A stretch of 64,000 nucleotides of DNA from Adineta vaga (taxonomy: Eukaryota > Animalia > Rotifera): the NCBI GenBank assembly GCA_021613535.1, contig CP075492.1, forward strand, positions 10,354,001 to 10,418,000, given 5' to 3'. Position numbers and translations under genes: made by a program. This document shows positions 1 through 64,000 of the stretch, piece by piece. Position 1 is the stretch's first letter, and every line of letters starts with the position of its first letter. Below the pieces are notes generated by a model. It was not told the origin of the DNA, did no database searches, and saw only the letters and a program-made list of their open reading frames with translations.

Positions 1-1518
1 AGCTCGTTCTAAACGTTTTCTATGCAATTCTGTATGTAATTCTTTTGAAAGTTGTACAGATGGATTGTTTGAACGAAATAGAAGAAAATATTGACCATCA
101 TTCATCAATGTTGAATCCTTTATCAGAGCTTCATGCAACAGATATTCGACACTTTCTGGTAATGATGGACGAACACGTTTAAAATCCGGATCCATATCCC
201 AACTATCGGCTGCTGTTACTGTTCCTGTGAATGTTGTAAATCCAATATTAAATGTATTTCCTATACCAAATCGTTCACGTGCTAATTGTCCAATATTTAC
301 TTCTCTTGCACGTCGCGAATCTGTTTCTCGTGCATCACCAACATGAGAATTATGAGCCTATTTGAAAATACAAAGAGAAACAATTAGATTGTATTGTTAG
401 TGATCAGAAATCTTTTACCCAAATGACAGCTTTCGTTTCAGGTCCATTATGTTTCAATAAATCTTGTAAACAATCTATCATATGAGTATCTCGTATATTC
501 CATGTAATTTCTCCACCTTCAAACATATGTCGATAATATTTTTCTGCTTCACGAACAATCTTTGCATTTTCCATTGCATAGAAACTTTCTTCCATTTCTG
601 TTTCACTACTTTTACTGTCAGCCATACGTTTTGCATGACTTTCTAGCATTTTCTTTAACACTTCAATTGCCTCTTTTTCACAACTACAAGAAAGTTTCGT
701 TGCAGCACAATAGCCATATTCTTGTTCGTCGGAATATCTCTCGAAACAACCATAACTTCTACGTGCTTGTTCAACAAGGTCTAAAAACGAACATAAAATT
801 CATGATAAAAACAAATCGTGATATAAAACATTGAACAAACCAGGTTCATTTTTTTCGAGATATTTCAATACTTCTGCACGCGAAGATTCTAAACTGTACA
901 GATCAATACCAAAGAAACCAACTTTCATCTTATTATCATTTTGGTTTTCATTATATTTTCGAAGCCAAGTGATAAAATCAAGGATAACTGTATTTCGCCT
1001 AAATGTAATCTTAATTATCGATTGAAATAAGAAGAGAATAAGGAATACAAACCACATCCATACTGGAAATCGTCTAAATTCTTTTAATGCATCCTCGGCA
1101 TCTTTAATTTTCGATGATGAAGCTAGTTGTTTTATCCAACGATTCACACGATATGCCGGTGGCCAATCAGCTTCACAAGCGATAACTGTAAAACCCTATT
1201 TAGAAGATATTAAAAATTAGATTCATTTTGAGAAAATGAGAGTTTATCTTATACTTTTTCTTGTATCAATCGTTTCGTAATCTCAGCTCTATGTAAATAA
1301 AATTCATGTGATCCTTAAAACAGACAAAATATTCACTTTTAGCATGATAAATATTTTGAAAACGTACCATGTGAAGCTTCACCGATCATTACTACTTTCG
1401 CATTACCAATTGCTGATAAAATTTGATCATAATCTGCTGATGTATTATTACGTAAACGTTGTGCATATTGTTGAATCAATTGTAAAGCTTTCGGATTTGT
1501 TTTCGATACTCCTGCCAT
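1..1518 (-). CDS. Erythromycin esterase (Ere/Bcr136-like) family protein, 3' end runs off the window, at least 5 introns
   Basis: Spliced translation MAGVSKTNPK...VVMIGEASHG|SHEFYLHRAEITKRLIQEK|GFTVIACEADWPPAYRVNRWI...FRRFPVWMW|RNTVILDF...GFFGIDLYSL...TWNIRDTHM...KAVIW|AHNSHVGDAR...NIGQLARE matches Ere-family motifs (GEAxHG, EAD, WAHNxH). GT-AG introns at about 1314-1367, 1196-1253, 998-1053, 781-840 and 358-418. Confidence 0.9.
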
Positions 1519-2526
1519 CGATGCTTTGTGAATAAATGAAAATGATATAGAGCCACTAACTAAAGTAAGTTAAATAATACCCTTGTTGAACCGTCGCTAC
1601 TTTCAATAAAATATATTCATCCATCGAACTTAGCGCTACGATACGATTGGATCTTCTAACTGTTCCCTTTTTACGACGAACAAACGTTCTCGTTCGTATA
1701 TTGTTTATTTATACTTATTTGTTTTTTTCTTATCGTGTCATTTCAAGAGATGAAAAGCTTGATTGATTTTTTTCTCGCTTCATCCTTGAGATTTTTCTCC
1801 TAAGGGTTTCATTTTATTTGGAAACGGTTATTTTTAATTAAATTATAGTATACACGTATACAACAGGTCATTCGATTAACTAAATGAATGAGAAAAAGAA
1901 AACATAAATAGATCAATAGACAGCAATAATCATCATAAACATCTGTTAGTCGTCGCACGAGATTGATCCCCTGCTGTGTCTGTCTACTATTGGAGACGAA
2001 CGTTTTTATATAATGAAGGTCAACAAGACTCAACCCCTCGGGTATGAATCAATGTTTAATTGAAGTCCGATTCGTTTTTTTTTATGTCAAGCGTGTCCAA
2101 GAGTGTTACGCATATTAGTTATTCGTTTATTCAATACGTATATATTACGCCTATGTGAACAGAATGAACGTTATTAAATCGACAGATGGAGGCAATCATG
2201 TCGTAATGTAATAATTGTTCTACAATACATACGTGTGATTAACTTGATTAATCAGTGGAGTTGCTCAACAGAGAAAGAAAAGATCAATTTCATTCTCTTG
2301 TTTATGTATGAAATTTGTTCAAGTGTTCTTCTTCTCTTTTCCTCTCTCTCTCACTGTTTTCTTTCTCAATATTTTAGATGCGACGACGTCGACGAACTTC
2401 ATTACTATTTCTCTTCACCTTCGCATTCACTTAGCCACCGACATTCAATTGTTCACTTGTTTTCTATTCCGGTGGTGTGTGCGTGTGTTCGTTATTTATT
2501 CGTTCTTTTTTACAACCTCCACTTTT

Positions 2527-5500
2527 ATGTCCCATGCGACGACGCCAACCAAAGGCCCGTCAACTGTCGATTGTGAAGTCTTGACGGGTAAGTTTATTTC
2601 ATTATCATTAACTTCTTTACTGAAATAAAGTTAGTATAATCAAGGTTATACATAGATATGACAAAAGTCATATATTCTTAATCTCTTTCTCAGAAGAACA
2701 CTAAAAGTCTTTGCTCTTCTTCTTATTCTCTTAGTTTTATGACGTTTTGCGTAATCATTTAATGCACGTTGTGTCAATATCTATTACACATAACAGAAGA
2801 CAAGGTTGATACGCCTTTTCTGCAATGTTCATTTACAGGGAATCAGAAAGAAAAATGTTCTATGATCAAATCTCGATTGCTTGTCCCAGTTTCATTGAGA
2901 AGAATTATGATCATCTTGAAAATTTATCAATAGTTTTTTACTGATATTAACGGGATACTTGACTTCTCTTTTATGTCTCATTTTTTTTTCTTTGGTTACT
3001 TGATGAATATTCATATGTATGATTTTTTAATCAATGAACTTGATATTTAGACATTCATACACAAGCAAATTTGGCCGAAGTTGAAGTAGTCAGCTTAGTA
3101 CAAGAATTAATCCCACGTTATCGTCTACGTGCTGAAACTGATTTCGCTTGTTCAAACGAAGATTTCATACAAACACCACGTATTGACGGATCTGAATTTG
3201 AAGCTTTAACTAACATACAAATTCGTGCTCTTCTTGATTATTACGGTAACTAATTATATTCTTTCTGCTTGAATGATATACATACACTAACGAAGATAAT
3301 TTTTTCTCTTCCGTATCGTATAAACAACCATCATCCTACTCTCATCGACTGATTCATTTTTCTTTTCTAAACATGACGTCAGATTGATAAACATGTTTTT
3401 TTCTTAATCATAGATAGATAAAAATCAGTAAATAAGTAAAGTTTGAACGATGAAACTCAAGAATTGATTAGACAGTTGTCATTGATTTTGAGTACATTGA
3501 TTTCTTCTATCAGATTAATAATAATAATTATGTTTGCATGGTCATCGGTGATGGTATCTGATATACACAATATACCATACTATTGAGTGTCTCATGAATT
3601 AATTATTTTCCCAGACTACTAGACAATCAATCGATCTTTCTTAGTATAAAGAATCAAACATGATGTAACAATCATTATCGAGAAGAGAAAGTGTTGATCG
3701 AAGAGAATTCTATTTGTAAACAGTAAGTCTATTTACATTATCATCTAATAATATCATATTTCATCTGAAAACAAATAACAATTTTTGATGAGAGATCAAT
3801 TTCTTTGTTTATGTTTGAAAATAACTCAGATAACTTAATAGAAAATCTTCTTTGTAAATTTTAGCCTCATCAAACGATCGAATTAGTCAAATGACCAAAA
3901 CATACCATGATATAAGTGCTGTTACTCGCATGTTAGAAGAACGCGAGAATGATCTACAGATGGCCGTTATATTAGGTCATACATTATTAGAAAGTAATGA
4001 TTCACTTCGTAATCAAGTGACATTATTAGAACAAGATATTGTACAAACAACTGAAATTGTTAAACAACTTAAACATGACTTAGTTCTAAAAGAACGTGTC
4101 ATTCGATTTTATACTGACATGGAAGAAAGTGAGTTGGAAGCAGCAGAAGCCAGGTAAGTTCAATAGGAAAACACAGAAAATTTTATTATTCGATCACAAA
4201 ACCGATTTTCTTCTTCTAGTCATCCGGATGTTCGACAGTATGAACAAAAGATTCGGAATCTTGAAGAAGAAAATGAAGACTTACGTGCTGAAGTAGGAAC
4301 AATCTAATTCATCTTGGAATATGTAAAAGAGTTGTTTTTTAGACTTTACAATTGAAAATTGATTCAGAAAATTACGAACATCAAGAACAATCGATTGTTG
4401 ACAATTTTGTTAATACAATAGGTAAATAAAAATTCTGGAATATAGAAGAGAAATTTAACTGTTATTTTATTGAATAGCCAATGCAAATGCTGAAGTCGAT
4501 AATTTACAGCAAGAATTAATCAAAAAAACAAATGAAAATGTTCAACAGCAAGATGAAATTCTTCGTCTTTCTTATGAAGTAAAATTTTCTTGTTGATTCG
4601 ATTGGAAAACAAAATGATTTGTTTTTAGATGCGAGAAATTCGTCGAAGATTAGCAGAATTAAAGAAAGAAAATGAAGAATTAAGAAATCTTCTAGCCATC
4701 AGTGGAAGAAATCGACAAGATTATGAATCAAAAGTAAATATCTGTTTTATATACGAATGAAAAGATCTAAAAATATGCCTCTTTTCTTGCTTCTAGATTG
4801 AACACCTAGAAAGAAATTACAGTGAATGTTTAGAAAAACTTCATCAATCTCAAACTGAAGTGAATTCTTTACAACAGAAATTATTTCAAACATCTCCATC
4901 ATCATCCATGACTGATTTATCGACACATCGTCAGACAGTTTTCTTATCTCCTATTGAATATGCAAATTTTATGGGAATAGAAAATTCTCTCAAATCAGAA
5001 CTTGAAGAAGTTCTTGAAGATCCAAATCAACTTTGTACAACAACAATGACAGGTGATGAACAACTCACCTCAATCAAAAAATATTATCAAACAAGATCAA
5101 AACGCGATCAAAGTGATACTGATGGAGAATCAACAATGAATGATTCAGCATTTAGTGATACTGAAAGTTTAAGCAGGTAAGATATCTGCACGTTTGTGTG
5201 TAAGCAAAAATCATCTACTCTGTTTTATTTCTGTAAACATCAATATTCTCTATTGAATTATTTCGAAAAACTAAATGAGAGAATCATAGAAATAAAACAA
5301 ACTTGATGTTTTTCAAACGCTTTTGTTTATACTTATTACCTGCTTAGTGCTTCGTCTTGTCCTTATTGCCATCGATGTTCACCTCTACCTGCTTTCGATC
5401 CTAAGTATGCTTCTTATAAATTCGCTTCTATAGCAATTCTCTTCCTACTCATTTGAATCAATAGATCTTCTTCTACGTATCAATTCGAACGTCGAATGCC

Positions 5501-6374
5501 AACTGGAATATCATCACGATTAAAACTTGTCAAACGTTTAGAAGGTTAGTTTCAAAGACTAAATTTTCATTTGAGGTAAATCATGAATTCCTTGATTTTA
5601 GGATCAAATATGTTAAAACGTTGGCAAGAATTAGCTGAACCTAGTCTTTCATCATGTCTTCAAAATATACCCGGTGTTTACACACGTGCTGAAATTTTAC
5701 ATGAAGTGAAAGAAGAAGAAGATGATGATGATGAATATATATCAACACCACGTAATGAATTAAATTTATTATCAAGTATTTCGACGCCAATTCCATTCTC
5801 ACTGTAAGTAGCATTACTTTTTCAATTCTATTCAATTCATAACATGGAAATAATATATTTCTTTTGTAGACCAACATCAACGATAAAAGATCGAATGAGT
5901 CTTGTTGAATTACTAACACAACAAGGTTTAACCGCTCGAACATTGGATTTAATTGCACCTGATCCAGATGATAATGATGATCCCAGTACTCCACCATCGT
6001 CGCCAACACATGGTGCTCAAATTCAAACGAATGCTCTTCTTCATCAAGTTATGCAACGTCTTGTTGGAATGTCGTTACGTACATTTGAAACAATTGCAAC
6101 ATCCATAGCAGATCTTCCAGTAGATGAAGATGATCACGATGAAGAACAAAGATTTGAAGAACGATTACAAAAAACAACGACAGTTACTCCTCCGTCGTCA
6201 CCAAAATTCGAAGGATTGGCTGCACCTACTCCCAATACAGCTATGCGTGCAATCAAATCTAGTACATTTTTACGTGTTTCATCACTAAATCCATTTACTA
6301 AAGCAATTGCCACACGTTCACCTGGCGAAGTGCCATCGATTGTCTCCGATTTTCTTCGTGCTTATCGTCCATAA
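2527..6374 (+). CDS. TRAK: Trafficking kinesin-binding protein (Milton/TRAK/HAP1 family), multi-exon
   Basis: HAP1_N-type segments LAEVEVVSLVQELIPRYRLRA and MTKTYHDISAVTRMLEERENDLQMAVILG, coiled-coil exons, and a Milton-type LKLVKRLEGSNMLKRWQELAEPSL segment. Confidence 0.88.
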
Positions 6375-6790
6375 CTATCCTCAATGAGAAAACGTTTTTT
6401 TTTCTCATCTACATTAATTAGGACTTCTTTCTTTTTGTATCTCTGTGTGTATATCTATATTTTTCAAGATGCTATGTATTTATTCGACTTATGATCTGAT
6501 TTTTTTTCCTTCTCTAACTCTTTCTTTTCATTGATAGCTAGAGCATACCTGTGTATTTTGTACTGTGGGTTTTCTGAACCTTTCTTTCATTCAAAGTCAC
6601 GGTTTTCTTTGTCTTTTGATTTCTAAGTTTTTTTTTTACAAAAAACAATTTCATTTGTGTACGCTTTGTGTGTGCGTGCCGTTACTTTTCTTTCGTTGTT
6701 CTTTTGATAAATAGAGTTATAAAGTGGAAGAGAAAAACAGAGAAAGAGAGAGAGAGAGATTATACAAAGAAAATATCTATTTTAATTTAG

Positions 6791-7323
6791 ATGTCTAAAA
6801 CGACTAAACGACAGAGAAAATTGGAGGATCTTTTTGGCAGTAGTTCGACAAAAAAGAAAAAAGAAAATAATGATAACGCAATCATCATCGATAAACAGAC
6901 TATTGTAAATACTACAAGTAAGTTTTTTCGTCGAATGAGAATAATAAAATTGATGACATAAATATAAATTTCTTATAGAACCGACTTCAACTGTACAAAA
7001 GATTTCAGATGACGATTTAGAATTCTTACGACAATTTGATCTCGATATGAAATTTGGACCTTGTACTGGTAGATCTGCGTTCGAGAATTTCTCCGGAAAA
7101 GGAAATCTTATTTTATATTTCTATTCTAGGCATTCCACGTATTGATCGTTACGAACGAGCTTTACGTCATGAACTAGATCCTCCACTTCGTGTTTTAGAT
7201 CTCATTAATCTTTATCCAAATGATCGACAAGTAACTCATTGGTAAATAAAAACAATTTGTTTAGTTTTTTTTCTACAAATATCTTTTCTTTTTTTTAGTA
7301 TTTGGCGTGACTATACTTTATAA
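6791..7323 (+). CDS. POLD4: DNA polymerase delta subunit 4 (p12), 4 exons
   Basis: Spliced MSKTTKRQRKLEDLF...DLEFLRQFDLDMKFGPCTGIPRIDRYERALRHELDPP...IWRDYTL*. FDL..FGPCTGI.R..R.ERA is the POLD4 signature, with an N-terminal PIP-like QRKLEDLF. Confidence 0.9.
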
Positions 7324-7443
7324 CGCAATGTTTTGAAACGAGAATTTTTTTGTATATTTTTATTGTTGTAATAATTCAATATTTTTCAAATCGTTTTTAT
7401 TCAATAATTCCGAATAAAATAAATATTTCAGATCATTTCTTCA

Positions 7444-8630
7444 ATGTCTTCTTTTCCATGGCATCGTCTTCTTTTCTTTTCTCGTCATAGAAATCAGGTA
7501 CAAATCTAATACTGAATGAGCAGTTTTATCCTCTAGTTTATTTTAGCTATGGCGTTTTGCTACATTATTTTATAAAAATTCGACATCTTTTCGTGCAATT
7601 TCTTATCGAGCACCAGTTTCGACTTTAACGGCAGCATTACCATTTTGGTTAGTGGTTCGAGCAGCAGCTCAAGTTGAAGATGCTAATGAATCGAATCGAC
7701 CAAAAGGTTCTTATTGAATTTGAACTTATCTACGAAATGATGATTTCTTTGATTAGATCTTGGAACTATTGTCACACAATTGGATATAATGTTTGATAAG
7801 GAAGAATATCAGAAAGCATATGAATACATTGAACAAAATAAAGCCAATGAATTATTTCAAAGTCATTATATACGATGGCGAATAGCAAGGTACATGTGTG
7901 TGTGTGTGATTGTTTCATTTTTGGAGAAAAAGCAATAACAAACGATGCTTCTTTGTTTAGAATTTTTTACAAACTTTCATTAGTAACAAAAGATAAACAA
8001 TTGAAAAAGAAATTAGTTGAAGAAGGTTATGAACAAGTAAAATTAGCTCTCGTTTCAGGAAATCATATTTATTCAGTTCATAAATGGTATGGAATTTTAC
8101 TCAATGAAAAATGTCAATACATCAGTACAGATGAACAAATTCGTAGTGCTTATGAAGTTCTTGATCATTTCGAAGAAGCAGTACGATTAAATCCACAAGA
8201 TCCAACGTGTTATTATTTATTAGGATCATGGTTAGTCTATTGATTTTATATTCTTTGATCTGTATTGTCTCGAATATGTCGTTTTATTAGGTATTGGGAA
8301 GTTTCGAAATTATCCGGTTGGAAACGACGAATAGCAAAAATGATCTATGGTGAATTACCACAAGCAACCATTCATGATGCTTTAAAGAAATTTCTCTTAG
8401 CTGAAGAGATTTCTCCAGGATTTTATAGTAAAAATTTATTAATGCTCATTAAGTGCTATACTGAATTAAATTCTCGTCCAGCAGCAATGGAATTTGCAAA
8501 AATATTATTAAATCGTGAAAGAAAAACTCAAGAAGATGAAGAAGTTCATCAAGAATTACTTAAACTTATTCCTAAAATTGAACGTCTTTTACCATTTCCA
8601 ACACAAGCAAGTTTCAGTAAACATGTTTGA
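7444..8630 (+). CDS. RMDN1: Regulator of microtubule dynamics protein (RMDN/FAM82), TPR-like, with a mitochondrial-type N-terminus
   Basis: HKWYGILL, HFEEAVRLNPQDPTCYYLLGSW|YWEVSKLSGWKRRIAKMIYGELPQAT..DALKKFLLAEEISPGFYSKNLLML are RMDN motifs. Confidence 0.88.
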
Positions 8631-8789
8631 CATTTGCAACCATTGTTACCAAGTAACATCCTCTTTTTCTTTCTAACTACTAACGACATCTGAATAAATA
8701 TACTATTGATTACTTCAATTTCTGACTGTTGATCACGATGAAAGGCAACGCATACGGTTGCTAACTAACGAAATCTCATTTGTTTCTAG

Positions 8790-10766
8790 ATGTTAAGAAG
8801 TCTTTCTTGTCGGCAGACTAGTCGCTATGTCCTTATTAAGTCTTCTCGAGTGACTTTATCAACATTACCTTATCCAAAATCGAGTGAAACTCAAGCAGCA
8901 TCTGATGGCACTCCTATTAATTATCCAACAGGACAAACTCCGTCGAAACATGAAAACATACAAACCATCTCTGCAAATGATCTACTAGCAGCAAAACAAT
9001 CACATAAAATATCAAATGAAATAGAAAAAGATAAAATGATTGCCGGTCATTCATTATCATCGATATCGCCAACGAATATTCGAGTTTCTCAAGACAATAA
9101 AATTTCGAGTACACTCGTCTTACCTGGTGAACCTGTACGTGCCACAATTCCACCGTTAGCTACTGAACAACGACAAGAACATCAACTACAGTTAATGAAA
9201 CAGATGAACGAATGCCATCATCACGTTTTTCAGCATTTTTACGAAGTATTCGATCTGGTTTACCATTTTTTTCATCGAAGAAAAATCAAGCATCACCAAT
9301 GAATATTATGACAACTCGAGAACATTTTATTCCAGTAAGAACTCCTAACATTAGCTAATAAAACTTCTATTCACTATTTCTAGTTAACACGTCCATCATT
9401 AATTCGATTATTAGCTACAGATTATCAAATATTCGATGACAATGAAGATCGTCTTCTATTTCATGAATTATGTGAAGGTTTTGATGGTGCTGTTGTTCAA
9501 CGTTATCATCCGATATTAAATGAATTGAAAAATCTATTCAATCCATTAAATCCTGATCAGGATAGTATTGATCAACGTCAATTATCCAATCGTGATCGTT
9601 TAGATAATGAATATTGGTTATTACAAAAAGTTGATGATTTACTTCATCGATCGAATTTTACTGAATTACCTCGAAATATTCTTGTGGAAAAATTCATTAT
9701 ACAACGCAATTCAAAATCTTCAGATGTTAATATTAAAATCAATGGTTACGATTATGATGTTTTAAAATTTTGGATACTTGGTCGTGAACAAATACCAAAC
9801 ATTGAACTTTCACGATGGAAACGATTATTTCGAAAATCGAATTCAGTCGTATTAGATGATTATTTTAAACGTGTTATTCTTGCTGTGCGACTTAAAGGAC
9901 AAGATCGTTTGTATTTAAAAGCTTTTCGAGATATTCCATTACAACATCTACCACAATTATTACCCGTGGGAAAATTACAAAATGGTCAACATGAACAACG
10001 ATTAATTTGGTTAACGTGTTTTGTTGCAACAAGTACAGCTGTAACACATCTTATTACAACAATGGCAAATTTTCATCTACCAGGTTTAGTTATTGGTGGA
10101 AGTAGTCTAACATTATTACTTACATTATGGTCAATAAGAAGTGCCTATCGGTCGAAAATCAATTATCTAGCAGATATGAATCGAATTTTATTTTATAAAA
10201 ATATCGCATCGAATAAACAATTGCTAGCAATGATTATCGATCGAGCTGAAGATGAATTAAGTAAAGAAGTGTACGTAGATATTCTCGACCGTTGTTTGAA
10301 GTAATTGAATAAAACTCGATTTTTGTTTTTTGTTTAGATTACTTGTTTATATGATTATTTTATCGCGACAACGACATAATTCTGATTTGACTAAGAAAGT
10401 CCTTGAATTAGAAGTCGAAAATTGGATTCGTTTAAAAACGAATGCAAATATCAATTTCAACGGTGATCAAGCATTGGAATTTCTTCGTAAATTAGGTATA
10501 TCTTATTCTCATGAAACGATGTTCGATTATCAAACAAATCTTTTCATTTAGGTATTCTTTTACCCGAAGATCCAGCTCGACCTAATCGTTTACAAGTAAT
10601 CCCATTTAAACAAGTCGTTGGTATTCTTCCAAAGATTTCTCGAGCATTGAGTGAAAAAAATGAAGAATGGGATTTAATTGAAGGTTATGATAAAAAATAC
10701 TTTGAAGTCGATTGGAAAACTGTTCTAAATGAAGATAATCTTCTTAAAAAAGATGGATGGCATTAA
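8790..10766 (+). CDS. TMEM143: Transmembrane protein 143 (DUF3754), apparent 1-nt frameshift near 9166
   Basis: REHFIP, LKNLFNPLNPDQD, YFKRVILAVR, LYLKAFRDIPLQHLPQLLP, two TM helices, LFYKNIASNKQLL...RAEDELSKE. Exon 1 changes frame near 9166. Confidence 0.85.
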
Positions 10767-11139
10767 TTTTTTTCGATGGTATATGGAAAAGCTAAGGATA
10801 GATTAGTATGCAATCGTTTTCCTCAGCCATCATAGTGTTCTTTTTTCTATATTTTTCTTTCATCTAACATTTATTTAACTATATTTGTGTGCGTGTATGT
10901 ATAGAAAACTTTGCTGTTGCAACAGCAATATATCTTTTTATGATTATTCAAGACAAAAAAATGAAGGAAAAGATAGTCATCATTTTTTCTATTTCTAGAT
11001 TGTAAAAGACTATCAATCAAGAATAGACATGATTGATAGTGAGACACCTGGAGCAGAGAAGAGTACCTTAGGATCGGCAAAACCAGGTAATAATATATAT
11101 ATATATATATATATTAAAAGATAGTTTCAGTATGTAACT

Positions 11140-13377
11140 ATGCCTATATTCGAAGGTCTTGGTTCTCGTGCGACATCAAGAGTAACGTTTCATGACGGAG
11201 ATGGTAAACAACATGGACGCTCATCGGGTCATCCAACTGAAGGTGGTGAACGTGGTGTTACTAGTGCGGCAGGATCATTACATTCTCAATATGCTCATCA
11301 ACAAAGTCTTGAGTTAAAAAAGAAAGAAGAAATAAATCCATTCAAATTCTCACCTGATGTGGATTTCTGTGCATTGAGTCAACTTGATAAACGTGAAAAA
11401 GCTCAAGTATGTCGAAAGAAGCTTCACTTGTTTTTCGTATGTAGAATATTATTCATTTGAATTCAAAGGAACGAGAACGTATGCAAAATTTGAAAGTTCA
11501 TGAAAAATTATCAAAAGCTCAACAGTTAATGAAAGGAAGACGTTTTCGTGTTTTGAAAGAAATCGATAAAGAAATTGAAGAAGAAGTAAGCTCTTTTAGC
11601 CTTGAAAAAATAATAAATATATTATGCATACATTTTCTTCTGTAGCGAATTCAAAATAAAGAAACACGTGTTCCATCAACACGTGATAATAAATCATGGT
11701 TAGTTGCAATTACTCGTAATCGTCGAGTAGAAAATGAAAGTTTACAAGATTTTATTGGAAAAAAACGTAGCATGTTTGTTTTACAAGTAAATTAGATTTA
11801 TCTTTCATTATAAGATCATCATTTTTATTCTATTTTTTTCTAGTATGAATTATCTGTTAAACGTACTGAAATGCGTAAACTTGAAGAAATAACTGCTGCA
11901 GAAGAACAACGTATTGAAAAGGCTGAAAAAGATCTTGAAGAAGATGCTGTATGATTTTTTTTCATTTCTGATTAATTGCAAACATTCAATTCATGTTGTT
12001 TTTATTAGCATATGTTCGATCAATTTCTTGTTGCAAATAATAAGAATGCAAATGAAGCTGCTCGTTTGTAAGAAAATGTCTACGTTTATTTCTAAAACAT
12101 TAATATTCATTTTATTTTTCGTTTATATAGAGCTGATGAAGAAGCGAAGAAAAAGTTAGAAAAAGTATCAGAAATCAAACGTTTACATACACAAATCACA
12201 CAATTGAAAAGTGAACTTGGTCGTCGAGAAGATGAATTAAAAGAATTAAAAGAATACAAACAATTTCTCGATCAAATAACACCATCGGTAATGTTAACTA
12301 TCTACTATGGAAGTATATATTCACTTTTATCTTAGGAATGGAAAGAGGAACGTCGTCAAAAATTACGACAAGAACGTGCTGTAAATCAAAAAGTTGAAAC
12401 ACGTTCGACAGTTTCTGATGATCAATCAAGTAAATCTGGTAGTCGACCACATAGTCGTGTTACTGATACTCGAAGTGTTAAACGTGGAATTAGTGGTACA
12501 GCGAATAAAACGTCCGGTACTCAACGACGTACATCCAATATGACACATGATAATGATTCAACAGCAGTTAAACCAAGCAATGAAGTAGACATTAATGATT
12601 TAGATAATGATTTTGAATTATACTTTACTGATCCACAACAATTATTAGAGATTTTCACTGAACTAGAAGAACAAAATTTATCTTTAATTCAAAATAGTCA
12701 AGATCATGAAGAGCAATTAGAAGAGATTACTCGAGATTTACAAAGAACGATGAAAGACAAGAATGCAGAAACCGAAAATTTACAACGACAAGTTACTGAA
12801 TTAGAATATGCGATTAGAGCTGAAGAACATAAAGAAAAAGAATTAACCACGAAAGTCGGGTATGAAAAAGATCATCACATTTCTATGTCGAATTTAATCG
12901 AGATTTTTTTTCTATTCTTATTATTATTTTAGAGCTCATTCATTAGTTAATACTGAGAGTAAACAGGAGGAATATCTCAATCAATTATCGGGTATTATTG
13001 GTGATGTTTATAAGAAGATTTTCAATGAAAATCCTGTTACTAGTGATCCGTTAAAAAATTTAGCATCGATTGAAAATCGTTTGGAAGAATTGTTTCAAGA
13101 AATTGATCTTCTCAATCCTGATCGTTTACAAGAAGCTGAAAAGGCGAAAGAAAAAGAACGACGTATTCGTTTACGTGAACAGAAGAAACTTGAAGAAGAA
13201 CGAATTAATGAAGAGAAGAAACGTAAAGCAGCTTTACGTGCAAAAGAACCACCAAAGAAACATCTTGGCCGACCAATAGCCGAACGTTCACGACCACCCG
13301 ATGTGAAAAAGATCGATCAAGATACGATCAACAAAACGAACGAAGAAGAAGAGGAACTTGCTTATTATTTTACTTGA
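11140..13377 (+). CDS. CFAP100: Cilia- and flagella-associated protein 100 (CCDC37/DUF4200 family)
   Basis: DFIGKKRSMFVLQ|YELSVKRTEMRKLEE, LYFTDPQQLLEIFTELEEQNLSLIQNSQ and C-terminal KKHLGRPIAERSRPP...EEEELAYYFT. Confidence 0.88.
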
Positions 13378-13544
13378 ATATATACATAGATATCTCATTT
13401 CTGTCATGTGTGTCTTTTATGCCGTCCAATTACTTTCTTTTTTTCTATTCATTGGAATGAATTTTGAAAAATATTTCTTTATTTTAAAATAATAACTAAA
13501 AATGTCGTTTTTCTTTTTGAAAATTTTTAATAAAAGAAATGAGT

Positions 13545-14762
13545 TTATACAAAACATTTGTTTAAGAACATTGAATGTAACATATTTTCATGTGGTACAC
13601 GTAATTGAAATGCTAAAGTAGCAACGACTGGAATTAGAAGACCAATAGCGTTAAAAAAAGCTCCCCAGAACGAAGAAACTTTTTGTTGAACAACCAGAGT
13701 ACCGGCAAATGTACCAAAATTATTCGCTACAGCAGCAAGTAAAGCAAGATAGGCAGAATATTTTGTATATGAAGGAAATAATTGCTGACGTAGAATCATA
13801 CTATCCGGTCCACAATAGAGATAATGCCATTGAAGTAAAGTTGAAAGTGAAAATATCGCTGTAAGTGTTACTGTAAAAAGAACAGCTGCTGATGAAGGAG
13901 TAACAGTAACTTCTTGTAATTTTGGATGTGAAGTTTTCAGAGGGAATTTGAAGAATACTTCCCATAATTTATAAGGTTTATGTTTCAATCCAACTTGATG
14001 TGGTCGTTTTGGTGGTTTGAAATATTCTAAATCCAATTGAGTAGCATAATAAGGATTGGTTTTATTCGTATAAATATGTTGAATAGAATCATTCCAAGCC
14101 AAAATACATGTAAGGAAACTATAGATTGCACAGAGATATCCGAAAGGAGCAAACCATGGATGTGCACCGAAATACCAACTTAATGACCAGCCAACAAAAG
14201 ACAGACCTAGTGTAACACCGACACCAAATGCTCGAATAGTTGGAATATCAAAACTTGGAATTCGTTGAGGAATAAGAAGAGCACCAAAGATACAATTGAA
14301 TACAATACATAAAACTGCCAAACCGTAAAGATAACTTGGAGGATGTTGATCTGTCCATGAATTGTAAACGATTAAAGTCATTGGCAAGAGAAGAGAAAGA
14401 ATACCAGATAAACGATGAATAATTGATATAATTGCTTTCCAACTGCCAATACGAGTGAGAGGAAGTGCCCATGTCAATATAATTAAATAAGGTACTAGAG
14501 TGAGAAAGAAGAATGTTTTCCAAGAAGCAATGGCTGAGAATAGAACAGCACATAGCAAACATAAAATACTGAGACCAATCAACCAAACATTGAATGCACC
14601 TATTGTATGATATGACTTGTGAAAAATACGTGTCAAAGACGATAGCGTTTGTACTTCATTATTCGTTATCATCTTCGTATCAATATATTTTTTGATAAAT
14701 CGAATAGAAGTCAAGTCTCGCAGTAATATTGGCAACGTAAAATCCACATTATTTTCATTCAT
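13545..14762 (-). CDS. Intronless multipass membrane protein of unknown function (405 aa, about 9-10 hydrophobic segments)
   Basis: Long uninterrupted ORF with repeated hydrophobic stretches. No family recognised. Confidence 0.75.
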   Translation of the reverse strand: MNENNVDFTLPILLRDLTSIRFIKKYIDTKMITNNEVQTLSSLTRIFHKSYHTIGAFNVWLIGLSILCLLCAVLFSAIASWKTFFFLTLVPYLIILTWALPLTRIGSWKAIISIIHRLSGILSLLLPMTLIVYNSWTDQHPPSYLYGLAVLCIVFNCIFGALLIPQRIPSFDIPTIRAFGVGVTLGLSFVGWSLSWYFGAHPWFAPFGYLCAIYSFLTCILAWNDSIQHIYTNKTNPYYATQLDLEYFKPPKRPHQVGLKHKPYKLWEVFFKFPLKTSHPKLQEVTVTPSSAAVLFTVTLTAIFSLSTLLQWHYLYCGPDSMILRQQLFPSYTKYSAYLALLAAVANNFGTFAGTLVVQQKVSSFWGAFFNAIGLLIPVVATLAFQLRVPHENMLHSMFLNKCFV

Positions 14763-15826
14763 TGTATATAATTGATAATATCGAAATATAAGACAATAGA
14801 GAACTTAGCTTACTATTTATATGAGAAAGATTTTATCAATCGACGAAGGAAGTAAGAATGATGTCATGAATAAAGTATAAACCAAAGAAATGTCTTTACT
14901 ACATATTTATGTTTCATCATGAATGAAATTACAGAGAAATATTATATTTTTATTATAATGAGTCATGTTTTGTTCCGTTGTGAATCAGAATCGAACAGAC
15001 ACATTCTTGCCAACAACTATTTTCTGATTCATACTAGAGTTTCCAAGATTAATAAATGTTATATTTAGACTAAAGGTGAAGAAGATATTGATATACGATA
15101 CAAAAAATTGATAACTGCATCATCTTAAAAATGACAGAGCGCTTTGTTAGTCAGATAAGATTCATTCTGCATCCTGAATAAACAAAACAAAGTCATAAAA
15201 ACAGAATTCTGTATACAAACAAGTAATGTTCATTGAAAGTCGATTCATTCGGCCCTAGATTGTCATGATCTACATGTGAGTTTCACCATAGAAGTGGTCA
15301 CTTTGTACTGTATTACCGGCAAATTCTATATATTGCATTGAATTTTTGTTGCTAGACCGTGCATATTCTTTCAGTCTACGGAACATGTACATCTTGATCT
15401 ATTCTAATTTTGATGATGGATTTCATTGACAAAACTAAAATGGCTTCGTTTATCACAATACATATGTATCGCTGTAAAGACGGACATGATTTTCGATAAG
15501 ATCAATTTGTAGAATATGGAAACATCTAATTACTTGCTTATTGTTTGAGACCAAGCGACATCTAGTAATATTTTCAAATGGTTATTGATGTTTAACCTAT
15601 CTACACGTGTATGTCACCGACTGATTTTTTAATATTTACCTAATTTTGAACAAATAAATTCAAGAAAATTGAGATTCTTTTCATCATCTACTATTCTACA
15701 TGCTCTATCACATCGATCAATAAGTAGTACAATCAAGTTAAGTTCATTTTTTAGAGAATACTATTGGCGCAATTAGTTTTTTTCCCTAAAATTTCTTCGA
15801 TATTATAATGAATTACTATAGGTAAG

Positions 15827-16825
15827 ATGTGTGAACGATCACGATTGTTTCTTCTCGAAGCTAAATCGATCTTGTCTGAACTTCTCAATCGTACTCTTGA
15901 ATTGTTCGATCTATGTCTTCGAGTACTTGAACATTATCGTCTTACTGAATTTCTCATTGAACGTGAACAACAGCGAGATTATCGATATTTCTCTCTTCAG
16001 AAACCATGTCGATTGAATTATAATATTATGTCAGATTTAAATACTTATCTTCAACGTTTATATACAACATGTCGTTTAACGAAAAGTAATTTACGTTCAT
16101 TACATGCTGCTCGAATCACATCAACGGATGGTTATATTGTGATTGATGATGAAATCTATGAACTGGTAAAATTGTTTAAATCAAAACTAAACAATATTCA
16201 ATCTGAAAAACTCGAACAAGAAAAACCAATCAAAACCAATGAACGACGATACTATTCACAACGTCTAATCCATAGTTCTCGAACAACACAACCATTTACA
16301 TTTCATTCGAAGACTTCAAAACAGAAAAATAATTCACAAAACTCTTTTCCTCACTCATCGGAACATGAAGAATCTTATCAAATATTGCAATCATTTCAAA
16401 AAATATCTCGATTTTATCATTTTCTTCTTAAACAATTCTACGGTGTTCATAGTGTTCAAGATTCTGATGTTCTTCAGCCTATTGTCATCAGTATCATCCG
16501 ATTACTTTTGTTTATTACCAATAAATTAAAAGAAAATCTTCAGATCATTTCACCCATCAAAATTCATCACAATCGTTTTAGTGTTCAACAACATGACGAC
16601 GTTTGTCAAGAACAGAAAACATCCGATTCAAATAAACCAAAATATCATATTATTGAAATTCAAGCTGATAATATCGAATCAATCAAATCTGTACAGGATA
16701 ACACAGCTATCAATTATGCTCAAAATGATAATTTTGAAACAATTGAAGAAAAAGATGAGAAGAGTATATTAGAGTTCGATGAAGACGAATTTTATCGTTT
16801 AGCTAATCTTCAACGAGATGATTAA
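15827..16825 (+). CDS. Uncharacterised protein (332-aa ORF; upstream exons possible near 15670-15740)
   Basis: 1-kb ORF in very AT-rich DNA, directly preceded by an acceptor-like ..actatag. No family confidently recognised. Confidence 0.55.
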   Translation: MCERSRLFLLEAKSILSELLNRTLELFDLCLRVLEHYRLTEFLIEREQQRDYRYFSLQKPCRLNYNIMSDLNTYLQRLYTTCRLTKSNLRSLHAARITSTDGYIVIDDEIYELVKLFKSKLNNIQSEKLEQEKPIKTNERRYYSQRLIHSSRTTQPFTFHSKTSKQKNNSQNSFPHSSEHEESYQILQSFQKISRFYHFLLKQFYGVHSVQDSDVLQPIVISIIRLLLFITNKLKENLQIISPIKIHHNRFSVQQHDDVCQEQKTSDSNKPKYHIIEIQADNIESIKSVQDNTAINYAQNDNFETIEEKDEKSILEFDEDEFYRLANLQRDD

Positions 16826-17055
16826 ATATATTTTGATGATATTTTCGTTAGACATACCGTTTAAAAATTGATTTATATTACATTTTCCCTATAGTCTGTG
16901 ATCACGATACTTAAAAGACTAACAAAAAAGTAGTTCGTATTCTTTTTTCCAACTAATGGTTTTTCAAAGTAGTAACTTATTCAGTGATGAAACACACAAT
17001 ACGTTAGATACTATCTTTTTTCTTTAAATTTATATCTATTATTAATTTATTCTAG

Positions 17056-20000
17056 ATGTTTTTTATTGTTTTTGTAATCTTAATTAGTATTTCTTTCCAT
17101 GATTGTCAAACAACAGCTGACAATACTTCAACTCAACAGCATGATTTTCAAGCTTGTATCCTTTTTTCTCTGTTGAATAGCGGGAGTTTTTTTTCTTCTT
17201 CATATCATCATAGTTTCTATTCTTATTTGTATACAAACAAAACAAAAACAGCTATAGCATGTCAAGTCCATCAAAGCAAGTTCATTTCTTACCATTTCTT
17301 GATCAAAATTATGAGCACATTCAACGTGAATGTTTACGTACGAAGAGTTTATTTGTTGATACGAAATTTTCTCTGGATCAAACATTTCTCAATAGAGATG
17401 AAGTGAAAAAAAATGTCATTTGGCGACGACCATACGATGTAACTAGTACACCGAAATTTTTTCTTAAAACACCACATCGTCGTGATCCAGGACAAGGTGA
17501 TCTATCTGATTGTTGGTTTGTAGTTGCTATTGCTAATCTAACACTTCATAAACAAATATTCGAACGTGTTGTACCGCTAAATCAAACATTCGATAAACAA
17601 AATGGTTATACTGGAATATTTCATTTTCGTTTTTGGCAATTCGGTTTATGGTATGATGTTGTTATTGATGATTATTTGCCATTTAATAAGAAAACAATTC
17701 AGCCCTGGTGTTCATGGAATCGTCAAGAACCGAATGAATTTTGGGTTGCATTAATCGAAAAAGCATATGCAAAATTAAATGGTGGATATCGAAATCTAAT
17801 TGGTGGTGCACCTATAGAAGCATTTACTGATTTAACAGCGGGCGTTGAACAACGTTTTAAATTAAATGAAACAATTAAAGAACGTAAACAATTTTTTAAT
17901 TTTATTGTTGATAGTTTAAAACATTCTTGTCTGATGGCTTGTTCGATTAATCCTAAAGATGATGGATCAGATTTAGAAGAAATTAAACCAAATGGTCTTG
18001 TAGTTGGTCATTCTTATTCGATTACTGCAGCAAGATATTTAAAGTTTAAGAAACAATTATTGCCCATGATTCGTATACGTAATCCATGGGCAAATGAAAT
18101 TGAATGGGCTGGTGCGTGGCATGATCGAGATATGAGATGGAATCATTTAGATTCAGAAGAAAAGAAAAGGATGTCATGGCAAGATTCAGAAGATGGCGAG
18201 GTAGTACAATTCTTATCATTGACAATTTATGATCTTGTGTACTATTGCAGTTTTGGATGACATTTCAAGATTTCTTTGTTGAATTTGATATTCTCGAAAT
18301 TTGTCATCTATCACCGGATACATTTGAAGAAGAACTTCATCTTGATACAGATTCTCATTTCATCTACACTCCACCAAATACAGGCACAATGACACCATCT
18401 GTGATCAAAGATCATCGTACATCTTTACGTATGTCAATTCCAACATCTTTACTAGCTGATTATTTACCTTTTCAACGTAAAACATGGTCATGTCTATCAT
18501 TTGAAGGTGAATGGATTGAAAATCTTTCTAGTGGTGGTCGATGTATAACGACATGTGAACATGGATGTCATTTCTGGAAAAATCCACAATATGAAATCGA
18601 AACTAGTTCCGAAGATGCAACTATGAAATGTGCAATTGTTATATCACTTATGCAAAAATATAATCGTCTTAGACCAACAGATAATCCGATTGATCGTTAT
18701 GATTATATTCAAGTAAAAGAAGATTTCTTCCCTCCTTATAAACTTCCATCACTACATAATCTCAGGCTCGAATTTATAAAGTAAAGACAAGAAATTCGAT
18801 TCCATCATCGTCCACTGGTCGATCTTATGGTCGACATTTAGAAAGAAGAATGTACAAAAATGATGATCTTGAATACGTTGGATATACAGGTTCTTATATT
18901 AATCGACGTGAAGTTACATTATATCTACGAGTTACCACGGGCAAATATCTTATCATTCCAAGTATCTACGAAGTAATGATATTAAACCAAAAAAACAAAT
19001 GCACTTTCAAATTTCAACCTATTATTTTATAGCCTAATAAAAACGGTCATTTTCTCTTACGAATCTTTATTGAAACGAATTATTCTATGCAACATTCATC
19101 CATTCAACCATCTTCATTAATGAATGATCTATTAACACGTTTTACTATTGCTAATCCTGTTAGTTCATCACCAAAATCAAACCAATCAAAAATGAATCTC
19201 TTCAAATATTTCTGTCCATTTGATTGTTCATCATCGAATAGACTTGATGAACAATCACCTGAAATATATTTCGATAGACAGAAACAAAAAAGCGAAATAC
19301 ATATTTTTCAATCCAATTAATTTTCCTTAACTCCTTTTTTTCTTCTTATTTGAAATTAATAGATCAATCAATGTTCAGAACAAAACGAAAAGAACATCAT
19401 CATATTATTCAAACATTAGGACAAATGCAAACTGATGTAAAACGTTATAAAGCTGTACAAATGTTAATGGATCAAATATTCAAGGTTAAGATTCATAAGT
19501 AGAAACGATTGTAAGATCATGAATTTTCTTAGGTGTTGAATGAAAGTCGAATTGCATTAACAAGTGCTGGTTTCGTTCCATCAATTTCTCCTTTTCCGAC
19601 TGATGAAACTACTCGTGAACGTATGTTTGATTCCTCTCACTAGTTTTTTCATATAATTATTTACTATTTAGAATTATCATTACTTCTTGAGAATGTTCTT
19701 TTTCTTGGTGATCTTGCACTTTTCTTTCCTGATGTATTCCATCGGTTTTATGATAAAGATCAACAACGTCGAACAGTTACATCATGGTCATATTCTTTTG
19801 CTGCTGAAACAGAATTTTATGATGAAAAATCTTTGGAAATTCTATCATTAGTAAGAAAAAAAACAATTCGACCTTTCTTTTTTTTCCCGAATAATCGACC
19901 GTTCTCTGTATTTTCTAGATGGCTCAAGAACTCAATTTAATCGAACGATCACCTTCATTTCATAATCCATATGTTTTCAAAGAAAATCATTCAGTAAAAA

Positions 20001-20222
20001 AAAGCTCGACTAATAATAGATGAATGAATATTCATAAGAATTTTTCTTTCTCGATTAGAAAAAACCAGCTGTAGTCGTTGACGATCAATCAGAACAAATG
20101 TCGAAAAAGAAATCAAAAGAAAAAATCAAGAAAAAAAGAGGTAGGAAAACGAAGATTAGTTTTTCGATGATTCATTGATTATTTCAGGACCTGGTTTGTC
20201 CGGTAGTCGTGTTGATTTGTGA
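17056..20222 (+). CDS. CCDC134: Coiled-coil domain-containing protein 134 (ER-luminal). Exon 1 at 17056-17155, remaining exons 19363-20222
   Basis: The signal-peptide exon MFFIVFVILISISFHDCQT...DFQA-T|gtatcc joins ag|AT CAA TCA ATG in phase, giving ...DFQAYQSMFRTKRKEH. Downstream: LENVLFLGDLALFFP, MAQELNLIERSPSFHNPY and C-terminal KKKRGPGLSGSRVDL (KDEL-like). Confidence 0.88.
17259..19320 (+). CDS. Calpain (CysPc catalytic domain plus domain III, no penta-EF domain), 4 exons, nested in CCDC134 intron 1
   Basis: QGDLSDCWF (Cys), GLVVGHSYSIT (His), IRIRNPW (Asn), EFWVALIEKAYAKL; domain III FEGEW...SSGGRC...FWKNPQY and YINRREVT. Confidence 0.93.
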
Positions 20223-20759
20223 TTTCAATGATAATTGCTTTTCATATATAAGACTGTCATTTTGTTTTTTCTTTTTATATTTCCTTTTTTCTCTCTATTA
20301 TTAATAGATTGATACCATGTTTAATAGAGGGAGGAAATCTGAATAAAATCAACATTACTTTAATGGAAATCGTGCATCTACTAAGAAGAGTTCGTTCATT
20401 ATAAATGACTACTTTTCTTTTATAAATTAATAGAAAGAGATTACTTCAATGAACTAGCGAGACGTTAGTTTCCTGTGGATATGCACATAGACAGAAGCAA
20501 AAAGAATGAAGAAAATGTCGACAATCAACAACGATAACTGATTTTTTTTCTTTCTTTCTCTTTGAGAAAGGTAAGTGGAATAGAAGATCAGAATAGGGGG
20601 GAAAATGGAATAGGGAAATTTTTTTCCCTAACATTACCAATAACTCTTCAAGTGTGTGTGTGTGTGTGTCTTTCTATTCTCGGTAAAACTAACAGACATC
20701 ATGCAATAGTGAACTATTTCCATTGTGTATATTATAAAAAGTAGAGCGACAATTTTAAA

Positions 20760-21248
20760 ATGAATAAATCAAGTAAGCCTAGAATTTATAGAAAGAAAAA
20801 AAAACCACTCAAACATTATGATTTAGATATTTCAACACAACGACGGCCAAGTATGATGACTCGAAGTACCTTGTGTGGCGTTATTGAAAGTTTAGATGAA
20901 CAGTGTATGTTAGATCCAAGTGATGTTGTTGTTGTTGCTCTTTGTGATATAACACTTTGGGATTGGACTCGTCTCGACTGGCCACATATACCTCAACGTC
21001 TCGTTGTTTCCAAAGTTAAACTTGATAATTGTGATTATTTTCCTATACCATTTACAATTTATTATGAAGAAGATGAAATTGATGACAATCTTTGTTATGG
21101 TGTTCGATGTGACATCTTCGATAAAAATCAAGAATTGAAATATAGTTCCGAACGATTCATTAATGTTTTGACGGAAAAAAATCCGAGAACAAATGTACAT
21201 ATTACCATTGTACCGTGTGACATTGAATCAAGAAAAACGCATCATTAG
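20760..21248 (+). CDS. YbaY/YscW (pilotin-like lipoprotein) domain protein, intronless coding sequence
   Basis: The pattern G.I......L.P..VV.V.L.D....; FPIPF.I.Y....I.....Y.V.C.I......L.Y.S.....VLT......V.I..VP resembles the bacterial YbaY domain. A basic N-terminus stands where a lipoprotein signal would be. Confidence 0.65.
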   Translation: MNKSSKPRIYRKKKKPLKHYDLDISTQRRPSMMTRSTLCGVIESLDEQCMLDPSDVVVVALCDITLWDWTRLDWPHIPQRLVVSKVKLDNCDYFPIPFTIYYEEDEIDDNLCYGVRCDIFDKNQELKYSSERFINVLTEKNPRTNVHITIVPCDIESRKTHH

Positions 21249-21339
21249 ATGGACGAATTATGACTAGTTAAATCAAAATTAATACAAAAGAAAAGTCACA
21301 ACAGCGAAGAGAAACATAAAATAAATAAACTTGTTTGTT

Positions 21340-22567
21340 TTAAGTAAAAAGTTTTCCAGATAAACGAGATTTTTCTTCTTTATATTTGTCTTGTTCAGCT
21401 TGATGTAATTGTTGTAATTCGTTCTGAACTAATGCACGAAGATTATTGTCATCTTGAATGTTGGAAAGAAGATAGTTATAATCTTTTTTTGCTTCTTCAA
21501 CGTTCCATACACTAACATGAGCTGTTGCACGACGATAACGTGCTTTGATGTTCGAAGGATCACTATCGAGAATAGTTGTTGCATGTTCAATAGCAGAATA
21601 AAAATTGCCTAATTTAAGTTGACATTGTACAAAATTTAATAATAATGGACGACGTTGAATATCTAAGTCACGCCAGTCAACATCGTTCGGTTTTTCTCTA
21701 CATAGAACATAGAAAGAAATCAATTATTGATATTCAAAAGATGAGTATTTACTTGAGCATAAGATCTTCGAAAAATTGTAAAGCTTGTCCATATTTACTA
21801 GCAGCTTCATCGTATTGTCCAGCATTGTACAGATTATTTCCAGCTAATCGTAATTCAGGAATTTCACGTTTTTTTTCTTCATCATTCAACAGATATGTAT
21901 CCTTTTCAAATTCACCTGGCCGTAAGACTTTGAGTAATTCTAAATTAACAATTGAGTATCAATTTTATTACTGTCACAATTAATCTACATACCAAATGTG
22001 AAATCAAGTGATTGTGGATTTCGCATGATTTTATCCAGATCTTCATGACCAAGACCTTGTTCGAGAGCCATAAAACCACAACAATGATGATGTTCATGAT
22101 CATCATCCTTATGTTTATGGTCTTTCATTTGATTTTTATAATAATCTCGGATTTGTTTTGCGACAGCTGGATAAACACTTACAAGCTGAAGAATAACGAA
22201 ACAAAAGTTGTTTCATTAGTTTTTATGAAAAAAAAAGAAATTCATACATCTTTATCAACAGAAAATTTTGCAATTTCCCCAAGACGCATCGTTTTCAAAC
22301 ATGTTTCCCAACATTCAAGTTTAAATTTATGGCCCAAAGTGATTTCCATTGGTTTATTATATTTTCGAGAATCATCAATAACGGTTCCATCTTCAGTCGT
22401 TGTTAAGAAGTGAAAGAAGATCTAAGAAGAAATTGAATTCGATTCATGTCATCTATTTTTTTCCTACAAACCTTCATTTCATCACAAAAATCAATTAACG
22501 GTTCTTTCCCTGCACTTATAACTGTCTTCTTTATGGGACAATTCGCTGCATCCGCACCGTAGATCAT
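21340..22567 (-). CDS. AIP: AH receptor-interacting protein (FKBP-like plus TPR co-chaperone)
   Basis: FHFLTTTEDGTVIDDSRKYNKPMEITLGHKFKLECWETCLKTMRLGEIAKF, HHHCCG, REKPNDVDWRDLD...PLLLNFVQCQL, NIKARYRRATAHVSVWN. Confidence 0.92.
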
Positions 22568-23851
22568 TTTCTTCTTTTTTTCTTATTCAGATCTTATTTG
22601 ACAACTGTCTGTCTGTTGTCTTGTTCTCATCTCATCGTCGATCGATGTCTGTCGGTCGTGATGGATAAGATTATCTTATCCAATCAATTGGTTGTCGCAT
22701 CTAACGCCATCTGGATTATTTATTTTTCCATAGTTTGATCAATAAAATTACTAAACGAATAAGAAAATTAAATCAAATATTCCGCCAATAAATAGCACGT
22801 ACAAGACAAAAATGCAATTTCTCCTATTTATTATTGGATTATGTTAATGAGTCATCATCGTGTTCCGCATATATTATACACATATGCGATGCGAACGAAA
22901 AAATTTCAGTAGATTTTCTCTTCAGGTTTCTTTTATTTTTTGACATGCAGCCAGACGTCTTGTGTTCTGTTCTTCTCTTTTCATGATGAGTAATAAATTT
23001 ATACACTTTCTACTTCTGTTCATTAGTATTTGATATAAAAGATATGATTGATCAATAAATGATGTAGTAAGAAGGAAGTCCTTGACCCCTATTACATGAT
23101 TGAGTGTCAGATTTGCATTTGAATATAGTTGTTACACCTGAAGTATTTTATTCAGACATAATCTGAACAAATGATTAGATAATTAAGATAACAATTAGAA
23201 AATGTCAAATATTCGAGATTAATGCCCTTTTCATTTTGACAGTTCTTGTCATTTGACAATAAACAAAACAAGCAGATGGAGAGTTTCTTTACAATCATTG
23301 TCTTTAATTTAGCTCAGATAATAAAGCGATCGATAACATGAAGAAAAGGTCATTTTCGATAACACTTTTGCATGTTTCATTCGTTCACGAAGAAGAATAT
23401 AGATTAATTTTTTTCTTAACTGTTGTTTTTGTATGATTGATCTTTCTCTTGAAACCGAATCAATACATTCTTTTCTTTTCTTTTCTTTTCTTTGTTATTA
23501 TTATTTTTATACTAATTCTCCCAGCTGCTACCATTGTGACTTGCATGAAAAAAGAAAGGCGAGTAGAAAATATATTAAAAAAAGACATCAACTCTTTTCT
23601 TCTATATAAACATACAGATTCTCTTCTTTGTCAAGGAAAAACCGCAATAATACTTATATGACTCGACAAATTATATGATAAAACATTGTACAGACCACCG
23701 TCTGTGCAAGCTATTTACTAGGCTTTTCTTCAATCGATCTAGTGCTTATGACCTTTATCGGTTTTTCTCTCTTTTAGAATATCAATACAGATATCTGCAT
23801 ATATACATTTATGTATATTGTGGAGTTTCAAGTCGTTATTTTGTATATAAA

Positions 23852-25639
<1,788 letters not shown>

Positions 25640-25998
25640 CTACCAATTATTTTATTTTATTTTCTTCTCTTTCGACAGTGAAATGCTTTATTATAATCTC
25701 AATATAATTCGTTTGTTTTTCTTTTTGTTGTTCTTGTTGTTATGGTCATTGGCTGTTTTGTTTGGTTTTCTTCATGTTGTAGTCGTTTAATGATGATCTC
25801 ATTTTCATTTTGTCTTCGTGGAAAGCTGTAAGCTGTGGAATCGTATAAGCAAAAGAACAAATTTTCAAGTTTAATAATCTATAAATATATGCGTATATAT
25901 TTGAATGTATAAATCGTCATTCCGTTTTAGATTGATAGTCAAACAAAGAGTGAGAGAAAAAAAACTAATACTACCAAATTATTTGTAGACAATCGGAG

Positions 25999-28901
25999 AT
26001 GGATGAGGATTATTGGAATACATCGTCGGTTACAAAAAAAGTCAGTCAACAAGGAATATTCGATATGGATGGAAGTAGTGCTATGGATGTAAGTTATGAA
26101 TAGATTTCGAAAGAAATTTCATCCTTTAAATATAATCTAGCGCTTTAAAAATCAATCAGATCCATTGATCGTAAGTTTTCATATGTATATTCGTTCGTTC
26201 GTTCGTTTATTCACGGTTGTGGTATACTATTTTGTTTATAAAAAGCAAATGCTCTTCTCTAATACAAACTAACGTCATCGTTGCTATTTTACTTCTTATA
26301 AATTCCAATAACATTCTGTAAGAACATTTTTTTCAATTCGCAGGAAAGTATTCTCGATTCAAGTCGTTCAACGACAACAACAGGAGCAATGTCGAATCGA
26401 TTCCGTCCAACAACAGCACCAGCACCTGTATCTAAGCCTCCACCAGCTACAATAACAACAACAACAACAGTCAAATCAACACCGATTCCTCCACCAAAAC
26501 TTACTACACCATCACCAACACCACCCGTACAAGTTTCACGTACTTTTGCTCAGCCTACTGAATGTAAGTAAGAACTATGTATATAGTAGAAGACAAAAGA
26601 AGGAGGAAAAGAAAAACATGAGAATATTTTTCTTCCATTCTTTCTAACCTTTTTTTCGTGATGAGAGAAAGAATGCCATAAATAACAAAGAACGAAATAT
26701 AACAACTGAAGTTTTACTGTCTATTCGAACAACGATACATCAAAAAGTCAGTCATAATTGATACAGATGAAATAATCACAATGAATAGTCCAAGTCCAAA
26801 GGCATTGAAAAAATCTCAAAATCTTTTACGTAAAGTTGGTCAAAAAGTTGAACAAACATTTCATCTAACGAATTCCAATGTTTTTCATGGATCATTATCC
26901 TCATTAAATGATTTACCAGATAGTTGTTATCATAGAGAATTAGGAGATCATAAATTACATCAGGATGATACTGTTTCATTACAAAATCTTCCTGAATATA
27001 ATCCTGATTCACCAAAAATAAAACTTCGAAAGAAACATGGTAAAATTTCAGACGAAGTTGAAAATCTATTCAAATCTATTTTAGCTGCTCGTTTTGGTCG
27101 TTCACCTGTATCATCAACTTCGAATGATACACATTCTAGTTCACAATGGCTACCAACTGCTGAAGAATATCGTTTGTATTCAAACTGTATTTCAATCATC
27201 TAATTAAAACTATCATTTCAATTCTAGCGGATCAATCTACAAAAGATCGAAGTACACAATATGATCGCGAAATGGAATTACGTTGTAAAGATTTATTAGA
27301 AAATAAAGTAAGTTAGACATTGAATAGATTCAATTATGTACAAAATATGTATCATTCCAGATTGTCAAATTAGATGATATTCGAGATTATGATAAAAAAG
27401 CATCGCTATTACGTAAAGCTGTATCATTCAATACACCTAGTGTTATAGTTCCTGTATGCATTTATTTCTTCTGTATTTTTGATTTGATATGATCTCTTGA
27501 ATGTATTCTAGGTGATGATTTTTCTTGAAAATACTTTATCAAGACCATTATTTTATGACTTAATTAAACAACATCCATCAGCTGTAAAAAATTATATTAA
27601 CATGGCGAAATTAAGATTTGAAAATGATTATCATATTGCTATGTTAAAGTAAGTTTAACAGAAAACACACTATTTTATCATATTTCTACATGATTTATTT
27701 CAATAGACAATTTGATAGAAATGAAGATGTTGCAGTAAGAGAAATAACATAAAATTAATATGTTTCTATACTTATTTCTTTTCTCTCCCTCTCTTTATAC
27801 AATAGATGATACGTCTACGACAAATAAGTCAAACAAATGATGCGAATACGAAAATGGCATTATTAGATCAAGCAGCAACGTATGTATTCTATGAATAGAT
27901 AATAATAAAGTCTATAAAAATTTCATTCTAGTGAATTAGAATCACATGCATGGTGGCGTTTACAAGTTGCTGAATATAAACTTCTTCTTAGAAAACAACG
28001 AGAATTACAAACAGTAGGATGGATTACTTTGTAATTATATACATCATTCATGTTCTTTCATTAGCCTACACAGTATCGAACAGTACTTGAAACATATAAA
28101 ACAATATATGATGCTGATTTTCGTAGAAACAAACAGAGTCGAGTGATGGATAAATCAGTAATCGACTTGTTTTTTATTTGTGCATATTTATTTGTTTGTT
28201 TGTTTAATTCTTATAGACGGTTGATCGAAGCAGAGAATTCGAAACAACATTCAATGTAAATTTGATATTCATCATAATCGAAATCGATGGTTTTTGTTTT
28301 CTTTTCAAAGATGTCTCCAGAATTAATAATGTGTGGTAAACTATCTGTGATAATGCAATGTGGTTTACGAGCACATTACGATGATTTCGTTCATCAAGCA
28401 ATTCATCAGGTGAATTAAGAGAGAAATCGATTATTATAAAGTTTCAATTTGTGTTTTTGCTTTTGATATTAGGGAATCTTTGGCAAGAAATATATCATTG
28501 CACCAGAATATCTTGCCGATATGGTTTATAATTGGGTTCTTGCAAGTGGCGAAGGACAAGAAAAAGCTAGTGAAAAAGCTGAAAGATTTCTTACGATGAT
28601 ATCTGATCCGAATAAACGAATTTATTTTGCCGAAAAATTTCAAAATTTTGATGTAGCAATGGATGTAAATAGTTGATTAACTTGTGATGACTTTATTTTA
28701 TAAGTTTCATTTTAGACTATTGTCAATAATCTTCGTGATCGAGGCCAACTAGAAATTTTACGTCGACGTATGCCAGCAGATCATCGATCATATAATCGTG
28801 CCACATCGCTTTTAGAAGTAACAAATAAAACATTGATAAGAATCTTCACAAGGCTTTTTCTTCGTCTGTTTTATTTTTAGAATACAAAATGGCGAAGTTA
28901 G
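25999..28901 (+). CDS. VIPAS39: SPE-39/VIPAS39 (VPS16B) homolog, many small exons; alternative first exon at 26781-27171
   Basis: N-terminus MDEDYWNTS (VIPAS39 has an EEEYWNSS-type start), KASLLRKAV...VMIFLENTLSRPLFYDLI..HPSAVKNYI, FLTMISDPNKRIYFAEKFQNFDVAMDTIVNNLRDR, ending NTKWRS*. Confidence 0.75.
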
Positions 28902-29139
28902 AATAAGATGGGCTGAAATGCATACAACAACCGTCGTTTTGTTGTCAGATGATGGTTTTCTAATTTTATTTTTCTCTTTTATATTTCATTCTACACTTCA
29001 ATTTCACACAAGGCAAATCATTCCTTTCCTTATGAAAATTTTTAATGCAATACATAAAAACCGACTTAATCGAGACAAATAAAAATAATCAAAAATAAAA
29101 TACTAATATTCTAGTGAAAGCAATAGTTATTGTTTGATA

Positions 29140-31050
29140 TCATTGAGTTTCAGTATGAGAATCATTTTTAGCTGAACCAATACGTGGATTCGTGTGAGTT
29201 GTTTCGAACGATTTATTCTCATCAGATGATAAATGAGAAGTAGAATTAACAACGGTGGTGGTATTGGTTTCTTCTGTAGATTGCTTTTCAATTACAGAAG
29301 CTGGATGTCCAATAATTGGTTCTGTAACATGAGAATCAGTATTATTGAAAAAACTTAAACTGTTGTGTGATTCTGTGGTTGTATTGTTTGCGTTTGTATC
29401 ATTTCGTTTTTGAGTTGATGACGATGGTCTTGAGTTTGTACGAGCAGATGATGGTCGTGAATTAGTTCGTGGAACAGAAATCGAATCATTTGCTGTTGTT
29501 TGCTTTGCTGATGATGGTCGTGAATTTTTCAGAGTTGTACTATTAATTGTATCGCTCAAGTTTGTTATATCTGTCTTTTGACCAGCTGATGATGGTCTTG
29601 AACTAGTTGAGCCTGTTGTACATTCATACAAGTTTAATTGATCATTTTTCAAACTGGCTGATGATGGTCTCGAATTCGTTGGTATAGCAGACGTTGAATT
29701 ATTCGTGGATAAAATATCTGCTGATTGCTTCGCAGATGATGGGCGTGAATTGCTAGTTGGTTCGTTGTTTGTTTGATGTGCTGAGTCTGGTCTCGAATTC
29801 GTTGAGTTGATCGTATAACCATGCACGTCTAGTTGATCATTCTTCAAACTGGCTGATGATGGTCTCGAATTCGTTGGTATAGCAGACGTTGAATTATTCG
29901 TGGATAAAATATCTGCTGATTGCTTCGCAGATGATGGGCGTGAATTGGCTGAATGCGTATTAGAGTTATTAGCAGTTGATTCGTCGATTATTTGACGTGC
30001 TGATGGAGGTCTTGAGCCAGATGGTAGAGTAGAAGTTGGAATATTGCTGGATAAAACATCTGCTGACTGCTTCGCAGATGATGGACGTGAATTGCTAGTT
30101 GGTTCGTTGTTTGTTTGACGTGCTGAACCTGGTCTCGAATTCGTTGAGTTGATCGTATAACCATGTATATCTAGTTGATCATTCTTCAAACTGGCTGATG
30201 GCGGTCTCGAACTTGTAGATATAGCAGATGTTGAATTATTCGTGAATAAAATATCTGCTGATTGCTTCGCAGATGATGGGCGTGAATTGGCTGAATGCGT
30301 ATTAGAGTTATTAGCAGTTGATTCGTCGATTGTTTGACGTGCTGATGATGGTCTTGAGCCAGATGGTAGAATAGGAGTTGGAATATTGCTGGATAAAACA
30401 TCTGCTGACTGCTTCGCAGATGATGGGCGTGAATTGGTTGAAGTTGTGTTAGAATTATTATTATCTAGTTCAACAACTGTTTGACGGGCTGATGGTGGTC
30501 TCAAATTTGTTAAGTTGATTGTATAATCATGTGTATCTAATTGATCGTTCTTTTGAGTAGCCGACGACGGTCTTGAATTTGTCTTCGAATTAATAGTTGC
30601 ATTATGTAATATTATGTCATTTATTCTACCGCTCGCTGAAGGTGGTCGAGAATTTTTCGAAGTATCTGCTGTTAAGTCGTTTGTTGAGTTTAAAGTAAGA
30701 TCGATCTTTGTTGTAGATGACAGACGAACAGTATCTTGAGATATATCCTGTGATACCGATTCATGTTGAAGCTCATTCGAGATATTTATGGGTGATTGTG
30801 TACGTTCTGATGAACTTATAGTCGATAGATCTGCCTCTTCTCTTCCAGCGGCAGGAGTGTTTGACGGTATGTTTACGCCGGTAGCACCAATTAATGATGC
30901 TATGGATGTCTTAGCTGCAGTGTTTTCCGAAGAAGACGGTGGATGATAGAGTTCTTCTGTTGTCTCTTCATTTTTTTTCTTATTGTTAGCTGATTGAACT
31001 CGTAATGAGGATGACGTTGTTTCGTCAGTAGTAGAAGGCACAGAAGACAT
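29140..31050 (-). CDS. Low-complexity Ser/Thr/Asn-rich protein with about 19 RPxSA repeats
   Basis: 1.9-kb uninterrupted ORF from ATG 31050 (MSSVPSTT), preceded by an acceptor-like ctctacatag. The SRPSSA motif recurs roughly every 10-25 aa. Confidence 0.75.
   Translation of the reverse strand: MSSVPSTTDETTSSSLRVQSANNKKKNEETTEELYHPPSSSENTAAKTSIASLIGATGVNIPSNTPAAGREEADLSTISSSERTQSPINISNELQHESVSQDISQDTVRLSSTTKIDLTLNSTNDLTADTSKNSRPPSASGRINDIILHNATINSKTNSRPSSATQKNDQLDTHDYTINLTNLRPPSARQTVVELDNNNSNTTSTNSRPSSAKQSADVLSSNIPTPILPSGSRPSSARQTIDESTANNSNTHSANSRPSSAKQSADILFTNNSTSAISTSSRPPSASLKNDQLDIHGYTINSTNSRPGSARQTNNEPTSNSRPSSAKQSADVLSSNIPTSTLPSGSRPPSARQIIDESTANNSNTHSANSRPSSAKQSADILSTNNSTSAIPTNSRPSSASLKNDQLDVHGYTINSTNSRPDSAHQTNNEPTSNSRPSSAKQSADILSTNNSTSAIPTNSRPSSASLKNDQLNLYECTTGSTSSRPSSAGQKTDITNLSDTINSTTLKNSRPSSAKQTTANDSISVPRTNSRPSSARTNSRPSSSTQKRNDTNANNTTTESHNSLSFFNNTDSHVTEPIIGHPASVIEKQSTEETNTTTVVNSTSHLSSDENKSFETTHTNPRIGSAKNDSHTETQ
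29630..30440. repeat. Coding tandem duplications within the RPxSA protein (periods about 342 nt and 195 nt)
   Basis: gaattggctgaatgcgt... occurs at 29942 and 30284; ctggctgatgatggtctcgaattcgttggtatagcag... occurs at 29654 and 29849. Both offsets are multiples of 3. Confidence 0.85.
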
Positions 31051-33285
31051 TCTATGTAGAGAATACAATGTTGAAAAAAAATAAATTTTGGTATAGAACT
31101 TGGTGAAAAGATTCTTTTCAATGTTAGAGAAACATTCATCTATCAAAAGAAAAGATTTTCAATGGCTTCGATTTACATAAGAAATGAAAGAAGTCCTAAT
31201 TCTATTCTCATAGTATTATACAAAGAATTTTTTTCTATTTATAATCATCAATTTCATAGACACATAAAACAAAACATATTGTTATAAGAAATCTATACAC
31301 AAATCTCAAGGTTTTTCTTTCATAGTATTCTACACTAATTAAAACTAGACTTGATAGTTTATAATATGTTTTTGATGAAATAAATAACGCAAGAATGAAG
31401 TACAGTGTATGCAAGAAAATAGTATTAAACTCTGAAAAGAATATGTTCGAAAAATTTCAAAAAATATCGATACTTACAGTATTAAATACGACAGCGGACT
31501 GTTTTCGTCTCATACAGATATATATATAAAAGATACATTAATTCAATCTTTGCTCTCAATAAAAAGCAATCTTTTGAGATAATTATGTTTTTATGACTTT
31601 TATCGATGCTCTCATGATTTCAATATAATATACTGATTGATTTACGACGATTTTAATCATAAAAATTCTGACAAAACAGTCAACAATTCAAATTTACATA
31701 CGCTTTTCATGATTAACAGTCCTAAGGCATGTAAGTTATAAACAATCAAATTCTCGTTCGTGATCTTAACAATACTCAGATTAAATGTCAATATTTTCCT
31801 GCTAAACACATGTAATCCTGCTCTTTTATATTCTTTTTAGAAAATCACGCATATTTTGTTATGTTCAAACAAAACAACAAGACGCGTTTGAGACACATTC
31901 TTCTTTTAATAAAAATTATGAGTATTTAGTTTCTGAGTACGAAACTATGGATTACAATAGTAATAATAAACCATGCCTACTTTTTTTATAGGATAAAAAC
32001 TATTTTACCAAATGAATTTTGTACTTTTCAGACATGTTGTTAAACTTACCTTTATAATCCTAGTAAAATTGCTATAAAACAACGAGAACATTCATCGACT
32101 AATGATCATAAACATTTATTATCAATGATCAAGTCGATTTTGTATTCATCATAAATTGAAAATAAATATTGATTATAAATTAAGGAATATATTGATTGTA
32201 ATATTACGATAATAATGAAGTTTACAAGTGACTAAATATTAAGTTCAAAATGCAACATGTTTCTTTTGTGTAGAGAATCATGAAAATTTAAAGAAATCGA
32301 TTCGTAATCATAAAAAAGTTTACTATTTAGGACTTGCTTCGTACATCATCTCTACTCATTAGAATTAATTTATGTCGTATTCTACGACTTCTTTTCCTTC
32401 ATATTCTGAAAAAACTTGAATGTGAGGCTGATTACAATGTTAGAATGTATAATCCATACTAAAAATAGAAGATCATTTCCTGCAGCTGAGAGATAAGACG
32501 TTCATTAGTATTAATTAATACCATCCAGAGGATGCACGCATGCTAATTTTATGTATCTACGCACAAAAACCATAGTTTCAAGTTTTAGAATCTGACGATT
32601 GATGTTATTCGATTTAGTATCATTTGCTTCTAATAAAACGAAAAGAAATTGATATATTTCAATCATCGTATAATAATCTCATCTTAAATTTTGAATCTGC
32701 CTTATCTTGCATATAAGAGGCTACATTGATAAATAAACAACGAGGTGTTTTTCTCTCACTCAGCAGTTCAACAACAACAACAAAGATGCTTTATAATAAG
32801 TACTGAAGCTAAATGATAAATTAAGTGCAAAAAAACAATATTCTTCTTCCCTTGAATCTGTCTTGGAATTCCACGCAATTTCCTCACTATAACGAGTACT
32901 TTCTTTTTTCTAATCAACATATTTCTCATTGACTTTGATGTCATCTTCAATGTCTTCAGATATCAAGATTTCTTTAGATATTTATATCAACGAAATTCAT
33001 ACATGTGACAACACTAAACAAATAAAATACAATGGCTAAAGTATATATTTGCATCCACTGTAAAGATTCTTGACAAACGTACTTGTATATATATACGTGT
33101 GTGTATGTACGTGACGAATGAGCAGAAAAGAAAAGAAAAACTGAACTGTACTCAAATCAGAAGAGATTTATGACGATGAGTGAATATTTTGAATTTTCAA
33201 ATAAGAAGTAAAAGAATACGAAAATGAGAATCGAAAAAAATAGATTAAAAATCCTTTTTTGTTTGTTTGTTTCATATTTTGCAGA

Positions 33286-36200
33286 TTAAACCAATACACG
33301 TTTATCGCTGGATGAATGAACATCATCAGTTTCAACGACAACATATGCGGTACCATCTGGTGCATGGACAGCATGATAGTGATCATCGTCAGTTGGTGCT
33401 TGTTGATAGGTAGCATCAAAGATTGGTACTTTGGACTAAAATAAAATTCTTAGTTAATTAAAGTACATCCAATAGATTAGTTTTACTTACTCCTGAACGA
33501 TATTTCAAACGACGTTGACAAACCTATACAAAAATGAAAGATAGGATATTAAATTTAAGTAGAAATAAAAAACTTACATGAATGTAAACTGCTGCAATAA
33601 TAAATGCGCTGACAATAAGTAGAACAACGAGTACACCGATGATCAGTTTGGTATTTTTACGTGTTAATGTCTTGAATTTTTCACCTATACCATCAAGTGG
33701 ATTACGTGTTGGATATGGATTTTCACCTGTTTCGATGGCACGCGCAACAGCTGGTAATACCGAACGAAATTCATATGAATTTAACTAAAATAGCAAAGCA
33801 GAACGAGAAATCGACGATCAATTTTTCTTTTTAAAAACTAGTTTTTTTATTTACATCGCTATCGATTTGATCCACTTTCTTTTGAAATTCTTCCATATTT
33901 TCTAAAACGAATGGTATAATTTGAAATGAAGTTAAACCATTTTGTTCAACTGATGAAACGACAATTTGTGTGGCTTCTAGAATTTTGCTGCAACATTACT
34001 AATAAAGCCACTAAATAAACGAAAAGAAAATCATGTTTATTCTATCTGTCGAAAAATGTTAATCATTTATTACTTCTTAAATGCGTGAACAAATCTGGTA
34101 TCTTGAAACATATTGGTTACAACATCAAATTCAAAAACAAACCAGTTGATTTTTTCCGGATTTACTAAAAGATAAATACATATAAAGATGTATTAGAAAT
34201 AAACTTATATAAAAACTATTTCTTTACCTGTTTCACATAATTTCAAGTTCAAATTACAAGCGCGTGTGCCAGGACATGAAATTCTCTATAGATGGAATTG
34301 ATATTCTTTTGAAAAGAAATTGATTGAAAAAGATTTACCTCACTACATTGAATTCTGTCAGCTACAGGTGTCCAATCACATTCACATATTTCACATCCAT
34401 CATCACTTCGGCGAAAACCATACATACAAAACATGCGACATTGTTGTAATGGACAACGATTACATGAACATAATTGACAACCGGCTTCATCGCGTTGTAA
34501 ACCATATTGACAATTCAAATTACAATCGAGTACTGGACATTTATCAATATTCTTATCTTGTTGATCATCACAGAAGCATGTTGGACAACCATCGGCATCT
34601 TTTCGATAATTTGTACATGTCTGAACTACTGCTGGACAAATCAATGCTGGACATTGACAATCACATGTAGGACAATCTTGAAAAAAATAACAAAGTCTTA
34701 TTGAATCCTAAATTCTTATTCACTGAAAACATACTATTGTAATCTAGTCGATAACCATGAGTACATGAACGTTCGCAAGTTAATGAAGGACATTCCTGTG
34801 GTTTTTCATTACATGCACAATATGGACATCCATTTTCATCACGTTTGAATCCATTTACGCAAAACATTCGACACATAACACCTGAACATTGAACTTTAGC
34901 TTTCGAAACACATTTACATGTTCGACAACCATTTTCATCCAATTGATAACCATCACTACCACAATTGGCTCGACATTTAATTTCTTGACAAGTTACCGCT
35001 GGTTTTTCTTCTGTGGGCATACAAGCACACATTGGGCAGCCTTTATCATCAAGTAAATAATTTCCATTTGTGCATTGAATATTACATGATTTAGCGAAAT
35101 CGTTTGGGCATTGGTTATTGGATGGTAGCACTATACAAAGAAAAAAAGGAGAAGTATAAAATTTCGAAAAAAAATTCTAGTTGTCATCGAACCGGATCCT
35201 TCTTCGATATAACTGTAGACCTTTGTTGTAGAGATGATGAGCAATAAGCTCGTCAGTATCAGTTTCATGTGAGTAATCATTTATATCTTGAGCAATATTT
35301 GCAATACTGAAGAAAAAACAACGTAAAAACGTTGGCGAGAAGGGCGACGATGTAATAAACTACTTTTTATGTGCACACTGGCAGAACAAGAAGAAAGTAA
35401 TGAAAAAAAAGACTATTTGACAGTACTTTTTTCTCCAAGTTTTGCGCACATATTCTTTCTCTTTTCTTCCGTTTTGCCCCGTTTACGTTTCGTTCTAATG
35501 TACCGGTGACTGATTTTTTTTCCTTCTTTTCTTCTCACGTAAACGTATAACAAATGTAAGACGACATTGTTGGTTTCGAAATCGAACATGAGTAGAAAGA
35601 AAAAAAGGTGAATAATAATGGCAGTATTTTTTGTTTTTTAAGGCTCTAACACATAATTTTTTCTATTTCTTATGCATTAATCGAAAGTACTTTTCCAATA
35701 ACTTTTTTCGTGATCGACAATAGCATGATGTGCTTTTTCTTTTTGCTTGGCGCAGTAGGTGAGATTTTTTTCTTTTTCTCTTTCTTTCTCTCTTCCCTTC
35801 GTCACAGGTGATGATGTAAAAAGGAAAAAAAAGGAAAAAAGAAGTAGGAAATGATGTGCTATACAAACACATCGTATGACTCTATAATTGTCTGAGTAGA
35901 AAAGAACGGTCAACAAGATGAAGAAAGAGTAATACCTGCTTGACACATGGGCACATTGCGTGCATCATTTAAACACCGGAAACCGGGTGGACAATGAATA
36001 TCCTCCTAATCAACAGAATTGAATTAGAAAAAAAGGTCCTTTTATACTTTAAAAGAAATTATACTTGACATGAAGATGTCGAATTTTGCTCGAGGTTCGA
36101 TTTCGATATTGCACATTGACAGAGAGGACAGCCATCTTCCGATTGAACATAATCAACATTCGGTAAACAAATAATATTGCAAGTAAATGGTGGACATCGA

Positions 36201-37586
36201 TCACTACATTCACATGTATCACAACCGAAAAGATCTTTTAAATATCCAGTTGGACAATTTTTATTACATTGATCCATTGTTGGACACGATTGACATTCAC
36301 ATTGTAAACATCCATTAGAATCGGTTCGGTAACCAAGACGACAATTTAATGAACATTCAAATGATGTTGGACATACAGATGCTATAGCTAAAATAAACAA
36401 AGACAAATTTTCTTAATAAAGTTCTTTTTTTTTGTGAAGGTTAAAGAATACAAATAGAGATTTCATTGTATGAGTGTATAATGTATAAAAATGTGTAAGG
36501 AAGGAAATTAGCATAGATGAACGGAACGACATGCGAGACAAAGTATTTCACTTGTGAAGAGATAGAAAATGTCTCAAATTGCCTATCCTTCGATAGTTTT
36601 TATCGAATTACATGAAAGTAATCTATTTCACAACAAGTCAAATGTATCATTTGCTTACGTTTAATTTCTAACTTTCTAACTATCTTTTGTATGAAAAAAT
36701 CATCATTAACTAAATTCACGGTTCAATTCAATTATATAATTTAATTTACATGCCCTTAATAAGACCTTTGACTATGTTAAATAGTCATGACTCTCTCAAG
36801 TATGATCAGATAACCTTGCTTAATAGACTCCTTTCAATCGAAGATAACGGAACAATATGTGTTTATCACTTTTTATAAAGAGATTGTTTACTACTTACGT
36901 TTCAAAGGTACACTACAGATTCGTCTTCCACATGCTACTTCACAGCATTTCAAATCGCCCGGACAATCCGTATCAAATCGACATTCGGGTGGAATTAGTT
37001 TTTCTGTATCACATTTACCAATTGCTTCGACAACTTTTGGACAAGTACCTAATTTACGAATCGGTGGTGAACGATCAACCAAATCGTCTAATGATTCAAC
37101 ATAATCATCCAGATATTCATCAACATCAGCATTGACATCGTCATCATTAAGATTTTTCTTATCCGATGTTTCATCTTCGTCATATTCATAATATTCATCG
37201 TAGGATGCATCATCATCTGTTACATTCGATTGTAAACCATCGTTATCAATTAAAACTTTTGATTCATTAGATTTTGTTGATAATTGTACTGTTGAAGGTA
37301 ATGACTGTTGTGAAAATGTTACATTCGTTTTCAAAAGACAAAAAACACATTTTAATATATCATCTTGTTTACAATCTGGATTGACGTAACAAATTTCAGT
37401 TGTTGGATTACATTGCAAAATCTAGATATTAAATAAATAAATCTTAATGAAATTTTATTTCTATTTTGTTTTGTTTTATTTTACCTGGCATTGTTTATTA
37501 ACTTTTAAATCCAATTGATTAACATGTGCATATATTCCAATACTGATCAAAAGTATTCCAAGTGAAGTTTTAACCAGAAAATTCAT
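33286..37586 (-). CDS. Cys-rich type-I membrane protein: signal peptide, WAP domain, about 10 antistasin-like repeats, TM helix, short cytoplasmic tail (CRIM1/antistasin-like protease inhibitor)
   Basis: Signal MNFLVKTSLGILLISIGIYA; WAP KLGTCP...CRFDTDCPGDLKCCEVACGRRIC; repeats C.L.C..G...D..GC..C.C; TM LIIGVLVVLLIVSAFIIAAVYI; C-terminus ...DKRVLV*. Confidence 0.82.
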
Positions 37587-39626
37587 TGCGAAGAAATTCT
37601 TTTAACTAAAATCAAAATGACAATCTTGTTCAATACATATATGGCCCTCACCATGCATCACTGTTCAGCATAATGATTGCTTACAAAAAGAAAGAATCTC
37701 ATACGTCTTCTCCTTCGATTTTTACATTACCTGTCAATACGATTCATGCTTTCTCTTGGATTATTAGACTCATATGCATATCGAAACAATGATATATATA
37801 CATATATATGTATATTCAATGTAATGTGCATTGATCTGATCAAAAATGAAGCTCATATTTAACATATCTTTCCTTGTTAACGTGAACGATGATGTGAAGC
37901 GTAATAGAATTGAAAAGGAAACAAATTTTAATGACATTGAAAAACCTATTCGAAGCATTATGGTAATTCCCAGACAAGCATATGTCTGCACATATCTAAT
38001 TGATATACTAGAGGTGTGATTAATTCTTAAAAGGTTTGATACTACTCATTTTATTGTAGAAAAGAAGAAGAAGAGAAAAAAACGAATAGAAAAGTATATA
38101 TACACATACAAGTACCACTTTAGTCGATTTATATCAAACATATGTTAATAAACTCATTGAAGATACGAAAATCTTTATCAAATTATTGAAAGTAATTCTC
38201 GAGTTTTTATGTCTGATCAATGAGAACATTATTTCCTCTCTCGCTCTTTTGACAACACCGTTGTCTGTGTTATATCACTATAAAACGATGGATGTGTATC
38301 AATATCATAAACTATATTGTCATATGACAAGGTTATTTGACTAGATGAGACATTACTCGTCAAAGAGCACAATTCGTTTGACCTTGTTTCTTTGATGAAA
38401 GATAGTAAAAACGATAAATAGTTAGTTTATTTAAAATGACAGTATTCTTCTCGTTATCGAAAAGAACTAAAATAGGAAAAAGAAAGTCAAAACTAAACAT
38501 AGCCCGTAGCTTCTAGTTCAAAAGATTACATCATCTTGTCAGTTGTACACCAAGTGCTATGTTTCTCTCGTAATCTATAAATATACTTAAATCAAATTAA
38601 TCCCCTCGAGGACATTACTCAAATTCTCGATATGATCTAAAAAAAAAGAATTTTCTCTTGTCTTCTCTGTAACTAATCATGGATGTCTATTTATTCAATC
38701 TCAATTTTATTAGTGTAACTTACATCATATGTACATATATTTTTCATTCAATTGAAAAAAAAATCATAGATTGTAAATATATAGAAAGACAAGACTCACC
38801 TTTCTTCTTCGTTTTCGTTTTTTTTTGCTTTCAAATTGTGTGTCGAAAAAAACTCGCACACATGTAGTACCTATCACATTCAAATTGAATCGACTGACAA
38901 TGATGAAACTATACCGACAAATTCATGTAGTATGTACGAATATAACGCAAAAGAATAAGTAGTGGTAGTAGTAGTAACAGACTACTCAAATGATTTCTTC
39001 GCTCTACATATTTGCTGTTCGGAAGTGTACAGAAGGAAGAAAAGAAAATAATGGCGTAGAATAAGCCTACAGATACATTCTTAACATCTATGATATTCAA
39101 TAATCATTGGTATTCTTATATTGTTTTAACTACTATTCAAGATGCGAACGTGTCTGTGTAGAGAAGAGAGATTGAACAAAAAAAAACATGACTTATGATT
39201 AGTGATTATTTATAGAATATTTATTGTCTTTTTTTTATATTATGCCCGATAGATACTCATTAGCAGCCTGTTATTGTTCAGTCGGCATAGAATTGCGTCG
39301 AAAATTAACATAAATCTAAGCGTTTTTTTTTGTATAAGAAACTGTATCCTATAATCAGTCGTGACTTTATATATGAGAAAAAGGGCAACGATACAAAACT
39401 TATTCTATTTGTGCATCTGTCTAACACTATCATAAGATGATCAGCAAACAGCTTGTCTTATTAACATCTACAAGGTCTCAATTTCAACTATCGTTACAAT
39501 GAAGTTTCTTTTGCCGGATTTATTATTCTAAAAACTTACTTAATTCTTATATATAGTTTGAATATATCATATATGCGACTCATCTGTTCACTGCGAGAAA
39601 GAAGAAGAAAAAGAAAAAGAAAAAGA

Positions 39627-39661
39627 GAATGAATGAATGAATGAATGAATGAATGAATGAA
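39627..39661. repeat. (GAAT)8 microsatellite
   Basis: Directly visible tandem GAAT. Confidence 0.95.
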
Positions 39662-41293
39662 CGTCGAACATAGATATTAAATTAGAATGGTTGAACGAGC
39701 AACGCATAGAAGAAAAAGTATGTATCTACATCAACTTGTCATGATCATGAGAAATATAAATTGATGTTCAAAAAAGATAGAATCGACTTTTCTCTCTCTT
39801 TTTCTACTCTTGTTTTATTTTTGTTGTCGACAACATATCCATACTAATTACTACTTCAAGTGGCTCTTCTTTAGATAACTATTTGCGGTTGCGGAAAGTC
39901 ATGTTTAATATACTTTATATTTAAAACACTTCTACAACACATGATGTTTGTAAAAGATCTATTCAATTGTCATCGGTTGATATTTTACATATGTAGTTGT
40001 TCAGTGTAAAAGAAAATCACGACTATTTATAGATCATTTTGCGCACGAATAACTTAATTCGCTGGTCTGGAAATTTAGTTGGTCGATGAGTAAAATCATA
40101 TGCTTCAAAACAATATTGCTTTTTTTCTTCTATGAATAAACATAAATATCTACAATATAAAATATGACATGTAGAATTATTGCATGAATATGAATTTATA
40201 ATGAATAAACAGAACAATTTTCAGTCGATTAATCGCACATTAACTTTTGACGACGAAAACGTTATGAAAATATCATAGATTTTGACTATATAACAGATGA
40301 AAATCTGTCTAATTGCATAGTTATGCACACTACATCGTCTCGCACATATCACTGTGAATTATCTAAATTGTTCATTGAATATAACGATATGATTTTCTTA
40401 GAAAAAAAAAACCCCGATCTGAATCTATTTGTTAAAGTTTCTATGTTGGACTTACACTTATATACTATTTCGTTCTAATTTTGAACAGACCTAATAAACA
40501 AGGAACGACCATGAAGAACAAAGTTATTGATGTGTCTAAACAAAACAAAAAAAAATGTCTGACTCTCATGAGATATTAACATCCTTCGTTCACGAGAATT
40601 TCTTGCTTGAAAAAGAAAAAAAGATGATTAATGAAACACATCTCATATGTAAATCACTAGAATATTAAATCACAAAAAAATACTTTCCTTCCTCAATTCT
40701 ATATAATATTTCAAAATTATACTTAATTCAATTATATTCACACATATTTTGTCAAACTTATCTTACCGATAGAAACTATTTTTTCAAAAGAATATATTCT
40801 TTTTTTAATAAAAATTTCATATTTAGCTCTAAAGCTATAGTTTCTATAGGCAAATCTTTTTAATTCAAGGATTAATATCATGTTTTTCTTTGCTTACATC
40901 AACCCTAGAAAGTTTTTAAAATGAACTACATTTTTTGTCAAGCTAGTTTTGAGTACATGTTTTGCTTTTCTTATTGTATTTCATTGAGGAAGTGTCTAAC
41001 GTCTATTTATATCTATGAATAAGTTATTAAGGAATTTTGAAAGAATAAGTGAATAACTTCGAGCGACCTCTTCTATTTTAACAAAAAAGTTTTTATATTA
41101 AACCAATAAGCAAACGAATTCCAATTGTTTATTTATTTCTATTGAAATTAAGTCAATATATTAGACGTGTTCATTGGATTGTCTTCCGTCTGCTTCGAAG
41201 CAAACAAGAAAAAAAGAAAATCATCATATCATTTGTATTGTATTTTCGTTCGTCTTTAGATCTGATTGAAAATTGTCGACATATTATTGAACA

Positions 41294-44200
41294 ATGACAG
41301 ATTCGAAATATTTCTCAAGTCAAAGAAAAGGTAATTTTCATTTCATCGTTTGATTTAATATAAATATCTCCATATCAATCTACGTCATAGATATGAAAGA
41401 GACAGAACGAGTGAATGAGAAAAAAAAACGAGAGATAGGTAGTTTATACGCAAATATTAGTAGTTACCTTCTTCTCGCAACTAATTATCACACGTTTTCT
41501 TTTTTTTTCGTTCTTTTTACGTGAGTTTGGTGATAAAAAACGAGAGAGAAATATTATAGCAGCTGGCTTTCCTTTTTCTCTTCTTTCTTCAATGAAAAAT
41601 TAACGACTCGTCGTTTTTCTGCGTATCAAAAAGCAAATTTTGTATCTTCTTTTCCCCCCTTAATCTCTACTAATTGCATTACTTGAAGATGTACGAAGGC
41701 GAAGGCAAAAAAGGTATTGCAGAGAAGAAATTGTGTTCCAAAAAACCGAAATTTTTATCAATTTTATTTATTTAGGTGAAATTTATGAACTCAAAGCGGA
41801 GTTAAATAGTGATAAACGTGATCGCAAGAAAGAAGCCGTGAAAAAAGTAATGAGTTTAGTTCGTTTTTCGATTAGAAATCCTTGTTCTGATTATTAGGTT
41901 ATTGCAAGTATGACTGTTGGCAAAGATGTAAGTCAATTATTTCCTGATGTTGTCAATTGTATGCAAACAGATAATCTTGAATTAAAAAAACTTGTCTATC
42001 TTTATCTGATGAATTATGCGAAAACTCAACCTGAAATGGCTATTTTAGCTGTGAATACATTTGCAAAAGTAAGATAAGAGAAGTATTAGTCGATCAACGA
42101 TTCATTCTATTTGATTCTTTTTTCTAGGATTGTAATGATCCAAATCCATTAATTCGTGCTTTAGCTGTACGTACAATGGGTTGCATTCGTGTTGATAAAA
42201 TTACTGAACACTTATGTGAACCATTACGAAAATGTTTAAAAGATGAAGATCCATATGTACGAAAAACAGCAGCAGTTTGTGTTGCAAAATTATATGATAT
42301 TAATCAACAATTAGTTGATGATCAAGGTTTTCTTGATATGTTAAGAGATTTGTTATCTGATTCAAATCCCATGGTAGGAAAATAGTTCAATAAACTTTGT
42401 TTTTATTCATTCTTCAAATTAGGTTGTAGCAAATGCTGTTGCAGCCTTAAGTGAAATCTCGGAACAATCACCACAAATTAAAATCTTTGATTTAAATGGT
42501 CCGACAGTTAATAAATTATTAACAGCATTGAATGAATGTACAGAATGGGGACAAGTGTTTATTCTTGATGCTATTGCTAATTATGCACCGAAGGTTTGAA
42601 TTCTGTCTGTTGAAAAACATACTCATAAATGTTTCATTTAGGATGATAAAGAAGCGCAAAGTATTTGTGAACGTATTTCACCACGGCTTGCTCATGCAAA
42701 TTCTGCCGTCGTTCTTTCGGCTATAAAAGTTTTAATGAAATTTTTGGAATTAATTGATCAAAATAGTGAATTTGCTCAAAACTTATTTCGGAAATTAGCA
42801 CCACCATTAGTTACACTTCTATCAACAGAACCAGAAATCCAATATGTCGCTCTACGTAATATCAATTTAATCGTACAAAAACGGTAAATAATCTCATTCT
42901 TTTGATAGAGAACAGAAGAAAAAAACGATCATAGTCTATAGTATGAAGAAAGTAGACAGGAGTAAAAGATTCTCAGGTTTAAATTTTGTTAGCTATTCTT
43001 TAATATTATTTAGATCGGATATTCTTAAAAATGAAATGAAAGTCTTCTTTGTTAAATACAATGATCCAATCTATGTCAAATTGGAAAAACTCGATATTAT
43101 GATTCGTTTAACCAATGCGACTAATATTGCTCAAGTATTAGCAGAATTAAAAGAGTATGATATTTGTTTTTTTCTTTCGTTTATTGTCTAGTGTTTTTAT
43201 TTAGATATGCAACGGAAGTTGATGTCGATTTTGTTCGTAAAGCAGTTCGTGCTATTGGTCGATGTGCAATCAAAGTTGAACAAGCAGCCGAACGATGTGT
43301 TAGTACATTGATTGATTTAATTCAAACAAAAGTTAATTATGTTGTTCAAGAAGCTATTATTGTTATTAAAGTAAAACATTGTCTACTAAGGAATGTATCA
43401 TCATTCATATATATTTTTTCTTCTTTGTAGGATATCTTTCGTAAATATCCAAATAAATATGAAAGTATCATTGCTACACTCTGTGAAAATCTTGATTCAC
43501 TTGATGAACCTGAAGCTCGGTAAGTTCGAAAGGTAAACTACATTGATTATTATTTTGAAGTATTTATCTAGAGCTTCAATGATTTGGATTGTTGGTGAAT
43601 ATGCTGAACGTATTGATAATGCTGATGAATTACTCGAAGGTTTTCTTGATGGTTTTAAAGATGAAAATAATCAAGTACAACTTCAATTATTAACCGCAAT
43701 TGTGAAATTATTTCTAAAAAAACCAACAGAAACTCCACAAGATTTAGTAACACGTGTCTTAACTATCGTTACACAAGTAAAAATCATTTACATGCAAATA
43801 AATGTAAAAACTAATTTATTTTATTCAATAGGAAACAGATAATCCAGATTTACGTGATCGTGGTTATATCTATTGGCGTCTTCTATCAACAGATCCAAAA
43901 GCAGCAAAAGAAGTTATTCTTGCAGAAAAACCATTGATTTCCGAAGAAACGGATTTACTTGAACCAACACTTCTCGATGAATTAATTTGTCATATTGGTA
44001 CTTTAGCTTCAGTTTATCATAAACCACCAAATACATTTGTTGAAGGACGATTTATAACCAAGAAGAATTTACCACTTCGTTCAGGAATGAGTCATAATGA
44101 GAACGAAAATATGGGTAATGGTACAATGTCATCAAACTATCAACAAACCGTTGTTATTGGTAATAATGTTGGTTCATTAATTGATGATTTTGATATTTTG

Positions 44201-45299
44201 GATCCAATGCCTAATTCATCATCAACGACAACAGATGTTTTCTACGGTCAATCACAACAACGAGCACCATCGGCTATACCAAATTTACTTGATGAAGAAC
44301 TTTCATCAATTCTTGGAACTGATTCAACTATGAGTAATATTCAAACAACACCAACAACGATGAATACATCAGCACCTGTGAATCGTTCAACGACAACGAG
44401 TGGTGGAAATCTGCTTGATGATCTTTTTGGTGATTTAAATTTAAGTTCAGGCGTTTCGGGCATTTCATTTTCAAGCACCAATACATTCGCTTTTCCAAAA
44501 GAAGTATGACAATTATCTGTTTATTGAATTCTATCTATAATCATTGTTATCTTTTCAGATTTGGTTATCTGCTCAAAAAGGTAAAGGTCTTGAAATATCC
44601 GGTACTTTTGCTCGTCGTAACAATCAAATTGTTATGGAAATGGATTTTATAAATAAAGCATTACAACCTGTTAGTGATTTTGCTTTACAAATCAATCGTA
44701 ATAGTTTTGGTTTAACACCATCTCAACCATTACTTGTAACTAGTCCATTATTTCCAAATCAAACTGTCGCATCAACATTAACTCTCAATACAACAGGACC
44801 AATAACAAAATCTGATCCAATAACAAATCTTCAAGTTGCAGTTAAAAATAATATCGATGTTTTTTACTTTAATTGTCTTGTACCAATTCATGTCTTTTTT
44901 GTCAGCGATGGTGAAATGGACAAAATGACATTTGTACAAACATGGCAAGATATTCCTGAAAGTAATGAAATTAAACATCAATTACAAAACTTAAATAACT
45001 TATCCATTGATGATTTACAAAATAAATTACGTTTGAATAACATTCATACAATTACACGAACAACAATTGAACAAAATGAAATGCTTTATCAAACAATTAA
45101 ATTAACCAATGGTATTTTTATTTTAATTGAATTGAAAACCACACCAGGAAATCGAACAATTACCGTAAGATTCTATGAATTAATTTGAATTAAAACGAAA
45201 GAAAATCTTTATTTATTTTAGTTTTCATTGAAAACAAAAGTTCCTGATGTTGCCAATTTAATTGTTCAATCTTATGAGCATATTCTTAGTAGTAACTAA
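41294..45299 (+). CDS. AP2B1: AP-1/AP-2 adaptor complex beta subunit (beta-adaptin)
   Basis: MTDSKYF...[78 protein letters not shown] and appendage [13 protein letters not shown]. Invertebrates use a single beta1/2 gene, so the symbol is approximate. Confidence 0.96.
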
Positions 45300-45431
45300 A
45301 TAAACTAACTTCGCTTTCATTCTTTCATTTTTTATATTTATCAATAAATTTTACCATTCCTAATATACTTATTCTTATCTTCTTTTTATAGATTTTCGTT
45401 TCTTTTCTTTTCGATAATTTGCTCCGAAAAA

Positions 45432-46581
45432 ATGCAGGTGTGTGCGTATATATTTGAGACGAAAGGTTTATCTTATTTCTATATATTCATAGCTTGAACG
45501 AAAATTTCCAGCTGCTCAAGGAGCCATTCGTTGTGTCCGATATAATATTGATGGAAATTATTGTTTAACATCGGGTAGTGATCGAACAATTAAATTATGG
45601 AAACCTGACAGTGGTTTAGCGATTAAAACTTATACCGGACATAGTCAAGAAGTTCTTGATGTACATAGTTCATATGATAATAGTCGATTATGTTCTGGTA
45701 TAGATTTAATATAATTTGTTTGAAGATTTATGTGTGTATGTGTTTTGTTTCTTCAAATTTTTTAGGTGGTAGCGATAAACGAGTTTTGTATATAGATGTG
45801 ATGAGTGCAAAAATTGTGAAAAAATATCAAGCGCATGCAGGTATGTTCGACTAAAATTCCATTGATAGAATAACAAATTGTTGTAGGTCGTGTACAAGCG
45901 GTACGTTTCAATGAGGAAGCAACATTAATATTTTCTGCTTCAATCGATGGTACGGTAAAAATTTGGGATGTTAAATCTCGGGAATATGATCCGATTCAAG
46001 TGTTAGATGATGCGAAAGATAGTGTTACTAGTCTATCACTTTGTAATCATGAAATCTTAACAACATCACTTGATCAACGTGTACGTACATATGATATTCG
46101 ATTCGGTAAATTAACTGAAGATTTTATTGGACATAATTTAACGTATATTAATGTTTCACATGATCAACAATGTTTTCTTCTTGGAACATTATCGAGTCAA
46201 TTGATGTTATTTGATAAAATAAATGGAAAATTATTACAAAAATTTGTTGATTATACAAATAATACATATATGATTGAAAATGCTCTCTCCAATGATGATC
46301 AATTTATTTATAGTGGATCGGAAGATGGTCGTTTAATATGTTGGAGTTTATTAACAGCAAAACAAGTTTGTTCAGTTGAACATGAACTCAATACTCGTAA
46401 ATCAGTGAATACATTATCGCATCATCCAAAAGAAGAGAAACTGCTAACTGCACAAGAAGGAAATATATATGTATGGAATAAAACAGATAAAATCGAAGAA
46501 GAAAAAGAAGAAATTAAAAAACCTTTTGTACCTGAGAAAAAATTTACTACATCAAAATTTGTTAGTGGTGGTTTTGAATGA
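45432..46581 (+). CDS. WDR83: WD repeat protein 83 (MORG1)
   Basis: QGAIRCVRYNIDGNYCLTSGSDRTIKLW...TYTGHSQEVLD, VRFNEEATLIFSASIDG, PIQVLDDAKDSVTS, YDIRFGKLTEDFIG. Confidence 0.92.
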
Positions 46582-46637
46582 AAATAATTTGATATTTGTT
46601 TATTTCAGATATTCTTTCATCTTTGAACTTCATTTCA

Positions 46638-47466
46638 ATGAGTGTTATACCATTTCTAATTGGTGTTGCAGGTGGTCCTTGTTCAGGTAAATCAACTGTA
46701 TGTCAAAAAATAGTTGATGAACTTCAAATAACTGCTGAAGTTGATCGTTCAAGTCGTGTAACAGTAATACCAATGGAAAATTTCTATAAACCCAAAACGG
46801 ATGAACAACGAGATATGGCATTGCGTGGAAGTTATAATCTCGATCATCCAGATGCATTTGATGAAAAACTTCTATTTCGAACATTGAAAGATCTACTCAA
46901 TGGTAAAACGGTGAAAGTAAGTTTAAAAAGAAAAGAAGAAACATTTGATTTAAATATTCATTTAGATTGCTCGTTATGATCCGGGAAAATATGAACATGT
47001 CAAAGGTGTTTTAGATACAATTGAACCAGTACCCGTTATTATCATTGAAGGAATTTTGGTTTTCTATTTTCCAGAAATTCGAGTAAATGAAAAATTGTGA
47101 ATATTCTCTCTCGCTCTCTTTCTCATAAGTCTTCGTTACTATTTTTAGAATTTATTTCAAATGAAATTATTCGTTGATACAGATGCTGATACTCGTCTTG
47201 CACGTCGTGTTTTACGTGATATGAAAGAACATGGAAGAAATCTTGAACATGTTTTAGCTGGTTATACAAATTATGTTAAACCATCGTTTGAAGATTTTTG
47301 TTTACCAACAAAGAAATATGCAGATGTTATTATACCACGTGGTGCGGATAATCATGTTGCTGTCGATCTTATTGTTCAACATATACGAGATTATCTTAAA
47401 CCTAAACAAGAAAAGAATGATAATCAACAATCGAACGAACATACAACACGATCAAGACCTCATTAA
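46638..47466 (+). CDS. UCK: Uridine-cytidine kinase
   Basis: [18 protein letters not shown] (P-loop), [57 protein letters not shown], ending RSRPH. Confidence 0.95.
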
Positions 47467-47648
47467 CATATAGCAGATAAAATTTTGTTTATTTCTTTTC
47501 TTTTATACAGTGATCAATCAGAAGAGCACGTTTTCATTTTTGTTATGCGCTTGTTTTGTATTGTGTAGCTGAAATAATTCATGCTCACAAAACATATGTT
47601 TGTTTGATTTTGTTCATTCGTAGAAATAGGCAATTTCATTTTAGAAAT

Positions 47649-48306
47649 ATGTCTTTCATACCAGTCATACATTCATGGAATTTAACAAATTACGGTCGTC
47701 GATTAAATACAAATTCTGTTTTGAAAAATGAATATTTTTGGTCGTGTTTAAATTCTAATCAATCATCATTAAAAATGATGATTACACCTGCGTTACAATT
47801 AATGATCGTATCATCTGAACAATGTATCGAAGAATTAATGGGTAATAGGAGATAGCAGTCAAGAAATGAATCTTTTTCTTCTCATAGATATTTGGTTGAT
47901 GTTTTATTTCACACATGTTCATGTTCATTGTAAAAGTGTTTTATTCAATTATACATGGCCTCCATCATCACCATCGTCAACAATTCTAACACGTTCATTT
48001 CGTGTAAAATTTGCCAATGAGAAAGATCTGAATCAATGTATAAAACTTCTAAGTGATTACTTTCCAATTCATCGATATTCTCCGACTGACTATAATATTC
48101 AAACTGATTCAACTCAACCAACTCAACTTCATTCAGTATTTTTCAATGAAACGAAAGATACATTAGCATTAGGACAAGCAACAAATATGAGTATTCGTTC
48201 CGATTTTATTCGTCAATACCTATCAACATGTCTTATGGATCCGATGTTTTATATTTTTGTTGATAGAAATGAACAAATGTTGAAAAAATTGTTATTAGAT
48301 AAATAA
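47649..48306 (+). CDS. REC114: REC114-like meiotic recombination (DSB-promoting) protein, 2 exons (intron 47842-47887)
   Basis: Spliced protein of about 203 aa with W.L..Y.R (WNLTNYGRR), RSFRVKF, C..LL..Y (CIKLLSDYFPI) and C-terminal YLSTCLMDPMFYIFVDRNEQMLKKL. These parallel, as recalled, the vertebrate REC114 blocks WPLQRYAR, RLFRVQF, CVQKLAQY and FLRLCLMDQNFPAFVEEVEKELKKL. Confidence 0.78.
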
Positions 48307-48400
48307 AAATGAATAAGAATTCGTACTCTAAAAACTTTCATTCAGTTTGAACAAAAGTTTATTCAGTAATAATTTATTTTTAAAAAATTACGTATGAAAG

Positions 48401-48425
48401 AAAAGAAAAGAAAAGAAAAGAAAAG
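48401..48425. repeat. (AAAAG)5 microsatellite
   Basis: Directly visible. Confidence 0.9.
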
Positions 48426-48746
48426 AAAGACTGAAGGAACTTTTTTGTTAGCAACTATTATTGTTCACCCTTAATGTAAACGAAGAAAAATCACTTTTTA
48501 CTCCTTTCTTTCTTATTCCTGCAGCATAAGAAGAAGAAGAAAAAAAATCAGCAATGAGAATTTCTTTTCCACTTGAATCATGCAGATATTTATGTTTGAA
48601 CTCAACGGCTCTTTGCGACGTCTAGTGAGGCAATTCTAGATGAAAATAGAAAGAGAACCACCTCAGTTACTTACATATAAAAGAAAGAATTTTACTTACA
48701 ATTGTTACTTTATATTATTAACTGCTACATACACTCTCTTCTAAAC

Positions 48747-49722
48747 ATGGGTAAAAATCATTCCAAACAAAAATTTAGTCAATGGGATTTAGAACGATTT
48801 AGTAACGTTACTAGTAAGAATAGCTTTTTTTCCCATCTTCTTAAAATTATATTCGTTAATTTAGAAATTCCACGAGATAAAGTTGATGCTCTCTATCAAG
48901 AGTTTATAACATCATCGGGCAAAGATAATCTTATGGATAAGAAAGAATTTCGTCGTTTATACAAAGAAATGTATATGAATCGACAAGCTACTAGTGTAGA
49001 ACAAACAGGTCCTTCAGCACCAGCTATGTGGAGTGAACATGATTTGAATAAAATGGCCGATCATGTGTTCAAAGCTTTTGATCAAGGAGGATCTGGTATG
49101 TATGATTTTAACATACTTGCAATTATCTATTTATTCAATTGTTTTTTCGTACATTTCAGGAAAATTGACCTTCGAAAGTATGTAAATTATTCACTTCAGT
49201 CTGAGTATATATTTTATCAATTTAATAGACTTTGTCAATGCTTATCTATTACTCGATAATAGTCCAGGAATAGCATCAACAGGTGTATCAAATCGTGATC
49301 GATTGAATTATATTTTGGATCATAATAATCCAACACCAGGTAAAAACAAATTTCTTTTGATTCTTTTCAGTAGTATCATCATGATTACCTTTTTAGGCAA
49401 AGTTTCACGTGAACATGGTGAAGATTTGTTCAATCATATGAATGTTTGTTATACGTAAGTATCTTTTAATTCAAAAATGGTTTCTTTCTACTTTCTTTTT
49501 TTCGAATAGAGGGGATTCAGTAGTTGAAGGAAATGATAAAACTTGGGAACATCATTGGACTCAAATGGATGATGGCAATGGTGGAACGTAAGTGGAAGCT
49601 TACAGTTTATATGTTCGTTATTGAATATTCAATATCTTTTTAGTGTAACACAAGAGAAATTCGTTGAATATTTCACCGTTTCAGATGCATTCGCACCGAA
49701 ACTCAGACCAACAACAACATAA
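48747..49722 (+). CDS. N-myristoylation-type EF-hand protein (neuronal calcium sensor-like, divergent), several micro-exons
   Basis: MGKNHSK start; EF-like GKDNLMDKKEF, FKAFDQGGSG|KLTFE|DFVNAY and MDDGNGGT|VTQEKFVEYF. Confidence 0.75.
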
Positions 49723-49931
49723 ATAAATACATGCAACAAGACAGTCACATTTTTTCGTTGTTTCTTTTTTTTTCTACTTTTTTTGTTTTTGTAACTTTGT
49801 CTCACGTGTCACCATTGCATATTCAAATTATTTATAATCTCGCTACAGACTTTGCTAGAGAATAATAATAAATAGTGCTAACTATGTTAAAGAATTATAT
49901 TTATTTTGTATCTTATAGAACAACAAAGGAG

Positions 49932-51284
49932 TCAAAGTAAGAAGATGAAAAGTAGTAGAAACAAATAGATTGAATAAAATGGCAGAATCGATGACGAAGA
50001 AGATTTTGAATGATTGCTGCTATCGATGTATTTTATCAAAGCAGCTTGAAGATCTTTTCTTGCATTTATGAATCCTACTGTTGGATAAGTATGACCAGCG
50101 CTTAAGTTGCGAAAATATTGCTGATAAAAACGATCATTGACTAGAGGTGGTTCATTATAAGCATTACTTGACATTGGAAGAAGATAGCGAAGTGATCCAT
50201 TGTTACCAGCTTCACGGCCAACAACTGCTGCTTGCATACGAGGTGTACCCATGAACTCAACAAATGCTCGAGCAGCTTTCAACACATCATCAGACATATT
50301 ATGACGAAAAACGAATGCATCAGTGAAAAAGCTTGGCCGATTTGCAGTTGTACCTGATGGTAATGGAATCATTTTGATTTTGAAAAAATCATCCGGATCG
50401 GCATTTTTGAGAATGTGAAAAAGACGTTCAGAATAGCCAAACATTGTCATAGTCTGTTTTCTAGCAAATAATATAGACGTCATTGTAGTATTATCTTTGA
50501 ATAATCCATTCATACAATCATTCTCTCCTTCAACACGTTCACAGAGTTGTGCTAATTTACGCATAGGCTCAAACCATTCACTTCGATAAGCATGTAGAGC
50601 AAATGCTCCGACATTCGAATCCGAATGATTACTATTCAGATAGCTATTAATCCATAAGGCAGGTAGTTCCCAACTAGAATTTAGATTTCCTATCAAACGA
50701 TATGTCGCTGAAACATTCCGATTCACAACATCAGCGAGTTCACCTAAACTAGTTACTTTGGCTACTTGTTCATCACGGGTAAAAAGAAAATATCCACACA
50801 TCAAATGTGGATAACCATACACTGCCTGATTCATTTGAACCGCACTGGCTGCAGCTGGATGCCAGTCAGACGGTATATCAAAAATAGAAAATTGTGGCGC
50901 AATGAGACCAGCACTGACAACTTCACCTAGAATCACAGTATCGATTTCTACCACATCGTATTCATTTCCAGTACTTGATAACCAGGATGTCAATGTAGTT
51001 AGACTATAGAAATCAGCGTCTGAAATTAATGGTCGCAATTGGAGAGTGACATTAGGTTCGATTTTTTTGAATTCCTCTTGAATAAAACGTAATAAGTTTG
51101 CAAATTTATCATTGCCTGAATCAGGCAAATACGGATACATTGCTACTTTCAAGACTATTCCATCCAACTTCACATTTTGCGTAGCAGGCACTGTATTTGA
51201 ATTTGAATCGATTTTTACATCAAGTGTATTAGCAGTTGAAAGAAACAAAAGAAAAATAATTGTCGCAAATACATCCGTATTCAT
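49932..51284 (-). CDS. Thiaminase I (thiamine pyridinylase) with signal peptide and C-terminal GPI-type signal, intronless coding sequence
   Basis: LKVAMYPYLPD, YDVVEIDTVILG, YGYPHLMCGYFLFTR (nucleophile Cys), FGYSERL (general-base Glu) and FFTDAFV match Paenibacillus/Naegleria thiaminase I motifs. N-terminal MNTDVFATIIFLLFLSTANT; C-terminal SSSSSILPFYSIYLFLLLFIFLL*. Confidence 0.85.
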   Translation of the reverse strand: MNTDVFATIIFLLFLSTANTLDVKIDSNSNTVPATQNVKLDGIVLKVAMYPYLPDSGNDKFANLLRFIQEEFKKIEPNVTLQLRPLISDADFYSLTTLTSWLSSTGNEYDVVEIDTVILGEVVSAGLIAPQFSIFDIPSDWHPAAASAVQMNQAVYGYPHLMCGYFLFTRDEQVAKVTSLGELADVVNRNVSATYRLIGNLNSSWELPALWINSYLNSNHSDSNVGAFALHAYRSEWFEPMRKLAQLCERVEGENDCMNGLFKDNTTMTSILFARKQTMTMFGYSERLFHILKNADPDDFFKIKMIPLPSGTTANRPSFFTDAFVFRHNMSDDVLKAARAFVEFMGTPRMQAAVVGREAGNNGSLRYLLPMSSNAYNEPPLVNDRFYQQYFRNLSAGHTYPTVGFINARKDLQAALIKYIDSSNHSKSSSSSILPFYSIYLFLLLFIFLL

Positions 51285-51569
51285 TGCTTTTATTGCTATG
51301 ATGACAATGATAAATGTTGAATAAAAAATAAACTGATGACGAATTCTATTCAAATATTCTTAATATAGATACCTCTTGATCTCTTATCCTTATCAATGAT
51401 GAATAACTATTTTTTCGCAGTTGTGAAAAAAAGGATTGGCCAACTTTCGAGTTCCTTGGTCGATAAAAATTTACATAATAAATAGAACGAATCTTCTTTT
51501 CTCTTTCTCTACTGATAATGAATATAATCTTATGTTCGTTTTAATAGTTATTTATTCGAGAATAAATTT

Positions 51570-54500
51570 TCAAGATGAAGAAAGAAATTTTTGTTCTATC
51601 ATATAATCAATTGATTTCATAAAATCTTGATCTGAAATCTGAAACCATGGTAGATGACATTGCTCTTGTAGAAACTCTTTTGTTCTATCAATCGGTACAC
51701 CAATACGTTCATCTTGATCTTCATTTTGAACAAATTGAATTGATGCAATTCGATCTCTTAATGCACGATATCGATTATTTTCCGATAGGTTATTTATAAC
51801 AAATTCTTTCCATTGATTTTGTTTGATTCTATTAATCTCAATATTTGATAATTTATCAAATAAAATCTGATAAATACGTGCAAGATTCAGAGAGTTTCCA
51901 TATAAATTGAAACATTTTCCTTGACTATTTGAACACATCGATAGTGCAACAAGAACTTTTGCACAATAATCAACAGGAACGAAATGTAATTTCATATTCG
52001 TATTTTCTACAATAGTTTTCAATTCAATTTGTACACGTAATAATATATTAATAAAATCATTCAAATTAGTAAAACCCGTCTTCGTATCTGCTGATATTGA
52101 ACAAGGTCTTAGAATTGTAATATTAGCGCCAAGATCTGATGCTTGCTTCAATAATCTTTCAACAACAACTTTTGTTTGGCCATATCCATCTTTTTCATTA
52201 ATTTCGTATGATGTTAAATGAGCCCATCCATCAGAATCCTCTTTTAAATTGTTACTACGAGGCAATGCTGCTACTGAACTTGTATAAATCAATTTTCCAT
52301 GAGATTTTAATGCAAATTCAAGAATATTTAATGTTCCTTGAACATTCGATTGTTTTAAAGCTTTATATGGCATTTCTAAATGAACATATGATGCATTGTG
52401 ATAGATAAAACCGATTTCCTCGGTAAGTTTCTGATATAAATCGATCGTTAATCCAAGATGCTCTTTTGTAATATCACCAGCAATGCAAGAAATTCGATTC
52501 CAATCGATTGAATTCATTCTTTGACATTTATTTAAATCATCTTGCAAACGTTGTTTAGCATGTTGATCATCAGTTGCTCGAATAATACAATAGATCTTTA
52601 CATTTTTATCCATTTGTTGAACAATTTCAGTAATTAACAAAGGACCAAGAAAACCTACAGCACCTGTAACTAAAATATTCTTCTTTGATGATATTTTAAA
52701 ATTTGTAATCAACGTTCTTAGATGATGAGGCAAACGACATTGTTGATTCCAATTGATATCATGTACAATATGATCGGAAAGTAAATGTTTTTTTGTTAAA
52801 ATTTTATTTAAATGATTCAATTGATGATTATAAATCATCGTTGAAGTCAAAGGAATGCCTCGATCATTATAATTTTTACATAATAAACTAATTGCTAATG
52901 AATCAGCACCAATTTCAATAAACGTATTATCACCATTGATTTGTCCTTTTAGAGAACGATTTAAAATACGTTCTAAAATCTGTACAAATTCTTCGGTTAA
53001 TTGTTCGTTATTCGCAGCTTGATCAATTGATTCTTGATTGAATATTTGTGTTTTTAAATGTGAATAATATTGCGATAGAGCATGTCGACATTTCTTTTCT
53101 TTCATTAAACCATTTTGTTCATTCCAAATAAGATTTCGTTCGATAAATACGGCTTGAGGAATTTCTGGACCAGTCAAACCACAATGAACACAAAAAAATC
53201 GAATCAATTGTAACATATCAATTTCATTTAATGTTGAACCGGATTGTGATGGACATACAATAGCAATTAAATAGGAATAATTTGCATGGCCTAGTATGAA
53301 CGATGTGGAAATTTCCGATAATTGCTCGAGAATATTTTCTATATGAACAGGTGAAATCCATTCGCCCATACTGTTTTTAATCATGGTACCAGATCGATCG
53401 AGCAATTTTATTGAATTACCTTCTAATTGACCAAGATCACCTGTTCGATAGTAGGTTTTTCCTTCGATTTCAATAAATGATGGATGATTATCGATTCCCC
53501 AATAACCTTGAATAATTTTTGGTGTATGAATACAAATTTCACCTTGATGAATTCCATCAAATTCACTCATATCTTTAACCGGAAGTAATTTAACAGATAC
53601 TCCTGGATAAATGACTCCATTTTTAGAAATATTTCCACATTCACGACATCCATACATATCGACAAGATCAATTTTTAATTTATTTCGAATAAAAGACAAT
53701 ACCGTAGGCGAGATAGCTCCACCACCCGATGTACCAGTATGTACTCTACCACCTAAATCTTCACGCATTTGTTTTGCAATTTGTTCTTTTTCAATTTCAG
53801 TTAATTTATTATTCAATTTACTAAGATAATTCTTATAGATTATATTCCATAATGATGGTGTTAAACCAAGACTTGTTGGTTTAATCAGTTTGATATCAGT
53901 CCACATATTATTCAGATTAGTTAAACCTCGTGAACTTCCATATCGAATTGTGCTTATTAATGATAATAGAAGAACAGGATCAAATGGTTGATAATCAATA
54001 CGAATAAATGGAGATATTAGAGTAAAATTATCATTAGGTATGAGCAATTCTTCAGTAAAAATAGCTCCTTTTGGATATCCAGTACTACCCGAAGTTGAAA
54101 AGATAGCTGATATTGTTTTGCTCGATAGATGAATAGAAGATTGAATATTGATGGAACTCTTTTCACCTAATTCAAGTGCTTTACTTAATGAAATGATGTT
54201 GAAATCTTCATTTGTTGTTGTTGTTGTTCCCGATTGGAATTGATCTTCATTTTTATAGATAATCATTACTGATTTTTGTTGATCTGATGATAATAATGAA
54301 TAAATTTTCGAAAAATATTCTTCATCCGTAACAATTATCGAAGGCTTTATTTTTGATAGTGTATTTTGAATAGCATCGATATGTAATGAGCCATTGATTG
54401 GAACAATGACTGCTTGTGAGAGAAGTCCAGTTAATAAGCAACATATGTAAGCAGGTGATGTTGAACACATCAATAGAATCATTGGTCGATTATTATCATC

Positions 54501-55616
54501 GGGATTTCCAAGAAATCCTTTCCAATATTTTGATAAATGTGAACATTTTATAGCCATTTCACCATAACTCATTGTAATAAATTGATTTGTTTGTTGATTT
54601 TTATAGATAAGTAACGGTGAAGAATGAAATGATTTCAATGCATTTTCAATGAATTCTTTGGAAGTATTTCCACATACTACTTTTTGACAAGCAAGTATAT
54701 CAATATGTAATTGATGTTGATGATTAGAAGCAATAGAATTAAGATGACATCCAAAACAAGTACTAAAATGACATTGACAACAACACCAACGAGTATCACC
54801 CGGATAAATCACATTTTGACAGACTTCACATATACATATATCAAGTTTATAGGTAATTGCAGAATTCAATCGATATTGATGGGAAAAAAACGATCCATAA
54901 CTACCAGCTAAAGGATTTGTCCAATGACCTTGAAATTGAAGATTTTCATTTTCGAATTCACTAAATTTTCCTCGATATTCAACAAAATAGTCTGATTTTA
55001 CATATTTTTTCAAAATTTTCATATCATCTAAAGTTCCATTTCCATCTAATGTAAAGAATAGCAACGGTTGATTAGGAATATCAGCTGAATCATCAAAGTA
55101 TCCACTACCAAATAATCTCCATGTTTGATCATCTATTCGAAAAAGAGTCATACACCATCGAATTGGATTGATCGGAAGTAAAAAATCACGAAGTTCTTCA
55201 TCGGGATCTGATTGGCCAACCCATATGCCTGAAATCATATTCGACGGAAGATCCTCTTCATGAATCATCACTAGTTTTCCAAATAAATCTAAATTAACTA
55301 ATGATTTCCATGTACCATGTAGATAAATTGTACCATTTGATTTATCTTTTAATAATTTATATTGATACGAATATGTCGATTTACCATTGATTACTTCTGT
55401 CATTGATCCTTCTCGTTTAGTTCCATTATAAGTTCCATGAATAATATTTACGTCATTTTGACATAATGCTCCTCCGAATAATGATGGATATTCTTTTGTT
55501 GGTGTAAAACATAAAGTAAATTTCAATTGATCATCTTCATTCTGATTATTATTGATTGATGAATCAAGTACACGTTGACCAATGAACGTACCAGTACAAT
55601 ATATATCAGTCGACAT
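51570..55616 (-). CDS. Carboxylic acid reductase-like NRPS-type enzyme (A-T-R) with N-terminal tandem beta-rich domains and a ZZ-like zinc finger, intronless, 1348 aa
   Basis: A domain IFSTSGSTGYPKG, MYGCRECG, YYRTGDLG, IKNSMGEWISP; T domain FIEIGADSLAI; R domain ILVTGAVGFLG, HNASYVH, SNVQGT, GYGQTK, ILRPCSI; zinc finger CEVC...RWCCCQCHFSTCFGCH...HQH. Confidence 0.92.
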   Translation of the reverse strand: MSTDIYCTGTFIGQRVLDSSINNNQNEDDQLKFTLCFTPTKEYPSLFGGALCQNDVNIIHGTYNGTKREGSMTEVINGKSTYSYQYKLLKDKSNGTIYLHGTWKSLVNLDLFGKLVMIHEEDLPSNMISGIWVGQSDPDEELRDFLLPINPIRWCMTLFRIDDQTWRLFGSGYFDDSADIPNQPLLFFTLDGNGTLDDMKILKKYVKSDYFVEYRGKFSEFENENLQFQGHWTNPLAGSYGSFFSHQYRLNSAITYKLDICICEVCQNVIYPGDTRWCCCQCHFSTCFGCHLNSIASNHQHQLHIDILACQKVVCGNTSKEFIENALKSFHSSPLLIYKNQQTNQFITMSYGEMAIKCSHLSKYWKGFLGNPDDNNRPMILLMCSTSPAYICCLLTGLLSQAVIVPINGSLHIDAIQNTLSKIKPSIIVTDEEYFSKIYSLLSSDQQKSVMIIYKNEDQFQSGTTTTTNEDFNIISLSKALELGEKSSINIQSSIHLSSKTISAIFSTSGSTGYPKGAIFTEELLIPNDNFTLISPFIRIDYQPFDPVLLLSLISTIRYGSSRGLTNLNNMWTDIKLIKPTSLGLTPSLWNIIYKNYLSKLNNKLTEIEKEQIAKQMREDLGGRVHTGTSGGGAISPTVLSFIRNKLKIDLVDMYGCRECGNISKNGVIYPGVSVKLLPVKDMSEFDGIHQGEICIHTPKIIQGYWGIDNHPSFIEIEGKTYYRTGDLGQLEGNSIKLLDRSGTMIKNSMGEWISPVHIENILEQLSEISTSFILGHANYSYLIAIVCPSQSGSTLNEIDMLQLIRFFCVHCGLTGPEIPQAVFIERNLIWNEQNGLMKEKKCRHALSQYYSHLKTQIFNQESIDQAANNEQLTEEFVQILERILNRSLKGQINGDNTFIEIGADSLAISLLCKNYNDRGIPLTSTMIYNHQLNHLNKILTKKHLLSDHIVHDINWNQQCRLPHHLRTLITNFKISSKKNILVTGAVGFLGPLLITEIVQQMDKNVKIYCIIRATDDQHAKQRLQDDLNKCQRMNSIDWNRISCIAGDITKEHLGLTIDLYQKLTEEIGFIYHNASYVHLEMPYKALKQSNVQGTLNILEFALKSHGKLIYTSSVAALPRSNNLKEDSDGWAHLTSYEINEKDGYGQTKVVVERLLKQASDLGANITILRPCSISADTKTGFTNLNDFINILLRVQIELKTIVENTNMKLHFVPVDYCAKVLVALSMCSNSQGKCFNLYGNSLNLARIYQILFDKLSNIEINRIKQNQWKEFVINNLSENNRYRALRDRIASIQFVQNEDQDERIGVPIDRTKEFLQEQCHLPWFQISDQDFMKSIDYMIEQKFLSSS

Positions 55617-56637
55617 CTTACAATAAGAATAACAGATTAAAAGTTTTTATAGACATGTTATTGCATCTGAGAATTGAAATAGAGTAAAAGCCTCACACAA
55701 CGTGTCATCTTTTGTTTTGTTTTTTCTTTTCTCTTTCTTCCGTTTGTCTTGGATGTCGTCATGTATAATAACGACATCGCACGCCTTTTTTCGTTAAAAA
55801 CACAGATTATTTTCTATTTCTCATTAAAGCTATCGAGTGTTATTAATCAATATGGTTTGTGATAACAACATGATACTTTTACAAAGCGATTCACTAAGAT
55901 TAAAATTATCATTCAATTTTTACTGGCAAGTTCACCAAGGTCATTTCAATTTCATGAGAGATTAATCGAAACATTCAAGATTTGTCTTTCAATAGAATGA
56001 ATCGAAACTTTAACTGAACTTATATTTTATTTAAAAAAAGAGACACTCTATGACTATTCTGAAGTATTGTTAAATATTAATAACAACGATACGTTTGAAA
56101 TAATATTTCATCAAAATACAATTTAAAATCGATTAACAAGTGTCTTGAAGTTATATCTGTTACGCAGATAAAAAGTTTCATAGGTTTAATATATTCTCAA
56201 CCTGTTATTATCGTCATTTTCTCACGATGATTTAAAACACTCAACAATAACTGTTGATAATTTTATCATAGTATGATATCATTTGAACTGATAAAAAAAG
56301 GGCAAAATATAATAATTCTCACGTGCCAGAATAAAAAAGAACTTTTAGTGTTGTCCTTGAAAACATAGGATCATTGACATATGAGATACATAATTTCATT
56401 TCAATTTTACTCAATACTATCAAAATTATCGCTTATAATTTCGTCGGCTAACATCCAGTTTTGTCCACTTCATCAACGATGATATATATTATCATTTAAC
56501 AGAAAAATAAATGACGTACATTTTACTTTCGTCGTTTTATTTTTTTGATAGACAATGATTTTATCGACAAAAGGGTCACTGAATATATTTCGTCATTCTG
56601 TTTAAAGATAAGTTTCATTTCAGATTTCTGTAGAATA

Positions 56638-59600
56638 ATGGTGAAACAAATAGCAGACGATAATTCATCTATAGCAGTAAATTATTTATATTTTTTTGTC
56701 AATGGTAAAGAAGTAATTGAATATTCTGCAGAACCTGATTGGACTCTTTTATGGTATCTTCGTAATAGTAAGTTGTATTCAAATGAAAAGATCAGTTTTA
56801 TGAATGTATCGTTTGATTGTAGAATTAAATTTAACTGGTTCAAAACTAGGATGTGGAGAAGGTGGATGTGGTGCATGTACTGTACTCATCTCTGAATGGA
56901 ATCATTCTCATACTAATCATATTGAACATCGAACTGTCAATGGGTGTTTAATACCTTTATGTGCTGTTGATGGTTGTCATGTAACAACAATTGAAGGTTT
57001 AGGATCTGTATCGGAATCCAATTTACATCCTACTCAATCTCGATTAGCTGAATTTTTTGGTTCACAATGTGGATTCTGTACACCGGGTATTGTTATGTCA
57101 TTATATGGAAAAATCACATCATCAGATGCAACAATTCATGATATTGAAGAAGCATTTGATGGCAATTTATGTCGATGTACAGGATATCGTCCAATTCTTG
57201 ATGCAGCAAAAACATTTGCTATAGATATTCATAAGCTTCCTTCAAAAAATCCATCAGCAAAAGTAACAACATCTACTACTTTAGACAAATGTTTATCAAT
57301 TAGCGAACAAAATTCTTCGCCTATAACTCAAATAAAATTTCCTGAACAACTAAAACATTATAATCCAAAATCCATTTATATTAAAGGTTTTAAACATCGA
57401 AATCATTCATAGATATTTCAACTGTCTTCTGTTTTAGGTTCTTCGATTGAATGGTATCGTCCAATTACACTGAATGAACTTCTTCACTTGCGTTATAAAT
57501 ATCCAGGTAGTGCATCGAAATTAATCTTTGGAAATACGGAAGTACAAATCGAAACAAAATTTAAAAGTTTAACTTACCCTCGTTTTATAACTGTAACACA
57601 TATTCCTGACTTGAAAGGATTTAAACGTACAGAAACATCATTGATAATTGGAGCTGGTGTAACCTTAACACATCTTCAAGCAAAACTAAACGAATGGAAT
57701 AATGAACAAATTGATGGTGGTATTTGTCAAGCATTGCTGGATCAATTGAAATATTTTGCATCAACACAAATACGAAATGTAGCATCACTGGGTGGAAACA
57801 TTGTCAATGCATCACCAATGTAAGATTTTCTACCTAATTCATCTAGAAGTAAAGAGTTTTTCTTTCAAATAGTTCTGATCTTAATCCAGTATTACAAGCA
57901 GTTGATACACAATTAGAATTGTATCGAATCAATGATAAATATAATCGTTTTATATCAATGCGAGAATTCTTTCTTGAATATCGTCGAATAGCTATGACAG
58001 ATGATGAAGTACTTGTTGCTGTTCATATTCCTCTTCCAAAACCATCAATAATATCCTTTGTACGTGCATATAAACAGTCACGTCGACGTGATGATGATAT
58101 TGGGATTGTTAGTGCTGGTTTTCAAGTGGAATTAGAACCCACTACTGAATCAGAAAGTAAACAATGGAAAATTGTCTCTATTTGTTTATCTTTTGGTGGA
58201 ATGGCAGCAACAACGGTCATGGCGTCGAATACACAAAAAGAATTAGTTGGACAGTTATGGACTAGATCAACTCTTATTCAAGCATGTCAATCTGCATTGA
58301 AAGAAATGCCATTGAATGATACAACACCAGGCGGTCAACCAGAATATAGGTTTGATAAATATGTAAATTTCCAATGAAATATCGACAATGAACTCTTTTT
58401 AGACGTACACTACTCCAATCATTTTTATTTAAATTTTATTTATATGTTGGTACAAAATTACGTTCATCATCGATTGATCAATCAGAACTTTCGGCAATTC
58501 ATCCTTATCAAAGATCAATATCGCATGGTCAACAAACCATACCTGAAAGATCGAAATCTAATCGAATTGTCGGAAAATCATTAATTCATCGATCGGCATA
58601 TCTACAAACAACTGGCGAAGCAAAATACATCGATGATATGCCATCATTACCAAATACACTTCATGCTGCATTAGTATTATCTACTCAACCTCATGCAAAA
58701 ATTATAAATATTGGTAAGTTTGAGTTCCATTTGATTTCAAAGATCTCTATCTAAGCATATTATGTATGATTAGATCTTAGCAGTGCTTTGAATGTTCCGG
58801 GATATGTGACATTTGTGAATCATCATGATGTGCCTGGTCGTAATGATACAGGTGATGTAGTGTATGATGAAGAAGTATTTGTTTCATCGATTGTTTCATG
58901 TGTGGGAGCAATTATTGGTTTGGTTCTCGGTGACACTGAACAAGCAGCTTATAAAGCTGCATCACTTGTTCAAATTGAATATGAATTATTAACACCAACT
59001 ATCTTTACTATTGATGAAGCAATTGAACATCAATCATTTTTTGGTGAAGAACAGCGTATTCGGAAAGGTGATCCTGAAAAATATCTGCTCGAAGCTGATC
59101 ATCGATTGCATGGAATAGTATACATTGGTGGTCAAGAACATTTCTATTTGGAAACAAATTGTTGTCTAGCAATTCCATCCACTGAGGATAATGAAATGAC
59201 CTTGTATTCGTCGACACAAAGTCCAAGTAAAACCCAGGAACTAACAGCATTAGCACTTGGTATTGATTCAAGTCAAGTCATTTGTCATATGAAACGAATG
59301 GGCGGTGCTTTTGGAGGAAAAGAATCAAGATCGTAAGAACTACTTGTTTCAACTTTTGTCTTAGGAAATCACAATTGCACTTATTCTTTCAGACCTGAGT
59401 TTAAATATAAATATCTCTTATCTTCAGCTAGAATCGAAATTCTATTTTAGGATGACACCATGTATTGCTGCAGCCGTTGCTGCTGTTAAAGTTGGTCGTC
59501 CAGTTCGTCGAACATTGAACGACATATTGATATGGCTGTAACTGGACATCGACATCCATTCAAAGTTGAATATAATGTTGCATTTACTAATGAAGGCCGT

Positions 59601-61214
59601 TTTCAAGCATTGGATATTCAATTATGGAATAACGCAGGATGGTCATTAGATGTATCTGCTAATGTCATGATACGTGCTATACTTCATATTGATAATGCAT
59701 ATCAATTTAATGACGTTCAAGTTCGAGGAAGAGTCTGTAAGACTAATTTACCATCAAATACAGGTATCTATCAATGTTATCTATATGAATTAGTTGTTTT
59801 TATTCATTTATTCGATTAGCTTTTCGTGGATTTGGTGGTCCACAAGCATTATTTGCTTGTGAAACAATTGTTGAACATGTTGCTAAATATCTTCAAATGG
59901 ATGCTTTAGCTATTCGTCAATTGAATTTTTATAAAGAAGGAGATCTCACACATTTTAGTCAATCCTTAGAACGATGGAATATTCCTCGTCTATTCGATGA
60001 ATTAATTAAGTCAAGTGATTATTTTCAACGACAAAATCAAGTCAAAGAATTCAATCAATTAAATAAATATCGAAAACGTGGTATGGTTATACTTCCAGCA
60101 AAATTCGGTATTGGATTTACAACGAAATGTTTCAATCAGGCTGGTTCTCTTCTACATATTTATAAAGATGGATCTGTTCTATTAACACATGGAGGTTATA
60201 TATCATCATTTGAAAATAGATTTTAACAGTTTTCTATTTATTCAGGTACTGAAATGGGTCAAGGTCTTCATACAAAAATGATATCTGTAGCAGCTGAAGT
60301 ATTAGGTTGTGATGTAAATCGAGTACGTATTAGTGAAACTTCAACGGATACAGTAGCTAATACAAGTCCAACAGCGGCATCAACTTCATCTGATTTATAT
60401 GGTTTAGCAGTTCAAAATGCTGCACAACAAATTCGACAACGTTTAGATCAATTACGAACAGATGATAATAAGGATCTTTCATGGGAAGATCTTGTTAAAC
60501 GAGCTTATTTTGAACGTATTGATCTTTCTGCACATGGATTTTATTCAGCACCTGAACCATTAGGAGCTGACTTTGCGAATAATAAAGCAGTTTATAATTA
60601 TTTTACACAAGGTGCTGCTGTTACTGAAGTTGAATTAGATACTTTAACTGGTGATTGGCATCTTCTACGTGTCGATATTCTTATGGTAAGATTTCTTTTT
60701 CTGTTCAATATTTCATTTATTCGTTGTCTATGTATGAAAGGATGTTGGTACTTCATTGAATCCTCATATTGATATTGGACAAATTGAAGGTGCTTTTACT
60801 CAAGGTATCGGTTTATTTACTATGGAAGAGTTGATTTATGGTGATAATACTGAATATAAATGGACGAAACCAGGCTCATTGTTTACTCGTGGACCAGGAA
60901 CATATAAAATTCCATCATTCAATGATGTACCTATTGATATGCGTATTGAACTTCTTTCTGATGCACCTAATCCTAAAGCTATCTATTCTTCGAAAGCCAT
61001 CGGAGAACCACCACTTCTTCTTGGAGCATCAGCATTTTTTGCATTGAAAAATGCTTGTATGGCTTACAGAGAACAGCAAGGTTTAACAGATTATTTCATA
61101 TTACATTCTCCAGCAACTGTTGAAAGATTACGAATGGCCTGTGCAGATGATTTCACTCAACAAGCATGTGATGATCAGAATGATCAAACATTTCAAGCAC
61201 GTGGATCATATTAA
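56638..61214 (+). CDS. XDH: Xanthine dehydrogenase/oxidase, multi-exon, apparent 1-nt frameshift near 59509
   Basis: 2Fe-2S motifs [25 protein letters not shown] and [13 protein letters not shown]; FAD domain [16 protein letters not shown]; Moco domain [29 protein letters not shown] and [10 protein letters not shown]. Confidence 0.95.
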
Positions 61215-61334
61215 ACATTATATAGGTTCTTTAATTCAAGCTGATAGTCTATTTGTAATCATTTTTATTCTGACAAAAATAAACACATTTGACATGACTA
61301 GAAACGCAAATTTATCTGAATACACGGAAAAAAT

Positions 61335-62135
61335 CTACTGTAATAAATAAACAAATATTATGACTAGAAAAATATAAACATTAATAAAACAGGATTGAAA
61401 TAAATTAATTGCTAACGAGAAAGGTTTTTCATCAAAAGTAAAACAATCAGTTGTTACAACATTGAAATTATTTGCCTCACAAAATTGTAAACCTGATTTA
61501 TAGGCGATATCTAATTTAAAAAGAAATATAAATCGTATTTTTTTTTCTATATTAAATTCAAAAACAATTGATTACATACCAATAATATTTCCATTGAATT
61601 CCGCTCCTTTACAATTTGCATAGAGTCCTTCGCAAAATGTTTTACAAATTTTTACACGTCTAAATATTCAATGTAAGTGAATTGAAAAATTCAATTAATT
61701 CGAACTTACTTTTTAATATACCATAAATATTGATCAGGTGCACAGAAAAAACACATTAAATAATTCATCATATTTTGACATGCTGAAGAAGCTTTATGTA
61801 AAGTATACATCGATTCAAATACACTGGCAACTTCAGTTCGTTTACAACAGGCATTGTCTTCATACCATGAACAATTTGTTAAACCTTTTTCTACTTTCGG
61901 ATGACGTACATCAGCTAGAAATATGATTTGATATTTAACTGTTCTATATTCAAAATCACTACTTACAAAAAAATCGACAAGGTCGAGTTGTATCAAAATT
62001 GAGTTTAATTAATTCAACGTCATCTTCATATTCTTCCAATGTCAATGCATCAGTAAAACCATTATCTAATTTAATAGAATTCGCAATTGAAATACTTGAT
62101 AAAATGACATAGAATAATATCGAACGAGAAATCAT
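61335..62135 (-). CDS. Folate-receptor/riboflavin-binding fold Cys-rich secreted protein, probably GPI-anchored, 4 exons
   Basis: Signal MISRSILFYVILSSISIANS; LTNCSWYEDNACC, CQNMMNYLMCFFCAPDQ, ICKTFCEGLYANCK; hydrophobic C-terminus FINVYIFLVIIFVYLLQ*. Confidence 0.72.
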
Positions 62136-62383
62136 TATCAAATATGAACATCACAAATAAAACGGAAGTAAAAATGATTATCGGAATGAAAATTATCTAG
62201 AATATGCAAAACAAACAATCAATCATTCTTATATCATAATTAAAAAAAAGAAACACAAATCGAAATTTTAATTTTGTTAACAATAACAATAAGATTATGT
62301 CAAAAACACTGCAAACAATTTATACTAAGTATAAATGCTGTAAAAAATACGATTAATAAGAAAAAGCACTTGAATAAATTGAT

Positions 62384-64000
62384 TTAAGGATCAATAAATG
62401 ATACCATGATATATCGTTTTCCTTTTGTTACTGGTAAACCTTCATGTAAATGTGTTAAACGACCTGGTTGCATCAATGCCCAACCACGACGTGTCGATAA
62501 TACTGAACAATTTTGTCGAACAAATCGACAACCACCACCCTATAACAAAATTGTATAACTTTTCAAATGAAAATATTCCATAGCTTACTTCAAAATCTTT
62601 TCCAGGATCATTCAAAGCAAGATTAACCGTATATGTCGATGCATCATGATGTGCTCGTAAACTTCTTTGACGATCGGGCATGTAACGAACGACAAAATTA
62701 AGCACTGCTTTTGGTGGCTATAAACAATCAGATTGATTCGGATTTCGAATAAACAAAAAAAAAAGAACTTACATCACTATAATAACCAGTAAAGACTTTT
62801 TGTTGAATTGGTTGAACAATATCTCTCAAAATGAATAGCCAATGTTCTTGAAAATCAACTTGTGTCATGTGTATATCATCTGTTGGAACATTTTCATAAC
62901 CACCATTTAATCGCGCATCCTAAATGAACAAATTTTGAATAGTTTGTTTAGTTTTTTCTATCGATTCAATTTTACTGAATGTGTTGCTCCAGACCATTGA
63001 TTGAATGTTTCCATTAAATTGATTAAACTTTCAGTAAATTCTTCGGAAAGAAATGGAAACCAATAGACATCAGGACATGGCTAAAAATGAGAACAAAATC
63101 ATTTGTTGAAAAATAATAAATGATTTACCTGTTCAATAACTGTATCAGCTTCAAGTGATTTATGATAGGCAGGATGAAGATAACGAGCTTTCCAATCCTA
63201 CAAAATTAAAAGATTTCAACTAAACATAATTCAAAAGAAAATATTTACTTTGACATTATTGAATATTTCATAGAGTTCAGGTTGTGTTAATGAGATATTA
63301 AAATTTTCTGGATCGATTAAATGTCCATAATTCATATCATTATCAATATACATGAAATATCCCTTTAAAAATTAAAAAACAATCTTAATGAAGACTTTTT
63401 TACTTTAACTCACAGCATCTCGTATTGATTGACAAAATTTCACATCTGGATCAACTTTTGATTCGATATAACTTGGAGTAAAACGTTGAAGAAACTTTCC
63501 ATTAATTAAATAAACATGAGCAACATGAGGAACATTGAAAAGACCCCTAAACAAACAATACATATTCAATTACATAGACGAAAAGAATTTCGTACATTTT
63601 CTTATAATTAACAAAATCCATATAATCTGGTGATCGTTGATAAAATCCATCATCGGAAATATCTCCCCAAAAATTGCTCCATGTTTGCCCAGGTCGAAGT
63701 AACATCGGTGCGACAACCGTTCGATTTCGTACGATTAATTCAATTAATGTATCAGGATGATCAATATGTGCAATTGAATCAAGCACGAAAAGATAATCAC
63801 ATTTATCTTCTTGACATTCGCGACTAAAAAGAAAAATCTCGAAATTTCAATTCTTTTCAATTTCAATCCACATACATAGCTTGTTGTCGAGCTTCACCTT
63901 CACTCATATCATCATCGACATTCAAATATTTGACGAACTTATATTCCTCTTCTTTGAATTTTTTTAAATAGTGCTCCGTAATATTTTTATGATACTCAAC
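62384..64000 (-). CDS. PLOD: Procollagen-lysine 2-oxoglutarate 5-dioxygenase (lysyl hydroxylase), 5' part outside the window
   Basis: [105 protein letters not shown]. Confidence 0.96.

What the first reader, a model, noticed from the sequence alone, without database searches (positions are those of the whole stretch)
49932..51372. Cell-surface (signal peptide plus GPI-type tail) thiaminase I encoded in an animal genome
Seen: thiaminase-I motifs with the catalytic Cys (PHLMCG) and Glu (GYSE), an intronless CDS, a eukaryotic signal peptide, a Ser-rich spacer with a terminal hydrophobic tail, several N-x-S/T sequons, and a probable host-type 5'UTR intron (51372-51296). Established: this periplasmic-binding-fold thiaminase is characterised from bacteria (Paenibacillus, Clostridium, Burkholderia) and the amoeba Naegleria; it cleaves vitamin B1 and some toxic thiamine analogues. 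Inference: a horizontally acquired ecto-enzyme for B1 deprivation of microbes or predators, antivitamin detoxification or precursor salvage, and a possible microfaunal source of thiaminase in aquatic food webs.
Basis: partly seen in the sequence, partly recalled or inferred. Interest (0 to 1): 0.82.

Follow-up and report, generated by a model that had tools for sequence, protein, structure and literature searches.

The report
Rotifer surface thiaminase I gene
A bdelloid rotifer (Adineta vaga) chromosome carries an expressed, intron-free gene of bacterial origin for a vitamin-B1-cleaving enzyme (thiaminase I) that now has an animal secretion signal and a probable GPI membrane anchor. It is real and interesting, but rotifer thiaminase I homologues are already mentioned in the literature.

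Summary
Window 49932-51284 (minus strand) is a 450-codon intronless ORF for a thiaminase-I-type periplasmic-binding-fold protein. The catalytic Cys163 and Glu286, and the pocket residues Asp115, Tyr93, Tyr284 and Asp322, are invariant or nearly so. It has an N-terminal signal peptide, 9 sequons, and a Ser-rich spacer followed by an 18-residue hydrophobic end.

The genome is Adineta vaga (6 contigs, 100.8 Mb). The gene is not contamination: its GC3 is host-like, spliced native genes flank it, and three RNA assemblies cover it colinearly.

In trees, all rotifer copies form one clade nested among bacterial sequences (Myxococcota, Nostocales, Acidobacteriota and others). At least two paralogue lineages predate the Adineta/Rotaria split, so this was one old transfer followed by duplication. 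The GPI-type tail is shared by the Adineta and Rotaria members of this subgroup. Other paralogues lack it.

The proposed 5'UTR intron is not supported, and precursor salvage is disfavoured because no ThiE was found.

Novelty is limited. Xia 2023 lists Rotifera among thiaminase I holders. Nowell 2024 supplements annotate A. vaga foreign genes as thiamine pyridinylase, upregulated on entering desiccation and after fungal exposure. Enzyme activity, anchoring and biological role remain untested.

The parts
49932..51284 (-). Intronless CDS (450 aa plus TGA stop) of a thiaminase-I-family protein
   Evidence: RNA contigs are colinear over 50038-51319.
51222..51284 (-). Signal peptide, residues 1 to about 19-21 (hydrophobic core 5-16; the likely cleavage site after STA or ANT is an inference)
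   Evidence: Hydropathy. AF2 models a helix at 3-17 followed by a disordered linker at 20-39. No SignalP was available.
50796..50798 (-). Codon of catalytic Cys163 (PHLMC)
   Evidence: Aligns to Cys113 of 2THI. Invariant in 51 of 51 family members.
50427..50429 (-). Codon of Glu286 (GYSE), the residue that activates the Cys
   Evidence: Aligns to Glu241 of 2THI. Invariant in 51 of 51. The equivalent C148/E269 are essential in myxobacterial CcThi1 (PMC10499793).
49935..50021 (-). Ser-rich spacer (S422-S432, candidate omega site) plus 18-residue hydrophobic end (I433-L450); a GPI-attachment-type signal
   Evidence: the same layout is seen in the A. ricciae, Rotaria and metagenomic members of this subgroup. 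The Gaa1 transamidase subunit is present in the genome. No RNA contig covers this stretch.
49900..49905 (-). AATAAA polyadenylation-type hexamer 27 nt after the stop
   Evidence: Read directly from the sequence. The polyA site itself was not observed.
51296..51372 (-). Proposed 5'UTR intron (GT..AG, 77 nt): not supported
   Evidence: no joint was reported. X1 record 5 (51222-51319) continues 23 nt into it.

Best explanation
This is an Adineta vaga nuclear gene descended from a bacterial thiaminase I (thiamine pyridinylase). It was acquired once, before the Adineta/Rotaria split, and then duplicated.

Inferred pathway of the product: it enters the secretory pathway through an N-terminal signal peptide, is N-glycosylated, and forms a probable Cys248-Cys257 disulfide. 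It is most likely cleaved in the Ser-rich stretch near residues 428-430 and transferred to a GPI anchor, which would leave the enzyme on the outer face of the cell membrane.

Inferred chemistry, from the known mechanism of the family: Cys163, activated by Glu286, attacks the pyrimidine ring of thiamine or a thiamine analogue and expels the thiazole. A second nucleophile then releases the pyrimidine.

The most likely biological use is removal of extracellular thiamine, or of toxic thiamine analogues, around the animal. This would resemble the lipid-anchored myxobacterial CcThi1, which starves thiamine-auxotrophic oomycetes.

Shown here: family membership, conservation of catalytic residues, genomic integration, transcription, bacterial ancestry, and conservation of the tail. 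Inferred: activity, GPI anchoring and biological role.
For: Family:
- phmmer hits 2THI at 2.4e-8.
- The family profile hits 4KYS at 1.6e-33, 2THI at 2.5e-33 and Naegleria 4HCW at 1e-18. The best non-thiaminase binding protein reaches 1.8e-10.
- The AF2 model has pLDDT 89.8. Foldseek's top match is 3THI at 3.5e-21. VIA-align gives Z 34.9 for 4KYS and 33.7 for 3THI, against 31.7 or less for sugar binders.
- TIGR04541 is the only NCBIfam hit, at 6e-13.

Active site: C163, E286, D115, H160 and E113 are invariant in 30 rotifer-clade and 21 bacterial sequences. Y93, Y284 and D322 are nearly invariant.

Host gene:
- The window lies on contig 3 of a 6-contig, 100.8 Mb genome. The paralogue on contig 1 is identical to GenBank A. 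vaga I4U23_005153.
- GC3 is 0.25, like the neighbouring ORFs.
- The flanking gene is spliced in RNA assemblies from three studies, and the same assemblies cover this ORF without joints.

HGT: the rotifer clade has SH-aLRT support of 99-100 and is nested in bacterial diversity. The protein is 32% identical to the Pyxidicoccus homologue, E 4e-70.

Anchor: the tail layout is conserved in A. ricciae, Rotaria and metagenomic relatives. Gaa1 is present. Sequons are enriched in the rotifer clade, at 6.1 observed against 3.7 expected. In bacteria the figures are 1.0 against 1.3.

Role: CcThi1 is a lipid-anchored thiaminase I that inhibits Phytophthora (PMC10499793). In A. vaga, HGT candidates annotated as thiamine pyridinylase are upregulated on entering desiccation (2 of 6 genes, p 1.6e-5, FDR 0.027). 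One is also upregulated 24 h after fungal exposure (PMC11258130 supplements).
Against: - No activity data exist for any rotifer member.
- The TIGR04541 score of 48.5 bits is far below its 175-bit equivalog cut-off. Pfam PF22141 (Thiaminase-1_dom) is not hit even at E 10.
- No GPI or signal-peptide predictor could be run.
- No RNA contig covers 49806-50037, so translation of the tail from mature mRNA is not shown.
- The published gene ids (AVAG g5953, g18629) could not be mapped to this locus rather than to the paralogue on contig 1.
- Their enrichment does not pass the authors' own FDR threshold of 0.001.
- The rotifer needs thiamine itself, so a constitutive surface thiaminase would be costly.
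- The sister group of the rotifer clade is unresolved (support 83-87).
Confidence: 0.6

Rival explanations
1. It is the same acquired thiaminase I, but not GPI-anchored. The hydrophobic end would act as a plain C-terminal membrane anchor, or be removed or untranslated, so that the enzyme is secreted in soluble form like the tail-less paralogues.
For: Most rotifer paralogues, including A. vaga's second copy, stop at the ..KYIK-type end without a tail. No RNA contig covers the tail region. No GPI predictor was run.
Against: The tail is kept as open reading frame, with the same layout of small-residue run, short spacer and 12-25 hydrophobic residues with no charged end. This holds in A. vaga, A. 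ricciae, several Rotaria species and metagenomic relatives, despite sequence divergence. That layout is the hallmark of a GPI signal rather than a stop-transfer anchor.
Confidence: 0.2
2. It is a non-catalytic or re-purposed binding protein. This could be a surface receptor or scavenger for thiamine, its pyrimidine moiety or another ligand, or an enzyme whose real substrate is a thiamine analogue rather than thiamine.
For: The fold is that of solute-binding proteins, and Pfam sees only SBP_bac_8. Sugar binders score Z about 31. The scores lie below the curated thiaminase cut-offs.
Against: The Cys/Glu pair and the pocket Asp and Tyr residues are invariant across 51 members. The bacterial relatives include the clade of CcThi1, for which activity and the need for Cys and Glu were shown (relation inferred through the Pyxidicoccus homologue). 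The profile prefers solved thiaminases by about 23 orders of magnitude.
Confidence: 0.15
3. It is bacterial contamination or an assembly artefact, not a rotifer gene.
For: It is an intronless ORF of bacterial ancestry next to another intronless, foreign-looking gene.
Against: It lies mid-chromosome (10.40 Mb of a 20.35 Mb contig) between spliced native genes. GC is 0.37 and GC3 is 0.25, both host-like. A eukaryote-type signal peptide, a GPI-type tail and an AATAAA hexamer are present. The gene is found in DNA and RNA runs of several studies. Orthologues and paralogues occur in at least 7 bdelloid assemblies.
Confidence: 0.01
4. An alternative role: the enzyme serves thiamine-precursor salvage. 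It would cleave environmental thiamine or analogues so that the animal can rebuild the vitamin.
For: Such a role has been proposed for a bacterial thiaminase I (from my own knowledge, not checked here). Boschetti 2012 counted 7 of 9 thiamine-metabolism enzyme activities as foreign in A. ricciae. A TenA-family gene is present.
Against: No thiamine-phosphate synthase (PF02581) match was found in the whole genome, although the same search rings in 11 of 14 control genomes. There is only a 27-bit borderline ThiM-like hit. The animal therefore seems unable to recouple the two halves. Symbionts could still do so.
Confidence: 0.07

Closest known systems
CcThi1 / MXAN_4523-type thiaminase I of Myxococcota and its relatives in Nostocales and Acidobacteriota (Xia et al. 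2023, PMC10499793)
   Same: It belongs to the same sequence radiation. The protein is 32% identical over 380 residues to the Pyxidicoccus fallax member, and the rotifer clade is nested among these bacteria. The Cys/Glu pair has the same spacing (122 and 123 residues here; 121 in CcThi1). Both are extracellular and lipid-tethered. CcThi1 activity and the need for Cys and Glu were shown experimentally.
   Different: The bacterial proteins are anchored by an N-terminal lipobox (lipoproteins) and exported on outer-membrane vesicles. The rotifer protein has a eukaryotic signal peptide, extra N-glycosylation sequons and a C-terminal GPI-type signal. It is encoded in an animal and its activity is untested. 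I did not hold the CcThi1 sequence itself; the link is through a family-level relative.
Classical thiaminase I: Paenibacillus (Bacillus) thiaminolyticus 2THI/3THI, Clostridium botulinum BcmE 4KYS, Naegleria gruberi 4HCW
   Same: Same fold, and these are the best structural matches (Z 33.7-34.9). The catalytic Cys, Glu, Asp and Tyr positions align.
   Different: Identity is only 17-21%. The score is below the TIGR04541 equivalog cut-off and there is no PF22141 hit. Those enzymes are soluble and secreted or periplasmic. The Naegleria enzyme belongs to a different subgroup (profile E 1e-18, against 1e-33 for the bacterial ones).
TenA-like thiaminase I of fishes and molluscs (Richter et al. 2023, PMC9839694)
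   Same: It is an animal-encoded enzyme with thiaminase I activity and a signal sequence. It bears on the same ecological question, the source of thiaminase in aquatic food webs.
   Different: The fold and family are unrelated (all-helical TenA/PqqC superfamily), and the genes contain introns. The rotifer genome also holds a separate TenA-family gene.
Horizontally acquired, expressed genes of bdelloid rotifers (Boschetti 2012, PMC3499245; Nowell 2024, PMC11258130)
   Same: It is intronless, of bacterial ancestry, has ameliorated composition, is transcribed, and sits next to another foreign-looking gene. It is GO-annotated as thiamine pyridinylase among HGT candidates in published supplements.
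   Different: It is never discussed in the main texts. The acquisition of a GPI-type tail by one paralogue lineage is not reported there.

Membership tests
Thiaminase I (thiamine pyridinylase, EC 2.5.1.2), periplasmic-binding-protein fold | Type II periplasmic-binding (MalE-like) two-lobe fold, closest to solved thiaminases | tested here: met
   AF2 pLDDT 89.8. Foldseek's top match is 3THI at E 3.5e-21. VIA-align gives 4KYS Z 34.9 and 3THI Z 33.7, against 31.7 or less for sugar binders.
Thiaminase I (thiamine pyridinylase, EC 2.5.1.2), periplasmic-binding-protein fold | Nucleophilic Cys (Cys113 of 2THI) and activating Glu (Glu241) at the aligned positions | tested here: met
   C163 and E286 align and are invariant in 51 of 51 members. 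The roles of the residues come from PMC10499793 and from my own knowledge of the Begley/Ealick work.
Thiaminase I (thiamine pyridinylase, EC 2.5.1.2), periplasmic-binding-protein fold | Pocket Asp and Tyr residues (2THI Asp64, Asp272, Tyr18, Tyr50, Tyr239) | tested here: met
   D115, D322, Y52, Y93 and Y284 align and are invariant or nearly so. Their roles are recalled from memory; the structural papers were not held.
Thiaminase I (thiamine pyridinylase, EC 2.5.1.2), periplasmic-binding-protein fold | Sequence-profile membership (solved thiaminases far ahead of other binding proteins) | tested here: met
   The family profile hits 4KYS at 1.6e-33 and 2THI at 2.5e-33. The best other binder reaches 1.8e-10.
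NCBIfam TIGR04541 thiaminase_BcmE (equivalog) and Pfam PF22141 Thiaminase-1_dom | Score above the curated cut-off | tested here: not met
   TIGR04541 scores 48.5 bits against a cut-off of 175. PF22141 gives no hit at E up to 10. The protein is therefore not a member of these narrow models, but of a sister subfamily that also holds the myxobacterial and cyanobacterial proteins.
Thiaminase I (thiamine pyridinylase, EC 2.5.1.2), periplasmic-binding-protein fold | Base-exchange cleavage of thiamine in vitro | not testable with these tools
   Needs recombinant protein and the 4-nitrothiophenol assay.
GPI-anchored eukaryotic surface protein | N-terminal ER signal peptide | tested here: met
   Hydrophobic core at residues 3-19, the only N-terminal hydrophobic segment, with small residues before the likely cleavage site. 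SignalP was not available.
GPI-anchored eukaryotic surface protein | C-terminal signal: a run of small residues (omega site), a short spacer, then a hydrophobic end with no cytoplasmic residues | tested here: met
   S428-S432, then ILPFYS, then IYLFLLLFIFLL at the very C-terminus. The same layout appears in A. ricciae, Rotaria and metagenomic relatives.
GPI-anchored eukaryotic surface protein | Host has the GPI transamidase machinery | tested here: met
   Gaa1 (PF04114) scores 302 bits in the same genome.
GPI-anchored eukaryotic surface protein | Dedicated predictor call (NetGPI/PredGPI) and PI-PLC release | not testable with these tools
   No predictor or bench test was available.
Horizontally transferred gene in a bdelloid rotifer | Nested within non-metazoan sequences in a tree, and absent from other named animals | tested here: met
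   The rotifer clade has 99-100 support inside bacterial diversity. The only named eukaryotes among 78 hits are Adineta and Rotaria. The word-based search has limited reach, and many hits are unnamed.
Horizontally transferred gene in a bdelloid rotifer | Physically integrated in host DNA and transcribed | tested here: met

The most novel reading that the evidence does not exclude
Bdelloid rotifers display an active, bacterial-type thiaminase I on their body or egg surface through a GPI anchor and switch it on when they dry out or meet fungi. They would then strip vitamin B1 from the surrounding water film and starve thiamine-auxotrophic fungal and oomycete parasites. As a side effect, these abundant micro-animals would be an unrecognised metazoan source of classical thiaminase I in freshwater and soil food webs.
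Probability: 0.2. Interest if true: 0.7.

Novelty: new member of a known kind. Interest (0 to 1): 0.45.

Why it matters
The biological purpose of thiaminase I is a long-standing puzzle, and thiaminase in prey organisms drives vitamin B1 deficiency in fish and birds. The only animal thiaminase I so far tied to a gene is the unrelated TenA-like enzyme of fishes. A bacterial-type enzyme retained for tens of millions of years in an animal, refitted with a secretion signal, glycosylation sites and a lipid anchor, gives a tractable system for asking what extracellular thiamine destruction is for. A. vaga can be cultured and has genome, RNA-seq and desiccation or fungal-challenge protocols. The gene is also a clean example of how a foreign gene is domesticated: an N-terminal bacterial lipid anchor in the donor group is replaced by a C-terminal eukaryotic one. 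The value is tempered because rotifer homologues have already been noticed in print and nothing has been assayed.

Tried and rejected
- The search for related loci with the 51-sequence alignment failed because it had no conserved stretch. It worked with a bacterial sub-alignment.
- The structural papers on 4KYS and 4HCW were not held. A search for Cys113/Glu241 found nothing. The roles of the pocket Asp and Tyr residues therefore rest on memory.
- Synteny: tblastx of the A. ricciae, Rotaria and metagenomic loci against the window matched only the thiaminase gene itself. No conserved neighbourhood was found, and the CAR-like neighbour is not linked elsewhere.
- Co-transfer with the adjacent CAR-like gene was considered and dropped for that reason.
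- Pfam PF22141 gave no hit.
- The search of earlier findings by words found nothing.
- The careful tree did not finish in time, so quick trees (SH-aLRT only) were used. The donor phylum could not be resolved.
- The published gene ids g5953 and g18629 could not be mapped to loci, because the stored supplements hold no sequences.
- The large representative-protein search and the ESM Atlas search were not used, because the family was already clear.
The gene is intronless, so no spliced model had to be joined.
Full report
**What is there**

On the minus strand, window 49932-51284 is a single open frame of 450 codons from its first ATG (sequence). The longer ORF listed from a TTG at 51353 is an artefact of the mechanical ORF rule.

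Family and structure searches give the following:
- Pfam sees only a generic bacterial solute-binding domain (SBP_bac_8, 2.6e-9).
- A direct search of solved structures finds the Bacillus thiaminolyticus thiaminase I (2THI, 2.4e-8) and the Naegleria enzyme (4HCW, 1e-7).
- A profile built from 51 family members hits the Clostridium botulinum and B. thiaminolyticus thiaminases at 1.6e-33 and 2.5e-33, and Naegleria at 1e-18. The best non-thiaminase binding protein reaches only 1.8e-10.
- An AlphaFold model made from that alignment is confident (pLDDT 89.8, pTM 0.84).
- Its best structural matches are 3THI (Foldseek E 3.5e-21) and 4KYS and 3THI (Z 34.9 and 33.7, about 345 residues at 3.0 A). Sugar-binding proteins score Z 31.7 or less.

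The fold alone separates thiaminases from sugar binders only weakly. The sequence profile and the active site do the real work.

**Active site**

The PHLMC motif places Cys163 opposite Cys113 of 2THI, and GYSE places Glu286 opposite Glu241. Asp115, Asp322, Tyr52, Tyr93 and Tyr284 fall opposite Asp64, Asp272, Tyr18, Tyr50 and Tyr239.

Across 30 rotifer-clade and 21 bacterial sequences, C163, E286, D115, H160, E113, R366 and Y367 never vary. Y93, Y284, S285, D322 and the Cys248/Cys257 pair hardly vary.

In the myxobacterial relative CcThi1, the equivalent Cys and Glu were shown to be required for thiamine cleavage (PMC10499793). This argues strongly for a working enzyme rather than a mere binding protein, but no rotifer member has been assayed.

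The protein does not reach the curated cut-off of the narrow NCBIfam model for BcmE-type thiaminase (48.5 against 175 bits). It does not hit Pfam Thiaminase-1_dom at all. It belongs to a sister subfamily.

**Whose gene it is**

- The window is contig 3, 10,354,001-10,418,000, of a 100.8 Mb genome in six contigs.
- The genome holds one paralogue (contig 1, 45% identity). Its ORF is letter for letter the GenBank Adineta vaga protein I4U23_005153. The organism is therefore A. vaga or something indistinguishable from it.
- The ORF has GC 0.37 and GC3 0.25, within the range of neighbouring ORFs (GC3 0.16-0.24). From general knowledge, that is far from GC-rich candidate donor groups such as myxobacteria.
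- In contigs of three runs from three studies, the adjacent plus-strand gene (48687-49768) is spliced at GT..AG introns of 51-57 nt. These runs are therefore RNA assemblies, and they cover the thiaminase ORF colinearly from 50038 to 51319 with no joint. The intergenic 49806-49939 is empty in them but present in a DNA run.
- The upstream CAR-like gene ends in a poly(A) tail at 51535.

Contamination is effectively excluded.

**Origin**

A word-indexed search of 5.8 billion proteins returned 78 relatives. Every named eukaryote among them is a bdelloid: Adineta steineri, A. ricciae, A. vaga, and several Rotaria species. The rest are unnamed metagenomic proteins or bacteria. Two of the unnamed contigs look like rotifer DNA:
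- One carries split hexokinase and chitin-binding genes.
- The other shares a repeated element, 72-76% identical, with this genome.

A scan of 185,579 prokaryote genomes found relatives in Nostocales, Myxococcota (Pyxidicoccus, Sorangium, Chondromyces, Archangium), Acidobacteriota, Gemmatimonadota, Verrucomicrobiota, Planctomycetota and Pseudomonadota.

In two likelihood trees, all rotifer-type sequences form one clade (SH-aLRT 100 and 99, stem 0.6-0.8 substitutions per site) nested several nodes deep among the bacterial sequences. The immediate sister is unresolved.

Inside the clade, at least two paralogue lineages each hold both Adineta and Rotaria. The transfer and the first duplication therefore predate the split of these two bdelloid families. 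The quick tree method gives no bootstrap, and the careful search did not finish.

**Secretion and anchoring**

Only two hydrophobic segments exist: residues 3-19 and the last 15-18 residues. The model shows an N-terminal helix, a disordered linker (residues 20-39), the globular domain (43-424), a disordered Ser-rich stretch and a terminal helix.

The C-terminus reads as a run of Ser (S428-S432, preceded by an NHS sequon), a short spacer, and an uninterrupted hydrophobic end with no charged residues after it. The same layout, with different letters, ends these sequences:
- The A. ricciae orthologue, once its colinear 450-codon ORF is read. The GenBank model of 490 aa is mis-spliced at the 3' end.
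- The Rotaria magnacalcarata, R. socialis and Rotaria sp. sequences of the neighbouring subclade.
- Two metagenomic relatives.

Most other paralogues, including A. vaga's second copy, stop right after the globular domain. In the tree the tailed sequences form two well-supported groups, one Adineta and one Rotaria, inside one 12-row subclade whose internal order is unresolved.

Conservation of the architecture but not the sequence is what a GPI-attachment signal looks like. The genome encodes the Gaa1 transamidase subunit (302 bits). N-glycosylation sequons are enriched in the rotifer clade (mean 6.1 observed against 3.7 expected) but not in bacteria (1.0 against 1.3). The sequon at N329 is kept in 22 of 30 rotifer-clade rows.

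I could not run a GPI or signal-peptide predictor. No RNA contig covers the last 100 nt of the ORF, and the tool states that such holes prove nothing. I put GPI anchoring at about 0.65-0.7.

**The proposed 5'UTR intron**

GT at 51372 and AG at 51296 are present. No joint was reported there. The one RNA contig that reaches the spot runs on to 51319, 23 nt into the supposed intron. That is below the 31 nt the tool asks for, so the intron is unsupported rather than disproved. From my own knowledge, bdelloids trans-splice some mRNAs, so the AG could instead be a leader acceptor. Raw reads are needed.

**What it is for**

The closest functional analogue is CcThi1, a lipoprotein thiaminase I that myxobacteria carry on outer-membrane vesicles. 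It starves thiamine-auxotrophic Phytophthora (PMC10499793).

In the supplements of Nowell et al. 2024 (PMC11258130), A. vaga HGT candidates annotated as thiamine pyridinylase behave as follows:
- They are over-represented among genes upregulated on entering desiccation (2 of 6 genes, p 1.6e-5, FDR 0.027, below the authors' own threshold).
- One of them is in the list of genes upregulated 24 h after exposure to the fungus Rotiferophthora (p 0.03).

The main text never mentions them, and I could not tell which id is this locus.

Precursor salvage by the animal itself looks unlikely. The genome has no detectable thiamine-phosphate synthase domain, while the same search rings in 11 of 14 control genomes. 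There is only a borderline ThiM-like hit. A TenA-family gene does exist.

My ranking of roles is: thiamine deprivation of microbes (nutritional immunity) first, detoxification of thiamine antivitamins second, and salvage third. All three are inference.

**Novelty**

- Fish thiaminase I is a TenA-like protein and unrelated in fold (PMC9839694). This would be a different, bacterial-type animal enzyme.
- Xia et al. 2023 already state that thiaminase I homologues occur in Rotifera. They describe non-myxobacterial ones as soluble and cite a 2016 thesis on thiaminase sources in Great Lakes food webs.
- UniRef names the A. ricciae protein thiamine pyridinylase.
- Boschetti 2012 counted thiamine metabolism among pathways rich in foreign genes.

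What appears new here:
- The GPI-type tail in one paralogue lineage.
- The misannotation that hides it in public gene models.
- The dating of the transfer before the Adineta/Rotaria split.
- The absence of ThiE.

I rate it a new, uncharacterised member of a known kind, of moderate interest.

Noticed in passing
window 51570-55616 (-), polyA at 51535: The adjacent intronless 1348-aa gene has AMP-binding and NAD_binding_4 (terminal reductase) domains behind a long N-terminal region without Pfam hits. It is transcribed and polyadenylated (T8 loose end at 51535). It is not linked to the thiaminase gene in A. ricciae or Rotaria.
   Followed up: partly
window 48687-49768 (+): An EF-hand-type gene starting MGKNHSKQ is spliced in three RNA assemblies with 51-57 nt GT..AG introns. 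It appears to use a 17-nt micro-exon between 49096 and 49229, and two alternative donors 3 nt apart at 49584 and 49587.
   Followed up: no
L007:6781-9257 (JGI metagenome contig, bacterial): The closest bacterial relative (P0049, 37% identity, lipoprotein-type signal) lies directly after a second thiaminase-like gene that hits Pfam Thiaminase-1_dom. Both sit at the end of a YcaO / ThcOx-nitroreductase / PhyH cluster, which is a RiPP-like azole-peptide context. The same arrangement occurs on a second contig.
   Followed up: no
G000:C4:9095684-9096289 (L039): The same genome holds one TenA/THI-4 family gene (151 bits), the family to which the fish thiaminase I belongs. No ThiE domain was found anywhere in the genome.
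   Followed up: partly
L008:10001-11353 (A. ricciae CAJNOJ010000218.1); also P0002, P0003, P0005 (A. steineri): Public gene models of the orthologues are mis-spliced or fused at the 3' end (490, 572 and 626 aa). The colinear A. ricciae ORF is 450 aa and ends in the same Ser-rich plus hydrophobic tail. Database proteins therefore hide the GPI-type signal.
   Followed up: yes
L004:6879-7509 versus G000 contigs 1, 3, 4, 5, 6 (many near contig ends): A 630-bp segment of a metagenomic rotifer-like contig is 71-76% identical to a multi-copy element of this genome. Copies cluster near contig ends, for example C3 at 20.13-20.27 Mb and C6 at 0.20 Mb.
   Followed up: no
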